64,000 nucleotides of DNA from assembly GCA_964252035.1 (NCBI GenBank), contig OZ176203.1; one strand, written 5' to 3'. This document shows positions 1 through 64,000 of the stretch, in pieces (positions within the stretch are counted from its first letter, which is position 1; every line of letters starts with the position of its first letter). The notes under the pieces are model-generated. The model was not told where the DNA came from, made no database searches, and saw only the letters and a list, made by a program, of their open reading frames with translations. Both the position numbers and the translations under genes were made by a program. The DNA is from Podarcis erhardii (Eukaryota).

Positions 1-278
1 TTGGCAACCTGGATGCAGAGGACTCCTGTGTGTGGTTCTTGACGAGCGTAGGCTTCAGATGCTAACCTAAGGTAGAGGATGGCTAATTATTTGCAGGATT
101 TGGGAAACAGATTGGAAGTTCTGGAGCAAAGGATCCAGCCAAAGCAGCCTGATAGGATCATCTGAAATCCCATTGAATCTAGAGTCTATCTGCAGGACCA
201 TCACTGTATAGGCATTGTGTAACCAGATGGCACTTTGTGGGTTGTAGACTGAGTTCTTCATTCCTAACCAGGGTTTGG

Positions 279-329
279 CCAGGTGATGTGTGCAGCCAGG
301 TGATGTGTGCAGCCAGGTGATGTGTGCAG
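279..329. repeat. 17-bp tandem repeat (CCAGGTGATGTGTGCAG)x3
   Basis: Three perfect adjacent copies with no spacers. Confidence 0.9.
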
Positions 330-330
330 A

Positions 331-499
331 TATAGGGGCGTAGGAAGGGGGGGTAGAGGGGCCAGGCCACCCCAGGTGCCACTCTGGGAGGGGTGACAAG
401 ATGGCCCCTGTCTCCCCCCAGCTGTAGAACGGCCAAGGGCGCACACAGTCCGTATGGGCTGCGCCGCCCCAGGTGCCAGAGAGGGTTCCTCCGCCACTG
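331..499. mobile_element. Probable short non-autonomous DNA element
   Basis: Imperfect terminal inverted repeats (TAGGGGCGTAGG ... CCTCCGCCACTG) and an internal repeated GCC(A/G)CCCCAGGTGCCA; no TSD found. Confidence 0.35.
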
Positions 500-1164
500 G
501 ACAGAGACACATTGTATGTCCCCTTTCCGGGCTAGTCTTATAATACTAATTAGTATGCAGGAGTCTCAGAAATTGATTTCTGGGAACCAAGGGGAGCATT
601 TGGGGGAAATGAATAAATTGATACATTTCCCCTACTATTTAGACAAGCTGGGTCTAATTTTAAGGGTCAAGACAGAATTGCGTGTTGAATGTGGAAAGTT
701 GTGCCAAGAGTAGGACATTAACAGAATAACTGATTGTGGGATATGATATATATTTCAGATATTTCATTAATTTAAGAGAGAGAGATGTGTAGAAATCCCA
801 AACTACTTGAATAATAGAGTTCATTTCTTGAATATACTTGCCTCTGCCAGAAAATGGACAACTTTCTTGTACTTTTCCTATGGGACTAGGAGGAGCTAGA
901 AAACTGACTTGAAGTAATGCCAGAGAGCTATTATGAGGCAGAAAGATAACCACAGCTATAATGGTTGGGCAAGCAAGGGTAGTGATAGGCAAATAGATCC
1001 CAAATCAAATGTACAAGTAATATAGTACATTGGGAAAGTTCCATCTGCACAGTCATGCATAATTTTGGGGAGTGTAGTGGGGATCATTCTAGTGCATTGT
1101 GTCTGAAGGGTGAGTAAGGTCAGAAAAGCAATTGGAGCAGAGCAATCAGAGACAGCAGGAAGAA

Positions 1165-1385
1165 GCAGAGTAGATAACTTTCTGCAGGAACTGATGTGGC
1201 CAAGCCCACATAGTCCAGTGTTCTGTTCTCACAGGGCTAACCAGATGCCTATGGGAAGGCCATAATAAGGACATGATTACAACATCACACTCTCCACTTG
1301 TAATTCTCAGCAACTTGTATTGAGGCATACTCTAGCAGTGGCAGTAGAACATAGCCACCATGGCTAGTGGCCATTGATTGCCTTT
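1165..1385 (+). mobile_element. Squamate SINE-like interspersed repeat
   Basis: TAGTCCAGTGTTCTGTTCTCACAG...CCAGATGCCTATGGGAAG...CATAGCCACCATGGCTAGT resembles a common lizard repeat; a related copy lies at ~44510-44630. Confidence 0.5.
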
Positions 1386-2780
1386 AAAAATATGTGGGTC
1401 AAGATTCAGTAGGAAGGAGTTATGTTCGTATGATGTCCAAAATATTCAAAACCAATACAGAACATAGACCATGTGTTCCGGTAAGAAATAAGTGAAAAGA
1501 CAGGGTTGAATCATACCTGGCTGTTTTAATCTTGAGTGTCTCGATTTTGTGATGTGGTATATACTGACATCCATCATATGTCTTATGCAAAGGGGTGTAT
1601 TTATTTATGGTGGCAGCTTAGCCATAGTATGAGATTTTTGTCCCTGAAGTTATTTTGGACAAATGTAACATAAAGTCTGGCTTTCTTATTTTGCTGAACA
1701 TCCTGATGTCTGGATTTGCGTTTGGAGGTATATTTTATTTTGACAAAGAATTCCCAATTGGACACAGGAGTGACTTTTGCTTTTGGATGGTCCACTTGAA
1801 TACCCCATTCAAGCTCATTACAAGAGAAGCTTAGCATGTTGTGAAGGCAGGTTGGAGGCATTCAATAGCAGAAGATGGCTGCCCTTGGGGATTTTATGTT
1901 CCCAGAGACTTGCATCAATTTTACAGGAATGGGAGTATGAAAATTGCCCAGGAGAGTCATTATGATTGACCTGGTGGACAGGGCTGAATAGCCCATGAGT
2001 GAAAATAGGAAGTGAAGGTATAGTACAACTGACCGGATTGTAGATGGGGACCTACCTCACACATACCTCTCCCTACAAGGTGAAAGGTTTAATTAATCAG
2101 ACCAGTGTAGCTACAGGATGAGGTGAGTACATTCCAGTTTCAACAAGATTGTTGACACCATCCTTCCTCACTGATTCTGTGATACCATGATCCAAGTGGT
2201 GGCCTGTTTAATTCAATTTCAAACTGCTGTTGTCCACTTCTCTATTCATTTACCCATGCAGATGTATATTGCCCCAAGTCTTTGAACTAGCAAGGGATTC
2301 CTTTCTTTTCTTGTGTTGCTTGACACACTGCTTTTTTTCTGGTGTTGCTGTAACACAGTGGAAGATTGGTTGCCCTAGGAAGTACCTAGCTCTCTGCAAA
2401 TGCACCTTCTGTACACAGAATTCTAAGCAGCCATCTCAATGTTTTATTCCTATCCAATCATGTTGCATTTCCAGTTCCCATTTATCAAATTAAACCGGAT
2501 CTTGCTGAACACTACTCATCAGTTTCAGACAAGGCCCAAAAGCAATATGATTTATATTCCTGGCCATCAGTTTGCAGCACTTTCTGCTCAGGCATTAAGA
2601 CATTTATTCTTGGCCACTAAGGTCATAGCCTAAGGAGCCTGGACTGTAGAAACAGTTTTTCATCTGTCTTTTTTTTTAAAAAAAAGAAATTTATAACTTT
2701 TCATATGTTGAGGAAGTTAGAAAACGGCAAAGGAATCCAAGACATCACCTGCAATGGTAAGGAAGAGTAAGAAAGGGTAT

Positions 2781-3228
2781 CCATACCCTCCAAGTGTTCC
2801 TATTTTCTAGGGACAGCCCCGAATTACAAAAACCATCCTGGCTTCTGATTTGATCCCAGAATGTCGTATTTCCCCCACCGGCTGCCACCATGCTCAAGGA
2901 GGAGGATGAGCTGGCACTTGTCCTGAGTGATGGCAGTGTTGGCTGTGAGGGATCATCCAATTGCCTCTCCATGGCTGCCACTGCCAACCTCCTCCCTTGG
3001 GCAGCTCATAGCAGCTGCTAGGCAGCGGGCAAGGAGGAGGAGAGGCCACCACCTCTGAGGCCCAGCTCCACTTGATGTGCCAGCTCTGAGAGTGCAGGGC
3101 CACCTTAGGCGGGAATAAAGGGGGAGTGGGGTGAAGCCCAAGGAATCTTGATTTTTTTGTGCATCCACTTTTAATCTTGCCCCTTTCTAAAAATTATTGG
3201 TGTGTGTTTTTCTTTTTGTAAATCTACC

Positions 3229-3269
<41 letters not shown>

Positions 3270-3451
3270 TCAGGGTTAAGGAGTTTTCTGAGGACAGTGC
3301 AGAGTGTCTGTGCTGTGTCCTATTGGTGTAGTTGTGGTGGAAATGGTCTGCCGGGGGAGGGGTACAAAAAATGGGGAGTTGAGGAGCGTCAGTTGGGGCG
3401 GGGGAGTGAGAAATGTCCCTATTTTCAGCTGAGGAATGTTGGGGGGTACAT
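2781..3451. mobile_element. Probable non-autonomous DNA transposon remnant with internal (TAA)n
   Basis: Left end CCATACCCTCCAAG...TAGGGAC; the right end reverse-complements to ATGTACCCCCCAACATT...AATAGGGAC; (TAA)n at ~3231-3268. Confidence 0.4.
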
Positions 3452-6222
3452 ACTGCATGTGTGCCGGAATTTACCAGATAGATTTTTACATTTTTCTGCT
3501 GCTCATAGGCATTGTGTTGTTGAGATTCACGAGGTCAGTAAACACAGAGCCTGTTATTTTCCTTTGTTTGTTTTGACTGCTGAAGAAGTCAGTGGTTTCA
3601 AGGTCTTCCAAGCTTCCTGCAGGCTTTGCTTTAATTGTCTGTAGCATAAATGACCAGTCAACTTCTCAAAATGCTGTAGCCAAATAGAGGCTTGCATAAC
3701 AACAGCTAATGACTTTTTTCACTATCCTGTTTTGTTCTATGGTGTGGGGTTTGCTTCCCCCACCCCACCCTGTTTGCACCCTTTCCAGTTAGCTTTATAT
3801 CAAAATGCACCAAAAAAGAGAAAGTGTTATGGTAAATGAATCCTATTTTTCAGCATGACTCACTTCTTGCTTAAAGCCCAATCCTTTCCCCTGTTGTAAC
3901 TTTGATAGCATAAACCTTCCTTGTGCCACAGCTGCTACACCAACTCGTGAAAAGAGGGAGCCATTGAGGCAAAAGAACCATCCAACAGCCTTGCTTGCCC
4001 TGGTGCTAGGTCTGTGAGAGCATCCCTTTGCAGATGCCCCACCTAAAAACAAAATAGAGCAACACAGCTGCCTCCATTGCACATGCATTTTCCTTGAATG
4101 TCTTCTGTCTCCCGGGCCCTGGGGATGGGACCAATTCCCATTACTAAAGGAAGGGACCCTGAAATAATTCCACTATCACAGCAGAGCAAACGACAAGAGA
4201 GATTAATACCTAGTTTTTCTGTACAACCACAGCAGATGCTGTACCTCTCCAACAGGTTGACTTTACACCCAATGGTGTCCTCTTCCGTGGTCTCTTGAGA
4301 CAGATGGATGCCAACACCAACAATATTGTATATTGTTTTATACTAAAACAGTCTCAAGATAATATGTATAATACAATAAATCATAATAAAAAGTATTGAG
4401 CAATCCACAATATCAATATAATAACAATCAGGGCTGATCTGGCGTAGGTGTGTCAGGAAGGCCATTTGGCAAATTCAAATTGGGACGCAGATTTATACTT
4501 GTTAATTTTTTAGCATTTGGAAAGCTTCACCATTTGTTTTTATACACATTGGATCAAAATGTGACACAATCTCTTAGCTAGAAATGCATGTGTTAAGAAT
4601 AATTTTAAAAATCTAAATTTCGCCACACTCTGTTTTTTGGTGCCTTCCTTTGTTTTTGGATTCTGTCATTTCAATTTGTATTATGGCTAGGGGGCTCAAA
4701 AGCTGGAAGTGGCCCAGGCCTCCCTCATACACTCCAACATTCCTCAGATAAAAATTGTGACATTCTATGCTACATCAGCAGAGGGTTGGGGAGGAATTGT
4801 GTGTGGAATTCGGAATTCTGCATGACAAAGTGAGAAGCCATGATGGCTTAAGGCAGTTGAAGACGTTGCTCTCTGGATCTTTGAAAGGGCATGGTAACAA
4901 TTAAACAACACCCAATAAATCCCAGACTGAGTAATTGAACATGAGCTTTGTGTTTGTTTTTATTGTGGTCCAAGTGCCATTTTATGAGGCTGGGAAATCA
5001 TACAAGTATTGGTTATGTCTACTCTTTCCCCAATAGCAGGCAGTCGAGTGGACTGTTAATGCACAGCAGTAAAAGATATTTTCTTGAACTCAGTTGGTCA
5101 TTCTGATAACATGTATTAAATTCTGCTGTCTGCGGTAGTGCCAGAAAATGAACAACAAATTGAATGAAGCCAACTTTTAAACTGCGCATTTTAAACTGTG
5201 TGCCCAGCATTGGTCTTCTGATGCCAATTGTGTCAGTCAATGTGACTTGAAATGCTTTAATGTCGTGATGTTGCATGTACATGTAAATGTTTTGTATGCA
5301 AAAAATAGTAGCTGGGGGAGGAACAAGTGAATGATTCATGGCCCTTCCAGCCCCCTCATTAGTATCACTGGATCTATGAGGACCACACTGAAAAGCTCTT
5401 AGTTTTCATTTGATTTAGAACACATTTTGATTTATTTTTTTATCAAACTAATTCAAGTCTGAGGGGCTAAAATTATACAGCAAAGCCTGCATTAGATCTT
5501 TTTCAAAGCTGTCCTTGTCTGGCAGTACAATACTTCATTAAATATCAACCTTTGTGTCAACTTGTACTGTTTTTATCACAGTAAATGTTGCAAAGAGTCT
5601 GTCTTAGCTTCAAGAGACAGAAGTAGTAATTTACTGCTGCTTAAGACCATAGGTCATAGGGAAGGAAAAAAGCATGACAGTTCATGGCATTAACACAAAT
5701 AAGATACAGTAACCAAATTGTCTTTTATTTTTCAAAGATGCAACTTAAGTTGCTAACATTAGGCACATATGACCCTACTACTTTCTATGTGTTAAACTTT
5801 AAACACATTCAGATAAAGTTATTTCCGACTATGTGCTATTGAAAGCAATGGGATTTGTTAGTCAACTAATTTGTAAAACTGGTTTCCACAGGACTTAGCC
5901 ACAGCTTACTTTATTTTTTTTTTATATATATAAATATTTATTAAAGTTTTTAAATATAAATGCACAAATAATAAACAGTCTTACTTCTATCACAGACATA
6001 ATTTCATCACTTCTTTGGACTTCCTCACGTCTCCCGCTCCCATTTACATCGTTAAAAGTTTTTTCCAAACAAATTATCAACTTGTTTACAATCTCATGTC
6101 CACTCATTCAAATATAATCTAGCACTTCTTCCAAAAAATTTTATATTTTCTTTAGTCTCACTTATCATCAAATTTCAAATCTAATTTAGTGGTGGCCAGT
6201 TTTTTATAATCTAGCATCCTTC

Positions 6223-9200
6223 TTAGCATTCAACCAAATTACAATGTTTTTGTAGATACTTCTTGAATTTCTCCCAGTCTTCCTCCATCTTCTCTTCTCC
6301 CAGGTTACGGATTCTGCCTGTCATCTCGGCCAGTTGCATATAGTCCATCAGTTGCATCTGCCACTCTTCCAGTGTGGGTAGATCTTGAATTTTCCAGTTT
6401 TTTGCGATGAGTATCCTTGCTGCCGTTGTTGCATACATAAAGAATGTTCGGTCCTTCTTTAACACCTTCTGGCCGACAATACCCAGAAGGAAGGCCTCTG
6501 GTTTCTTAGTGAAGGTATACTTAAATACCTTTTTCAGCTCATTATATATCATTTCCCAGAAGACCTTCACCTTAGGGCATGTCCACCAGAGGTGAAAGAA
6601 TGTTCCTTCGTTTTCTTTACATTTCCAACATTTATTATCAGACGAATGGTATATTTTGGCAAGTTTAACTGGGGTCATGTACCATCTATATATCATTTTC
6701 ATTACATTTTCCTTCAGAGCATTACATGCGGTGAAGTTCAGCCCAGTGGTCCACAACCTTTCCCAGTCCTCAAACATAATGTTATGCCCAATGTCCTGTG
6801 CCCATTTTATCATAACCGATTTAACCATTTCGTCTTGTGTATTCCATTTTAACAGCAGGTTATACATTCTTGATGATACCTTAGTCTTTGGTTCTAACAA
6901 TTCAGTTTCTAACTTCGATTTCTCCACCTGGAACCCTAACTTTTTATCATTTTTAAAAACTTCTTTAATCTGAGCATAATGTAACCAGTCTCGCACCTTA
7001 TCCTTCATTTTCTCCAAACTCTGCAATTTCCAATTGTCTCCATCTTTTTCTAATATTTCCCAATATTTTGGCCATTTAGCCTCCATATTGGGTCTTTTTA
7101 GGGCCTTAGCCTCCAGAGGTGAGAGCCACCTTGGAGTTTTATTTTCCAGTAAGTCTTTGTATTTTGTCCAGACATTAAACACTGCTTTCCTGACAATATG
7201 GTTCTTAAAGGCCTTATTGATCTTAACTTTGTCATACCATAGGTATGCATGCCAACCAAAAGCATTGTTAAAACCTTCCAAGTCCAACACGTCAGTGTCT
7301 TCGAGAAGTAGCCAGTCTTTTAGCCAGCAAAAAGCTGCGGCTTCATAGTACAACTTTAAGTCTGGCAGGGCAAAGCCCCCTCTTTCTTTCGCATCTGTTA
7401 ATATCTTAAACTTAATTCTGGGCTTTTTGCCCTGCCAGACAAATCTGGATATATCTTTCTGCCACTTCCGGAAGCACTCCGTTTTGTCCACGATCTGTAA
7501 TGTTTGAAACAAAAACAACATTTTTGGCAATACATTCATCTTGATAGCAGCAATTCGGCCTAACAAAGAAAGCTTCAATTTTGTCCAACTATCCAAGTCT
7601 CTCTTAATTTCAGACCAACATTTTTCATAATTATCCTTAAATAGACTCAGGTTTTTTGCTGTTATGTTTACCCCTAGGTATTTTACTTTTTTAACCATAG
7701 TTAGTTCTGTTTCTCTCTGAAACCTTTCCGACTCTGTATCTGTCAAATTTTTTCCCAACACTTTAGTTTTCTGTTTATTTAATTTAAATCCTGCCACCCG
7801 ACCAAAATCCTGTATCAGTTGTAATACTCTTTTCGTACTAGATTCTGGCTCCTGCAGAGTCAAAACTAGGTCATCTGCAAAAGCTTTCAATTTGTATTGT
7901 TTCGCTCCGACCTGAATCCCTTCCACCAACCGGTCCCCTCTGATCAAGTTCAAGAGCACCTCCAGAACCGAAATAAATAACAAAGGGGAAATCGGGCAGC
8001 CTTGTCGTGTTCCTTTTTCAATTTTGAACTCTTCTGTGACCACATTGTTAACTATTAGTTTAGCCTTTTGTTCTGAATATATTGCGTCAATCCCATTCTC
8101 AAACCCCCGTCCCACTCCCATTTCATTCAAATTTCCCTTCATAAATTTCCAAGAAATATTGTCAAAGGCCTTCTCCGCGTCTATAAAAATTAACACTGCT
8201 TTTGTATTTATATCTGTTTGCAAAAGTTCCAAAACGTCAATAATGTTCCTAGTATTTGCAAACATATGTCTACCTGGGAGAAAGCCTGCCTGGTCTTTAT
8301 GAATTACTTCATTAAGAACTCTTTTAAATCTACTTGCCAAAATGTCTGCAAATATTTTGTAATCCACATTCAGAAGGGAGATGGGACGATAGTTTTTAAG
8401 TTGTGTCTTTTCAGCTTCAGATTTTGGTATCAATGTGATAAAAGCTTCCTTCCACGATTCCGGCGCCTTCTTCCCTTCCATAATTTCATTACAGACCTCC
8501 ATCAATGGTTGGATCAGATAGTCTTTTAGTGTCTTATAATACTTGGAGGTCAGACCGTCTGGCCCTGGAGATTTGCCCAATTGCATGTTCTGGATAGCTT
8601 GTTCAATCTCTTGCTGTGTTATTTTGTTGTTCAGGATTAATCTGTTTTTTTGTGACAACTTTGTTAGTCCATTTCTTTCCAAAAATTGTTTAATCTCAAC
8701 CTCATCTTGCGGCCCTTGAGTGTATAATTTTTTAAAGTATCTCTGGAAGCACTTTCTAATTTCCGTGGGGTTCTGGATATTTCTTCCTTCAATTTCTAGG
8801 TTTGTAACTGTATTTAGTTTCTGTCTCTTCTTCAACTGCCAGGCTAGCAGTTTCCCACATTTGTTTGCCGATTCAAAAGTTTTTTGTTTCATTAATTTAA
8901 TCTTCCATTCTATTTCTTGGTTTATCAATTTGGAATATTGAGCTTGATACAATTTAATTTCTCTCAGAATCGGCTGTGACTTCGGATTTGATCTTAATTT
9001 CTTCTCCAATTCTTTGATTTTCTGCAAAATCTTATCCTTCCTTTCATTTTGTGTTCTTTTCTTTACAGTGTTCTGTTGTATCAAGAACCCCCTCATCACA
9101 GCTTTGCTTGCGTCCCAGATAGTTCTTTTTTCCACCGTAGTGTTCATATTTATTTCAAAATAATCCTTTAGAGTTTTTTGGGCCTTCTTGACAATCTCCT

Positions 9201-9963
9201 GATCTCTAAACAAGCTATCATTCATCTTCCATCTAAAGGAGCCGGTTGGCAAAAATGTCATATCCATCTTCAGCGCATTATGGTCGGAGCAGGTCTTTGG
9301 GCAGATTTCCACTTTTCTGACCTTGGGTGCCAGACCTCTAGATATCCATATTTGGTCGATTCTTGTCCAAGTCAGTTGGGCTTCAGAGAAGAATGTTCCC
9401 TCTCTTCCCAGGGGGTTCTTAGTTCTCCAAATGTCAATCCAGTCCATATTGTCAGCCATTTCAAAAAAGGTCTTTGGCAGTCTGCCGTCTTTTGTAACAT
9501 TTTGATTTTGTGACTTATCCATGTTTGTCGATACGACCCCATTCATATCTCCCATCATAATGATGTTGTTGTAGTCCAGATAGTCCAGCATAATCTCATG
9601 CAACTTCTTGTAAAATTCCGATTTCCCGTCATTTGGTGCATAAATTCCTAATATCAAAATCTTTTCTCCTTGATGTTGTATCTCAATTCCTAATATTCTT
9701 CCATGTTCGTCTTTGAATAAGAATTTAGGTGACAGGCTCTCTTTTGCATATATCACCACTCCTCGCTTCTTTACTCTGTCCGAAGATATGAATTCTTGAC
9801 CAAGTCTTTTGTTTATTAACACCTTTCTGTGGAGCCTAGTCACATGTGTTTCTTGTAAGCAGATAATATCCAATTGTTCTTTTTTTAATATATGAAAAAT
9901 TTTCCTCCTTTTTTCCGGGATGTTGCAGCCATTAATGTTCCAGCTCAAAAGTTGCAGAGACAT
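6223..9963 (-). CDS. L1 ORF2p (APE endonuclease, reverse transcriptase, C-terminal CCHC), 1246 aa
   Basis: EN motifs WNING, QETH, GIYAPN, GDMN, RIDQI, SDH; RT motifs YRPISLLN, GTRQGCPISP, FADD, YLG; CWKC-x8-H-LWWT-C; no stops. Confidence 0.97.
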   Translation of the reverse strand: MSLQLLSWNINGCNIPEKRRKIFHILKKEQLDIICLQETHVTRLHRKVLINKRLGQEFISSDRVKKRGVVIYAKESLSPKFLFKDEHGRILGIEIQHQGEKILILGIYAPNDGKSEFYKKLHEIMLDYLDYNNIIMMGDMNGVVSTNMDKSQNQNVTKDGRLPKTFFEMADNMDWIDIWRTKNPLGREGTFFSEAQLTWTRIDQIWISRGLAPKVRKVEICPKTCSDHNALKMDMTFLPTGSFRWKMNDSLFRDQEIVKKAQKTLKDYFEINMNTTVEKRTIWDASKAVMRGFLIQQNTVKKRTQNERKDKILQKIKELEKKLRSNPKSQPILREIKLYQAQYSKLINQEIEWKIKLMKQKTFESANKCGKLLAWQLKKRQKLNTVTNLEIEGRNIQNPTEIRKCFQRYFKKLYTQGPQDEVEIKQFLERNGLTKLSQKNRLILNNKITQQEIEQAIQNMQLGKSPGPDGLTSKYYKTLKDYLIQPLMEVCNEIMEGKKAPESWKEAFITLIPKSEAEKTQLKNYRPISLLNVDYKIFADILASRFKRVLNEVIHKDQAGFLPGRHMFANTRNIIDVLELLQTDINTKAVLIFIDAEKAFDNISWKFMKGNLNEMGVGRGFENGIDAIYSEQKAKLIVNNVVTEEFKIEKGTRQGCPISPLLFISVLEVLLNLIRGDRLVEGIQVGAKQYKLKAFADDLVLTLQEPESSTKRVLQLIQDFGRVAGFKLNKQKTKVLGKNLTDTESERFQRETELTMVKKVKYLGVNITAKNLSLFKDNYEKCWSEIKRDLDSWTKLKLSLLGRIAAIKMNVLPKMLFLFQTLQIVDKTECFRKWQKDISRFVWQGKKPRIKFKILTDAKERGGFALPDLKLYYEAAAFCWLKDWLLLEDTDVLDLEGFNNAFGWHAYLWYDKVKINKAFKNHIVRKAVFNVWTKYKDLLENKTPRWLSPLEAKALKRPNMEAKWPKYWEILEKDGDNWKLQSLEKMKDKVRDWLHYAQIKEVFKNDKKLGFQVEKSKLETELLEPKTKVSSRMYNLLLKWNTQDEMVKSVMIKWAQDIGHNIMFEDWERLWTTGLNFTACNALKENVMKMIYRWYMTPVKLAKIYHSSDNKCWKCKENEGTFFHLWWTCPKVKVFWEMIYNELKKVFKYTFTKKPEAFLLGIVGQKVLKKDRTFFMYATTAARILIAKNWKIQDLPTLEEWQMQLMDYMQLAEMTGRIRNLGEEKMEEDWEKFKKYLQKHCNLVEC

Positions 9964-9978
9964 CCTGAATAAATCTGG

Positions 9979-11043
9979 TTATTTTTCAAGGGGTGGTATC
10001 TTATTCAGAAGATCTTCAGGGTCCAAGGGTGCAGGTACCTCTGGTGTTTCAGGCCCTGGAAGTTGGTCAATTCCTTTGTGAAGGTCCTCTCCGTATACGT
10101 TCAGAAATTTATCTCTATCTTCCGATGTTCTGATTTTGATCTTCTTCCCTCTAAAAGTAAAAGATAGTCCTTGAGGAAATTCCCACCTAAAGATGATTGA
10201 ATTCTTCCTTAGTAGTCTTGTCAACTCCAAATAGTTAGATCTAAGATCTAGCAGTTGTTTAGGAATATCCTTGTAAATCTCAATTCTTTTGTCCAAAATG
10301 TCCAGTGACTTTCCGTAGTGTAGGCCCAAAATCTTATCCCTTTCCTCCTTTGACCTCAGTATTATCAAACAGTCTCTGGGCTTCTCTTTCTTTAGAAGTC
10401 TTCCGAGCCTAAAAGCCGAAACAATTTTAAAATCCTTTTCCTCTAAACTCCAAAATTTGGAAAATTCTTTAGTCAAAAACTCAGCTAGGTTGCCTTCTTC
10501 CACTTCTGGTATTGCTCTTATCCTTAAATTGCTCTCCCTGTTCCGCAGTTCAAGCATGGACAAATAGGTCTGATGTTCACCTACTTGTTTGCAGAGTGGT
10601 CTAACCTCTTGTTCTAAATTTTCAAGTTTTTGGCTGGTATCTTCAGCCAATTTCCGATTTTCCCCTGCAGCCTCCTTCAATTCTGCGATTGCTTGAGTAT
10701 TCTGTGCAACTTGTCCAGATAATTTATTTAAACATTCTGTGTTCTGCTCAATTTTATATGTTTGCTCATCGGCTTTCTTGTCCAAAGATTCTACTTTCTT
10801 GTCCAAAGATTCCAATTTTTCAAAAATTTTCTCTAAAATAGCAGTGCTTGCCCCTGAGGCCATATCTTCCAGTTGTAATTCCTCAGTTTCTCCCTCCCCT
10901 GCCCGAGGCAGAGAAACAGGCAGAGAGACAGCTTCCACCTCAGAAGGCAAAGTAGGCACAGATGATCTACGTGCCTGTGAGGCTGCGGTTAAAGTTGTCA
11001 AAGTTGTTTGTTTAGTTCTTCCTCTCCTTCTTGTACCACTCAT
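9979..11043 (-). CDS. L1 ORF1p (coiled coil, RRM, CTD), 354 aa
   Basis: Basic N-terminus, heptad coiled coil, RESNLRIRAIPE RRM entry, FRWEFPQGLSFTF C-terminal domain; directly upstream of ORF2. Confidence 0.92.
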   Translation of the reverse strand: MSGTRRRGRTKQTTLTTLTAASQARRSSVPTLPSEVEAVSLPVSLPRAGEGETEELQLEDMASGASTAILEKIFEKLESLDKKVESLDKKADEQTYKIEQNTECLNKLSGQVAQNTQAIAELKEAAGENRKLAEDTSQKLENLEQEVRPLCKQVGEHQTYLSMLELRNRESNLRIRAIPEVEEGNLAEFLTKEFSKFWSLEEKDFKIVSAFRLGRLLKKEKPRDCLIILRSKEERDKILGLHYGKSLDILDKRIEIYKDIPKQLLDLRSNYLELTRLLRKNSIIFRWEFPQGLSFTFRGKKIKIRTSEDRDKFLNVYGEDLHKGIDQLPGPETPEVPAPLDPEDLLNKIPPLEK

Positions 11044-11054
11044 TCCAAAGTTAG

Positions 11055-11728
11055 CTAAAAGTCAAGGTCAAGCTGAGTTGTTCCCATGAGAAAGCCACGG
11101 CCCAGATGGTAACAGTCAGCAGAGGGCCGGGAAAGGGAAAGTAAAATAAAAGTCACTGTTATAGGTCCCAAATCCTCTAGGGGGAGTTTAAAATATTTCA
11201 GGAAAGAAATCAATTTCAGTTAAAATAAAGTCAGATTTCTAAGTCCAAGAACCTTCAATAAAGAGATTTTTCAGCAGAGTTGGGGTTTAGTACAGCAACA
11301 GTGTTTCTGATGGTGCAAGCTGGTAATCCAAATGCCTTAAAGTAGCAAGTTCAAATTCTCTCAGATTGTTTCAAAGTTCAGATTCAAAGTATCCAAACTG
11401 CAAACTGCAAGCTGACAGCTCAGTTTCTCAGGCAGCTCCAGCGCCTGGGGTTTTTAGTTAGAATGTAGCTCCAAAGGGAGAAAGATATCCCCGTATAAAT
11501 TAAAATATAAAAGTCCAACACATAAAATTATTGTTCCACTTAGAGTAAAGTTCAATGGGTGCTCAGATCAAATAGTTTAAAAGATCTCTCTTTGCCTCCA
11601 CTCCTCCAGCTCTTTGCGTTCAAGTTCAATGGGAGCGGAAGACGGACTTCCTGTTTTTCGTCACTCCGCTTTCAGCCAAATTTAATATTTTAAAGTCCCA
11701 AATTGCATACAGTCAGTTGTTTACTCAC
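11055..11728 (-). other. Candidate intron in the L1 5'UTR
   Basis: Donor C|GTGAGTAA at 11728; pyrimidine tract ~11155-11121 followed by ~80 nt without AG; acceptors CTCAG| (11073) and TTTTAG| (11055), the latter 11 nt before the ORF1 ATG. Confidence 0.45.
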
Positions 11729-12051
11729 GAGTTGTTGTTTTCAGAGCATAAATTTCAGGAAGAAAGGTCAGCGCTCACTGGCAACAGCTACGCGGCTTCA
11801 CTCCGCCGATTGCGGAACGACCCACAGCGCCGCAGCCTCCTCCGCGATCCGGAGCCCCTTACGGGGTTCCTTCAACGTTTCGGTGGCCGCTGCTGGCGCC
11901 CGCCGGGTCCAGGACCGCAGGCTTCTGCTGCCTGCGGGTTTCCGTTTCGGGTCTCCGCTGCGCCGTAGCGGACGACCCTTTCTCGAGCGGAGCTTCCCTT
12001 CCCGTTAGGAAAGGGCAGCCATTGCCCTTCGCGCCGCCTCCGGAAGTCCTC
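11729..12051 (-). promoter_or_regulatory. CpG-rich internal promoter region of the L1
   Basis: High CpG density at the 5' end; starts GAGGACTTCCGG (ETS-like core), followed by hairpin AAGGGCA-ATGGC-TGCCCTT. Confidence 0.65.
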
Positions 12052-12251
12052 TAGCCACAGCTTACTTTAGCTACCTCAGGACAAACTAGATCTTACACTT
12101 GCAGCAAAAGTAGAAATCATATTAGTGTTTACTATAGCTACATTCAGTAAACATATTACTGTTTTCTGTTCCATAAGATGAGTAAATATAGTCCTGAACA
12201 ACAGGAAATGAAAGTAATGTGACAAAACACTACACAATTCACTTTTCATAG

Positions 12252-12343
12252 GCTCAGCAATGCAAGTTACAGTAGATCTTATTATAGAGATCCTTTCTAA
12301 AATAAGAGCTGTATGGAACCAACACCTCCAAAGACTTAAATCT
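12252..12343 (+). CDS. Candidate coding exon of an unidentified host gene
   Basis: CACTTTTCATAG| ... |GTAAGG; open frame SAMQVTVDLIIEILSKIRAVWNQHLQRLKS; phase-compatible with a candidate exon from 12484 (ILERNREIQDFSVVVTG). Protein not recognised. Confidence 0.3.
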
Positions 12344-15300
12344 GTAAGGTTATAGACAAATGAATGGGATTGTTTCGTTACTCCAGGAAAGAGGGACAGT
12401 GCCAGAAAAATATAAGGTGGCGGGGGGAGGACAAAAGAATCAAGATGCACTTCTGATGCAGTAAGCTTTCTCATACCCATTAGATTCTTGAAAGAAATAG
12501 AGAAATCCAGGACTTTAGTGTAGTTGTGACTGGACAGTAACATACCCACCCAAAAACAAAAGGCAGCAGCAAGGAGAGGAATTCATGCTCTTTGTAAATC
12601 AGGTTTAATTTCATGCCAAAAAATGTTATTTTATTCTATGTATGTATATGTCAAATGCAAATAAAATGTATGGACATTGCCGTTCTACCTACAATTACCT
12701 GGGAGTAAGGCCCATTGAGACATGCATAGGATTACTCTGCTATTCACTAGTTAAGTTGCAGCCTGCATGTATGACAAGTATATATGACAAATTATTTCAA
12801 CAAGAGACCAGATGTGCATAAGTGTGCATTGATATAAATATTGTTTTTCAAACCAATGCATGTTGCTTAAGAATCTCTACCTAATTCACAGCATACCATT
12901 TTGAAGAAGCCCAAATATCTGTAAAATGCCAAAGTCAAATATAAAAAAAGTCAATTGATAAGGTACTTATTTTAAAATGGTATTAGTTTATCGAGATTAA
13001 CAAATATACATATTCCTTTGAGGACATGCCTACAGTTCATGAAACACTGTATGTCAAACTGTAGCTAAACATTAAGAATGAAGGGTGAGGAAGCTCAACA
13101 GAGGAAGGGGGAGAAAATGAATTTGTGTTTAGAAAGTGACATTTTGAGCTGACACATTAAGATCTTTATATTACCCCAGTGCCAGTAGAAGCTCTAGAAG
13201 TGTAGAAAAGATTTTCCACATAAAATTAAGCTGTCAAGACTCCCTCTCCTCCATTTCTCTTTTTAGAGTCATGGTTCCCTTGGACAACACTGATTCTTTT
13301 CATACAAGCATAATGTTAGCTGTACATGCATATGTACATTCCCAACAGATTCAGACAGATTTAAAGGCAGAGGGGAGGAACAGAAGGGAAATCAATTAAA
13401 ATGGGAAATGGTGGATAGGATCAAAGACAGACTAAACACAAAGGGCAGTCAAACTTAAACTAATTACAATCCCTTGATTTCTGTGGAGGAGTTAAATAGA
13501 TGCTTAAGTTATTTGATCATAATCAATGGGACTAGCTGAGATCATGCCCAGAATGCTACAGAACCAGAATTGGTATACTCTGGTTATGCAGTGAAATCAC
13601 CATAAACTGTCTTGCAGTGACGGGTTATTCTAGAAAGGTAGTTCTTTCAGTGGCTTTAGCTACCCACACAGCATGGGTTAATGCCCAACAGGAATGCAAC
13701 CAACAGAATATTTTGCAGAAACAAAAAACTATGATTGAAGTAGAAGCTACAGTGGAAAGGGGTGGTCACCGAGCCCCTCACACTTTATGTGGCAATCCCA
13801 TTTTAGACACACTTCCCTCTTTCACATTTTATGCAGCAATTCCATTAAATGTGTTCAGAGGAGGCAAAGCTTTTGAGTTGTTCAAAATGACAGAGTGGGC
13901 TGCTACAGATTGCTGTAGCAGGAAACTGTGGTTTCCCATTGTGCAAATAAGCCTCAGATTTGCACATTCCCCATCTTCGCTCATGCCAAAGGAAAAGATA
14001 AGAAGCTTCTGCTGCCATTTAAAACAACAAAAACAACAAAGAACAGTTTGCTGTGGTTACTTTACACTAGGGATGTTTAACCCATGGTCCTGCAAATGTA
14101 AGGGATAGTGGGAATTGTAGTCCACCAACATGTGGGATGTCAGAGTTCACCATCCTTGGTTTACACTGTGGTTTCAGAACAATCCAAAACCTGAAATTAT
14201 GAACTGATCATAGCTTGTTTCACTAATCATAGTTGTAAACAAACCATAGTTCCCTGAATTTGGATATCACTGGGAACTATGATTAATTTCAACTCAAAAG
14301 TAGGGGCTTTTGCGTCCCTCCCTCCAAAAACAGAGGAGACCGGCAGGGATGGTTGCAGGCCTAAGGCTTGTTCAAGCTTGTTTATATAACAGGAACCATG
14401 GTTTCCCATTAGCCAATGGACTGGAAAAATAGAATACAAGATAAAGCCTGGCAATCTCCCACAGGAGATTATTGTTTTGCTCACCTTTCATTGGCTTGAG
14501 TGCTCCTCAGCTACCTTCACACGTAACGTTTATGCCACTAGCTGCACTAATTATAAGGTTAGTGCTTCTGTCCCATTTTCACAACAAAACTAAATACAAT
14601 AACAATATTTTTGCCATGGCTGCATCAATATTATACCTATGTTTCTCTCAGTAAACATGTTAGTGTGAAGGACTGGCACACACATCTTAATATGCAGCAG
14701 TAGACATTGACTGAGAAGTTGTGGTCAGTCAGGGCTCCCTAGTGTTTAGGGATACAGATAATCCTTTTTACAGTTTCACAAGTTTCCTGCAGAAAATGTC
14801 AATGTAACACCAATCTCTAGCTTCAGCAAACACAACTGCCTATTGCTGTGCAATGACTCACAGACAGTAAACAAGATAGTTATTGTTTGAACATTTGTAG
14901 AAATCAGCTTTAGAAGTTAACTGTTTTGAGAAACAGCTTAAAGGTTGTTGGATTTTTGCTTTTTTAGAATCAAGCAGGACAGAAAAATATAGAAATTCTA
15001 CTTCCATTTTATGCACATTACAAACCACCCCCTTCTATGAGCTTTAGCAAAAAATATGCAAGAAGTCAATTCCTCAAAGACTGAGAAGACATCTTCAAAC
15101 TTGCCACCACCAAAGAAATAGCTTCAATTCAAAGCTATCCATATATAATTGTCAAACCTGCATGGATCTCTTACTATTCTGCTTACTTGGACATGGCAAG
15201 AATCAGGATTGCAATTGATATTTTGATTCTTAAAGAAATAACTCACTATGCAAAGATGCATAGTGAATTTATCAAGTACTTCTGACTCCTATTCAAAAAT

Positions 15301-15559
15301 AGAACTGCCTTGGAAAATCAGCCTGCACAAGGACTTGCTCATGTGTGCTTTTCAGAGCTTGTGTTGTTTGCTCCTCTGCATTTGAAGGACATAATTGTAT
15401 TTTTTACAGCATGAACATTTTGTTCTTTCCATTTACCTCAATCTAGCATGCCTTCTCCATTTATATTATATTAGTAATGTTGCTTTCCTCCTCCACAGAT
15501 ATGCTTTTAGAAGTTGTTCTATCATCTGAAGTCAGAGAAGTAGCACCATCAGATCAGAG

Positions 15560-15845
15560 GAAGATCACCCAGTGCAGGAGACAAACCTCTGGAGGAATGT
15601 GACACAAAAAAGCAGGACTGTCAGGAGCCATACTGTGTCTTTGGAGCTACAAAGTCAATTCCATGCCCTCACCCCAGACACTGGCTAGAGGAGCAAGTAC
15701 AGTGGACGCAGACCTCAGAACACACTGAGGTGGCATTGAAATGTAGAGTGTACAGAACGATTCCTGCCCCTGCCCAGAGAAGGAAGAGACATGTGGTGGT
15801 AACAGAAGACTCCCTTATGGAGGGGGGCAGACGCAGCAGTGTGTG
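15560..15845 (+). mobile_element. Degenerate CR1 ORF1 remnant
   Basis: Pieces translate as LWRNVTQKSRTVRSHTVSLELQSQFHAL and RKRHVVVTEDSLMEG...DAAVC, resembling the CR1 ORF1 esterase entry RRVVVVGDSLLRG. Confidence 0.6.
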
Positions 15846-17699
15846 GAGGAATGACTAATAGTTTGTAAAATTGTGTAAAATTGCATAAAACCCAAAACTT
15901 CAGAACTTGACAAGGCTTTTGACATTGTCCATTGCCAGCATAATTTTTTTGCTCTGCTCTGAATTTGCCTACCCTGCAGATGCTGGTTGCAAAAAAGCTC
16001 ACATTTACTGTACATACCCTAAGGAGCTGAAGATCCATCTGAAGTAACTTGCTTTCATTAGAGGTCAGAGAGAGGAGACTGGTTCTATTGGACCACATCT
16101 GATTGGCTTGCCAGATCTGTCTGAGCATAACAGGTCAAACAGCGGAAGTGGTAAGAAGATGAGAAAAGAAAATGGTTTAGCTGCCGAATGTGACAAGGCT
16201 GGCTATGAGATAGCACTCCTCAGACTGGAACAGAGATGGTTTGTTTAGGCTGAAGGCTAGCATTCAGGGCAGCAGAGACCTGTACTGTGCTTTGAAATAA
16301 TGCCCAGAAAATTGATTAGTAATTCTGTGTACCTTGCCCAGAAAATTGTATTGTACTGTGCAAAACCTGAGTCTAGCCATCGTCTATGATACATTTACTC
16401 ATTCTTCATCTACATGCAAGCGTCGCTCTCTTCCTCCTTTTCCTTATTTGGTTTTCTCAGCAGAACAGTAAAATTAATAATGATACATGTTCTCTGTGCA
16501 ACTGTTCTTTCTACAATGTCTATTGACTAAGCAAAACTCTACAAATTTAACTTGGACGTAATTGCACTATGTCTATATTTGTGCACAAAATAATGGAAAA
16601 AGATAATAGTAGAAATATTTTAGCTGCACAGTTTTAGCAAAAGATGACATATAAGTTGCAATAGGTAAAAAGCAAATGCTTTTTTGTAAACCTGTAGAGA
16701 ACAGCAATGTTGTGATGGGGAAGGGGGGAACTCAGGGGGGGACTGAGACAAGGAGTACTAATCTCCCTTTCATACCCATACTTGTGTAACAACGTGCTTA
16801 AGACTAGGACACCAAAAGCAGCTATTATATAGCATTACAATGGCTAGGATTCTGTATACAAAATTATAGAAAGGCAACCAGAAACTTAATACCCTAGATC
16901 TTGTAAGAAAATTATAGGAGTGACTAAATATTATTTAACTCACAGTTATGTTAAAGGGAAAACGAAATTTCAGAGAAGTTTTGGTAGCTGGTGTCTCATA
17001 ACTCAATATGTAAAGAGATAAGTGAGGATCTCAATGAAAGGTGTAGATTTTATGGAATTAGTGTTTGATAGTATTTATAAATGGAATGTTTCAGTAATCA
17101 CTTGTCATGAAAGGCTTAAATGAAAAATGATGGCTAACACTTCATTATAGATTTACATAATCCATCATAATATCTTTAGTAGTCAATATATAGTATGTTA
17201 TTTTAATATATGTTAAATCTAATAACATTGCACTGTATTTATTGCAATATGCTTATGAAATAGTTTTTTCCCTTTAAAGAAGTAAGAAGCAAACAATGAG
17301 TACTAAAATGGTGCCATGAAATTCAGAAGTTTGGGAGAAGCAGCTCCAAAAATAGACAGAGTGAAGTAGTACACTTTCCTCACTACTATGAAAGGGATTA
17401 TGGACTCCACCCTCCCATAAGAGGGGACTTTCTTTAGACTGGGTGATATGAGGAATATGATAATCCCAAGATATGGTCTGAAAGCACATGAGGCTACCAC
17501 CTTCCAGAAGCTATGCAGGTATGAGGCTGGCATAGCTTCAAGAAGCTATGGACAGTCATGGCAATCATACAGGAAATCAGACAAAGGATCCAATCCAGAC
17601 AAGTGGAAGATAGAAGATGTTCCTGGGAGCACTGTGGGAACAATGATGAAGGCAGGAGCAAACATAATGTCCCCTCAGGTATATGTCAAGAGATAGCTA

Positions 17700-17846
17700 C
17701 AGTGCTTTTTTCTGGGGGGGATGCAGGGGTACACATACCCCTAAACATTTTGTGAATCTAAGTTTGGTATCACTGGGGGGGGCAGTATTTGAAAATGAGT
17801 AGGAAAATGAGAGTACCCCTAAACATTTTTAAAGAAAAAAGCACTG
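17700..17846. mobile_element. hAT-like MITE (147 bp)
   Basis: TIRs CAGTGCTTTTTT / AAAAAAGCACTG; flanks GATAGCTA / GATAGCAG (6/8 match of an 8-bp TSD); internal repeat TACCCCTAAACATTTT. Confidence 0.75.
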
Positions 17847-18000
17847 GATAGCAGAGTCTGGTATTTAATGGTGTGGATATCTTAGGAACACGACACAATA
17901 TTACGCTTGCTAAAAAACACTCCTGTTTAGACAAGCCTACCCAGATGCTTAGAAAGTTGAGGTAATTTTAAACGGTTTTAGTGTTTTAACTTTGGCATGT

Positions 18001-19658
18001 GTTGTTTTTTTTTTAATAATATTTATTAAAAGTTTCCAATTATAACAATCCAAATTTAAGATCTTATTTTCCGTAACATCTTTCCAGGACTTCCCCTCCC
18101 CTCCCCCTCTTATATTCCAATTCTTACGAATAAATTCAGCAATTTATTATCCCAAATTTTAACCTTATTATCATTAACCCAATTTAAAAATATTTTCCCA
18201 TCTCCTAAGATCGACCTATTCCCTTCCGCGCGTTCCCCCCTTTAATATACATAATAGATTAAAATATAATAAAATAAAATATGATTTTACACCCTTTGGA
18301 TTCCAAATTTCCCTCCCCCTTTTCCTGGTTGCGTTCCCCATATTAATCAACATCTGATGTCTTCCTGGAGCTCCCACATTTATTTAAACCATAGTCCTTT
18401 ACCAGTCTTCTTTAATTTTAAATGTCCAATCTTGGAAGGAGTCTATCTCAAAAAGGCCCATTTTTTCCATCCAGATTTTTATATACTTGGGAGTAAAAAC
18501 TCCAATTTTATTTCTTAAACCTTTCAAATCTGGATGTCCCAAATGTTCCCACTTCCAACTTTGTCCAATTCTTATTATTCTTGTTGTTCTTGTTAATCTC
18601 TCTCCTCTTTCTTTTCCTGTTTTCCTGCACAAATGTTCTAATTCCAAAAGCTTCTAAATTCCACTGCAGAGGCTCTGTTATTCAGGAACGAAACATGATG
18701 CCAAGTCCCTTCCATTCTTCAATAGATAAGTCTATTGTCTACTTTAGTGTGTAAACCTCTGTAGCCAAAATAGTGTTCCATTTCTGCAGTTTCCCAGGAG
18801 ATAAAAAGTTCTGTCAAATTCGATGCCAACAACTTGTAATATCCCTCGGCTCCTCTAGGTGGATTGTAGTAACTCAGTTCCCTTCCAGATCACGTCCACC
18901 AGTCAAAGTAACTTATTATTCCTTGTTTTAAACATTTTGTATCCAATTTGTAACAAATATAACTGGCAAAGTCCTCGTAACAAAGTTCTCATTTTTGTTC
19001 TTCTGCTTTGACAGCTCTTTGACAGCTGTCAAAACCTCTCCTTGTCTTCTCCCGGCGCTCTAACTAAAACGCTCCCAGGTTCCGGGGGGGGGGGGTTTGC
19101 TTTTTGATTAAATTCCACTTTTCTCCTCCAGCTCAATCTTATAGTTTTCCATCGCGAAATTTCATAACTTTATCAAAATAGGGTTGCGCTCAATCTTAGA
19201 TGTTAAGTCCTTTACTTTAGCTCCTCTACAACGGGGGGGGGGGGGGCTGACTTCCCTTTTACGCCTCTCCCGCTCGTTCCGAATTCTTTAAAAATTTCTC
19301 GCCTTTTTTAATCCAAGTTCCAATTACTCACGGGTTATGCTTTTAAGTCCAAATTTCCAATAGAAGAAGTCAGCGCTCTCCGTCGAATGGCATGCGGCTT
19401 CGCTCGGCAGGGGAAGCGGAGGACTCAAAGCACCACCCCCCCTGTCACCCATTCCGCAGCCTTTAAAAAGGCTCCTTCGCGGGTCAGGGGGGGCTCAAAA
19501 GGTGCCAGCCGAGTCACCATGTCCATGGGTTTCAGCGCCCATGGTTTTTAGGGGTCCCCGCGTCGCCGGCGCGGTAGGACCCAGCCCCTGCCGAGCAGGC
19601 TCCCTCCGGAGCTCGGAGGGAGTCCGCCATTCGGTGATGGCGCCAACCCGGAAGTCTG
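18001..19658 (-). mobile_element. Non-autonomous L1-related retroelement (1.66 kb), no intact ORF
   Basis: 13-bp TSD AACTTTGGCATGT at 17988-18000 and 19659-19671; A-tail with AATAAA (18022-18027); 5' end CAGACTTCCGG; block ~19325-19410 alignable to L1 11720-11805. Confidence 0.85.
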
Positions 19659-20791
19659 AACTTTGGCATGTTTTAAAGTATGGTTGTAATTCTTTCTTGA
19701 TGTTATTGTTTTATCTTTTTGAGGGTTTTGGTTTTTTGGTTTTACAATCAAGCAGTGCATGCACTTCATGAAAGAAAGAAATAAGAAAATTTAGATTACA
19801 AGAGAATGGCCATGAATATGGGCCAGATCATTTCTTATACTACTGAGCAACTGCATATAATCAAACCCCATACAGGTGTGACTTGTTTGTGGAACCGTTT
19901 GTAGGCCAGAGGGCAAGCGACTTCAGCATTTCTCACTTCAGAAATTAAAACACAGCAGATTATGCACCAACATTTCCTAATCTCTTGCCAACAATATTTG
20001 AAGCTGTTTTAAAAAGAGAAAAAGAAAGATTAGAGTCTTAATATGCAGTCAGGGAAAGAAAAAACTGCAGATCAAAAAAAAAAGTTTACCTTTTCATCTT
20101 AAGAATGTGTCATACCTCCCTCCCTCCCTTTTCACCCTCTCCAAGTAGTTCACAGGAGATAAATTTTCAAAGTACTGACATTAATGGGATTCATGCAGCT
20201 AAATCATTGTGCAGCACTTTGAACATTTTCCGCCTATCGCTCTCTAATGAAGGTTTAGGACCTTCAATATTTAATATTTATGGTAGTTGTTACATTGGAG
20301 GGGTGCCCTGACTCCAGTGGTGCTTTAAAAAGTGTCTCGTGGGCCAAAAGAAAAACTGTTCTATTTAGCATGTTGGGGGGGCGTGCTGTGGTGTTGCTTT
20401 TGTAAAGCTAAGTTTCTTAAACCAATGGCAAGAGGACAGAAATCTGTGGCACCTTGAACATTTCCTCATTCATATGTGTGATAACACAGGCCTGTGAAGG
20501 CACATGGCACCATAAACAAGATAAACTTTCAGGTGTTAAAATGTGTCACCATTCTCAAACACTGCTATGAATGTAGTAGAAAGGAAGGTGAAATCCTGGA
20601 GTTTGCTCTTTTAGGAAATAGGGTGTGGTCCCCCCCTATGGCTCAGAAAGTTACAAAGCAACAGGATGGATTTGAACATTCATGACGCTTAAAACATTAG
20701 CTTTTATGCTGCTGCATTGCACTGTTGACTCAAGTTAAGCTTATGGTCTTCTAAAACACCTATATCCTTTTCACATGTGCTACTGGAAAGC

Positions 20792-21050
20792 CAAGGGTTC
20801 CCCCTCTTATATTTATGCAGCTGGTTCTTCCTACCTAAGCGTAGAACCTTATCCCTATTGATATTCATTTGGTTAGTTTTCCAGTTCTACAATCTGTTAA
20901 GGTCATCTTGAATCCTGATATTGGCCACCTGTCCCAGTTTTGTGTCATCTGCAAATTTGATGAGCATCCCCTCAATACCTTCATCCAAGTTGTTTATAAA
21001 GATGTTGAACAACAATAGGCCAAGGCAGAACCCTGTGGCACCCGACTTGT
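20792..21050 (-). mobile_element. CR1 LINE reverse transcriptase fragment
   Basis: Minus strand reads GCHRVLP/GVPQGS-like start, then LFNIFINNLDEGIEGMLIKFADDTKLG..., the CR1 RT core. Confidence 0.85.
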
Positions 21051-22244
21051 CACTTTTTCAGATCATTGTCACCATTCTGCATGGATGCACCTTTGCTACC
21101 CATTCAGAAGGAACAGGTAATCAGGTCGGGGCATTTCAACATGGTACAAGTAGTATGTGGACTGGTAGCTCAGCTGCTTTCACTGTGTTTGGGTTTGGGG
21201 ACATATATATTTGGACCTATGTCCAGAATGCACAAGTTGTTGTTTTTTAATTGCTACTCTTATATTATGGATATTTTGAATTTTCATTGTCGCTGATATC
21301 TTGGAAACAGTGTAAAGCAGCAGCCACACAATGAATGGGAAGAATTCAGTTACAAAGTCTTCTTGTTGGGCTATACAGCAGCATCTAATCAGAAGGGAGA
21401 TGAAAAATGCATGGCTTGCTTTGCAAACTCGTCATACTGTATTCCACTGCCCTATGACTTCGTAGCGGATTGATCATAGCACTCCTTTTTACACTTGCCA
21501 TTCTTACTGCCTCTTTGAAGACACCCGAACCTGATACACCCTGCACTTTTAAAAAAGACAATAAGATGTAGTCAGCGGTCTTGTTTTCAGGACCCTGTCT
21601 TTTCTTTAAAAAAAAACAAACCCAAAAAATCTCACTCCATAATACCATCTCCATCCGATTCTCTATTTTAAGCTGCATTCTTTGCTTTCTATACTACCTG
21701 AAGATGAGAAATAGAGCTGATTTTAAGAAACCAGTTAGTGGTGCCTTAGGAACTGGGAGCACTGGTTGACAATGAAGAATATAACCAATTGATAGGTGTC
21801 CTGCATTACTACAATTATAATGTCTAGTTTTTGTCTATCACATTTGTCTATATATTGAAAATAAAACCAGTTTAGAGAGGTGACAGCAGCTGCTAAAAAA
21901 GGGCCTGCATGGTAGAAGATACCGGTAATATGATAACCATTTTTTTAAACTATTATAAAAGGGCAGGAGAAGATTACATCAGACTGTCAGTTTGATATGC
22001 ATGCATAGCAAAGTTTAAATCTCAATTGCTTTCTTCCCTTACCATGTATTGCTGTTTGAATTTTATGCACATCATCCTGAATTCCATGTTTAGATGAAGG
22101 TGTGGTATATAAATTTTCAAAATAAATGTGTGTTCCTTGCCATATAATGTATACTCTTTCTCATATAATAATACAATTTAATAAAAGGACAATTTTTATA
22201 GTAACTATATAAATGAATAAAGAAATAAGGTATGATGACTAGCA

Positions 22245-22774
22245 ATACAATACAAATACCTTTATTGGCATTAGAAGTTAAGACATTTCAAATCACTGGG
22301 ATAGATTGAAAAGGGACAGGAGTGAGGATGTCACACTCGATTGTTCTGCTTCACCCTGTCTATTCCCTAGAGGGATGATTCATTAAGAACCCTTTCAGGT
22401 AAGATGGAGATTAAAAAGGAAGCCACTGAGGCAGTGATGTCCTTGTCCCTGTCCACTAGGAGGAACCTCATTTGGCTTTCTCTCGGAGCCGTGGATCGCA
22501 GGTCCAACATCTTGCTCAGCATCTGTTTGTAGAGTTTGCTGTGCAAAGGGCAGTCCAAAATAATATGGTCCAGCGAGTCCAGTACTCCGTGATTGCAGGC
22601 ACACAGGCAGGCTTGATAAGATATTTGCGAGTGTCTACTTGTGGTCACTGCAGAGGGGGAAGCATTTAGAATGACCAGCAATGATTGCTGTCTTGTTACA
22701 TAAAAACTAGTTTTTCTAGAAATCTGCATCAGCCCAAATACGGATCCTTCGAAGCATTGTGGGGGGAAGGGCAC
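22245..22774 (-). mobile_element. 3' end of a non-LTR retrotransposon ORF2 (C-terminal zinc knuckle; Rex-Babar/L2-like, clade uncertain)
   Basis: CLCACNHGVLDSLDHIILDCPLH...FLLVDRDKDITASVASFL, then AATAAA and a (TATTG)-type tail. Confidence 0.6.
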
Positions 22775-23639
22775 ACACAGAGAGAAAGTACCAATTGTAT
22801 ATATTTTGTATTATAAAATGATTGCTTTTTCTTCTTTTGATAGTGAGGACCAGAATGGGCGAATGAATTAGCATTCATTCTTCTGTAATGTGCTCTTCAG
22901 ATCATTTATACCATCATTTAAAAAAACACCCGACCATCTAATGTATTTTCTTCTTGCTTTGGTCCTGCTTGTAGAGAGACAAATTTTAGGTTCAAACTTG
23001 CCCCCAAAATTACCAAAAAAAAAAAAAAAATGTCAGCTGAAAGGATAAACTAATGCATATAATTTTGTGAATATATGATATGATATCTTATATTCTAATG
23101 CATCAGTTTAAAATGCTGATTCTGTCTCCATTTTTCTTTCATCTTCTAAGAAGGATACCAAACTTGGGGACATTTTGTTTGAGCATGTAAAATGGAGATT
23201 TCTGCTTTACATAGTCTTCATTTCTTGTTACGGAAGGAGAGAATGGGGACACTGTTGCTATGCCTCTCATAGTCCTTGATCACATCCCCATGGTAACTAC
23301 GAAGGACTAGTCACATCTCACAGAAGCATTAGGCAGATGTGCAACTTTTCTAGCTCCAGGTCTTGTTGACTTATATTGTCAGTCACACAAAAAATGTTGC
23401 TAGAACATCAGCCTAAAAAAGGATATTCAGGATCTACTCGTACCTAGAGTGCTATATTTTTCTAACAAGCATTTAGAAAATACGGTACTTTGTTTCCTTA
23501 AGCTTAGGATTGGCAAGTCTTTAGAAGACAGATTTAAGTCAATATCTAATCAAGATTTGTATTAAATATTAGGGCACAATGTCTCTATCGCTATATTTTG
23601 TGCAAATCCCACTTTTTCTTGGCACCATTTTAGTAGTGG

Positions 23640-23990
23640 GTCTGTTTTATTTATTCATTCATTTATTGAATTTGTTAGATGCTTTATCTTGCCCGGGACA
23701 ACCCAAAGTGACTTACAACCAAATAGATGGGGGAAACCCCCACATAGATACATTAAAAGCAAGAGGAAAAAGAATTACAATTTTAAAATCCTACCCACTT
23801 CTAAAAGTCCAGAGGCCTGATTATAGAGGGAAGTTTTTGTTGGATGCTTAAAGGTATATAATGGTGGCACCAGGTGTGCCTCCCTGGGGAGAGCATTCCA
23901 CAAATGGGGAGCCACCACAGAAAAGGTCTGAACTTAAGATGCCACCCTCTGGACTTCTTATGGGTGATCACAGGGTCCAGGTCAGTTTAA
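23640..23990 (-). mobile_element. L2 LINE 3' fragment
   Basis: Reverse complement contains CCTTTTCTGTGGTGGCTCCCCATTTGTGGAATGCTCTCCC, resembling the L2 copy at 50820-51170; TTTA-type tail. Confidence 0.65.
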
Positions 23991-26900
23991 TGACAGCCTC
24001 CTCTTGTGACCCAATGGCTGAATTAGAGACTGACATAGAGGCTGGGCCGAAATGTATCCCATCCTGAGACCCTTGAAGAGTGAAGTAGACATGTGAGGAG
24101 GAGATATTTGTTTAGATTATTTAATGTCCATTTACTCTTTCCCCCTATCTTATTTGTTCAAGAGCTCTAACACTTTGCATAATACCGTAATATTGCTATG
24201 TTTACCAGCTGAGCAAATGTATGGACATAGGCTTTTCTTTCTGTTCATTTCTACCATATAATATTTAATTTAAGCCCCTTGCTCCAAGAAGCTTAAAGAG
24301 GTAAGGTACTGTACGGTTATCAAGAATAAAAAACTGCAGTTCAAACCACTGTGTCATACTGACTGAAAGATGGCAAATTCTTTGATAGTGAGAGATGGAA
24401 GCTACATGCACAAGACAGATGTAGAAGAGACAAGGAAAAATAAGACAGAAGAGAGATTTCAGCAGGTTAAGTTCTACTGCAAGCTACACATGCTGAAATT
24501 CCCTTTCCGCACAACTATCAAACACAGGAACATTGGAAGCAAGACTTGGGTCAAACTTGCTAGGCCTCATACTGTGGCAATACAATTTTCTTCTGCTTTT
24601 GGAATACACCTAACCATTGGCCAACAACATCTGGAGGAGCACAGGTTCCCTACCCAATTCAAAGGATGATCTTGTCTACCTTCATGGTTCAATTGAAATT
24701 ATTTTGTACTTACGTGACAAATGTCGTTAAGTGTGTTATGCATCTTTGGAAGGAATACAATCATTATTCAGCTCCATTTGGTTGCCAGAACTTGTGAATC
24801 ATTTCTTGGACAACATTATATCCCGGTTTTGATGTCAATTGCATGCTTGTGACTTGAATGGCATGTACAATAGTCAGTGAAAATATATACACCATTTCAG
24901 CTGTAAGTAACAACTACTGCATACATTAGTCACAAGCTAGAGTAAATTCCAATCGGCCAAGCTGTTTTATGTGGCCTTGCTTTTTTGAAAAAATGTTACA
25001 ACTTCCCTATCTGTCAAAACAGACTAATAATATTATCTACCATGCCAAGGAGATAAATTAATTAGCAAATATATTTTAAAGAGCTTTGAACTGCTGAAGC
25101 ATTACTGGGGAGTTCTGTATTGATATTGTTGGCTCTATGCTTGATAAATTGGTGGGAGTAGGCAATATATCCCATTCACTGCAAACTATCAAAGAGAAAT
25201 GCTATTCTTCCACCCTGATGATCTAAGTTTCTTTTGCTCTTTTGCTGCAAGGTGACTTCTTACCTTTTTATTGACTGTTTACTTTAGATTCCCTTTTCCG
25301 CTTCCCCTGTTTCTGACATAAAAATAGATCTGACTCTAGGGACTTTGAAGCAAGTTCTATAACTTGATTTCTGCAATGGAATAAAACAAAAATCTATCCT
25401 GACACAAGGAAAGACTCTTTCCCATTTCCTGACACCTGCATATTGTGTAGGTAATAAAAAGTGATCTGCTTTGTGTCTGTTGGTTTTTATTTGTATAACT
25501 GCAAGTGCAAAACCTGTCCAGCGGTATGGAGCAAACAATTCTGTGTTACAATAAGAGAAATAAAAAGTATACGTCTTGGATAATGTCCAGTGATGTGCCA
25601 ACCAGATAGTATTGCTATCAAGGAGAAAGGTAATCATTTATCAAAGGAAATGTGACGCTCACATACATACTAGAATAGAAAACTATGCTAAGGACTTGAC
25701 ACTTTTCCCCCCCCTTCACTGATTAAACTGTTTTTGCTCAGGAAAAAAAACCCAGGACCATTTGTGTCGGGACTACATGGTGTATTGTAAAAGTTAAAAG
25801 AAAAGTGAGGACAGGAGCGCCATCTCGCCCTCAGGATTGTGGGTGCCTGCTGCCATCATGCAGACATGTGGCATCGCACACACACGCCTGCACATGGTGC
25901 AACGTCACATTGCGTTTTGGGAGTCGTGCATGTGACATCACACATCAGTGTTGTGGCATCCGGTGGCTCCTCTTTCTCTCTACAGCCAGTGAGACACCCT
26001 TTTCTGCGGGGAGGGGCTCAGACTTGGAGAAAGAGAGACTGCTTCTCTTTCGGAGGCAGGACTGCAGAGGCTGCCTGGCTGCCTCTCTCCAGCTTTGCTC
26101 ATTGATTTTGGTGAGTGCCCAGCCCCCACAATTATATTATTGTGGGTGTCTGAGCACCCATGGCCACCTGGAGTTGGCTCCTATGAATGAAAGGAATGGT
26201 AGACGTCAAAGAACTATTGTATGTTATCTCTTGGTCTGCACTGTATTTTCTCTGATATCCCCTGCTGTTTTCCTATTCCCTGGTATTTGGAGAATCTTTA
26301 TTGGAAAAAGGGGAAATTTATGTTGACTACTGTGTTTAGCTGAAGAAAAAAGAATTAACTGGGGGAATTTTCCCAGTCAAGAAAAGGAGCTATTATTTTG
26401 TTTTGTGGCCATGCTGCCAGTTTCATAGTGGCTACACTGAAGAGGGGACTGCAGGAGATGTACAAATCCAGTGTTCTCATGCAAACACAATTACTCTGTC
26501 TCTGAATTTAAGTATGTGGTTTCTATCTGGCGTACATATACACAATCACAAGAGCCATTCCTAGCATTAGGACCATTTGGGTTTCAAAATGCAAATAACT
26601 TTCCCAGACTAGAAGCATGCACTAAGAACAGGCTTGATTTTCCTGTGGTAATGTGAATGCTTCTCTCATAGAAACTCATATATATCAAACTCATAGAGAT
26701 CTAGGGACCAATGGTAAGCAGGCTAAGGCACAAATAGTCAGTGTAATGAAGGGACAAAGATGTTAAGTTTTCCACCTCTAGTTTAAATAAGTTTGACTTG
26801 AAACATGCTACAGTGTGTGACTTCTGAATTAAGGAGACTTTGAAGTCTAGTTCACCAACAGCGCAAGCATGTAAGTCTGGCATGTCCTGAGCTCACAGGC

Positions 26901-27577
26901 CTTTCTCCTTCACACTTGGAACATTGAAAGTCAACTTGAATTGATGTGAGTAAATGCAGATGGATTACACGAGCACAGCCTACTCATGTATGCTCTGGGC
27001 CTCGTTGAAAGTTCTGCGCATGGTTAAACTTCAGGCTGAACAGACCACAATTAATGGAACTCTGGGGCTCTGGAAAGGGAGTGTGAACTTCAAATCTAAC
27101 CTGAGGAGGGGGGGAAATTATTAATATTTTCTGCTTGTGAGTATTCCAGTTTGGAAAATGCAGATTTCCACCCAAATGCTATGAGATCAATAAGAACTGG
27201 CACCAGACTATCATGCACAGTTCATCAGGCATCCTCAAAAGAAGAGCTGTTATAGGGACCTGGCCCCAAATATTTTGTCTGTGTGTGCATTGTTTGTCTG
27301 TGTGTAGCATTCCCAACTTAACATGAGCAGGACTTTTACCCTGCCTGTTTATGGTTAGCATGACTATCAAGTGCCCAAGCCCAGATGTAGGAAAGTCAAT
27401 AATAGAGTACATGCTTTACATACTAGACCCACTGAATTTAATTAACATGACTTATGTCGGGTAGGTTTTGGAAAGACTTCTGTCTGAATCTCTGGAAGGT
27501 CTCTGTCAGTCTGTGCAGATAATATTGAGCTACATGAAGGAATGGGATGACTCAATATAAGGCAGCTTCCTATGTTT

Positions 27578-28659
27578 TCTTTGTTTCTGATAGAAAACAA
27601 TTATAAGAACACATGGAAAGAAATAAGGAAGGATTTGGACACTTGGAATAGAATACACCTTTCCTGGCTGGGGAGAATGGCAGCAATCAAAATGACCCTA
27701 TTACCAAAATTATTATTCTTATTTCAAAATATACCGATAATTAGGGGAATTTCACTATTCAAAGATTGGCAGAGAACACTTTCCAAATTCATCTGGCAAG
27801 GGAAAAGACCAAGAATTAGATTCAAATTGCTCACAGATCAAAGAGATAGGGGTGGATTCGCGGTCCCAAATTTAAAGTTATACTATGAGGCCTCATGTCT
27901 TTGTTGGGTAAAAGAGTGGATTGTTATCAAAAATAAAGATTTGTTAGATTTAGAGGGATTCAACTTGAGATTTGGCTGGCATGCTTACCTATGGCGAGAT
28001 AAGGGAAAGGTCCACAAGGGTTTTTCCAACCACATTTTTAGAGGGTCACTGCTAGAAGTGTGGGAAAGAAATAAAAAACTATTGGAACAGGAAAACCCCT
28101 GGTGGTTATCACCAATTGACATCTTGACATTAAAAAAAACAAACATCGAAGGGGAAAGATGGACCTACAAAGATCTACTAGCTAAAACAGAGACCGGGTG
28201 GAGGATCAGACCATATGAAGAAATAAAAAAGAAATTGACAGGTTGGATTCAATATCACCAAATCAATTCTATGTGGACAGAAGATAAAAAGAAGGGGATA
28301 AATGAGAAAAAATCCAGATTCCAGATCGAAATATTAGAAAGCAAAACCAAACTACTATCAAAAAATGTACAGCCAGCTACTCGAGTGGGACACCAAAGAT
28401 GAGGAAGTAAAGGAGGTAATGGTGAGATGGGCAGTGGATTTAGGATATAATATAGAATTTGACAAATGGAAGACACTGTGGAGCAAAGGTATGAGTTTCT
28501 CGGCTTGTACAACACTCAGGGAAAACATGTACAAGATGATGTATAGGTGGTACATAACGCCAGTAAAATTGGAAAAAATATACAAAACAGGTGACAAAAG
28601 GTGTTGGAAATGCAAGAGCAAGGAGGGCAACTTCTATCATATGTGGTGGTCATGTGAGG
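27578..28659 (+). pseudogene. L1 ORF2 3' fragment, part 1 (frameshift in the A-run near 28360)
   Basis: LSWLGRMAAIKMTLLPKLLFLFQ, FIWQGKRPRI, DRGGFAVPNLKLYYEA, CWKCKSKEGNFYHMWWSC are collinear with ORF2 at 6223-9963. Confidence 0.9.
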
Positions 28660-29305
28660 TGAAGGCTGAACCTTGTCCTTGCCAGGGAATTCGTTTGCCC
28701 GCGTCCCCAGTGCCGAAGAGAGAGCAAAAAGCACCAGGAAAGTTTCTTCTTTGGAGAAAAGAGTTTATTGCAATCTGCGCAGAGTGACAACCAGCAGGAT
28801 AGCTCCTGCAAACTGGCTGTGTCCCAAGACACTTCAGCAGACTTTCTTATACTTTTCTGAACACTCTCCCCCCTCCCATACCCTTTCCAGATTTGCCCAA
28901 TCAGCTGGCAAATGTTCAACTTATTCCCTTATATGGCACATCTATATTGCTTGCTAAACACATTTTTAATGCTTGCTAAACATTCCTTATACGTGTCTTT
29001 CTGCTAGCTAAGCACTCCCCCCCCTCCCCTCTTGCTTATTGTGTCTTTTCTTATCTTTGCATTAGTAAGCATAAGGCAGGAAGAAGGGGCCTGGTTAAAT
29101 CTGCAAACAGCAGCTAAAATATTTTTGCAAGCTAAGAAATGGACTTTTGACCTGCCAGACAGATTTAGCTGGCGATGTGCTAACTGTCTGGCCAAATTTG
29201 CAGAAGTAAGATTAGCACAGGATTTTACTGCAGATAGCATTTGAGAGCAACCTTTCTTAGGTACAAAGTACAAAGCACAGAGAGTATTGAAAGAAATCCT
29301 TCCCA
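28660..29305 (-). repeat. 3' LTR (646 bp, TG...CA)
   Basis: Starts TGGGAAGG after the PPT and ends CCTTCA; CCAAT 28897-28901, TATAAG 28846-28851, AATAAA 28764-28769. Confidence 0.93.
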
Positions 29306-29306
29306 T
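29004..29306 (-). CDS. Candidate U3-encoded ORF (100 aa)
   Basis: ATG formed by the last PPT base plus the LTR TG, in context GAGATGG; basic and Cys-rich; ends before the TATA box. Confidence 0.3.
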   Translation of the reverse strand: MGRISFNTLCALYFVPKKGCSQMLSAVKSCANLTSANLARQLAHRQLNLSGRSKVHFLACKNILAAVCRFNQAPSSCLMLTNAKIRKDTISKRGGGGVLS

Positions 29307-29332
29307 CTCCCTTTACTCCCTCCTCTTCTTTT
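29306..29332 (-). promoter_or_regulatory. Polypurine tract
   Basis: AAAAGAAGAGGAGGGAGTAAAGGGAGA directly before the LTR TG. Confidence 0.85.
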
Positions 29333-29342
29333 GAACAATCTA

Positions 29343-30836
29343 TTACTTAGATTCGTTCTGGGGTAGGAGTCTATATTCTCTCATTACAGCAATCACGCGA
29401 GGTCCCATCATGCGGGACATCATCTTTTCCATCATATTCTGCAAGCATTGCATCAAGCAGGGAATACAAAAGCAGAGCAATAATAAAAGCATTAGAGGCC
29501 CTATCAGCATCATAACAATACGCCCCATCCATCCCCCAGGAAAGATGTCATCCAGCCAGGACATGTCCCACCCACTCCAGGTTTGCACGGGGACATGCGC
29601 TACCTTTTCGATGCTGGCTGCTAAATTGCGGATGGCTTCTCCATGATCTGAAATGTTAAAACAGCAGGCTCCTCCGGTTAGATTAAGGGCTGCACAAAAA
29701 CCACCTTGCTTTGCCAGAAGAAAATCCATTCCCAGACGCAATTGGAGGATGGCCGTTCGGGTTTCATCTAATTGCTTGGCCACCAACCTGAGCGCGGTGG
29801 CCGTGGCATTGGCCACAATCTCCACTACTGCCTGGAGCCGGATGATTCGGTTAAGATTATAAATGGGCTCCCTGGCACCAGCTACCAACTCACCAGGGTT
29901 CCAGGAGGCCGGATCATAATGGGCAATTATTCGTTCAGGTGGCCACTCGTCTTTTCCCCAGGTCTGCTTACTGCCTGAGGCGATCCCTGATATGTCCACA
30001 GAACGGCGATGCCGCCAGGGCTTTTGAGAAGGGGGCAAAATCCACATGGGGGGCAAAAGAAAGGCAGGGAAGCAAGTCCCATGCCAGGGGTAGGGCAGAT
30101 CATGGTAAGCACTGGTTCCACAAACCCAATAAAGACCCAATTTTCTCTGGCTTAGACCCTTCTGCGTGATCAAGATTCGATTAAGGATTTCTATCAAAGC
30201 CTGGCACCTTCCATCACACCCTAGATAGGTGACCCTACTATTTCGTGATGTCACATTGCCTGGATCACAAGAACAGGTACAGTGGGACATTCCAACAAAA
30301 ATAGGTGAAGACCGACTCCTTTGTTGCGTCACACACAACTGTCCACGAACCCTATGGACCCTCAAAGGGGATGGGTGGTCCCATTGTGGCCAGAGCTCAG
30401 AATCTGGGAGCTTGGAGAAATTCCGGATGGTGGAATAATTGAATGGCAGTGGGAGGAAAGGTAAGCCTCCCAGAGCATCCGTTGGGGCAAGGGTGCATAC
30501 CAGACATTTGGTCTTATTAACTGAATGGGCCATCATTTCGGCCATCTGTAACCACCTATTGTGGGGGCTTTTGGCTCCCCAATCATATATTTGTTTGGTG
30601 ACATTAGCATAGGAGATCTTGACTCCCTGTCCTGGGGTGATGGTGCCATCAGATCCTTCTGATAAGAAGAGGATGAGTATCATTAGGGGTATGGCTGGAT
30701 TACGCTTTCTCCCACAAATTCGGTCACGCTCATGCCAACAGAAATAAGCGAGCATCCAAAAAATCAGAGCTGTACAAACCATCGCCAGCCACCAACCCCA
30801 ATAATTCCATGGTTCCTCCCACCACAGATCAGTCAT
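29343..30836 (-). CDS. env: Intact gamma-type Env, ERV3/HERV-E-like, 497 aa
   Basis: CLVC (aa 111-114), furin site RHRR (275-278), WPPERII...PIYNLNRIIRLQAV typical of ERV3-type TM, ISD LQLRLGMDFLLAKQGGF, CX9CC, hydrophobic anchor, YRLL. Confidence 0.93.
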   Translation of the reverse strand: MTDLWWEEPWNYWGWWLAMVCTALIFWMLAYFCWHERDRICGRKRNPAIPLMILILFLSEGSDGTITPGQGVKISYANVTKQIYDWGAKSPHNRWLQMAEMMAHSVNKTKCLVCTLAPTDALGGLPFLPLPFNYSTIRNFSKLPDSELWPQWDHPSPLRVHRVRGQLCVTQQRSRSSPIFVGMSHCTCSCDPGNVTSRNSRVTYLGCDGRCQALIEILNRILITQKGLSQRKLGLYWVCGTSAYHDLPYPWHGTCFPAFLLPPMWILPPSQKPWRHRRSVDISGIASGSKQTWGKDEWPPERIIAHYDPASWNPGELVAGAREPIYNLNRIIRLQAVVEIVANATATALRLVAKQLDETRTAILQLRLGMDFLLAKQGGFCAALNLTGGACCFNISDHGEAIRNLAASIEKVAHVPVQTWSGWDMSWLDDIFPGGWMGRIVMMLIGPLMLLLLLCFCIPCLMQCLQNMMEKMMSRMMGPRVIAVMREYRLLPQNESK

Positions 30837-31215
30837 GGTATGGGTCTGGAAGGGGGTTGGGGCTACCCGGACGCTCGAGTTGGTTAGGGAAACAAGGTCG
30901 GGGATACCTCCAAGCGTCGAACCCTATGGTGTGGAGATAAAACCCTTCAATCCCCGGGGGATGGTGGTACCCCTGATGGGTAGAGGACAACTTTGCCCCC
31001 CATGGAGAGGGTACCCACGGTGGATGGGCCACTACACACCCACACGAATAGGTAGCCGCCTGTAAACGGCAAATGCTCGGTGTCAAAATCCCCACTGCTT
31101 CCTCCTCACACCATATAATGCACACTAAAGTTCGTTCAGGGTTCTGGACGTTATCAGGGGACAAAGGCTGCAAGGCTGGAACGTTGGAGGCACTCCCGAT
31201 GGGTGCCCCTCCCAT
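30829..31215 (-). CDS. Candidate accessory ORF (128 aa) between pol and env
   Basis: ATG 8 nt after the pol stop; stop overlaps the env start by 8 nt; Cys/His/Pro-rich; no homolog recognised. Confidence 0.45.
   Translation of the reverse strand: MGGAPIGSASNVPALQPLSPDNVQNPERTLVCIIWCEEEAVGILTPSICRLQAATYSCGCVVAHPPWVPSPWGAKLSSTHQGYHHPPGIEGFYLHTIGFDAWRYPRPCFPNQLERPGSPNPLPDPYHD
30920..30945 (-). promoter_or_regulatory. Probable env splice acceptor
   Basis: TTTTATCTCCACACCATAG|G (AG ends at 30924); the next downstream ATG is the env start. Confidence 0.45.
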
Positions 31216-31223
31216 CCAATTCT

Positions 31224-33095
31224 TCAGCTGTGCGTAGAGATATCAGCTTCCGGTGTGATATCAGCAGAGCGGTCGTCTGTCAGGCGTCTGGAGATAGTCA
31301 GCCGAAGGGAGTTCTCCGGATCTGGTGTAACTGTCCAGTCTGAAATGGCTCTCTTTACTCGAGTATGGTGGACCCACGGGGTGATGCCAGCAACCTTCAC
31401 AGCAGTAGGTGTAGAAAGTAGCACAGTGTATGGTCCCTTCCAGCAAGGCTGTAGGGGGGCTCGCTGCCAGTCTTTCACCCACACTTCATCACCTGGCTCG
31501 AACTGATGGAATGGTTCAGTTAACACACATGGGGTGCGAGCCTGGGTCCACCTGTGGAAACAGGAGAGAACTTGGGAGAGTGACTGCACATAGTTATTCA
31601 ATTGCATATCTTGGCTAGCATATGGAGTTAACATCTTAACATATGGGACTGGTCTCCCAAACAAAACCTCAAAGGGTGACAAGTGGGTCCGCTTTGAAGG
31701 GAGACTGCGGACCCTGAGCAATGCTAAGGGCAACATGGCCACCCAATTAGACCCGGTCTCCTGCGTCAGCTTGGACAGCTGATTTTTTAGAGTTCTGTTC
31801 ATTCTCTCTACCTTTCCAGAACTCTGGGGTCTATAAGCAGTATGCAGCTTCCAGTTGATCTGGAGCGCTTTTGCCAGTCCCTGTAGGACTGCATGAACAA
31901 ATGCTGGTCCATTATCAGATCCTATGGACCTTGGCAATCCATAGCGAGGGATGATTTCCCTAAGCAGGCACCTGGTTACTTCAAGCGCCTTTTCAGTCTT
32001 GGTGGGCCATGCTTCGACCCACCCGGTGTAGGTGCACACTGCCACCAGCAGGTAGCGGTATAGTCCGCAACGGGGCAATTCAGTAAAGTCCACGACAAAA
32101 TCTTCCATAGGTGCAGTTCCACTGTGCTGAATCCCTGGGGGAGCCAGTGGTCTGGCTCTGGGATTATTCTTTTGACATAGCAGGCATTTCCTGGAGATCT
32201 GGGCTGCCAGTTGGTAGAGGTGGGATATATAGAAGCACTTCCCCAGCTGCTTGGTTGTAGCATCTGGTCCTATGTGGGTTGAATCATGGTATCTCTGGAT
32301 TATCTGCCGAGAAAGAGACTCTGGAATCCATATCCTGTCATCATGGGTAAGGTACCATCCTTCTTTGGACAATGTCAGTTCCTGGGCGTCTGCAGTGTCC
32401 TTTTCCTGCTTTGTGTAAGCTGGCTTGTCAGCGGTGCTTAAAATCTCTTCTGGGACCAGTGCTCCGATAACCAAGGTGGAGGCCAGTTCCCGGGCTGCTT
32501 CCTTGGCCATTCTGTCTGCTAATCGATTTCCTCTGGCCACTTCCCCTGGTCCAGTCTTGTGGCCATAGCAATGGATAACTGCCACTGCCTCGGGCTCACA
32601 TACAGCATCCAGAAGGTTCAATAGAGCTTGCGGGTGGGCCACCTGGTTTCCTCTGGAGGTAAGCAAACCTCTTTCTTTCCATAAGGCTCCATGGGCATGT
32701 AAAGTCAGGAATGCATACTTAGAATCTGTGTAAATGTTTATTTTATGTCCCTTTGCCAGGCTCAGGGCTCTGGTAAGCGCAGTTAGTTCTGCCAGCTGGG
32801 CCGATGTTCCAGGCGGGAGTGACTTTGCTTCAATCACCTGGTCTTCCAGGGCCACCACTGCATAGCCCGCCTTCCGCTGCCCAGCCTCAACAAAACTACT
32901 TCCATCTACAAACCACGAAGGCCAATGGGGGTTTGCCTCATCTTTGAGATCAGGTCTGCTGGAATATACCTCATCCATTACTTCAATGCAATTGTGTGTC
33001 TGCTCCTCACCTTCTCCTACCGGCAACAGGGTAGCTGGGTTGAGGGCGGTGGTAACCTGGAACTTCAAGCGCGGCACCTTGTTCTGTAGGTGTCA
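31224..33095 (-). pseudogene. pol: pol 3' part: RNase H and integrase, out of frame with RT
   Basis: TALNPATLLP, WFVDGSS, SAQLAEL, IYTDSKYAF, GNRLAD; HDSTH...CLLC; DFTEL, DNGPAF, SSGKVERMNRTLK; WKGPY. Confidence 0.93.
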
Positions 33096-33099
33096 GGCG

Positions 33100-34659
33100 C
33101 TCAGATAGGTATGCCACAGGCTGTTGCCAGCTTCCCAATTTCTGGCATAGGACTCCCTTTGCTGTTCCCTGGTCCTCATCCACAAACAGGGAGAAAGGCT
33201 TTTCTGGGTTTGGGATACCCAGCGCTGGTGCTTGTTGCAATGCCTTTTTCAAATCCTGGAAGGCCTGTTGCTGTTCTTCTCCCCACACAAAGGGGTCCTT
33301 TTCCGTCCCTCTGGTTGATTCATGCAGAGGCTTGGCAATTGTGCTGTAATTTGGTATCCATATTCTACAGAATCCTGCCGATCCCAGAAAGCCACGAAGT
33401 TCTCTGCGATTCTTTGGTTCTGGAATCTGGATAATGGCTTGCTTCCTTTCTTCCCTTAGGGTCCGTTGCTGATAGGATATATCGAATCCAAGATATTTCA
33501 CAGTGGGTTGGCATATTTGGGCTTTTTTCTTAGATACTCGGTATCCTGCTTCACCCAGATGGTTCAGCAAGTCCTTGTTGGCTTCCATACACGTGTCTTT
33601 GTCTGAACAAGCCAAAAGAAGGTCATCCACGTACTGCAACAAAACTCTGCGTGGGCTGGTGGAGAAGCTAGACAGGTCCGATGCCAATGCAACCCCAAAA
33701 AGGGTTGGAGAATTCTTGAAGCCTTGTGGAAGCCTCGTCCACGTATATTGCACCCTGGTGCCTGTTCCTGGGTCTGTCCATTGAAATGCAAACAGGGGCT
33801 GACTTTCCTCTGCCAGGCGGCAGCAGAAGAATGCATCCTTCAAGTCCAATACTGTGAAATAACATGCAGTGGGAGGTATTAGACTAAGCAGCGTGTAAGG
33901 ATTGGGCACATTGGGGTGGAGGGTTTCCACGGCCTGGTTGACCAATCGAAGGTCTTGGACCGGGCGGTACACGCCATCTTCCTTCTTCACCTGCAAGAGT
34001 GGGGTGTTCCACTGAGATTGACACCGTCTCAGGATGCCATGGCGAAGTAGCCGTTCCAAATGTACCCATACTCCCTCCGCAGCTCTTCGGGGGATCGGAT
34101 ATTGGTTTACAGCCACAGGGTTGGCGAATGGTTTGGGCTTGACTATTATAGGTGGGATGTTCTTTGCCATTCCGGGCGGGTTGCCTTCTGCCCACACATC
34201 AGGGTTAACTTCTTGCAGGAGGTCCTCTGAAATAATCCCCTCCTCTTCTTTTATCATCATTAAGCGCCAGTGTTCCCTTAAGGGTACCTCTAAGGAGAAT
34301 TCCCCTGCTGGCCCTGTGGTCATTGTTACTTCTCCTGTTGGTTGGAAAGAAATCTGGGCTTGCAATTTTGATAGCAGGTCTCGGCCCAATAATGGGATGG
34401 GGCACTCCGGTATATACAAAAACTTGTGTTGGACCACTTGGCCGCCCAAGCGACAGGCAACAGATTGCAAGAATGGGGCTCTTTGTGATTTGCCTGTAGC
34501 TCCTACTACATTAATTGTTTGCTTGGTGGGCTTGGATACTGGTACTGGCAAAACAGAGTGTGTGGCTCCGGTGTCCACCATGAAGGGGATGGTTCGGTTC
34601 CCTGTTTGTATTTTGACCATGGGCTCACGGGAACCTAAATCAGCTGGGCCCGGTCTGTC
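33100..34659 (-). pseudogene. pol: pro-pol 5' part: protease and RT, truncated in the connection domain
   Basis: FMVDTGATHS, LLGRDLL, YRPVQDLR, LDLKDAFF, LPQGFKNSP, YVDDLL, VKYLG, PVAYLS; then deletion and frameshift. Confidence 0.93.
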
Positions 34660-34662
34660 CTA
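34621..34662 (-). promoter_or_regulatory. Gag-pol UAG readthrough junction
   Basis: gag TAG followed by G, continuing in frame (DRPGPADLGSREP) into pro, the arrangement used by gammaretroviruses. Confidence 0.8.
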
Positions 34663-36507
34663 ATATTCTTCTTCTTCCTCTCTCAGGCTCATTGCGCCGG
34701 GCTGTCTTTGGGCTGGGGGGTGCCAGGGGGGTTCCTGTCCACGACCTCTACCCCTGCCGACATTCGCCGATGTCCAGGGTCTCCGTTCCTGTCCAGGTCC
34801 CATGGGGATTGGCCCTGGGACTCGTTCTCCTCGTCCTCTTCCACCTGAGTGAGCCTGTGGGCATTCCCTTTTCCAGTGCCCTTCCTGCCGGCAGATGGCG
34901 CACTGGTTCCTCCTCAGACGGCCTTGCCCTCCTCCCCGGGCGCTTCCTCTTTCATGAGGGGTGGATGTGGTAACCTGTAACGCCATCAACTTTTTTGCTT
35001 GATATTTCTCCTTTTTCTTTTGTGCCTCTTCCTCCCTCTGATTATAAGTGGTTTGAGCCAATTCTAACATCCACTCAAGGGTGTGGCCCATGAAAGCCTC
35101 GTGCTTTTGAATTTTTCGGTGGACATCGGATGCTGCCTGAGCTACAAAGGCAGTTTTTATGATTGGGGCATTGGCAGCCTCATCTGGGTCCACAGGGGTA
35201 TACTGGCGGTAAGCTTCCTTTAGTCTTTCCAGATAGGCGCCTGGGGGCTCCTCACTCCCTTGCATTATCTCCCTGATCTTGGCAAAATTAGTAGGCTTCC
35301 TGGCTGCCCTTCTCATGCCATTTAAGACATTCTGGCGATAAGTGGTGAGGGTATTTTGCCCATCAATGGTCTGATAATCCCAATTCGGTGTATTTTCAGG
35401 ATATCCTGTTGCAAGAGCTTGCTCTCCTACCCCCTGCGTTCTCATGTGTGCTCGGGCTTCAGTATGAATTCGCCTAACCTCCTCTGTAGTTAGCAGGGCA
35501 TCCATCAAATACTGTACATCATCATAAGTGGGATTGTAGGTTTTGAAAATTCCCTCAAACAGCTTAATTATTTTTGCTGGGTTTTCCTCAAATGAAGGGT
35601 TTTGGTTCCTCCAGTTACAAACGTCTGCACTAGAGAAGGGGACATGTTGAACTGTATAAGTTCTATTGGGCACCTCCCCGTCAGGTCCCGCGGGGGCCGG
35701 AGGGTCATACACTCTGCGGAGAGGCATCACTCTGGCCGCGCCCTTCTCCTGTGCTTTATGTGCCCTATGGAGGGTCACTCTTTTTGCTGCCCTTCCCCAC
35801 TCTCTCTGCCACTTCCTTTTCTGTTGCCCTGCACATTCCGCCGCCTTTAACAAATGGTGGCTGACATCCACTTCTTTTGCATAAGGTTCCACATACTTTC
35901 TTAAACGTTCTGCCTGTTTCTCTGTCCATGTCTTATTATCATTTGTCAGCTTAACTAATCTTTCTACAAACTCTTCATCCTCATCATCCTCTTCTCCTTC
36001 TGACTCATCATTCTTGGGTTCGGGTGGGCCAGCTCCTCCCAGTGTCTGGGGACCTGGGTCTGGTAGATTTGCCTGAGGGGTAGTTGGTGGAGCATAGGGG
36101 GGAGGTGGTTTAATAATTCCTCCCTCCTCATCTTCTGGGTCTGGTATCACTGGGGGCCTTTCTGACTTCCCCACCGGTTGAACTGCACAAACTGTACTTT
36201 GTGGGGCGTCGCCCTGGCAGGCTTTCAACCATGGTGGGTTCTTCTCTACATTGGTTTTCCAAGTAGAAATATAAGGGATCTGATCTGGGTGGACATTCAA
36301 GATGTTCTGATATAATGGGCTGATTAGCTGCAAATCAAAGCTCCCTTCCGAAGGCCAAGTAACTTCTTGTAAGGGCCAATCAACTTCACACAATGTCCTC
36401 ATTCTCTGTCGTCTTAATTTAATTCCCCAGTCATCATTTTTTGTGGCTGCTTTCCAGTTGTTTAAGAAGCATTCCAGGGGACTACATTGGCTTGCCCCAG
36501 ACCCCCT
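34660..36507 (-). CDS. gag: Gag (MA, p12-like, CA, NC); open frame, but the predicted start codon reads AGG; first in-frame ATG at 36402
   Basis: (M)GSGASQCSPLECFLNNWK, WPSEGSF, PPPY late domain, PFSSADVCNWRNQNPSF, MHR QGSEEPPGAYLERL, single CAICRQEGHWKREC knuckle. Confidence 0.9.
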   Translation of the reverse strand, partial: RGSGASQCSPLECFLNNWKAATKNDDWGIKLRRQRMRTLCEVDWPLQEVTWPSEGSFDLQLISPLYQNILNVHPDQIPYISTWKTNVEKNPPWLKACQGDAPQSTVCAVQPVGKSERPPVIPDPEDEEGGIIKPPPPYAPPTTPQANLPDPGPQTLGGAGPPEPKNDESEGEEDDEDEEFVERLVKLTNDNKTWTEKQAERLRKYVEPYAKEVDVSHHLLKAAECAGQQKRKWQREWGRAAKRVTLHRAHKAQEKGAARVMPLRRVYDPPAPAGPDGEVPNRTYTVQHVPFSSADVCNWRNQNPSFEENPAKIIKLFEGIFKTYNPTYDDVQYLMDALLTTEEVRRIHTEARAHMRTQGVGEQALATGYPENTPNWDYQTIDGQNTLTTYRQNVLNGMRRAARKPTNFAKIREIMQGSEEPPGAYLERLKEAYRQYTPVDPDEAANAPIIKTAFVAQAASDVHRKIQKHEAFMGHTLEWMLELAQTTYNQREEEAQKKKEKYQAKKLMALQVTTSTPHERGSARGGGQGRLRRNQCAICRQEGHWKRECPQAHSGGRGRGERVPGPIPMGPGQERRPWTSANVGRGRGRGQEPPWHPPAQRQPGAMSLREEEEEY

Positions 36508-36850
36508 TTTTTTTTTTCCAGATACTCCGCTCCTAACCGGGTTATAAATTCTTTCACACTACACACACTTCAGGTTGTGACTTGATCGAGCTTTCGCTGC
36601 CAAGAAATGCACAACCCTGCACTCGCTCGGCCAAGGGGCACTAATACCCCGGCCCACACTTGACAATTCAATCACCGGAGTATCTGACATGCAACATACT
36701 ACATACAAATCACATCAATATATTTTCCCCTCTGTTTCCCTTTTATTTAACCTTACTGGCACACTTCTACCACAGCCAGTTCCCTTTTCCCTGGCGGCAC
36801 TTTTATTTGCCACGGCCAGGTGAGGCTGATCAGGCCTCGCCCTTTCCCTT

Positions 36851-36862
36851 GGGCTCACCTTT
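36851..36862 (-). promoter_or_regulatory. Probable major retroviral splice donor
   Basis: AAG|GTGAGC in the leader (GT at 36858-36857), between PBS and gag. Confidence 0.6.
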
Positions 36863-37047
36863 TTTTCCGCTGGGGACCCCTCCTGGCCAGTTCTCTTTTC
36901 TCCCTCGACCTGTGTCTCCACTCCGGAGCGGTGTGGCCGGTTCCCCCCACGAATTGGCAGGGTGCGCGCTGGAGCCTGCAAGCGCCGATCCGAGCTGTTC
37001 ACCGAGGTCGAGCCTGGCCCTCCCCGGCCCTCTGGGGTGGGGCAGAA

Positions 37048-37065
37048 TTCCCGGCCAACGCACCA
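37048..37065 (-). promoter_or_regulatory. Primer-binding site, tRNA-Gly(UCC)
   Basis: TGGTGCGTTGGCCGGGAA, 3 nt after the LTR CA; complementary to the vertebrate tRNA-Gly(TCC) 3' end TTCCCGGCCAACGCA-CCA as recalled. Confidence 0.9.
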
Positions 37066-37068
37066 AGA

Positions 37069-37609
37069 TGAAGGCTGAACCTTGTCCTTGCCAGGGAATT
37101 CGTTTGCCCGCGTCCCCAGTGCCGAAGAGAGAGCAAAAAGCACCAGGAAAGTTTCTTCTTTGGAGAAAAGAGTTTATTGCAATCTGCGCAGAGTGACAAC
37201 CAGCAGGATAGCTCCTGCAAACTGGCTGTGTCCCAAGACACTTCAGCAGACTTTCTTATACTTTTCTGAACACTCTTCCCCCTCCCATACCCTTTCCAGA
37301 TTTGCCCAATCAGCTGGCAAATGTTCAACTTATTCCCTTATATGGCACATCTATATTGCTTGCTAAACACATTTTTAATGCTTGCTAAACATTCCTTATA
37401 CGTGTCTTTCTGCTAGCTAAGCACTCCCCCCCCTCCCCTCTTGCTTATTGTGTCTTTTCTTATCTTTGCATTAGTAAGCATAAGGCAGGAAGAAGGGGCC
37501 TGGTTAAATCTGCAAACAGCAGCTAAAATATTTTTGCAAGCTAAGAAATGGACTTTTGACCTGCCAGACAGATTTAGCTGGCGATGTGCTAACTGTCTGG
37601 CCAAATTTG
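37069..37609 (-). repeat. 5' LTR, missing the outer 105 bp of U3
   Basis: Matches 28660-29200 at offset 8409 with one substitution seen (28868 C / 37277 T); followed by filler GTACCAAA(T) instead of the U3 end. Confidence 0.93.
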
Positions 37610-37622
37610 GTACCAAATGAGG

Positions 37623-37960
37623 TACTTAGAAAATTTTGGGAATCCATCTATAATGAATTTTTAAAAATTCTTAAATATACCTTCAGTAAAAAACCTGAAG
37701 CCTTCCTGCTGGGGATAATCGGAGAGGAAATTAAAAAGGAGGATAAGACACTTTTTCAATAAGCAACGGTGGCTGCCAGAACCCTCATAGCACAGTATTG
37801 GAAAACACCAAAAACCCCAACTATAAATGAGTGGCAATCTAAACTATTGGCTATCTAGAATTGGCAAAAATGACACAGAAAATAAGAAACCAAAAAAGTA
37901 CAAAATTTAATAATGAGTGGGATAAATTCAGGGTATACATGGAAATAGAGACAAAGGAAA
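37623..37960 (+). pseudogene. L1 ORF2 3' fragment, part 2
   Basis: (V)LRKFWESIYNEFLKILKYTFSKKPEAFLLG continues part 1 exactly once the provirus and one TSD copy are removed; contains a stop and a frameshift. Confidence 0.9.
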
Positions 37961-40466
37961 ATTAAAAACAAGAACAATAATAATAAAAATATGTAAAAAT
38001 CACAGTAGGTATGAGACAACGCTTGTGATGCAAAAAGTTTTTTTTTTTTTAAGGAAAAGAAACCACAGATAGAAAAATAATATAATACTTTCCGAAATCG
38101 AGATGAAGGGAAGTCAATCAATGTCATGTGAATTAATGTAAGTTGACGTGTTTATGCTTTATGTACTTTTATGTTTTTTTTTCTTTTCTTTTTCTTTCTT
38201 TTTTTTGTCCTCGGTTGTGTACTTTGTATGTTTGTTGGAATGTATGTTGTTTTTGTCTGTTATAACTTAATAAAAAGGAATATAAAAAAATAATAATAAT
38301 AAGGCAGCTTCCTATGTTTCAGCTTTTGTTGTGCGCATAGTGCATAGGTACATGTGGAATTGGTGAATTGATGATCACTTACTATCACAGAAAACTGAGA
38401 CCATTATGAAGAACCACTTGTACTAACATCACGTTGCACATCCACAGGTAATAAGGAACAGTCAGTCCCATATAAATGTCAGTGATATTTGGTGACAATG
38501 TGAACATTGCCTTGTTTTGTTTACTACTTCTTGCTGGAGGAATGAAAAGGTAACTTGTGGCCTGGAGGAAGATTTATTTAACCTTTAAGAGAGCTCTGTT
38601 TATACAGTTTATATTTATAGGAATTAATTTGGCAAGGTTTGAGAGGTTAACAATATCCATCTTTTCAAAGTTAGTACTCATTCAATATTGAAAAACAGTT
38701 TTAATGTTTGAAATTGCCTACCTGCAGTTCCAGATGAGTTACCATCTGAAAAACTAACAACTGTAAAAGTGCCTGTAGCTTTGTCTATTTTAATAGATGC
38801 ATAAAGCGTTAGTCTCAGTGAACTATATATAGATAAATATATACCAAAAATTCTGCACATTCTTTAACATTATTCAAAAGCTACATGCATGATCCCCAAG
38901 TGAAGCAATTCATTTGTGCATGTTATCCACAAAGTTCAGTTTTTATGCACATTCTCCATTAAGCTCACACTGACCACAACATATGTAAGGCACTTAACCA
39001 TATCAGCTTATACAGAAATGGCAAAGTTGAAGCCAAATCTGCTTAGTAAACAAAGGTTCACAGCAAAGGATATAGTCCTATATTTCACTATAATGCTTTG
39101 CTTCTATCTATTTTTAAGTACAACAGCTTGTCAGCAGATAGTTACTAATTGTAGAATTAGCCAGAAGGAAATGCAGTTTTCACTTTCCAAAGAGACTTCT
39201 ATGAGAATCCGATCAAAGTCAATGTCAAAAATCTGTTTTGATACATCATGATTACTGCCGATTAATTCCTTTTCTGTCCAGTATTAATCACAATCTTACT
39301 GTTCAAGAAACGAATGTAGCATTTTTAAAAGTATATTTTCATTCAGGGTTTGCATTTTAAAAAAACCTGTATTTGCTCCACAACTTCCACTGACATGGTC
39401 CAATATAGAGAATCTGCTTTTGGTAAACCACAACCTGGAATATTTCAGCTAATAATGTTTTTGGTACTTTTCTGGGATGTTGTGATTTTATTCTGCTAGC
39501 ACTACTTTAGATTTTGCAGATATATTTTATACAGGCTATAAGTTGAATCATTTTTGTTGTGGAAGATTTCTTTGGGAGGGAGGGAGGGAGGGAGGGAGGG
39601 AAGGAAGGAAGGAAGGATCTATTAACAATAGGCAGTTACTGTACATTCCTGTGGGAGTAGAGTCCACGTCCATTTGGCATATTCCCCTACAGTTTGGTAG
39701 TTACCCTCACCCTGGAGCATTCCTGCATCATTTCTAGCATGGATTGAAAAATCTGTGCTGCTCGCTGCATAGGTTTCTTCAGTTGCATGCACCTTTAACA
39801 GCCCTACCATTAGGCAGCTTGATATGCCTCCCTCAGGCAGCCAATGATATGGGGGTGGGAAGCAGATAGAGCTATATGTGCCATATGGCTTTTCTAGGGC
39901 CCGTTAAACTAATCTTCTGGCATCAGGTGTGGTGGTGGGGGATCCTCTCACATTGCCAGTCTGGTCAGTTTTGAGACACAGAATGGGGAGAAATTATGTC
40001 CTGGCAGAAAAATATCCTGGGCTAGAAGGAGCTTCCAGAGAGTAAACTATCACAAACCAGAGGCCTAGACTGCAAGTCTGGGAAGCACTGAAGAAGAGAG
40101 TCTAATTCCTGCCGTTAGAATTGTCCTAAGATAGTTTTGAAATTAATATTCTCTTCTGCTGCCTTTAGTTATACTCACTTTCCCTTAGTGTTAGCATTTT
40201 TATTTGAAGACACACTGTGGAATGTCAAGTGGACCTTTTCTTAAAGACAACAGGCTTCTTAAGTGCATTGTTTATTATCCCCGAAACAGGGAATTGTTTG
40301 CATGCTGCAAATGGAAAGTCCTGATACAATTACATGAGTTTACACAGAACAAAAATTCATCCTGTTCAAATCATAGGAATGATGGAAAACACTGAGCATG
40401 GGTTGAAAATACCCCTCACTCCCATAAAAAGCTGTATCACAAGGCTGCAGATAGCAAAGTGATATA

Positions 40467-40692
40467 TAGTGGAACCTCGGGTTACATACACTTCAGGTTA
40501 CAGACTCCGCTAACCCAGAAATAGTACCTCAGGTTAAGAACCTTGCTTCAGGATGAGAACAGAAATCATGCTCTGGCGGCACGGCAGCAGCAGGAGACCC
40601 CATTAGCTAAAGTGGTGCTTCAGGTTAAGAACAGTTTCAGGTTAAGAACGGACCTCCGGAACGAATTAAGTACTTAACCCGAGGTACCACTG
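40467..40692 (+). mobile_element. Tc1/mariner (Tigger-like) MITE, copy 1
   Basis: TIRs CAGTGGTACCTCGGGTTA (slightly mutated at left), TA flanks, repeated CTTCAGGTTA motifs. Confidence 0.9.
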
Positions 40693-40803
40693 TAACATTA
40701 ATGGCAAGTTTCATGAAGTTTTAAGATAAAATTCTGTAAGTTGAGAATATATTCAAGCTGTTTCTTGGTAGTAGAAAATCAAAAATAGTTTTATTGCTTA
40801 AGG

Positions 40804-41050
40804 TTTTTTTTTAAATTGAAATCACGTCAAAGTGCAAGTAGATAAATAGGTACCGCTCCGGCGGGAAGGAAAACGGCGTTTCAGTGCGCTGCTCTGGTTT
40901 TGCCAGAAGCGGCTTAGTCATGCTGGCCACATGACCCGGAAGCTGTCTGCAGACAAACGCCGGCTCCCTCGGCCAATAAAGCGAGATGAGCACCGCAACC
41001 CCAGAGTCGGCCATGACTGGACCTAATGGTCAGGGGTCCCTTTATCTTTT
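40804..41050 (-). mobile_element. Sauria SINE (5' part), ending in an A-run
   Basis: Minus strand AAAGGGACCCCTGACCATTAGGTCCAGTC...CTCTGGGGTTGCGG...GGTACCTATTTATCTACTTGCAC, the lacertid Sauria SINE head. Confidence 0.85.
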
Positions 41051-41602
41051 TATATATGAGGTCTTGGGTAGTAGGGTAGGAGTTAAGAGTTATTTGTTTT
41101 TGATGATCTAAGCATGTCTAAAATGCTTCCTGGTGAACTATTTACATGATGTCATCACGGGGCAGCAGCAACTGATTGCTACATGGTGTTGCCAAGATGT
41201 CAACACCCTAATAAACATATCTAACAGTGAAGTTCCACCTATAAACAAAAGCTGGTGTGGCATGAAAAGGCATGTGACTAGATAAAGTGAAGTGCCAACA
41301 AAATGAGAGGCCCAGGCTCCACCCCTCAGCTTGCCCCTGACAGGGCAAATTTGAACTTTGGGTTGGTGGCTGGCCAGAGAGGCATTCCAACAGCTGGCTG
41401 CCATGGCAAAGTAATTTCACCCTCCGGGGGGGGGGGAACCACACCAGACCGCAACCGCCTCCCACCTTCTGACCAGGTAAGTGGCTATTCCAAGGTGCAG
41501 TCAAGGTCGGGAATGTGCACAGTCAAGGCACAGTAAGAAGCTTGGAGGTTTGGAAAGAGGGAAAGTCTATGACAAGGAGCATCAGTGAGCTGAATCCTAT
41601 TA

Positions 41603-41844
41603 CAGTGGTACCTCGGGTTAAGTACTTAATTCGTTCTGGAGGTCCGTTCTTAACCTGAAACTGTTCTTAACCTGAAGCACCACTTTAGCTAATGGGGCCT
41701 CCTGCTGCCGCTGTGCTGCTGGAGCACGATTTCTGTTCTCATCCTGAAGCAAAGTTCTTAACCCGAGGTACTATTTCTGGGTTAGCAGAATCTGTAACCT
41801 GAAGCGTATGTAACCTGAAGTGTATGTAACCCGAGGTACCACTG
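41603..41844 (-). mobile_element. Same MITE family, copy 2 (inverted relative to copy 1)
   Basis: TA-CAGTGGTACCTCGGG ... CCCGAGGTACCACTG-TA; body is the reverse complement of copy 1. Confidence 0.92.
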
Positions 41845-42004
41845 TACAGCTCAAAAAGGAAAAACAGGCTTGGCAGCTCTTGTCATGACACACTGTAAAT
41901 CAGACCAGTCTACTGGAACGGTGGCTAGAGCTGAGTGCATCAACTGGACTCTCAGTTGGGCTTTGCGAAGGTCTCAAGTTCAGGACCTGCTCAGGACAAA
42001 CTTG

Positions 42005-42005
<1 letters not shown>

Positions 42006-42045
<40 letters not shown>
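42006..42045. repeat. (TTA)n microsatellite
   Basis: Uninterrupted run. Confidence 0.9.
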
Positions 42046-42047
<2 letters not shown>

Positions 42048-44509
42048 TGTGGTACATGCTATTCAATGCTTGGTATATGAAAGCAAGTAACTTGCATTAT
42101 ATGATGTGAGAGAAACACCATCATAGACAGGAAAACAGTACATTAACTTCAAAGTATACACTTCCCTGCTGCATAGATACATTAATCTGTAATGTCTATT
42201 TAGAATAGGTCTGAAGGCCATTTATAATGAGGGCAAGAAGTTATTGCCTGCATTCCCCAAAGACATCCTGATGACATAGTTATCCCAATCCATTGTGATG
42301 AAATACCTGAGCGGTATTATAAAGAAAACAATTTAGAGTGAGGGCACAGATTCCTGCCCTCTTAACCATATCTGAAGTGTCTGCATGAATGTTTAAGATA
42401 TATACTCCTGATGAAGAAGCCCACAGTTTTAAACTAATGGCACTGCAGACTTAATAAGGATGCATAAAATGAGAGTTTCCTTCTGGCTGAAACCCACCTT
42501 TTTGCTCTCAAAGGAAAATTCAGTGTGACTCTAGTTTGCATCCACTATCCACAACTTGGTTCTTCAAAACATCAGATTCCCACCATCCAAGCTTTTAATG
42601 TCCTTCCCGCTGTAATACTACACAAGGTACCATCACTTATCTGGTTTAGGCTCCTGCTGAAGTCAAACTATTTTCTCAGACCTTTCCTGACTCTGAAGCC
42701 TGAACCCTGTATTTTTGATCTCTGTATTTTTGTGGTGCCTGTGTTGTATTTTATTTCCAGTGTTTTTAGGGTGGTTTATTGATTATATCTTTCTATTGTA
42801 TATCTGTTCACCACTTAGAATGCTTTAAATATTAAGTGGCTTAGAAGTTCCGTTAAATAAACAAGCAAACATTTTCCTACCCCCTCAAAAAAAAAAAAAG
42901 GAGCCTGGTACTATGGCAGAAAACAGATATGCTTCCTTCCATTCATACTGCAGATTCCATGTTGAGTTTATTAATTTGGTGGGGACTAGCTGCTGGTACA
43001 GACTTTTGGGGCATTATATGGCAACCATATTGCAAGTATTTCCAAGAAATGTTTGGGTATGTTTTGTACTAAACTAGCTTTCTTACATCCTAGAGAATAT
43101 GGTCCAAGGTATTCAGAGTGACTACAGTGGAAAGTTAGTCTATATTTCTCTGGGGATATATCTACTGCATGTACTATTTAGTGATTTGTCCATCATTCTA
43201 TATGCTTTACACATAAAGTTCAAACAAAACCTATCCATTCAAGACTTGTATAATCCCTACTGGCACTCTGATTCAGATATTTTAAATAGCACAAGCTGCA
43301 TGCTTGAACACATTTTGATACGAACAAATAAAAGTTATTGGGTTATGCTGTGGAGACCGATAGCAGTGTCAGATTTAGATGAAATCAAAGAGGAAGGTCC
43401 TCTGGAGAAGGTCATTTAATTCCATGAAATTAAAGCCCTTGGGTGCCTTTTAAAATGCTATTTTGAACAGGGAAACTGATAGCTTTTATGCACCAAGGTT
43501 TGCATAAAGTAATTGCTTAAAAATCTTAAATCCCACTCTAGCACCTCCATAGTCATGAGCTGAGATGTCAGGGCAAAGCAAAATGATGATAAAATATGAT
43601 CTTCAAATATTTATACACATTAAAGCATTGTATGTATTTATCTGCAAATGTGTTTGAGCTTATTATTTATATGAGAATTTGTTCAGCTAATACATTTTCA
43701 TGAAAGCATTCGTACAGCTCTGAAAAAATGACAACACTTAACATTAATGATGGGCTGCTTAACAAAAATCATGCCAAAAATCTATTTTCTGATGTTTAAC
43801 AAACAACAAGCTCCTTTTGGTGGGAAGGAAATTGGAGGAAATGCCTGAAACTTTATATCCCCAAGGAGCTATATCTTTGCATATTGCAGAATATTCATTT
43901 GCCCCATATATTGAGATATTAAGTTATTTATATAAGGTACCATTTTAATAAACCTTAAACACAGCCCAAATCAGAATGTTTCGACAATATACTTGAATAA
44001 AGTAAAACTAAAGAAATATTAGTTGCCTAAAAACTTCCCCTTGTTAAGCACAAACACTAGAAGCAAATCTGTTTTGACTCACAAGTATTTGCTACTCTCA
44101 GCATTATCAGAATTGGCAAAGTCAAGATGCCATGAAGTTCCACATGAGTGGGGATGTTTTAACAAGCACTCTCAATGGGATAAGTCATTGAAAGAAGAAA
44201 AATAAAAATAAACAGCAACAATGTTTAGCCACTGAAAGTCCAATGGCACTGCCGACAGACTCAGATCAGATGCACAGATCAGCCTTCTCCAACCTGGTGC
44301 CCTCCAGATGTTTTGTACTACAACTCCCATCTGTCCCAGTCAGCACGCCATGTTATAGTCCAAATTATCTGGAGGGTATCAGGTTTGAAGATACTGGAGT
44401 AGATTGTGACACAATGTGCATTTGACAAAATGAGCTCTGGACTCCACAAAATATTTGTTCATCTTTAAAGTGTCAAAGGGTGGTGGTTTTAAAAGATCAG
44501 TTCAGAGCT

Positions 44510-44630
44510 CCAGCGGATCAGGCCAAATACCTACTTAGTCCAGCAACCTGTTCTCTCAGTAGCCAACACAATGGCCTATGAGAAGCCTGCAAGGAGGGCC
44601 TGAGTGCAATGAGAGTGCTGTTGCACAAGC
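44510..44630 (+). mobile_element. Squamate SINE-like repeat, partial copy
   Basis: GGATCAGGCCAA...TAGTCCAGCAACCTGTTCTC..., similar to 1165-1385. Confidence 0.45.
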
Positions 44631-46349
44631 TTGCACCTTCCCTCTGTTCAAAATGGATGGGAGGCTGGGTGTCCTGTCTTCACAGTCAGTGAAATGTGGG
44701 ACAGCTATTGCTCATAGTTATTTCTGGTCTCTGTTTAGTTCTTAATTTTTAAAGCCCCAAATGGCAGGGTAGATGAAGGGGTGCCTTTGCTACAAACCTT
44801 CCCAAGTCTAAGATCCACATCAGATGGTGTTTTCTGAATCATGTTGCCAAGTGAAATCTGATGGGTGGCAACTAGGAGCAGAGCCATTCAGTGGTGCTGC
44901 CCTTCCCGTGGCTAAAAAAAAGTACAAAGTTAGCAAAATAAAAAATAAAAAAACTTCCATCTTATATGAAAAATAATTACCATTTTAGCTTTAAATGCAA
45001 TAGGAGATAACAATATCACAAAGTAATTTAATGATTGTAAATGACATGCTCTCCGAGCTAACTGCAACCCTAATTAAAAATTGTACAATATACTATGTAT
45101 ATCAGAACTTTATGAAGAGATAAAATGATCTATAAAAGCAATTATGGAAATTTAAAACAACTAATATAGAGAGATAACCCTGAGTGCCACCAAGAAATCA
45201 AAACTCTTACAGATGCTATGGAGGTCATGAATCAAAATGGGTTCATTAAATACCAAATAAAGATAATAGGAGATAGTGACATCAGATTTTAGTTAATATA
45301 TTCATTGTAAATTCCCAGAACTATGGCTAGCGGGAGTGACTGCTGCATTCTTTGAACTAGGGCTGCATATTCTCCTTGTGTACTGATAGTCAGTTGCAGT
45401 AGATTGCCACTGTGCTCTTTCTTCTTTTATGACCACTGGAGTGGCTCCCTTAAAATCTGGATCACAATCAGGACACAATAGCTAGTGTCAGGCAAGCTAA
45501 GACTGGCCATTGGACCAATACTGAATGGCAGAATAGATATTTATGCCTACTTCTGGTCAAGTGGTGATTTGTGGCAGGCTGGTCAAACATGTTCCACAAA
45601 GGAGAAAAGATCAGGCCAGTTTGTGGTCCTGGCAGGAAGCACCACTCAGTGGCTTATATAGCTATGCAAGGGGGAGCATCTCTACATTCCTCATGAGCCA
45701 TGTCAAATCTATCTAAACTACAGTAATTAGCTGAATCGCAACCCTATTTCACTCACACAGCGCCGATTAGTCCCTTCCGCTGGACCAGAATACAAAATGT
45801 ATTGCTGTGTATTCCAGAGAGCAAATGAGGTTTTGCTTGAGGCAGTTTTTGAAATTTTCCCCATTCAAATTTCTCTCTTGAAATTGGATTGTTTGACATC
45901 TGTATTTTTATTCATTTTATGTGTGTTGCAATATCTTACCCTCTGCAAGTACCATGCATACTATGTATTAAATATTATGTGTGAAATTTATGCATTAAAT
46001 ATGTAACATCTGGAAGTTATATACATTTATATAAATAAATAACAATTTTTGTATTGAGTCTGGCTTCTGAATTATCTATTGTTTATGAAAAGAAAATTGT
46101 GCCACAGGGATTCTCCAGTGTTCTGTATTCTATTCTTTAAAAAATCATCCAAACCACTGTGCATGGGAAGTTTGCCACAGGCTTCATTTTCTTTAATAGA
46201 GAAACTACAAAAAGCTTTGTGGACCCTTAATATATTTTGACATAAGCTTCTCTTCTTACTTCATCAGATGCAGCTTATACAATAATATATATAATAGTCT
46301 TTTACTAATTAACCTTCCCACCCTCCTGAAAAGACTCTGTTTACTTATA

Positions 46350-46591
46350 CAGTGGTACCTCGGGTTACATACGTTTCAGGTTAAATACGCTTCAGGTTAC
46401 AGACTCCACTAACCCAGAAATATTACCTCAGGTTAAGAACTTTGCTTCAGGATGAGAACAGAAATTGTGCTCCGGCAGAGCGGCAGCAGCAGCAGGCCCC
46501 ATTAGCTAAAATGGTGCTTCAGGTTAAGAACAGTTTCAGGTTAAGAACGGACCTCCGGAACGAATTAAGTACTTAACCTGAGGTACTACTG
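46350..46591 (+). mobile_element. Same MITE family, copy 3
   Basis: TIRs and TA flanks; collinear with copy 1. Confidence 0.92.
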
Positions 46592-46748
46592 TACATACTA
46601 GCATAACAACTCACCTATATGAGCAGTAAGAAGGATACAGATAACTCTCACACATGTTAGCCATGTGACCTGGCTCCTCATACAGAGCACCTCCACACAA
46701 GAGTGGATCCTGATTGGCCAGGATTTCCCCTTAAGACTTTCGGCAAAA

Positions 46749-47001
46749 CTGGGTGATAGGCAAACTAAGGCCCAGGGTCCAGATCCGGCCCAATCGCCTT
46801 CTAAATCCGGCCCATGGACGACCCAGGAATCAGCGTGTTTTTACATGAGTAGAACGTGTGCTTTATTTAAAATGCATCTCTGGGTTATTTGTGGGGCATA
46901 GGAATTTGTTCATATTTTTTTTCCAAAATATAGTCCGGCCCCCCCACAAGGTCTGAGGGACAGTGGACCGGCCCCCTGCTGAAAAAGTTTGCTGACCCCT
47001 G
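46749..47001. mobile_element. hAT (Charlie-like) MITE
   Basis: Ends ...GATAGGCAAACT and AGTTTGCTGACCCCTG; internal CCGGCCC repeats; TSD not evident. Confidence 0.65.
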
Positions 47002-47354
47002 GTGTAGAAAGTGTGCCTGAGGAAGGATGAGCTCTCTAAAACAGAAGGGCTGTTGCTGAACTTTTGCCTGCTCCCTTACAGAAGAAATCATTGTAATGTC
47101 TTGCACCTGCTGGAAAGAGGTGGGCTAAAGAACAAGCTGTGTGACTGACAGCCTCCTTACCTCACTCGTTCTCATCAGCTGGACTACAGGGTGATCATTG
47201 CTACTGCTTCTGGAACTGACTGCAGGGTCAGGTAGGCATGGGCCTAACTCCCACTCCTCCCTCTCCAATTTGAAATTTTGTTGGCTCTTGCCATTGTTTA
47301 CTTCTCCCTCTCCACCTCCTCCTTTCTTTTTGTGGAGAGAATTGTGTGAGTTTC

Positions 47355-48075
47355 TATGACCAGAGGTATGTGCACATGGGGATGGATTGCTGCCCCTTTC
47401 TAAGGTGAGAGCCTGATATTGAGATAGCTTTTGGTCTCTCAGGTGAGGGAACTGTGTGGTATGTATAGGAGGCACTCAAGTTTATAGCATTTGCTTCTGC
47501 TAGGGAGAAGAGAGGAGTAGGTGTCATTGCCCACTGTCTGTTAGAATGTTGTAGAAAGTGGTTTCCATACTATTCAGGGTAAGACGGTATATTTTTGCTT
47601 ACTGATATGTGAATACTTGTCCAGGTTTGTCGGGGTCTTATGGCACAGACGTGATTAAGGATGTACTATTGAATTATGGGACTGGTTGAAGAGGGTGGAG
47701 AGGGTGGTTTGAGGGTTTGCTAGAATGGCAAGTTTGAATATATTGGTTTGGAGTGATTTATGTGAGTGTGCTTGAATGGAATTGAATAGAATGTATTTTT
47801 AGCTGTAGTTAGGTTAAGTTGTGTTTATTGTTGTATAGGGGACTCGGAGTTTAATTGGATTGGCTTGTTTAATTGTATGATTGATTTGCTTTGCAGAGGT
47901 TGGGAAGAGTGGGCTGCTTTTTCTTTTACGCTGCTATTTTAAAATGTGGAATTTATCCTATTTTGTTGATTTTCATTTGTAATGTTCTGTTTCCTGGTGT
48001 TTAGAGAATATTTTGTTTCGCTTTTTACAATGTGGCATTTTCCTGTGTTTTTGTAGCTGATTGTGTGTAAAGTTT
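47355..48075 (+). mobile_element. Possible old L1/Tx1 ORF2 3' end and UTR
   Basis: HMGMDC resembles HMWWxC and FASARE..VIAH resembles AARxxIA; followed by a GT-rich UTR. Highly degenerate. Confidence 0.3.
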
Positions 48076-48896
48076 ATTCTAATTCTTAAGAGGATGCCTG
48101 CCTTCAACAGCACAGGACATCATTCTGCCTAAACAGTCAAAGTAACCAGGAAGGGTTGTGGCAAATAAGTGAATTTCTGCCTTTGGGAGCCATTTTTAAA
48201 TGCACCTTTTCATTATTTTTAATGACATCACTTTCTCTTTAGAAGATCAATTATTCATCTCGTATGCAGTACACGACATAGCAAGGCACCACACACCTGC
48301 ATCCTTTTCAGAGAAACTGAATCAGTTCTGAGGTTGGCACTGATTTTGTTAAAGCCTGTAAACATTTGGTCTATTTAGTTCTCAAGAGCTGTGCTTTGTT
48401 CTAATTATTTTGACTTTCGGTGCTACAATGGCTACAATTTGCCTTCTTTGGGGCTCCCAAGGCTGAGTTGCAGACATCATCAAGCACTGCCTCCAACAAT
48501 AAAATTAAGACTAAAGCAGCAAGAATGGTTTTATGAAGGTGGAGGAATGAGAGGAGGAGGGAAATGGGTCTAGTGATTATTTTGGTATCAAAAGACCAAC
48601 TATCAAAATGTTTTGCATAATCTCTATTGTTTAATTTCTGCAGTTCCCTAAAATTTGACATGTACAAAGCTGTTCTGATTCTCTTTTATTTACCCTTTCT
48701 GTTCTTTGTCATAGAAGCTGTTTCCAATATTCTGTAATTTCATGCTGCTAATGTTTTTATGTAAGCTCTGCTATTTAGGGAATATTGAAATGGTGCCGTT
48801 CCAGTTTTTATAATTAGGGCCCATCAGCAGTCTTTTTCCTCTCAGCTGCCATTCCTGACAGTTAAATGTGAAGGCTACAAGTGTTGGTTAACATAC

Positions 48897-49152
48897 CTAT
48901 GTCTTAGATAAAGTTTTGTATCATTTGAATGACTTTGGTAAATCTGATGGCTCATTATTTGGAGTAAGTATATGCATCAGAAGTTCTCCATTCTCTCCAA
49001 ATGGGTATAGTGGTGAAGGAAGGAAAATATCACTGTATTCATCCAAGAAAGATTCCCAGGTTGGATCACAGCTCTTCTCCAGCATGGTAGTATTAAGGTG
49101 TGTCAACCAGATGCCATAGGTAGACAAGGGTCCTGTACTTTCAAAAATTGTG
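48897..49152 (-). CDS. Candidate exon with stop codon (unidentified)
   Basis: TTTCCTCTTCAG| ... TAG|GTATGT; only one frame stays open (to TGA at 48921), and it is phase-compatible with 56562-56663. Confidence 0.3.
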
Positions 49153-49447
49153 CTGAAGAGGAAATTTTGGCAGGTGCAGTTGACCATGGAAAAAGAAGCT
49201 GGTAAAACAGTCTTATAAGAAGTGATGGCAAACAACACCAACATTTCACACAGCCCAGAACAATTTGTCTTCTGGTTATTCAAGCAGTTATATATTTTCT
49301 TTTTTAAACAACAACTGGCAGCCGTTACAAGATTTTGTGGAATTCAATTTCATAGCTGATTTACACATTATATGATGATTATTTTATTGTGACCCTAAGC
49401 TTCCTATGTATTTTAATGGATTTCGCCTTCTATTTTAGAGTCTAGTG

Positions 49448-49627
49448 CAGAGCTTTTCAAACTTTTCATGTTGGTAACACACTTTTTCGTGACACAGTAA
49501 TTCAGTTTTACTAGCAAGCCGGAGGTTAAACTAACCCCTTATAAGAGATATGAGCACATATTTCATGACACACCTACATACTGCAGCCAACACACTAATG
49601 TGTCATGACACACAGTTTAAAGCTCTG
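49448..49627. mobile_element. hAT MITE (180 bp)
   Basis: TIRs CAGAGCTTT..AAACT / AGTTTAAAGCTCTG; perfect 8-bp TSD GTCTAGTG at 49440-49447 and 49628-49635. Confidence 0.92.
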
Positions 49628-50055
49628 GTCTAGTGCTTTTACCTATTTCACTTAGCCTTACCCCCACCGATTACCAGTTACAATTTTTCAAGTTTCTTCC
49701 ACACCCATCTTCTGTTGTACTTTAAAAAAAATAAAAATGAACCCAGCTCTTTAAGGCTTTCTTCATGAGATCAGGATTCCGGATTACATTATTACATCAT
49801 GACATTTTATATTTTATTTTCAAGTCTTGTAATTATACTTGTGTATCTTTTAAATCAAACAGGTGTTATAGTTGGAAATTTAAAATAAATAAACCCACAG
49901 AGCTGAATCCAGACTTAGTCAAAACCAGAGTAAACCCACTGACTTGGAGTAAACCCATGAATCTTAAATTACCCATGTCTAGAGACAGTGGAGCATTTCA
50001 CAATAATAAAAACTTTAATGTAAGTTATGTGGTGTTTGCTTGTTCAGTCTTGCTA

Positions 50056-50057
<2 letters not shown>

Positions 50058-50105
<48 letters not shown>
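50058..50105. repeat. (CTG)16 microsatellite
   Basis: Uninterrupted run. Confidence 0.95.
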
Positions 50106-50107
<2 letters not shown>

Positions 50108-50819
50108 AACAACAGTTGGGTCCAACAATACAACTATGGATCGATGACTGAGTAAACTTTAAAACTGGCAAAATAGTAAAACTAAGTACTTTGTTCAGCT
50201 GCATGTACAAGCCTCATTAAGTTCTTTAAAAATATAGAAAGATGACACATGTCAAAATTAATGTCACCACAAAACAGACAAATCGCAGTACCCCTCGGGG
50301 CATAGGCATGGTTATTTGATGATGGGCAATGAATAACAGTGGTGGTACTGTAAAAAGTCATGTTTTACACTATGTATTACATAAGTGATGTTTGCAATAC
50401 CATCAGGAGTAAAACAATAGCAATATTCTTGCAATCTGCCAGATGAGACTATGTTAATATAAATTAACGAAATGCGAACCACAGTAGACTGAGTTTGAGT
50501 TCTGACTGAAAGACAACTAGTATAAAACAACAAAATTCAACCCTACTCATGACTGAGACCACTGATTTCTATGGGCCTACTCTGACTGTGGCTATGTCTG
50601 GATCCAACTCATAACACACATGCCAATGGAAAAGATTGTGATATTGATAAGTAAACTCCAAGGTTTAATTTCTATAATTATACTTGCAAACTAGCCAAGT
50701 GCTTTAAGATGCACTGGCCTGGTGTATTTTTTCTTCATGCTCAAAACATTTTCCCTCTCTTGAATCAAGTACATTGTTCACTTTTAGTGTAATTATTTGT
50801 GGGTTTGCTATCACATCAT

Positions 50820-51172
50820 CCAGTATACTTGAAGGAGCGTCCCCACCCCCATCGTTCTGCTCGGACACTGAGGTCCAGTGCTGAGGGCCTTCTGGTAGTT
50901 CCCTTGCTGCAAGAAGCCAGGTTACAGGGAACCAGGCAGAGGGCCTTCTCGGTAGTGGCGGCCGCCCTGTGGAACACCCTCCCACCAGATGTCAAAGAGA
51001 AAAACAACTACCAGACTTTTAGAAGACATCTGAAGGCACCCCTGTTTAGGGAAGCTTTTAATGTTTAATAGACTATTGTATTTTAATATTCTGTTGGAAG
51101 CCGCCCAGAGTGGCTGGGGAAAGCCAGCCAGATGGGTGGGATATAAATATATTATTATTATTATAATTATTA
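50820..51172 (+). mobile_element. L2 LINE 3' end with (TTA)n tail
   Basis: YLKER...RTLRSS..GLLVVP...RAFSVVAAALWNTLP...FRRHLKA..F; terminal GGAAGCCGCCCAGAGTGGCTGGGG. Confidence 0.88.
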
Positions 51173-53507
51173 TATACAGTAGATCATACTAAGCTTAACA
51201 ACACTTTTTTAAAGTTCCCTTACACAGGGTTTTGAAAGGGGAAACCCCTATGGTGGGGCTTGCTATCAAATGATTGGACAAAAGAAACATTTGAGCTATA
51301 AAGGAAGGTCAGGGTTAAATTACTAAGTATAATATTTGCTCTGAACCTGGTAGTCATAAAAGAGAAAGAGAGGAAGAGATAATTTTTATAGTGCCTCTTG
51401 GCAATCAACTTCTATATTAGATAAAGAACATATAACATGAATGATTCAGCTTCTATACAATTACCCACTAAGACAAAAGAAAGAAACAGGAAAATGATAC
51501 AACTAAAGTAGAAAATGTTTCATCTTTGTGTACTTTCCATTGCCTTTCCATTGTTTTGTCGGTGGCAATAAGTTTCTTTTTAATTACTGTTGATACAAGT
51601 AGCAGGAAATGCTGCCATACAATACTAACTTGGGAAAAAGAAAACCCAACTGAGTATTGACATCAAGGCTAAAGATGAAGGCAAACAGGAACTGTGTACA
51701 TAAAAGAAATTGGCCCATCTTATCTCAAAGTCTATGGGAAAAGAGGAAATATTTACACACACATATTTTAGTTTGAGTAAAACTGGAGACAAAGAACAAA
51801 TTCAGGATCTGGGCCTTGTTTTGTCCAATCTAGTATGTGGTTTAGGGCAATGGAAAGAAAATGGGGAGAAGCAGAGAGAAAGAGTTAAGCCTCTGACCTT
51901 GAAACTACTGTTGGAGAAGTTTCAATAGTGGTATCCAGGACAGAACACAATCTAGTGGGGTTTCTTGGAAAAAATGTCAGTTATTGCTGGTGGATGTAGA
52001 TGAAGTACTTAGAATGGTTCAGCCAACACCGTGTGTACTTAATCCTTGCCCGTCTTTGTTAAATTCAGTTTGCTAGAAGGGATTGACTGAATGAGTCCAG
52101 GAGGTGAAAGAGGGGGAATGTTTGAGACACCTTGGAGGAGGTGGCTTTGTGGCCGCTCCTTAAGAAACTCCTCAGAACCCAGAAGATTGCAACAGTAAGT
52201 GCCCTGTTATAAATATTCCCTTTGGGAGCAAGGTGCTTCCATGCAATTCCAGGTGCTCTAGAATGCAACAGATTATCCAAACCAGGGGTTGGGTCCCTGT
52301 GTTCCTCCAGATGTTGCTGTATTACAGTTCCCAAAAGCTGGCACAGATTCCACACCCCTCTTTAGACCCATTTCACTCCAACACTGAAGCAGCCTTGGTT
52401 GCCCCAATCGCTGCCAGCAGATATATAGGAAAGTGCAAGCCTGTTTTGAAATACGCTTCCTAAAGAAGTTAGCCTGATGCTTACATTGCAGTGTTTTTGG
52501 TGTCAAAATTTTATTTTACAGATTTCCAGAGTGACAGCTATGCTAGGAACTTTTAAAAATGTGGGCTATATGACTCCCTACAATCGTTTAATGAACACGT
52601 GGATGGGGTTACAATGCTACATGGGCTAGATTCACCTGCTTATCACTGCACAGCTATGTTTCCTAACAAATGCCTATTTAGGATAACATTTGTATGCACT
52701 GAAGACTCTTTCTGATGAACATCAAATGGATATTTGTGTGGTAGCCTTGGATGGCAGTGGCAGTGGGCGGGGCCAGCCTTCACAGCCCCACAGCTCCTGC
52801 ACATGTTCATTAAATAAATTGAGGAGTCCTGTGTACCCCCTTAAAGTTACTTAACATCCATCCTGCATGGCAGTGAAGGTAGCAAAGGCTTGCTTTGCTG
52901 TCATCATTGCATGCTCAAGTAGCCACCCATCAGAGCTTTCCTGAATAGTGAAGGATTTATTGTCATCTACTCCAGTTTCACATTGGAAAGCTGTTGGGAG
53001 ATATTTGCAAGGCACTTTGGATAAAAGTCTCCCGCATGACTTAGATGCTGTCAGTGTAACAGTTCCAGATGATGGGTCCACTAGATGACCTTGTTGGTTT
53101 TGTGGGATCAGTTTCATCTTTTGAGGCCTGAGGAGACATTGCTAGTTTGTTTAACAGCACTGTGTCACTCTGTATTTTTCAACATTTGTTTTGTAACTAG
53201 TTGAAGACTGTTTGAAGTGAAACTTTGACACTCTTTCTTTGTGGTGGAGAGATCATTCATTTCTGCTCTGCACAAGCTCCAGATCAAGGATTCCGTTTGC
53301 ATTAACTGTAACAGACCTTTACCTAGAAAGGGATGGGGAAGGTGTGACCCTATTGCTCTTACTTGATCTCCCAGCAGTCGTCGTATCTTACTGGACCAGC
53401 TTAGTGGGTTGGGAATAGGAAACACTGTTGTACCCCTTGGCAGTTGTTCTGCAGGGCAGAATTTAATAGCATCTTGTCCCCAGTGTTGTTTATGAAACTG
53501 TTACTAG

Positions 53508-53933
53508 ATGCCTTATGAGGAACGGCTAAGGGAGCTGGGCATGTTTAGCCTGGAGAAGAGGAGGTTAAGGGGTGATATGATAGCCATGTTCAAATATATA
53601 AAAGGATGTCACATAGAGGAGGGAGAAAGGTTGTTTTCTGCTGCTCCAGAGAAGCGGACACGGAGCAATGGTTCCAAACTACAAGAAAAAAGATTCCACC
53701 TAAACATTAGGAAGAACTTCCTGACAGTAAGAGCTGTTCGACAGTGGAATTTGCTGCCTGCCAAGGAGTGTGGTGGAGTCTCCTTCTTTGGAGGTCTTTA
53801 AGCAGAGGCTTGACAACCATATGTCAGGAGTGCTCTGATGGTGTTTCCTGCTTGGCAGGGGGTTGGACTCGATGGCCCTTGTGGTCTCTTCCAACTCTAT
53901 GATTCTATGATTCTATGATTCTATGATTCTATG
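53508..53933 (+). mobile_element. CR1 LINE 3' end with (TTCTATGA)n tail
   Basis: PYEERLRELGMFSLEKRRLRGDMIA...NIRKNFLTVRAVRQWN; octamer tail at ~53896-53933. Confidence 0.95.
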
Positions 53934-54745
53934 TGGACCCATGGTATTATAAGTATACTGATGATATCCAGCCATATTTTCTCTTTTACATCTGAATCAG
54001 CTTTTCTTTCAGGGCTTTGACTGTTGGTTTTATACCTGTTTTTTGGAGAGTTGCTTTGTTTATTGTCTTTTATTGATTTGTATTATTGTGTTACTGTATT
54101 ATTGTATCATTGCAATTTTCCAAATAGAAGGAGCTTTAAAATATTTTAAATAAAAAGTACTAAACAGTGCTACACCGTGTATAATCTTGGAGAAAGGATC
54201 ACCACTAAATTCTTTGGGCACTACAGATGCCTGCAGCTTGGTCCCTCTTCTCCTAACAATATATTTGCAACCACTATAGCTCATTCGCACCTGCCTCTTT
54301 CCACCCTGTCTGAGGCTGTTCTCACTTCATATCTCCACAGCTGCTATTCCTTTCACTTGACATTACCCACCTTTAAGGTCACGAGAGTGCTCTCTGATCT
54401 TGAGAAATAAAATAAGGCATGCGACACCTTGGTTCCAGAGCAATTTTGGCAGAACAGGGGTGGCAACCTTGTAACTGGTGCAAGTTACAAGAAGTTCATC
54501 AATGGAAATTTTCATCCTATAAAGTCCCACTGTCAGAATTTTGACCTTGTTTGGGCCAGCGTCTGCATACTGTGTATCTTTCTTTTTCTCTTTCAAGATA
54601 CATCAAATTCTAGTACATGTATATTAAAATTATACTCAAGTGTACAATTTTTCAGGCCTGCTTGTGTCAAACTTTAATGGCCTTCTGAAAGAATCACTGC
54701 ATTTGTGCTCACATAAACCTCTAGCAACAAAATATCTGGTTTTTA

Positions 54746-54749
<4 letters not shown>

Positions 54750-54790
<41 letters not shown>
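54750..54790. repeat. (GT)n microsatellite
   Basis: Uninterrupted run. Confidence 0.95.
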
Positions 54791-54793
<3 letters not shown>

Positions 54794-55569
54794 ATGCATA
54801 GGCATAATATTAGCCCATCCTAACTCAAAGTCTTTAAGCAAGGATAAACTATCAACTCATGCATACAAACAAACCAAACTGAAAATTGGCAAGTTAGGTA
54901 AAAAAGAAAATAGTGTTGTTTATTTTAAAATGTATTGCTTGTCCTTCCATAAAACTACAATAAGATCAATAATATGGAATAAAAATAGTACAAGCACACA
55001 ATAAAAGTAAATGAATATTGTGGGGGATTTTGGAAGGACCCATACACTACTATATTCCAAAGTTATCCAGGAATTCTTAAAAAAACATAGAATTATTATA
55101 GCTACAATATTCTCTTTTTTATAAATATAATCAGTGCGTATTGAACAGAATCAATTTGTTACCAAGCCCTCACCCATAATTACCCAGATTTTACTAGTCA
55201 TATGAATCCAGTTTGAACGAAGTAACAGATACCAAACCCAAGCAGGCTGCTTCTGGTGAGTTCAGACTTCCTCCAAAGTAAAGCAGGTCTTCTTTCCCAA
55301 AAGCAGTCCAAAGTGAAGTGGACTGGGTCAGAAGCTTCAGACACTCTTTAGAGTTTCATAGATTACATTGACAGTTACTCAGATATCCTATCAGAGCAGT
55401 CCCTGGTTGTGCTCACAGCATAAGCAAGGGCTGTTTGGAAGGCAGGCACTGGAACTGCGACAGCTGTTCTGATATAACCACCTTGAGAACCTTTACTTTT
55501 CCACTGAGCAAGTCATATTGGATCAGTGCTGTCTCTATTGAACTACATAAGAGTAAAATAAAGGCTGCA

Positions 55570-55824
55570 CAAGCAACGCTGACACCAAACTACATACATT
55601 AAGCATAATAGAAACACCGCCACCCGACCCCACCCCCATCCATCCTCCCTCTCCCCACCCCCCCCTTTCTTTTTTCTTTCTGTTTTCTTCTCCCCCTAAT
55701 GCCTCAACAAATGAAACGGATTTGTAAAAATGTTACATGGAAGAAGAAGGAAAGAAAAAAAAATACGAGGCACTACACTTCTGTAAAACAAGAAAATCCT
55801 TAATAAAAAAATAATAATAAAAAA
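55570..55824 (+). mobile_element. Short 5'-truncated L1-type insertion (3'UTR plus A-tail)
   Basis: TSD AAAGGCTGCA at 55560-55569 and 55825-55834; AATAAA and A-rich tail. Confidence 0.7.
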
Positions 55825-56561
55825 AAAGGCTGCATGCTTCAGAATGGCTGGTGGGTGAAAGGACCCTCCCTGTCAAGGACCTTATTACTGCAGGAGGCCC
55901 TTGTGTGTGGGGGGGGCTGTTTTCAGGGGTACAACCAATCTTCTTCCCCTCTTCTTCTTCTAAGTCAGTATAAACAGTCCTTTGGGGCAGGGGGAGGTTG
56001 TAATCCCACTTCACTTTGAGCGTTATAGATGCTCAAGAGCATTCCATAATTTGGTAAGCAATGAAGGAAAACCAGTATGAACAGAACTAGCCATTTTGCT
56101 CATTAATTTATTTTGCAATTCAATTTGTCTTCATAAAAGGCAGCTTTTCAAAGTACCATATACTGGAGATTTAAAGATTTAAATATTTAAAGGGATTTAA
56201 AAAGGAAATGTTAAGTTAAATAACAATTTGGCCTCGCCATAATTAATAATGACCTTTCACCAATTTTCCATTTTCCTCTGTATTTTAAAGCCCATCATTT
56301 AATACAGATGATAATGGAGCAGTATTGGAGCAGCAGATGAGTGCAGACTAATAGGAACGGTAAACAGAAAGAGCAGGAGGCAATAAGCAGATAAGAAAGC
56401 TAACACCTTCTAGGTGATGAACGCATCTCTACACCCTGCAGCGTAAATTAGAAGCAGAGCACAAGTTGCCTGGAAAATGAAGGTACCAGTGATTTAAATG
56501 AGGCTCAGTTGAGATGAAACATTTAAAACGAATTCTAAGTCAATTCTAAAACAAATCATAC

Positions 56562-56663
56562 CTGCTGGCTGCATTGAACCTCATTGGGCTCCTGATTATG
56601 TCATCGGGTGCTTGATGGGGCCTGGCTGCATCTCGCAGACCAGCTTCCTTTTCCTGCAGTATC
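56562..56663 (-). CDS. Candidate coding exon (102 nt, unidentified)
   Basis: TTCTCTGTTCCTCTCTTTACCTAAAG| ... CAG|GTATGA; single open frame ILQEKEAGLRDAARPHQAPDDIIRSPMRFNAAS. Confidence 0.4.
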
Positions 56664-57425
56664 CTTTAGGTAAAGAGAGGAACAGAGAAGTTTTCAAGTA
56701 ATTACAGGCCTCAGGACTGTGGCTTGGATGCTGTCATGAGCATGTAGTGTTTTGTCCATGGGCACCAGGATATGTGTCTCTAATCTCAAAGTGGCTTACT
56801 GAGATCAGGGATCTTATTCTTCCACACCTTAATCTTGAATACTTGAAGCATCATTTCCCTCAGCTGGGTAAGTCTGAGAAGCCGGGCAAAAGAGCAGCAA
56901 GGAGGGCTTGCAAAATGGGGGTGAGCATGAGCCAAAACAATCCAGTACCTAGTAGGCCTGCTTGGGCTTCAGATAAGTTGAAGGCTTGGGTGGCAGGAGT
57001 TGAAATTCGAGGTTGAGATCTTTTTCTTTTGGGGCCCTGTCATAAGGGAGTATAATATAGCACTTAAGGATGTCCAGGTGACATCACAATTCATCTTTAA
57101 GAAAAACTCTGTGCAGTTGCCACAGGCAATTCCTGGAATGGTCGTCATCTCAGAATTCATCTTAACGTTCTCCACCATTTTTAGCTTGCTTGCTAATGGA
57201 TTTGGCCACTGATCCCAAGAAAAAGATCTAAATAAATAATACAGAAATAATTTTGTTATAGTTTCTTTAATTAAAGTTACTAAGAACGAGGATTCACTTC
57301 TTTAGAAAAAGTAGATTAAATTAACAAGCAAGAGCAAAACATTTTGATTACTTAACAAAGAGACAAATTTTTAAAACCACAAGACCAACAGCAAAATCAT
57401 TTCTCTCTTGAATATGCAAACATAC

Positions 57426-57479
57426 CTGTACCTTGGCTTTTCTGCCACCAGGGTAAATTGATGTTTGTTCATTAATATG
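57426..57479 (-). CDS. Candidate coding exon (54 nt, unidentified)
   Basis: CCCTCTCAG| ... CAG|GTATGT; frame ILMNKHQFTLVAEKPRY is phase-compatible with 56562-56663. Confidence 0.35.
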
Positions 57480-57830
57480 CTGAGAGGGTACATCAGACTA
57501 ATATCACAAAGCATAGGATAAGTTAGCATCTGTGTCAAAATACATATATATGTATATACTGTAGTAGATGCATCGCTTCTCTACCCTGGAGCTTCACTTT
57601 CTGTCAATTTTAGGAGCAGCTTTAAAGGTCATAATATTAGGTACATTCTCTATCTAATTAATTTTGTTAGCGGTGGCCTTGACAGCTAATTAAATGAGAA
57701 GATGTTTTGTTTTGTTTTTACAGAAAATTAGAAGCAATACCAATGATCTAGACCAGCAATGTGTAAGTTTGAGAGTAGCTGGCATTTTATATCTATCGTT
57801 CAGAGAAGGCACTACACTACAAAACTACTA

Positions 57831-58333
57831 CAGTTGTACCTTGGTTCTCAGACTTAATCTATTCTGGAAGTCCGTTCCAAAACCAAAGCGTTCCAAAACC
57901 AAGGCATGCTTTCCCATAGAAAGTAATGCAAAATGGATTACCTTTTAATCTGTTCCAGACTTTTAAAAACAACCCGTAAAACAGCCATTTAACATGAATT
58001 CAAGTGAGACCATTGATCCATAAAACGAAAGCAATAAACAATGTACTGCAGTCATGCAATCAATCAGTAGCTGGACTGGGTTCCACACAGTCACAAAAAC
58101 AAAACAAAAAAGCCGCAAAAACAAGAACGCAAAATAAATAGCAAAAACAGACAGACCTTAGCATAACACTCAAAAGGGAAGTGTGGCATTCAAAACAGAA
58201 GTGTAACACTCAAAACAGAGCACATTCGGCTTCCAAAAAAAGTTCACAAACAGGAACACTTACTTCCAGGTTTGTAGTGTTTGGGTTCCAAGTTGTTTGA
58301 GTACCAAGGTGTTTAAGAACCAAGGTACCACTG
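57831..58333. mobile_element. Tc1/mariner (Tigger-like) MITE, second family (503 bp)
   Basis: TA-CAGTTGTACCTTGG ... CCAAGGTACCACTG-TA. Confidence 0.88.
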
Positions 58334-60115
58334 TATCAGTTATTGACTTACTAAAAGAGGTGTGGGTGTGGGTGTGGGTGTGGGTGTGAGAGAGAGAGAT
58401 TTCAGCATGCATTTTTTTTTTAGATTAGCTAGAAATAAAGTGGGTAGCCTTTCATTTCATCAGGTCAAAATCTTGTAATTAATAAAAATAAAACTTAATT
58501 GTTCAACACATTCTACATAAATGTTTCAGTCATCCCTACAACAAATTGAGAAGGTAGGCCAATATTATTATCCACATATTGTAGCCTGGTATAATTTTCA
58601 TCAGTTTTGTGACACCACAGAATCTTCTCCCTGGTGCCTATACAATTAACTTGGAGATATTGGGTTTCCCAGACTTTTTAAAGCTGCTGATGTGGTTCTA
58701 TCTCTATTGGATCACTTCTTCTAATGTTGCCTTTAATTGCTATTTTATTGCTATGTTTTTTAATTGCTGATGGGACTGTTCTGTACTTTTGTTTTGGAAG
58801 CCACCCTGCACATCTTTAATTGAAGGATGGCATGGCAATCTTTTTAAATAAACTAATACAGTAGTCATAATTGTTGAAAATAAGTAAATTGGTTGCTATG
58901 TGCCGTCAGGCTCATCCCTATTTAGCCTGGATCATGCTGCCAGGAAGATGCAGTTATAAAAGGATGGTGCCAAAGCAGCAATCAACCATCACATCATAGA
59001 CAGTAAGAAAGTGAATGTGCAGGAACAAATCTACTGCTTTTGCACTTGAAATATGAGTGAACATTTGGCACAAGTCTTATTGAGACATGGTGGCTTGCAA
59101 AGGCCATCTAATGTATTCATGGTCAAGATTTGGAGAACGACCTCCTCAATAACCACCCCAGTATCTTTTTCGCTAAACTACACTGGTTTATTCCATAACT
59201 CGGTTGGAAGGACATTGTGGGATTTCTAAATGACAAATACAGAGAGATTAAATCATAATTCACTCTAGTTTCAAGATGAATAAGGCTGCAATCCTATGTG
59301 TACTTACTTGAGAGTAAGCCACAGTGAACATAGACGTACTTCTGAATAAAAAAACCCAATACTACACAGTTAGATCTCTAAAAGTATGCCAAATAATTTC
59401 CAAGCCTGATTTATTTTAATGTTATTTGAAGTCAGATGTTGAACTGCTGACTAGACACTCAATAGATTTTAGTCAGTCAAACAAGAAAGCCCATCAAACT
59501 TAATTATTAATCACATGGGATGCTACTATCTCTAATTTTACATTGTGGAACACATCCTAAGAAGAAAATTTATGGCTGAAAAAGTGGTAGTGGAAGAGGA
59601 AGAATGAGGCATTTCATCAAAGTAATCTGGATCACGAAAAGCAAAAATGCCTCATTAATTCAGGACATCATTCTCCTGAAGATATTTGTTCTGAAATTAA
59701 TTGAGTGGCAATTAAATTAACCTTCAGCAAATCAATAAAACTTGTAGCCCTAGAAAGATAAAATCTGACTGTTAAGTTTAAACAAAGCTGATGGGATGTT
59801 GGGGTGGGGTGGGGAGCAGAAATGATATAAAATGACCACTTAATACATCCACCTCTTTGTACAGCTCACAATAATTCACAAATGCTTTTAATTCCTTTTG
59901 ATCTGGACACAGAGTTGGTAGAAGAATTTGCTAGGCTTTAGCAGATGAAAACTGCAATCCTATAGACACCCATTAGGAAGTACTACCCAATTCATGCAGT
60001 GGGACTTAAGCCTTGCCCACCCTTCTGCTTGCCCCATGCCTAGAAAGCACGGCTCTAAGAGGTTTTGCTTTGCTCTGCCACTTTCCCTCAGAAAACCAGC
60101 AGTTTAGCAATATAT

Positions 60116-60206
60116 GTTTAATAGGTTATTGTATTTTAGTGTTTTGTTGGAAGCCGCCCAGAGTGGCTGGGGGGACCCAGCCAGATGGGCGGGGTATAAA
60201 TAATAA

Positions 60207-60258
<52 letters not shown>
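60116..60258 (+). mobile_element. L2 extreme 3' end with long (TTA)n tail
   Basis: Nearly the same terminus as 51060-51170. Confidence 0.85.
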
Positions 60259-62139
60259 TGGAACAAACAGCAATCCACACCAAACCCCATTGCCATGTGC
60301 TATGATGCAGCAATAAACCGTGAGTTGTCCCAGGGGAAAGCCCTAACCACAGTGTAGAAATGCTGAAGATTGTGCTTTAATGATACAGAAGTGTGCATAT
60401 CCCAAATCTACACAAGCATCAGAGGATTTTGATCAATTTCCAAAATATACCAAATGAAATATAAGTGTCCCATCAGGATGTTTGCTTTATTCACAGTATG
60501 ATTAGCGTGTTTTCTTTTTACATTCCTATTTATTGTTATTCTTTCCTTATTCCTTCCAGTGTACATCAAACCATGTGTATACGTGACTGATTTTGATGAA
60601 GCAGGAGGTTTCCTATTAATGCTCATATTTAATAGTTTCAGGGCTGCTTCTCAAGATAGGACCATCCTGCAGAGGCTCCTTCAAATTTCCCCTGCATTGA
60701 GATAGCCCAGCCTAGCTCTTCTCCAAGTTAGTCTGTGACGACAAATTTCCAATTATCTTATTTGTCTCATCATCACACAGGCCAGCGTTTCCATGGTGAT
60801 TTCATAAGGGAAATACTCCAGATGTAACAAATTATAAGCACGGAGGCCGGCAGAGGAGATGCTGGCACTCACCAGATAGTGGTTTTTGTGTGCACAGTGT
60901 GATTAATGTTCACTAATGTTCTGTGGTTCTGCAACAGGATGTGACCTCACTAATAGCTAGGGACTCTAAAACTGTCACAGATACACTTTCACTCTATTGC
61001 AAACAACTATATCATGATTGTGTGATATTAAGCCTGTTTTGGACTGCTTTTTTATAATGTTTGCTTTAAAATCTCTTAACCCCTACTATGGGGTTCATGC
61101 TGTTGAGGTACACTTTGTGAAGATTTGCTTCACTGCTAAATCACATTTGTTCTATGGCTGCAGAGATTACCCTTGATACACCATTTAACCTATGGAATAT
61201 TTGTGCAGCCTCCAGCTATTAGTGTTCATTTAACATCTGGCTATTTGTAGAGGGCAATGATACACCTTGCACGTCTGATAGTATCTTCATCACTCTCCTG
61301 ATCACCTCAACTGGGTCCCCGAGATCTAAGAAGGTAGGAAGAGAGCAGCATCTGATCCTTAATTTCACTCTTCAGCTCATGACTCTCTGTGGTTCAGAGA
61401 GATCTTAAGAGGTGCTTATTGCAATGCTTCTTCCTCTTCCTCCTCCTGTGTCCTATAGGCAGCTACCCAAGCTTCACCCATGTCCTGTTCCTTGTCCCAT
61501 ATTTATACTTGTGAGTAGCCTCTTCCACATGAGCAGACCATAGACTCTGCTCCCTTTCAGAGGAGACTTTCAGGCCTCCACGCTGGTAGCATCAGTCTGC
61601 CAGAATCGGTTTCCAAGACATGAGGGGTGTTGAGGGATTCACATGAACATGCAAATTTTCCAAGTGTGGATAGAGATAAGCCCTTGCTTTCAACATTCTC
61701 ATATGTGTCACACACAAACACCAGTCCCAGACTTTCCCCAAGATAAAGCAGGAGTCCCTGTCTGCATGAGGTGTTCTACTTTCATTCAAGCAAATGGAGT
61801 AAAAGACTCCTGTAGATCTTTTCCACTTAACACAAGAAACGTCAAGGACTGAGTGCACAGGGCAATGTACATAGGGATGTTGGAAATGGTGCATCCTTCC
61901 TTCCACCCACTGCTAGTGTCTGCTTGTTCAGGCAAACATCTGCACAAAACTATAGTTACCTATGACTTCCACAGCTGTTCATCTGCTTCTCCTGAGCTTC
62001 ACCACCCATCTCTTTTGTCCTCCCCACCCCCAGCATGGGCCCGAGTGATTCATCCACCCAAGGGCCTTCATAAAGCATAGTTTCTTTCATTATCCACAGT
62101 ATTATTATTAGCTGCACCACGATCGCTGACAGGAGTGAG

Positions 62140-62330
62140 GCCTTGTCAGCATCTAACACCTGTGCTCAGAGCTCTGTACTGGTTGCCAATTTGCTACCTT
62201 GCCAGGCTTAAAGTGTTACTATTGGCATATAAAGCTCTTCACAACTTCACAGTTTACCTACTAGATCACATTACTCCACATGTGCCTATTCAACCACTTC
62301 AATGGGCAGAATTGGCAGTACTACAGGTGC
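62140..62330 (+). mobile_element. Old L2 ORF2 fragment
   Basis: HLTPVLRALYWLPICYLARLKVLLLAYKAL resembles the L2 motif HITPVLxxLHWLP. Confidence 0.7.
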
Positions 62331-64000
62331 CACATAATACCCATTCCACATATACATGAACTTGATTGTTTAGTTTGTTGGCACCTACACTTTCAAACTC
62401 CCTGCCTTTTTAGATCAAGCAGGCAACCAAGCCAACAGTTTAAAAATAAACAGGGAGATGATAAAGCCTAATGCAGACAAAAAAAATTGGGCCATACTTC
62501 TCACATGTGGCAGTCTTCTTCACAGCTCTTACCTGTGTATTCTCTCTCATTCTCTTCCCCTAACTGACCTAACAGAATTTGAAGTAGTGATTCATCATGT
62601 GTGTGTCTATGTTTGTTCATTGTTTCCTATTTGGGAACATTTAAGTCTGCTGACTAGACATTTGTCATTAGGAGAGAGTGGTTCAGGTTCAAATTTCTTG
62701 TCACTAAAACTGTCTGAGTAAGCAGGACAGTTATGGGTTTTCAAGGAAAGACAAATCAGCAATTTCCTCCCCACCCAGGTCAAAGAAGTAGCGTCTTCAT
62801 ATTTCATGAGTAATTAGGCAGAACTGCACACAAGATGAGACTCTGGGACAATGGATTCTCATTTGTCAAGTGCATTTCAATGTGGTTGTTTCTGAGAGAT
62901 TTGGCAGTGTACTATACACTAAGGCAGAGACAACATTTTCAAAGGGCTTTGTTTGGTTTCGAAACCCAACAAAATACGTTTCAGCTCAGGCAACACTAAA
63001 TCCATTTCTGAAAATGAAACAAGAGCTCTACCTTGATGGTGAGAGTTAAGAATATTTAGAATGTTGTTGCTGTTCTATTGAGTGGTGACAGTGATAACAA
63101 AATAGAGAAATGTGCCTTGTTTGGACCCAATCCATGGACATCACAAAGGTTTCTGGAACAGAAATGGAAAGGGCTATCTGAAAAGCCACAGTTACAGCAA
63201 ACCGAACACTTATGTCCTTCTCAATTAAGAAGCAAAATCACAGTACTCCTTACATAATCATGCATATTTGACTCCCATAGCAACTTACGATATTTTAATA
63301 CATTTAATCACTGTGCCTTTCATGTGTTGGCTCCCCACCCCCACCCCACCCCATGTTGGCACTACTGAGTATTTGAAAAGTTGGTATATGTTTGGGTAGT
63401 CCCTTCTATGCATATGAGAGCTTTTGTGCATTTGATAGTGGTTATATGTTGATGGAAATATTGTTCAATTGTGTCTGCTCAAGAGTTAGAGCTTCCCAAA
63501 GTAGTCAAATGTAAATATAGAAATATAGAAATACTTTATTGTCACTGTAGCACTTGTTTACAGTGAGATTAAATGAGTGCCCCTCCCCCCAATCTCTGTC
63601 CTCAGTCCAGTTTTATTTTATTGTTCACACTGTTATATGCCTATGCCTTTTCTTTTCTCAGGCTATTCGGATTCCATTTCAAATGAGGGGTATGCACTGA
63701 AGACAAGATTAGGCTTAGATTTCAGTATTTCAGAAAAAGGATCAGTTTAGCTTGGAATACTTTGGATGACAACCACTCAGATTCAGGCCTAAATCAGAAC
63801 TTTGCTTCAGAAAATCCAAGGCATAATATCCTCCCATTGATTTACAAGAGTAAAGTAATAGCTATACTGTCCTATGTTTTGCATAAATAGATGAAATGTG
63901 CAAGCATAGTGTGCAAGTAGTTTTTAAACTTTGAACTGTTGTTTTTTTAAAAAAGAATCTGCCTAGATTATTAGGCAGAATTTGGATGAATTTTATAGAT

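Follow-up and report, generated by a model that had tools for sequence, protein, structure and literature searches.

Gamma-like retroviruses serve as the textbook example of a simple retrovirus. A provirus on the minus strand of a stretch of Podarcis erhardii contig OZ176203.1 raises the question of whether the open reading frame between its pol and env genes is itself a gene and, if so, what its product might do. This frame, here called ORF X (30829..31215, minus strand, as are all proviral features below), starts with ATG and encodes 128 amino acids; coordinates refer to the window, the whole 64,000-nucleotide stretch analyzed. We conclude that ORF X is very probably an accessory gene that codes for protein in a clade of gamma-like retroviruses. 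A preliminary description had proposed an accessory protein gene in a class I (gamma-like) lineage, and the proposal is supported by a dN/dS of 0.11 and by a reverse transcriptase (RT) closest to MLV-type enzymes.

The provirus is flanked by a 5' LTR (37066..37609) and a 3' LTR (28657..29200), both given as the portions that align to each other. They differ at 2 of 544 aligned nucleotides, and this near identity indicates that the window provirus inserted recently. The match ends at 37609, about 110 nt before the expected U3 start (37609-37760), and the 3' LTR probably extends to a purine tract near 29320. The host site is a 3' fragment of a LINE-type RT/ORF2 (27572-28787, plus strand, with ORFs of 276 and 140 aa), L1/Tx1-like by appearance. 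Internally, gag (34660..36402; 580 aa, open) is followed in the same frame, after a stop, by pro-pol (31224..34620), the two ORFs starting at 36402 and 34620; the arrangement recurs in a related element (L079). Pro-pol is broken in the window copy, where a 182-nt deletion near 33075 splits it into ORFs 33007-34620 and 31224-32978; a contig from run X1 likewise has 183 letters at the site of this deletion. The env gene (29343..30836; 497 aa) is open.

In Pfam, the gag, pol and env of the provirus carry MLV-type domains (Gag_p30, Gag_MA, MLVIN_C and TLV_coat, the last in env at E 9e-15). The RT is nearest to MLV-type enzymes (E 1e-131, against 1e-42 for foamy virus and 1e-26 for the next polymerase), a placement that is a similarity ranking against PDB chains and not a tree with reference viruses. 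An MLV-type Gag (MA, p30, one CCHC knuckle) is accompanied by a GPY/F module at the C-terminus of integrase (IN). Env has a CXXC in SU, a furin-like site and an ISD-like stretch. The TM disulphide motif that follows, at about 29620-29660, is spaced C-x9-CC instead of CX6CC, as it also is in lineage B (below). By its RT, its Gag and IN domains and the shared gag/pro-pol frame, the window provirus is a class I (gamma-like) ERV. In a comparison of the window (37048-37065) with the leaders of two relatives (L078, L079), primer binding sites differ between close lineages and appear Gly-like in the window and lineage D, Glu-like in lineage F and Pro-like in lineage B.

ORF X begins 8 nt after the pol stop (the RNaseH-IN ORF ends at 31224), and its own stop overlaps the env ATG (30836) by 8 nt, exactly as the preliminary description had placed it. 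Its length is only moderately unusual and is weak evidence for coding, as 567 of 20,000 shuffles of the pol–env gap (2.8%) leave one of the sense frames free of stops for 128 codons or more. The case for X as a gene is made by conservation, not by length. ATG GG(N) GG(N) opens all 22 X frames and all 4 paralogue frames listed. The position of the pol stop, by contrast, varies between lineages by as much as 45 nt, so that X is not an extension of pol. At the other end, lineages A and B conserve the terminal stop that overlaps the env ATG. An antisense ORF at 30835-31065 was ruled out as a gene, its frame having stops in lineages B and C.

Related copies were collected by DNA and protein searches of the same genome that returned the best candidates only, so that all copy counts are lower bounds. 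Lineage A comprises the window and at least one further copy, with an identical X protein and a frameshifted env. Lineage B has at least 11 copies, whose X protein is 68% identical to that of A, and lineage C at least two among the matches listed. Lineages F and G are single listed copies; in each, the deletion that takes out env also cuts into ORF X, which is 47% (F) and 42% (G) identical. Among the copies listed, X is whole in 2/2 of lineage A, 3/11 of B and 0/2 of C. Eight B copies are broken, one by a stop and seven by a frameshift at a C-run near codons 64-66, where all seven share one lesion pattern. Three copies combine a broken X with an open env (L036, L037, L052/L004), and two an open X with a broken env (L032, L034). 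Retention of the frame, which the preliminary description had put forward as a test, thus gave a divided result: X is kept across diverged lineages, but three copies have lost it while env stays open. The presence of broken copies implies that X is dispensable for germ-line spread or persistence, or is supplied in trans, and this pattern of loss fits an accessory gene rather than an essential regulator. One deleted copy (L080, G000:C11:18241300-18241800) has its 5' LTR end fused directly to the middle of ORF X. A candidate X locus at G000:C19:12670770 (L082) proved to be a spurious match.

Further lineages carry parts of a larger cassette. Lineage D (L006-L030; at least 25 loci) has lost gag–pol and keeps an X stub of 16-30 codons in 24/25 loci; it carries a different ORF of 135 aa, Y, which is whole in 23/25. 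In lineage E (L053-L072, L077, L085), gag, pol and env are all fragmented, and three ORFs follow one another: Y (128 aa) and two X paralogues, of 68 and 116 aa. A 121-codon frame is open in 20/22 of the lineage-E matches listed, the 20 open copies being near-identical and hence not independent. Lineages D and E are high-copy non-autonomous ERVs that keep Y open, E also keeping two X paralogues. One lineage-D element (L025, G000:C5:67187046-67187800) is situated immediately after a GPCR-like host ORF of 247 aa. A more distant provirus (L073, G000:C16:32428600-32431400, minus strand) is 69% identical to the window in RT and 42% in CA and has a different env type. Four extra ORFs occupy its pol–env gap. 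They are Y1, a homologue of X that is interrupted by one in-frame stop, Y2, whose tail is rich in Cys, and an ORF of 106 aa that has a hydrophobic span at its N-terminus and overlaps the env start in another frame. X homologues in the more distant ERVs are 35-47% identical, and open homologues of the lineage-E and L073 proteins are found in Logan (P0001, P0002, P0006) and ENA assemblies.

Selection on X was estimated from Nei–Gojobori counts on frame-blind DNA alignments, and the IN, env and SU controls from protein-guided ones. Between lineages A and B, differences amount to 65 over 94 synonymous sites and 53 over 287 replacement sites (dN 0.21, dS 1.9, dN/dS 0.11, Fisher p 4e-19), and the ratio is 0.11 in each half of the frame. 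The controls for the same pair gave 0.07 (IN), 0.14 (env) and 0.18 (SU). For A and C, dN is 0.18 with dS saturated (p 5e-28), and other pairs gave 0.19 (B and C) and 0.26 (A and F). Because dS is near saturation, the X ratios are approximate, but the direction they point in is clear. In X, three synonymous changes and no replacements separate the two lineage-A copies. Third codon positions account for 67/120 of the differences to B (p 3e-7) and 78/124 of those to C (p 2e-11), and each of the remaining five frames of the interval has stops in both B and C. Indels between intact lineages preserve the frame, the one between A and B being 3 nt. The preliminary description had named dN/dS as a check, and the value of 0.11 between A and B is far from 1 and indicates purifying selection. 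Genomes of the genus Gammaretrovirus consist of gag, pro-pol and env only, and this provirus falls outside that description by carrying ORF X under a dN/dS of 0.11; it does have a selected extra protein-coding gene, one of the marks of a complex retroviral organization.

Within lineages, the signal changes with the age and nature of the copies. Synonymous and replacement changes in X number 1 and 5, 1 and 2, and 0 and 7 among young lineage-B copies, a lack of synonymous bias that decay following insertion would be expected to produce. In lineage E, dN/dS is 0.30 (p 0.048) and 0.36 (p 0.013) for the X paralogues and 0.46 (p 0.073) for Y. At 0.12-0.14, the dS of the E cassette is higher than the 4% difference of the decayed pol next to it, a sign that the cassette has recombined and that selection in place is not the whole account. 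Between lineages, Y is less constrained (0.39-0.65), and within D it is near neutral (0.68, 0.88).

The env gene beside X has features of its own. Its leader of about 64 aa (30645-30836) contains a Trp-rich hydrophobic segment at about residues 15-35, a basic patch and a second hydrophobic stretch, and is 47-67% conserved across lineages with different SU; after cleavage, it may be a membrane protein or a Rem/Rej-like product. Protein identity between A and B is 79% in IN, 83% in TM, 68% in X and 42% in SU. In contigs from runs X2 and X4, ORF X is present in full, at about 95% identity, with another SU attached: a single contig covers 30785-31230/31243, differs at 20-22 positions and then runs on into that SU. 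In these contigs, 779 other letters replace SU (window 29981-30785), and X, leader and TM are kept. This replacement is envelope swapping among relatives.

How X might be expressed can be read from candidate splice signals. The donor at 36858 and the AGs at 31228 and 30924 that the preliminary description listed are all present as placed. The candidate major donor (36852..36861, intron start 36858) recurs in 6/6 inspected leaders that have a 5' end, the seventh region lacking a leader. Acceptor SA1 lies within IN (31551..31575; strong polypyrimidine tract, AG 31553-31552), and its AG is kept in 5/5 lineages; the env acceptors of gammaretroviruses lie at an SA1-like position, within IN upstream of the GPY/F module. 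Directly 5' of the X ATG is a block (31216..31305) that is conserved in nucleotides despite a differing frame of the IN tail between lineages. It contains SA2 (AG 31289-31288, kept in 5/5 lineages), a branch-point-like CTGAC, GAAGAA immediately before the ATG, and the acceptor proposed near 31227 by the preliminary description, whose AG (31229-31228) exists but is kept in only 3/5 lineages. SA3 (30923..30942, AG 30925-30924), a candidate env-only acceptor within ORF X, is kept in 3/3 lineages that retain that part of X. Two upstream ORFs of 4 codons precede the X ATG from 31551 on, neither kept in all lineages, and no conserved internal donor was seen in the X region across the lineages compared. 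On these signals, an RNA spliced from 36858 to 31552 or 31288 would have X as its first long ORF, and env would be made by leaky scanning or through its own acceptor at 30924.

No RNA run on record is listed with this stretch. Contigs from four presumed-RNA runs of two other organisms cover ORF X; such assembled contigs cannot reveal strand, transcript ends or level. None of the contig joints shown (15 of 40) is splice-like, and searching the genome with two exact junction probes turned up no spliced retrocopy, so that no X transcript junction or protein was seen in the contigs and retrocopy probes. Retroviral transcripts were excluded in PMC9723728.

Homology searches returned nothing beyond the family itself. 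A single-sequence search with X gave no matches. When 1.84 billion representatives were searched with a profile, the only matches were two members of the family and two that proved to be noise; across the profile searches, the genuine matches were the family members P0001, P0002 and P0006. A nematode repeat protein and a glycosyl hydrolase were rejected as homologues, with no matching stretches or only repeat-driven ones. Pfam assigned no family to any of 17 X members, PDB sequences gave no match to X, the Atlas held nothing usable for X or Y, and IMG/VR had no match for X or for the RT. The AlphaFold2 model of X is unusable (pLDDT 41.7, with a low-confidence beta core at 32-64 only), and its structural comparisons (best viral Foldseek match E 0.88; best VIA match Z 2.0) are uninformative given the poor model. 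A likeness between CGC...TH-x-G-x-x-H and geminivirus TrAP was not accepted, as it reached only rank 18 (E 2.7) and had no Pfam support. The Y model is better (pLDDT 70; helix, five-strand meander, helix), and among its fold matches none is clear: the best is cytochrome c'-beta (Z 6.5, rmsd 3.0, 91 aligned), polo-box-like folds score Z 5.4-6.0, and Foldseek gave none at E 0.001. A weak Pfam match of Y to TMEM95 (E 0.077, in 1/15 members) was disregarded. No relatedness of X to Y was detectable by hhalign (probability 0.9%), and X and Y are at least two protein families without a match in the searches made.

The conserved residues of X differ from those first described. The pattern C32xxxC36-x12-C49-x8-C58xC60-x3-H64 and the Pro-rich tail noted in the preliminary description are present in the window protein, in which 20/128 residues are Pro. 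As a metal motif, however, the pattern does not hold up, as just C58 and C60 are invariant in the 17/17 aligned members: C36 is Ser in lineage B, and C32, C36, C49 and H64 are missing from distant members. Invariant in all 17, which include near-identical copies and represent about six lineages, are M1, G2, G3, T45, P46, Y56, C58, G59 and C60. The conserved pattern is TP-x9-Y-x-CGC, with H80 and H85-P86 also conserved, and the motif persists at 30-40% identity. A related pattern, CxC-x17-19-H-x3-4-HP, occurs in 7/9 X proteins tested (7/7 of the longer ones, and neither 68-aa paralogue) and is a candidate zinc site; because the fold model is unusable, this site is without structural support. 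The invariant Gly2 suggests N-myristoylation. A PROSITE-like pattern matches 7/9 X proteins and fails for the window protein and the lineage-E 116-aa protein, and retention of Gly2 could be due in part to the +4 G of the start context. X has 6 K+R and 10 D+E in 128 aa (pI 5.8), is Pro-rich at both ends, and lacks a basic cluster and a membrane span, a composition that would fit an adaptor better than an RNA binder.

The reading we favor, and judge to be evenly balanced between right and wrong, is that X is an N-myristoylated, zinc-stabilized adaptor made from spliced RNA that would neutralize a host antiviral factor during infection. Myristoylation would occur at Gly2, and zinc would be bound by C58, C60, H80 and H85 (or H95). 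By analogy with Nef, Vif, Vpu, S2 and glycoGag, the membrane-tethered protein would bind and neutralize its target; it would be needed for infection, dispensable in the germ line and lost after endogenization. Duplication, loss and swapping are typical of host-conflict genes. X has been duplicated, lost and swapped between pol backbones (lineage F is 94% identical in pol and 47% in X), which argues for such a role.

Among other explanations, it is unlikely that X is a viral regulator, whether a Tat/Tax-like activator or a Rev/Rex-like RNA export factor. Its size and position resemble those of lentiviral and deltaretroviral regulators, it has a Cys/His core, and several candidate acceptors imply multiple RNAs to control. 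Against this, its few charged residues form no Arg-rich or acidic block, a conserved internal donor for a second exon was not seen, copies with a broken X have spread, and the conserved basic patch of the env leader makes the leader the better candidate. We consider it improbable that X is a captured and diverged fragment of a host gene that alters cell growth or signaling, as with the walleye cyclins or the CrocERV29 KIT ligand. X does occupy the slot of that KIT ligand (PMC4299795, excerpt), and survival of the cassette in non-autonomous elements could mean a benefit to the host cell or to the element. However, no host-gene match emerged from the search of its own genome, where the loci inspected were ERV-linked apart from the spurious one, from Pfam (17/17 members) or from the 1.84 billion representatives; no host homologue was detected by sequence, and a remote origin is possible. 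Equally improbable in our estimate is that X serves as a virion or assembly cofactor, acting at the membrane together with Gag or with the long Env leader. X stays linked to the leader when SU is exchanged, and its predicted lipid anchor would put it at budding sites, but X also accompanies another type of env (L073), elements without usable gag and env have it too, and germ-line copies have spread without it. It is very unlikely that X makes no free protein and only contributes an exon to a longer product, spliced or fused, with the IN tail or the Env leader. X adjoins both neighbors and its stop-to-stop frame runs 9 codons further upstream of the ATG, but the ATG-Gly-Gly is invariant, the stop over the env ATG is conserved in A and B, and the pol stop is mobile with no conserved donor seen. 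It is extremely unlikely, and largely refuted by the dN/dS of 0.11, that this stretch acts only as non-coding RNA (acceptors, enhancers, an export signal) and has its ORF by chance. A chance frame of this length is within reach of shuffled sequence, many copies are broken and nucleotides just upstream are highly conserved, but the protein has been conserved across saturated synonymous sites, the opposite of what constraint on the RNA would leave, indels keep the frame and the protein motif outlasts deep divergence.

For the clade as a whole, the best reading is a group of complex gamma-like retroviruses whose pol–env accessory cassette, in relatives, comprises from one to four extra ORFs. We tentatively propose, at somewhat less than even confidence, that undescribed complex retroviruses arose within the gamma-like clade independently of lentiviruses. 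They would have deployed up to four accessory genes (X, an X paralogue, Y1/Y2 and a Vpu-like ORF) against reptile antiviral factors, and selection would have maintained the cassette in non-autonomous elements that had already lost gag, pol and env. The X/Y clade would then be a case of genome complexity arising again, in a recently active gamma-like branch and in the slot used by lentiviruses. Time and again, accessory proteins have been the route to a host restriction factor, Vif to APOBEC3, Vpu to tetherin and Nef to SERINC, and X and Y could serve as baits for little-known antiviral factors of this host group. The pol–env gaps of class I ERVs, usually taken as non-coding, merit a codon-level scan.

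The full-text literature searched, which lay outside subscription journals and Repbase/Dfam, gave no description of such ORFs in reptile gamma-like ERVs (cf. excerpts of PMC12690878 and PMC8922424). According to PMC9967133, viruses with a gamma-type Env are typically simple, and excerpts of a study of anamniote gamma-related class I ERVs describe a typical gammaretroviral structure, with an OGFr capture within pol (10.1101/2021.11.23.469661). The closest parallel in position is CrocERV29, whose KIT-ligand ORF between pol and env is termed highly unusual in the passages of PMC4299795 that also give RSV src and the orfA/orfB cyclins of walleye epsilonretroviruses as host captures in full retroviral genomes. 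CrocERV29 shares with the window provirus an extra ORF in the same slot of an otherwise full genome. However, these captures are recognizable, whereas no cellular homologue of X or Y was detected, and the two form duplicating cassettes of several genes. MMTV Rem and JSRV Rej are long Env signal peptides with regulatory roles (PMC9967133, excerpt). The long leader of the window env, with its basic patch, resembles them; X, in contrast, is a separate ORF in another frame that ends at the env start. Likenesses to the lentiviral central region (vif, vpr/vpx, tat, vpu) include short ORFs between pol and env and the duplication of paralogues. The membrane-anchor ORF of L073 that overlaps the env start recalls Vpu, the Met-Gly-Gly start of X recalls Nef, and its Cys/His zinc-type motif recalls Vif. 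Unlike the lentiviral genes, X has no Pfam match and accompanies a gamma-type pol and a probable gamma-type env, so that the likeness is one of layout alone. With MLV-type gammaretroviruses and class I ERVs, the provirus shares an RT nearest to the MLV type, the Gag_p30, Gag_MA, MLVIN_C and TLV_coat domains, the common gag/pro-pol frame and a candidate acceptor inside IN. It differs from them in the long two-segment leader of its env and in C-x9-CC for CX6CC and, above all, in belonging to a clade with a selected gene between pol and env, and up to four in relatives.
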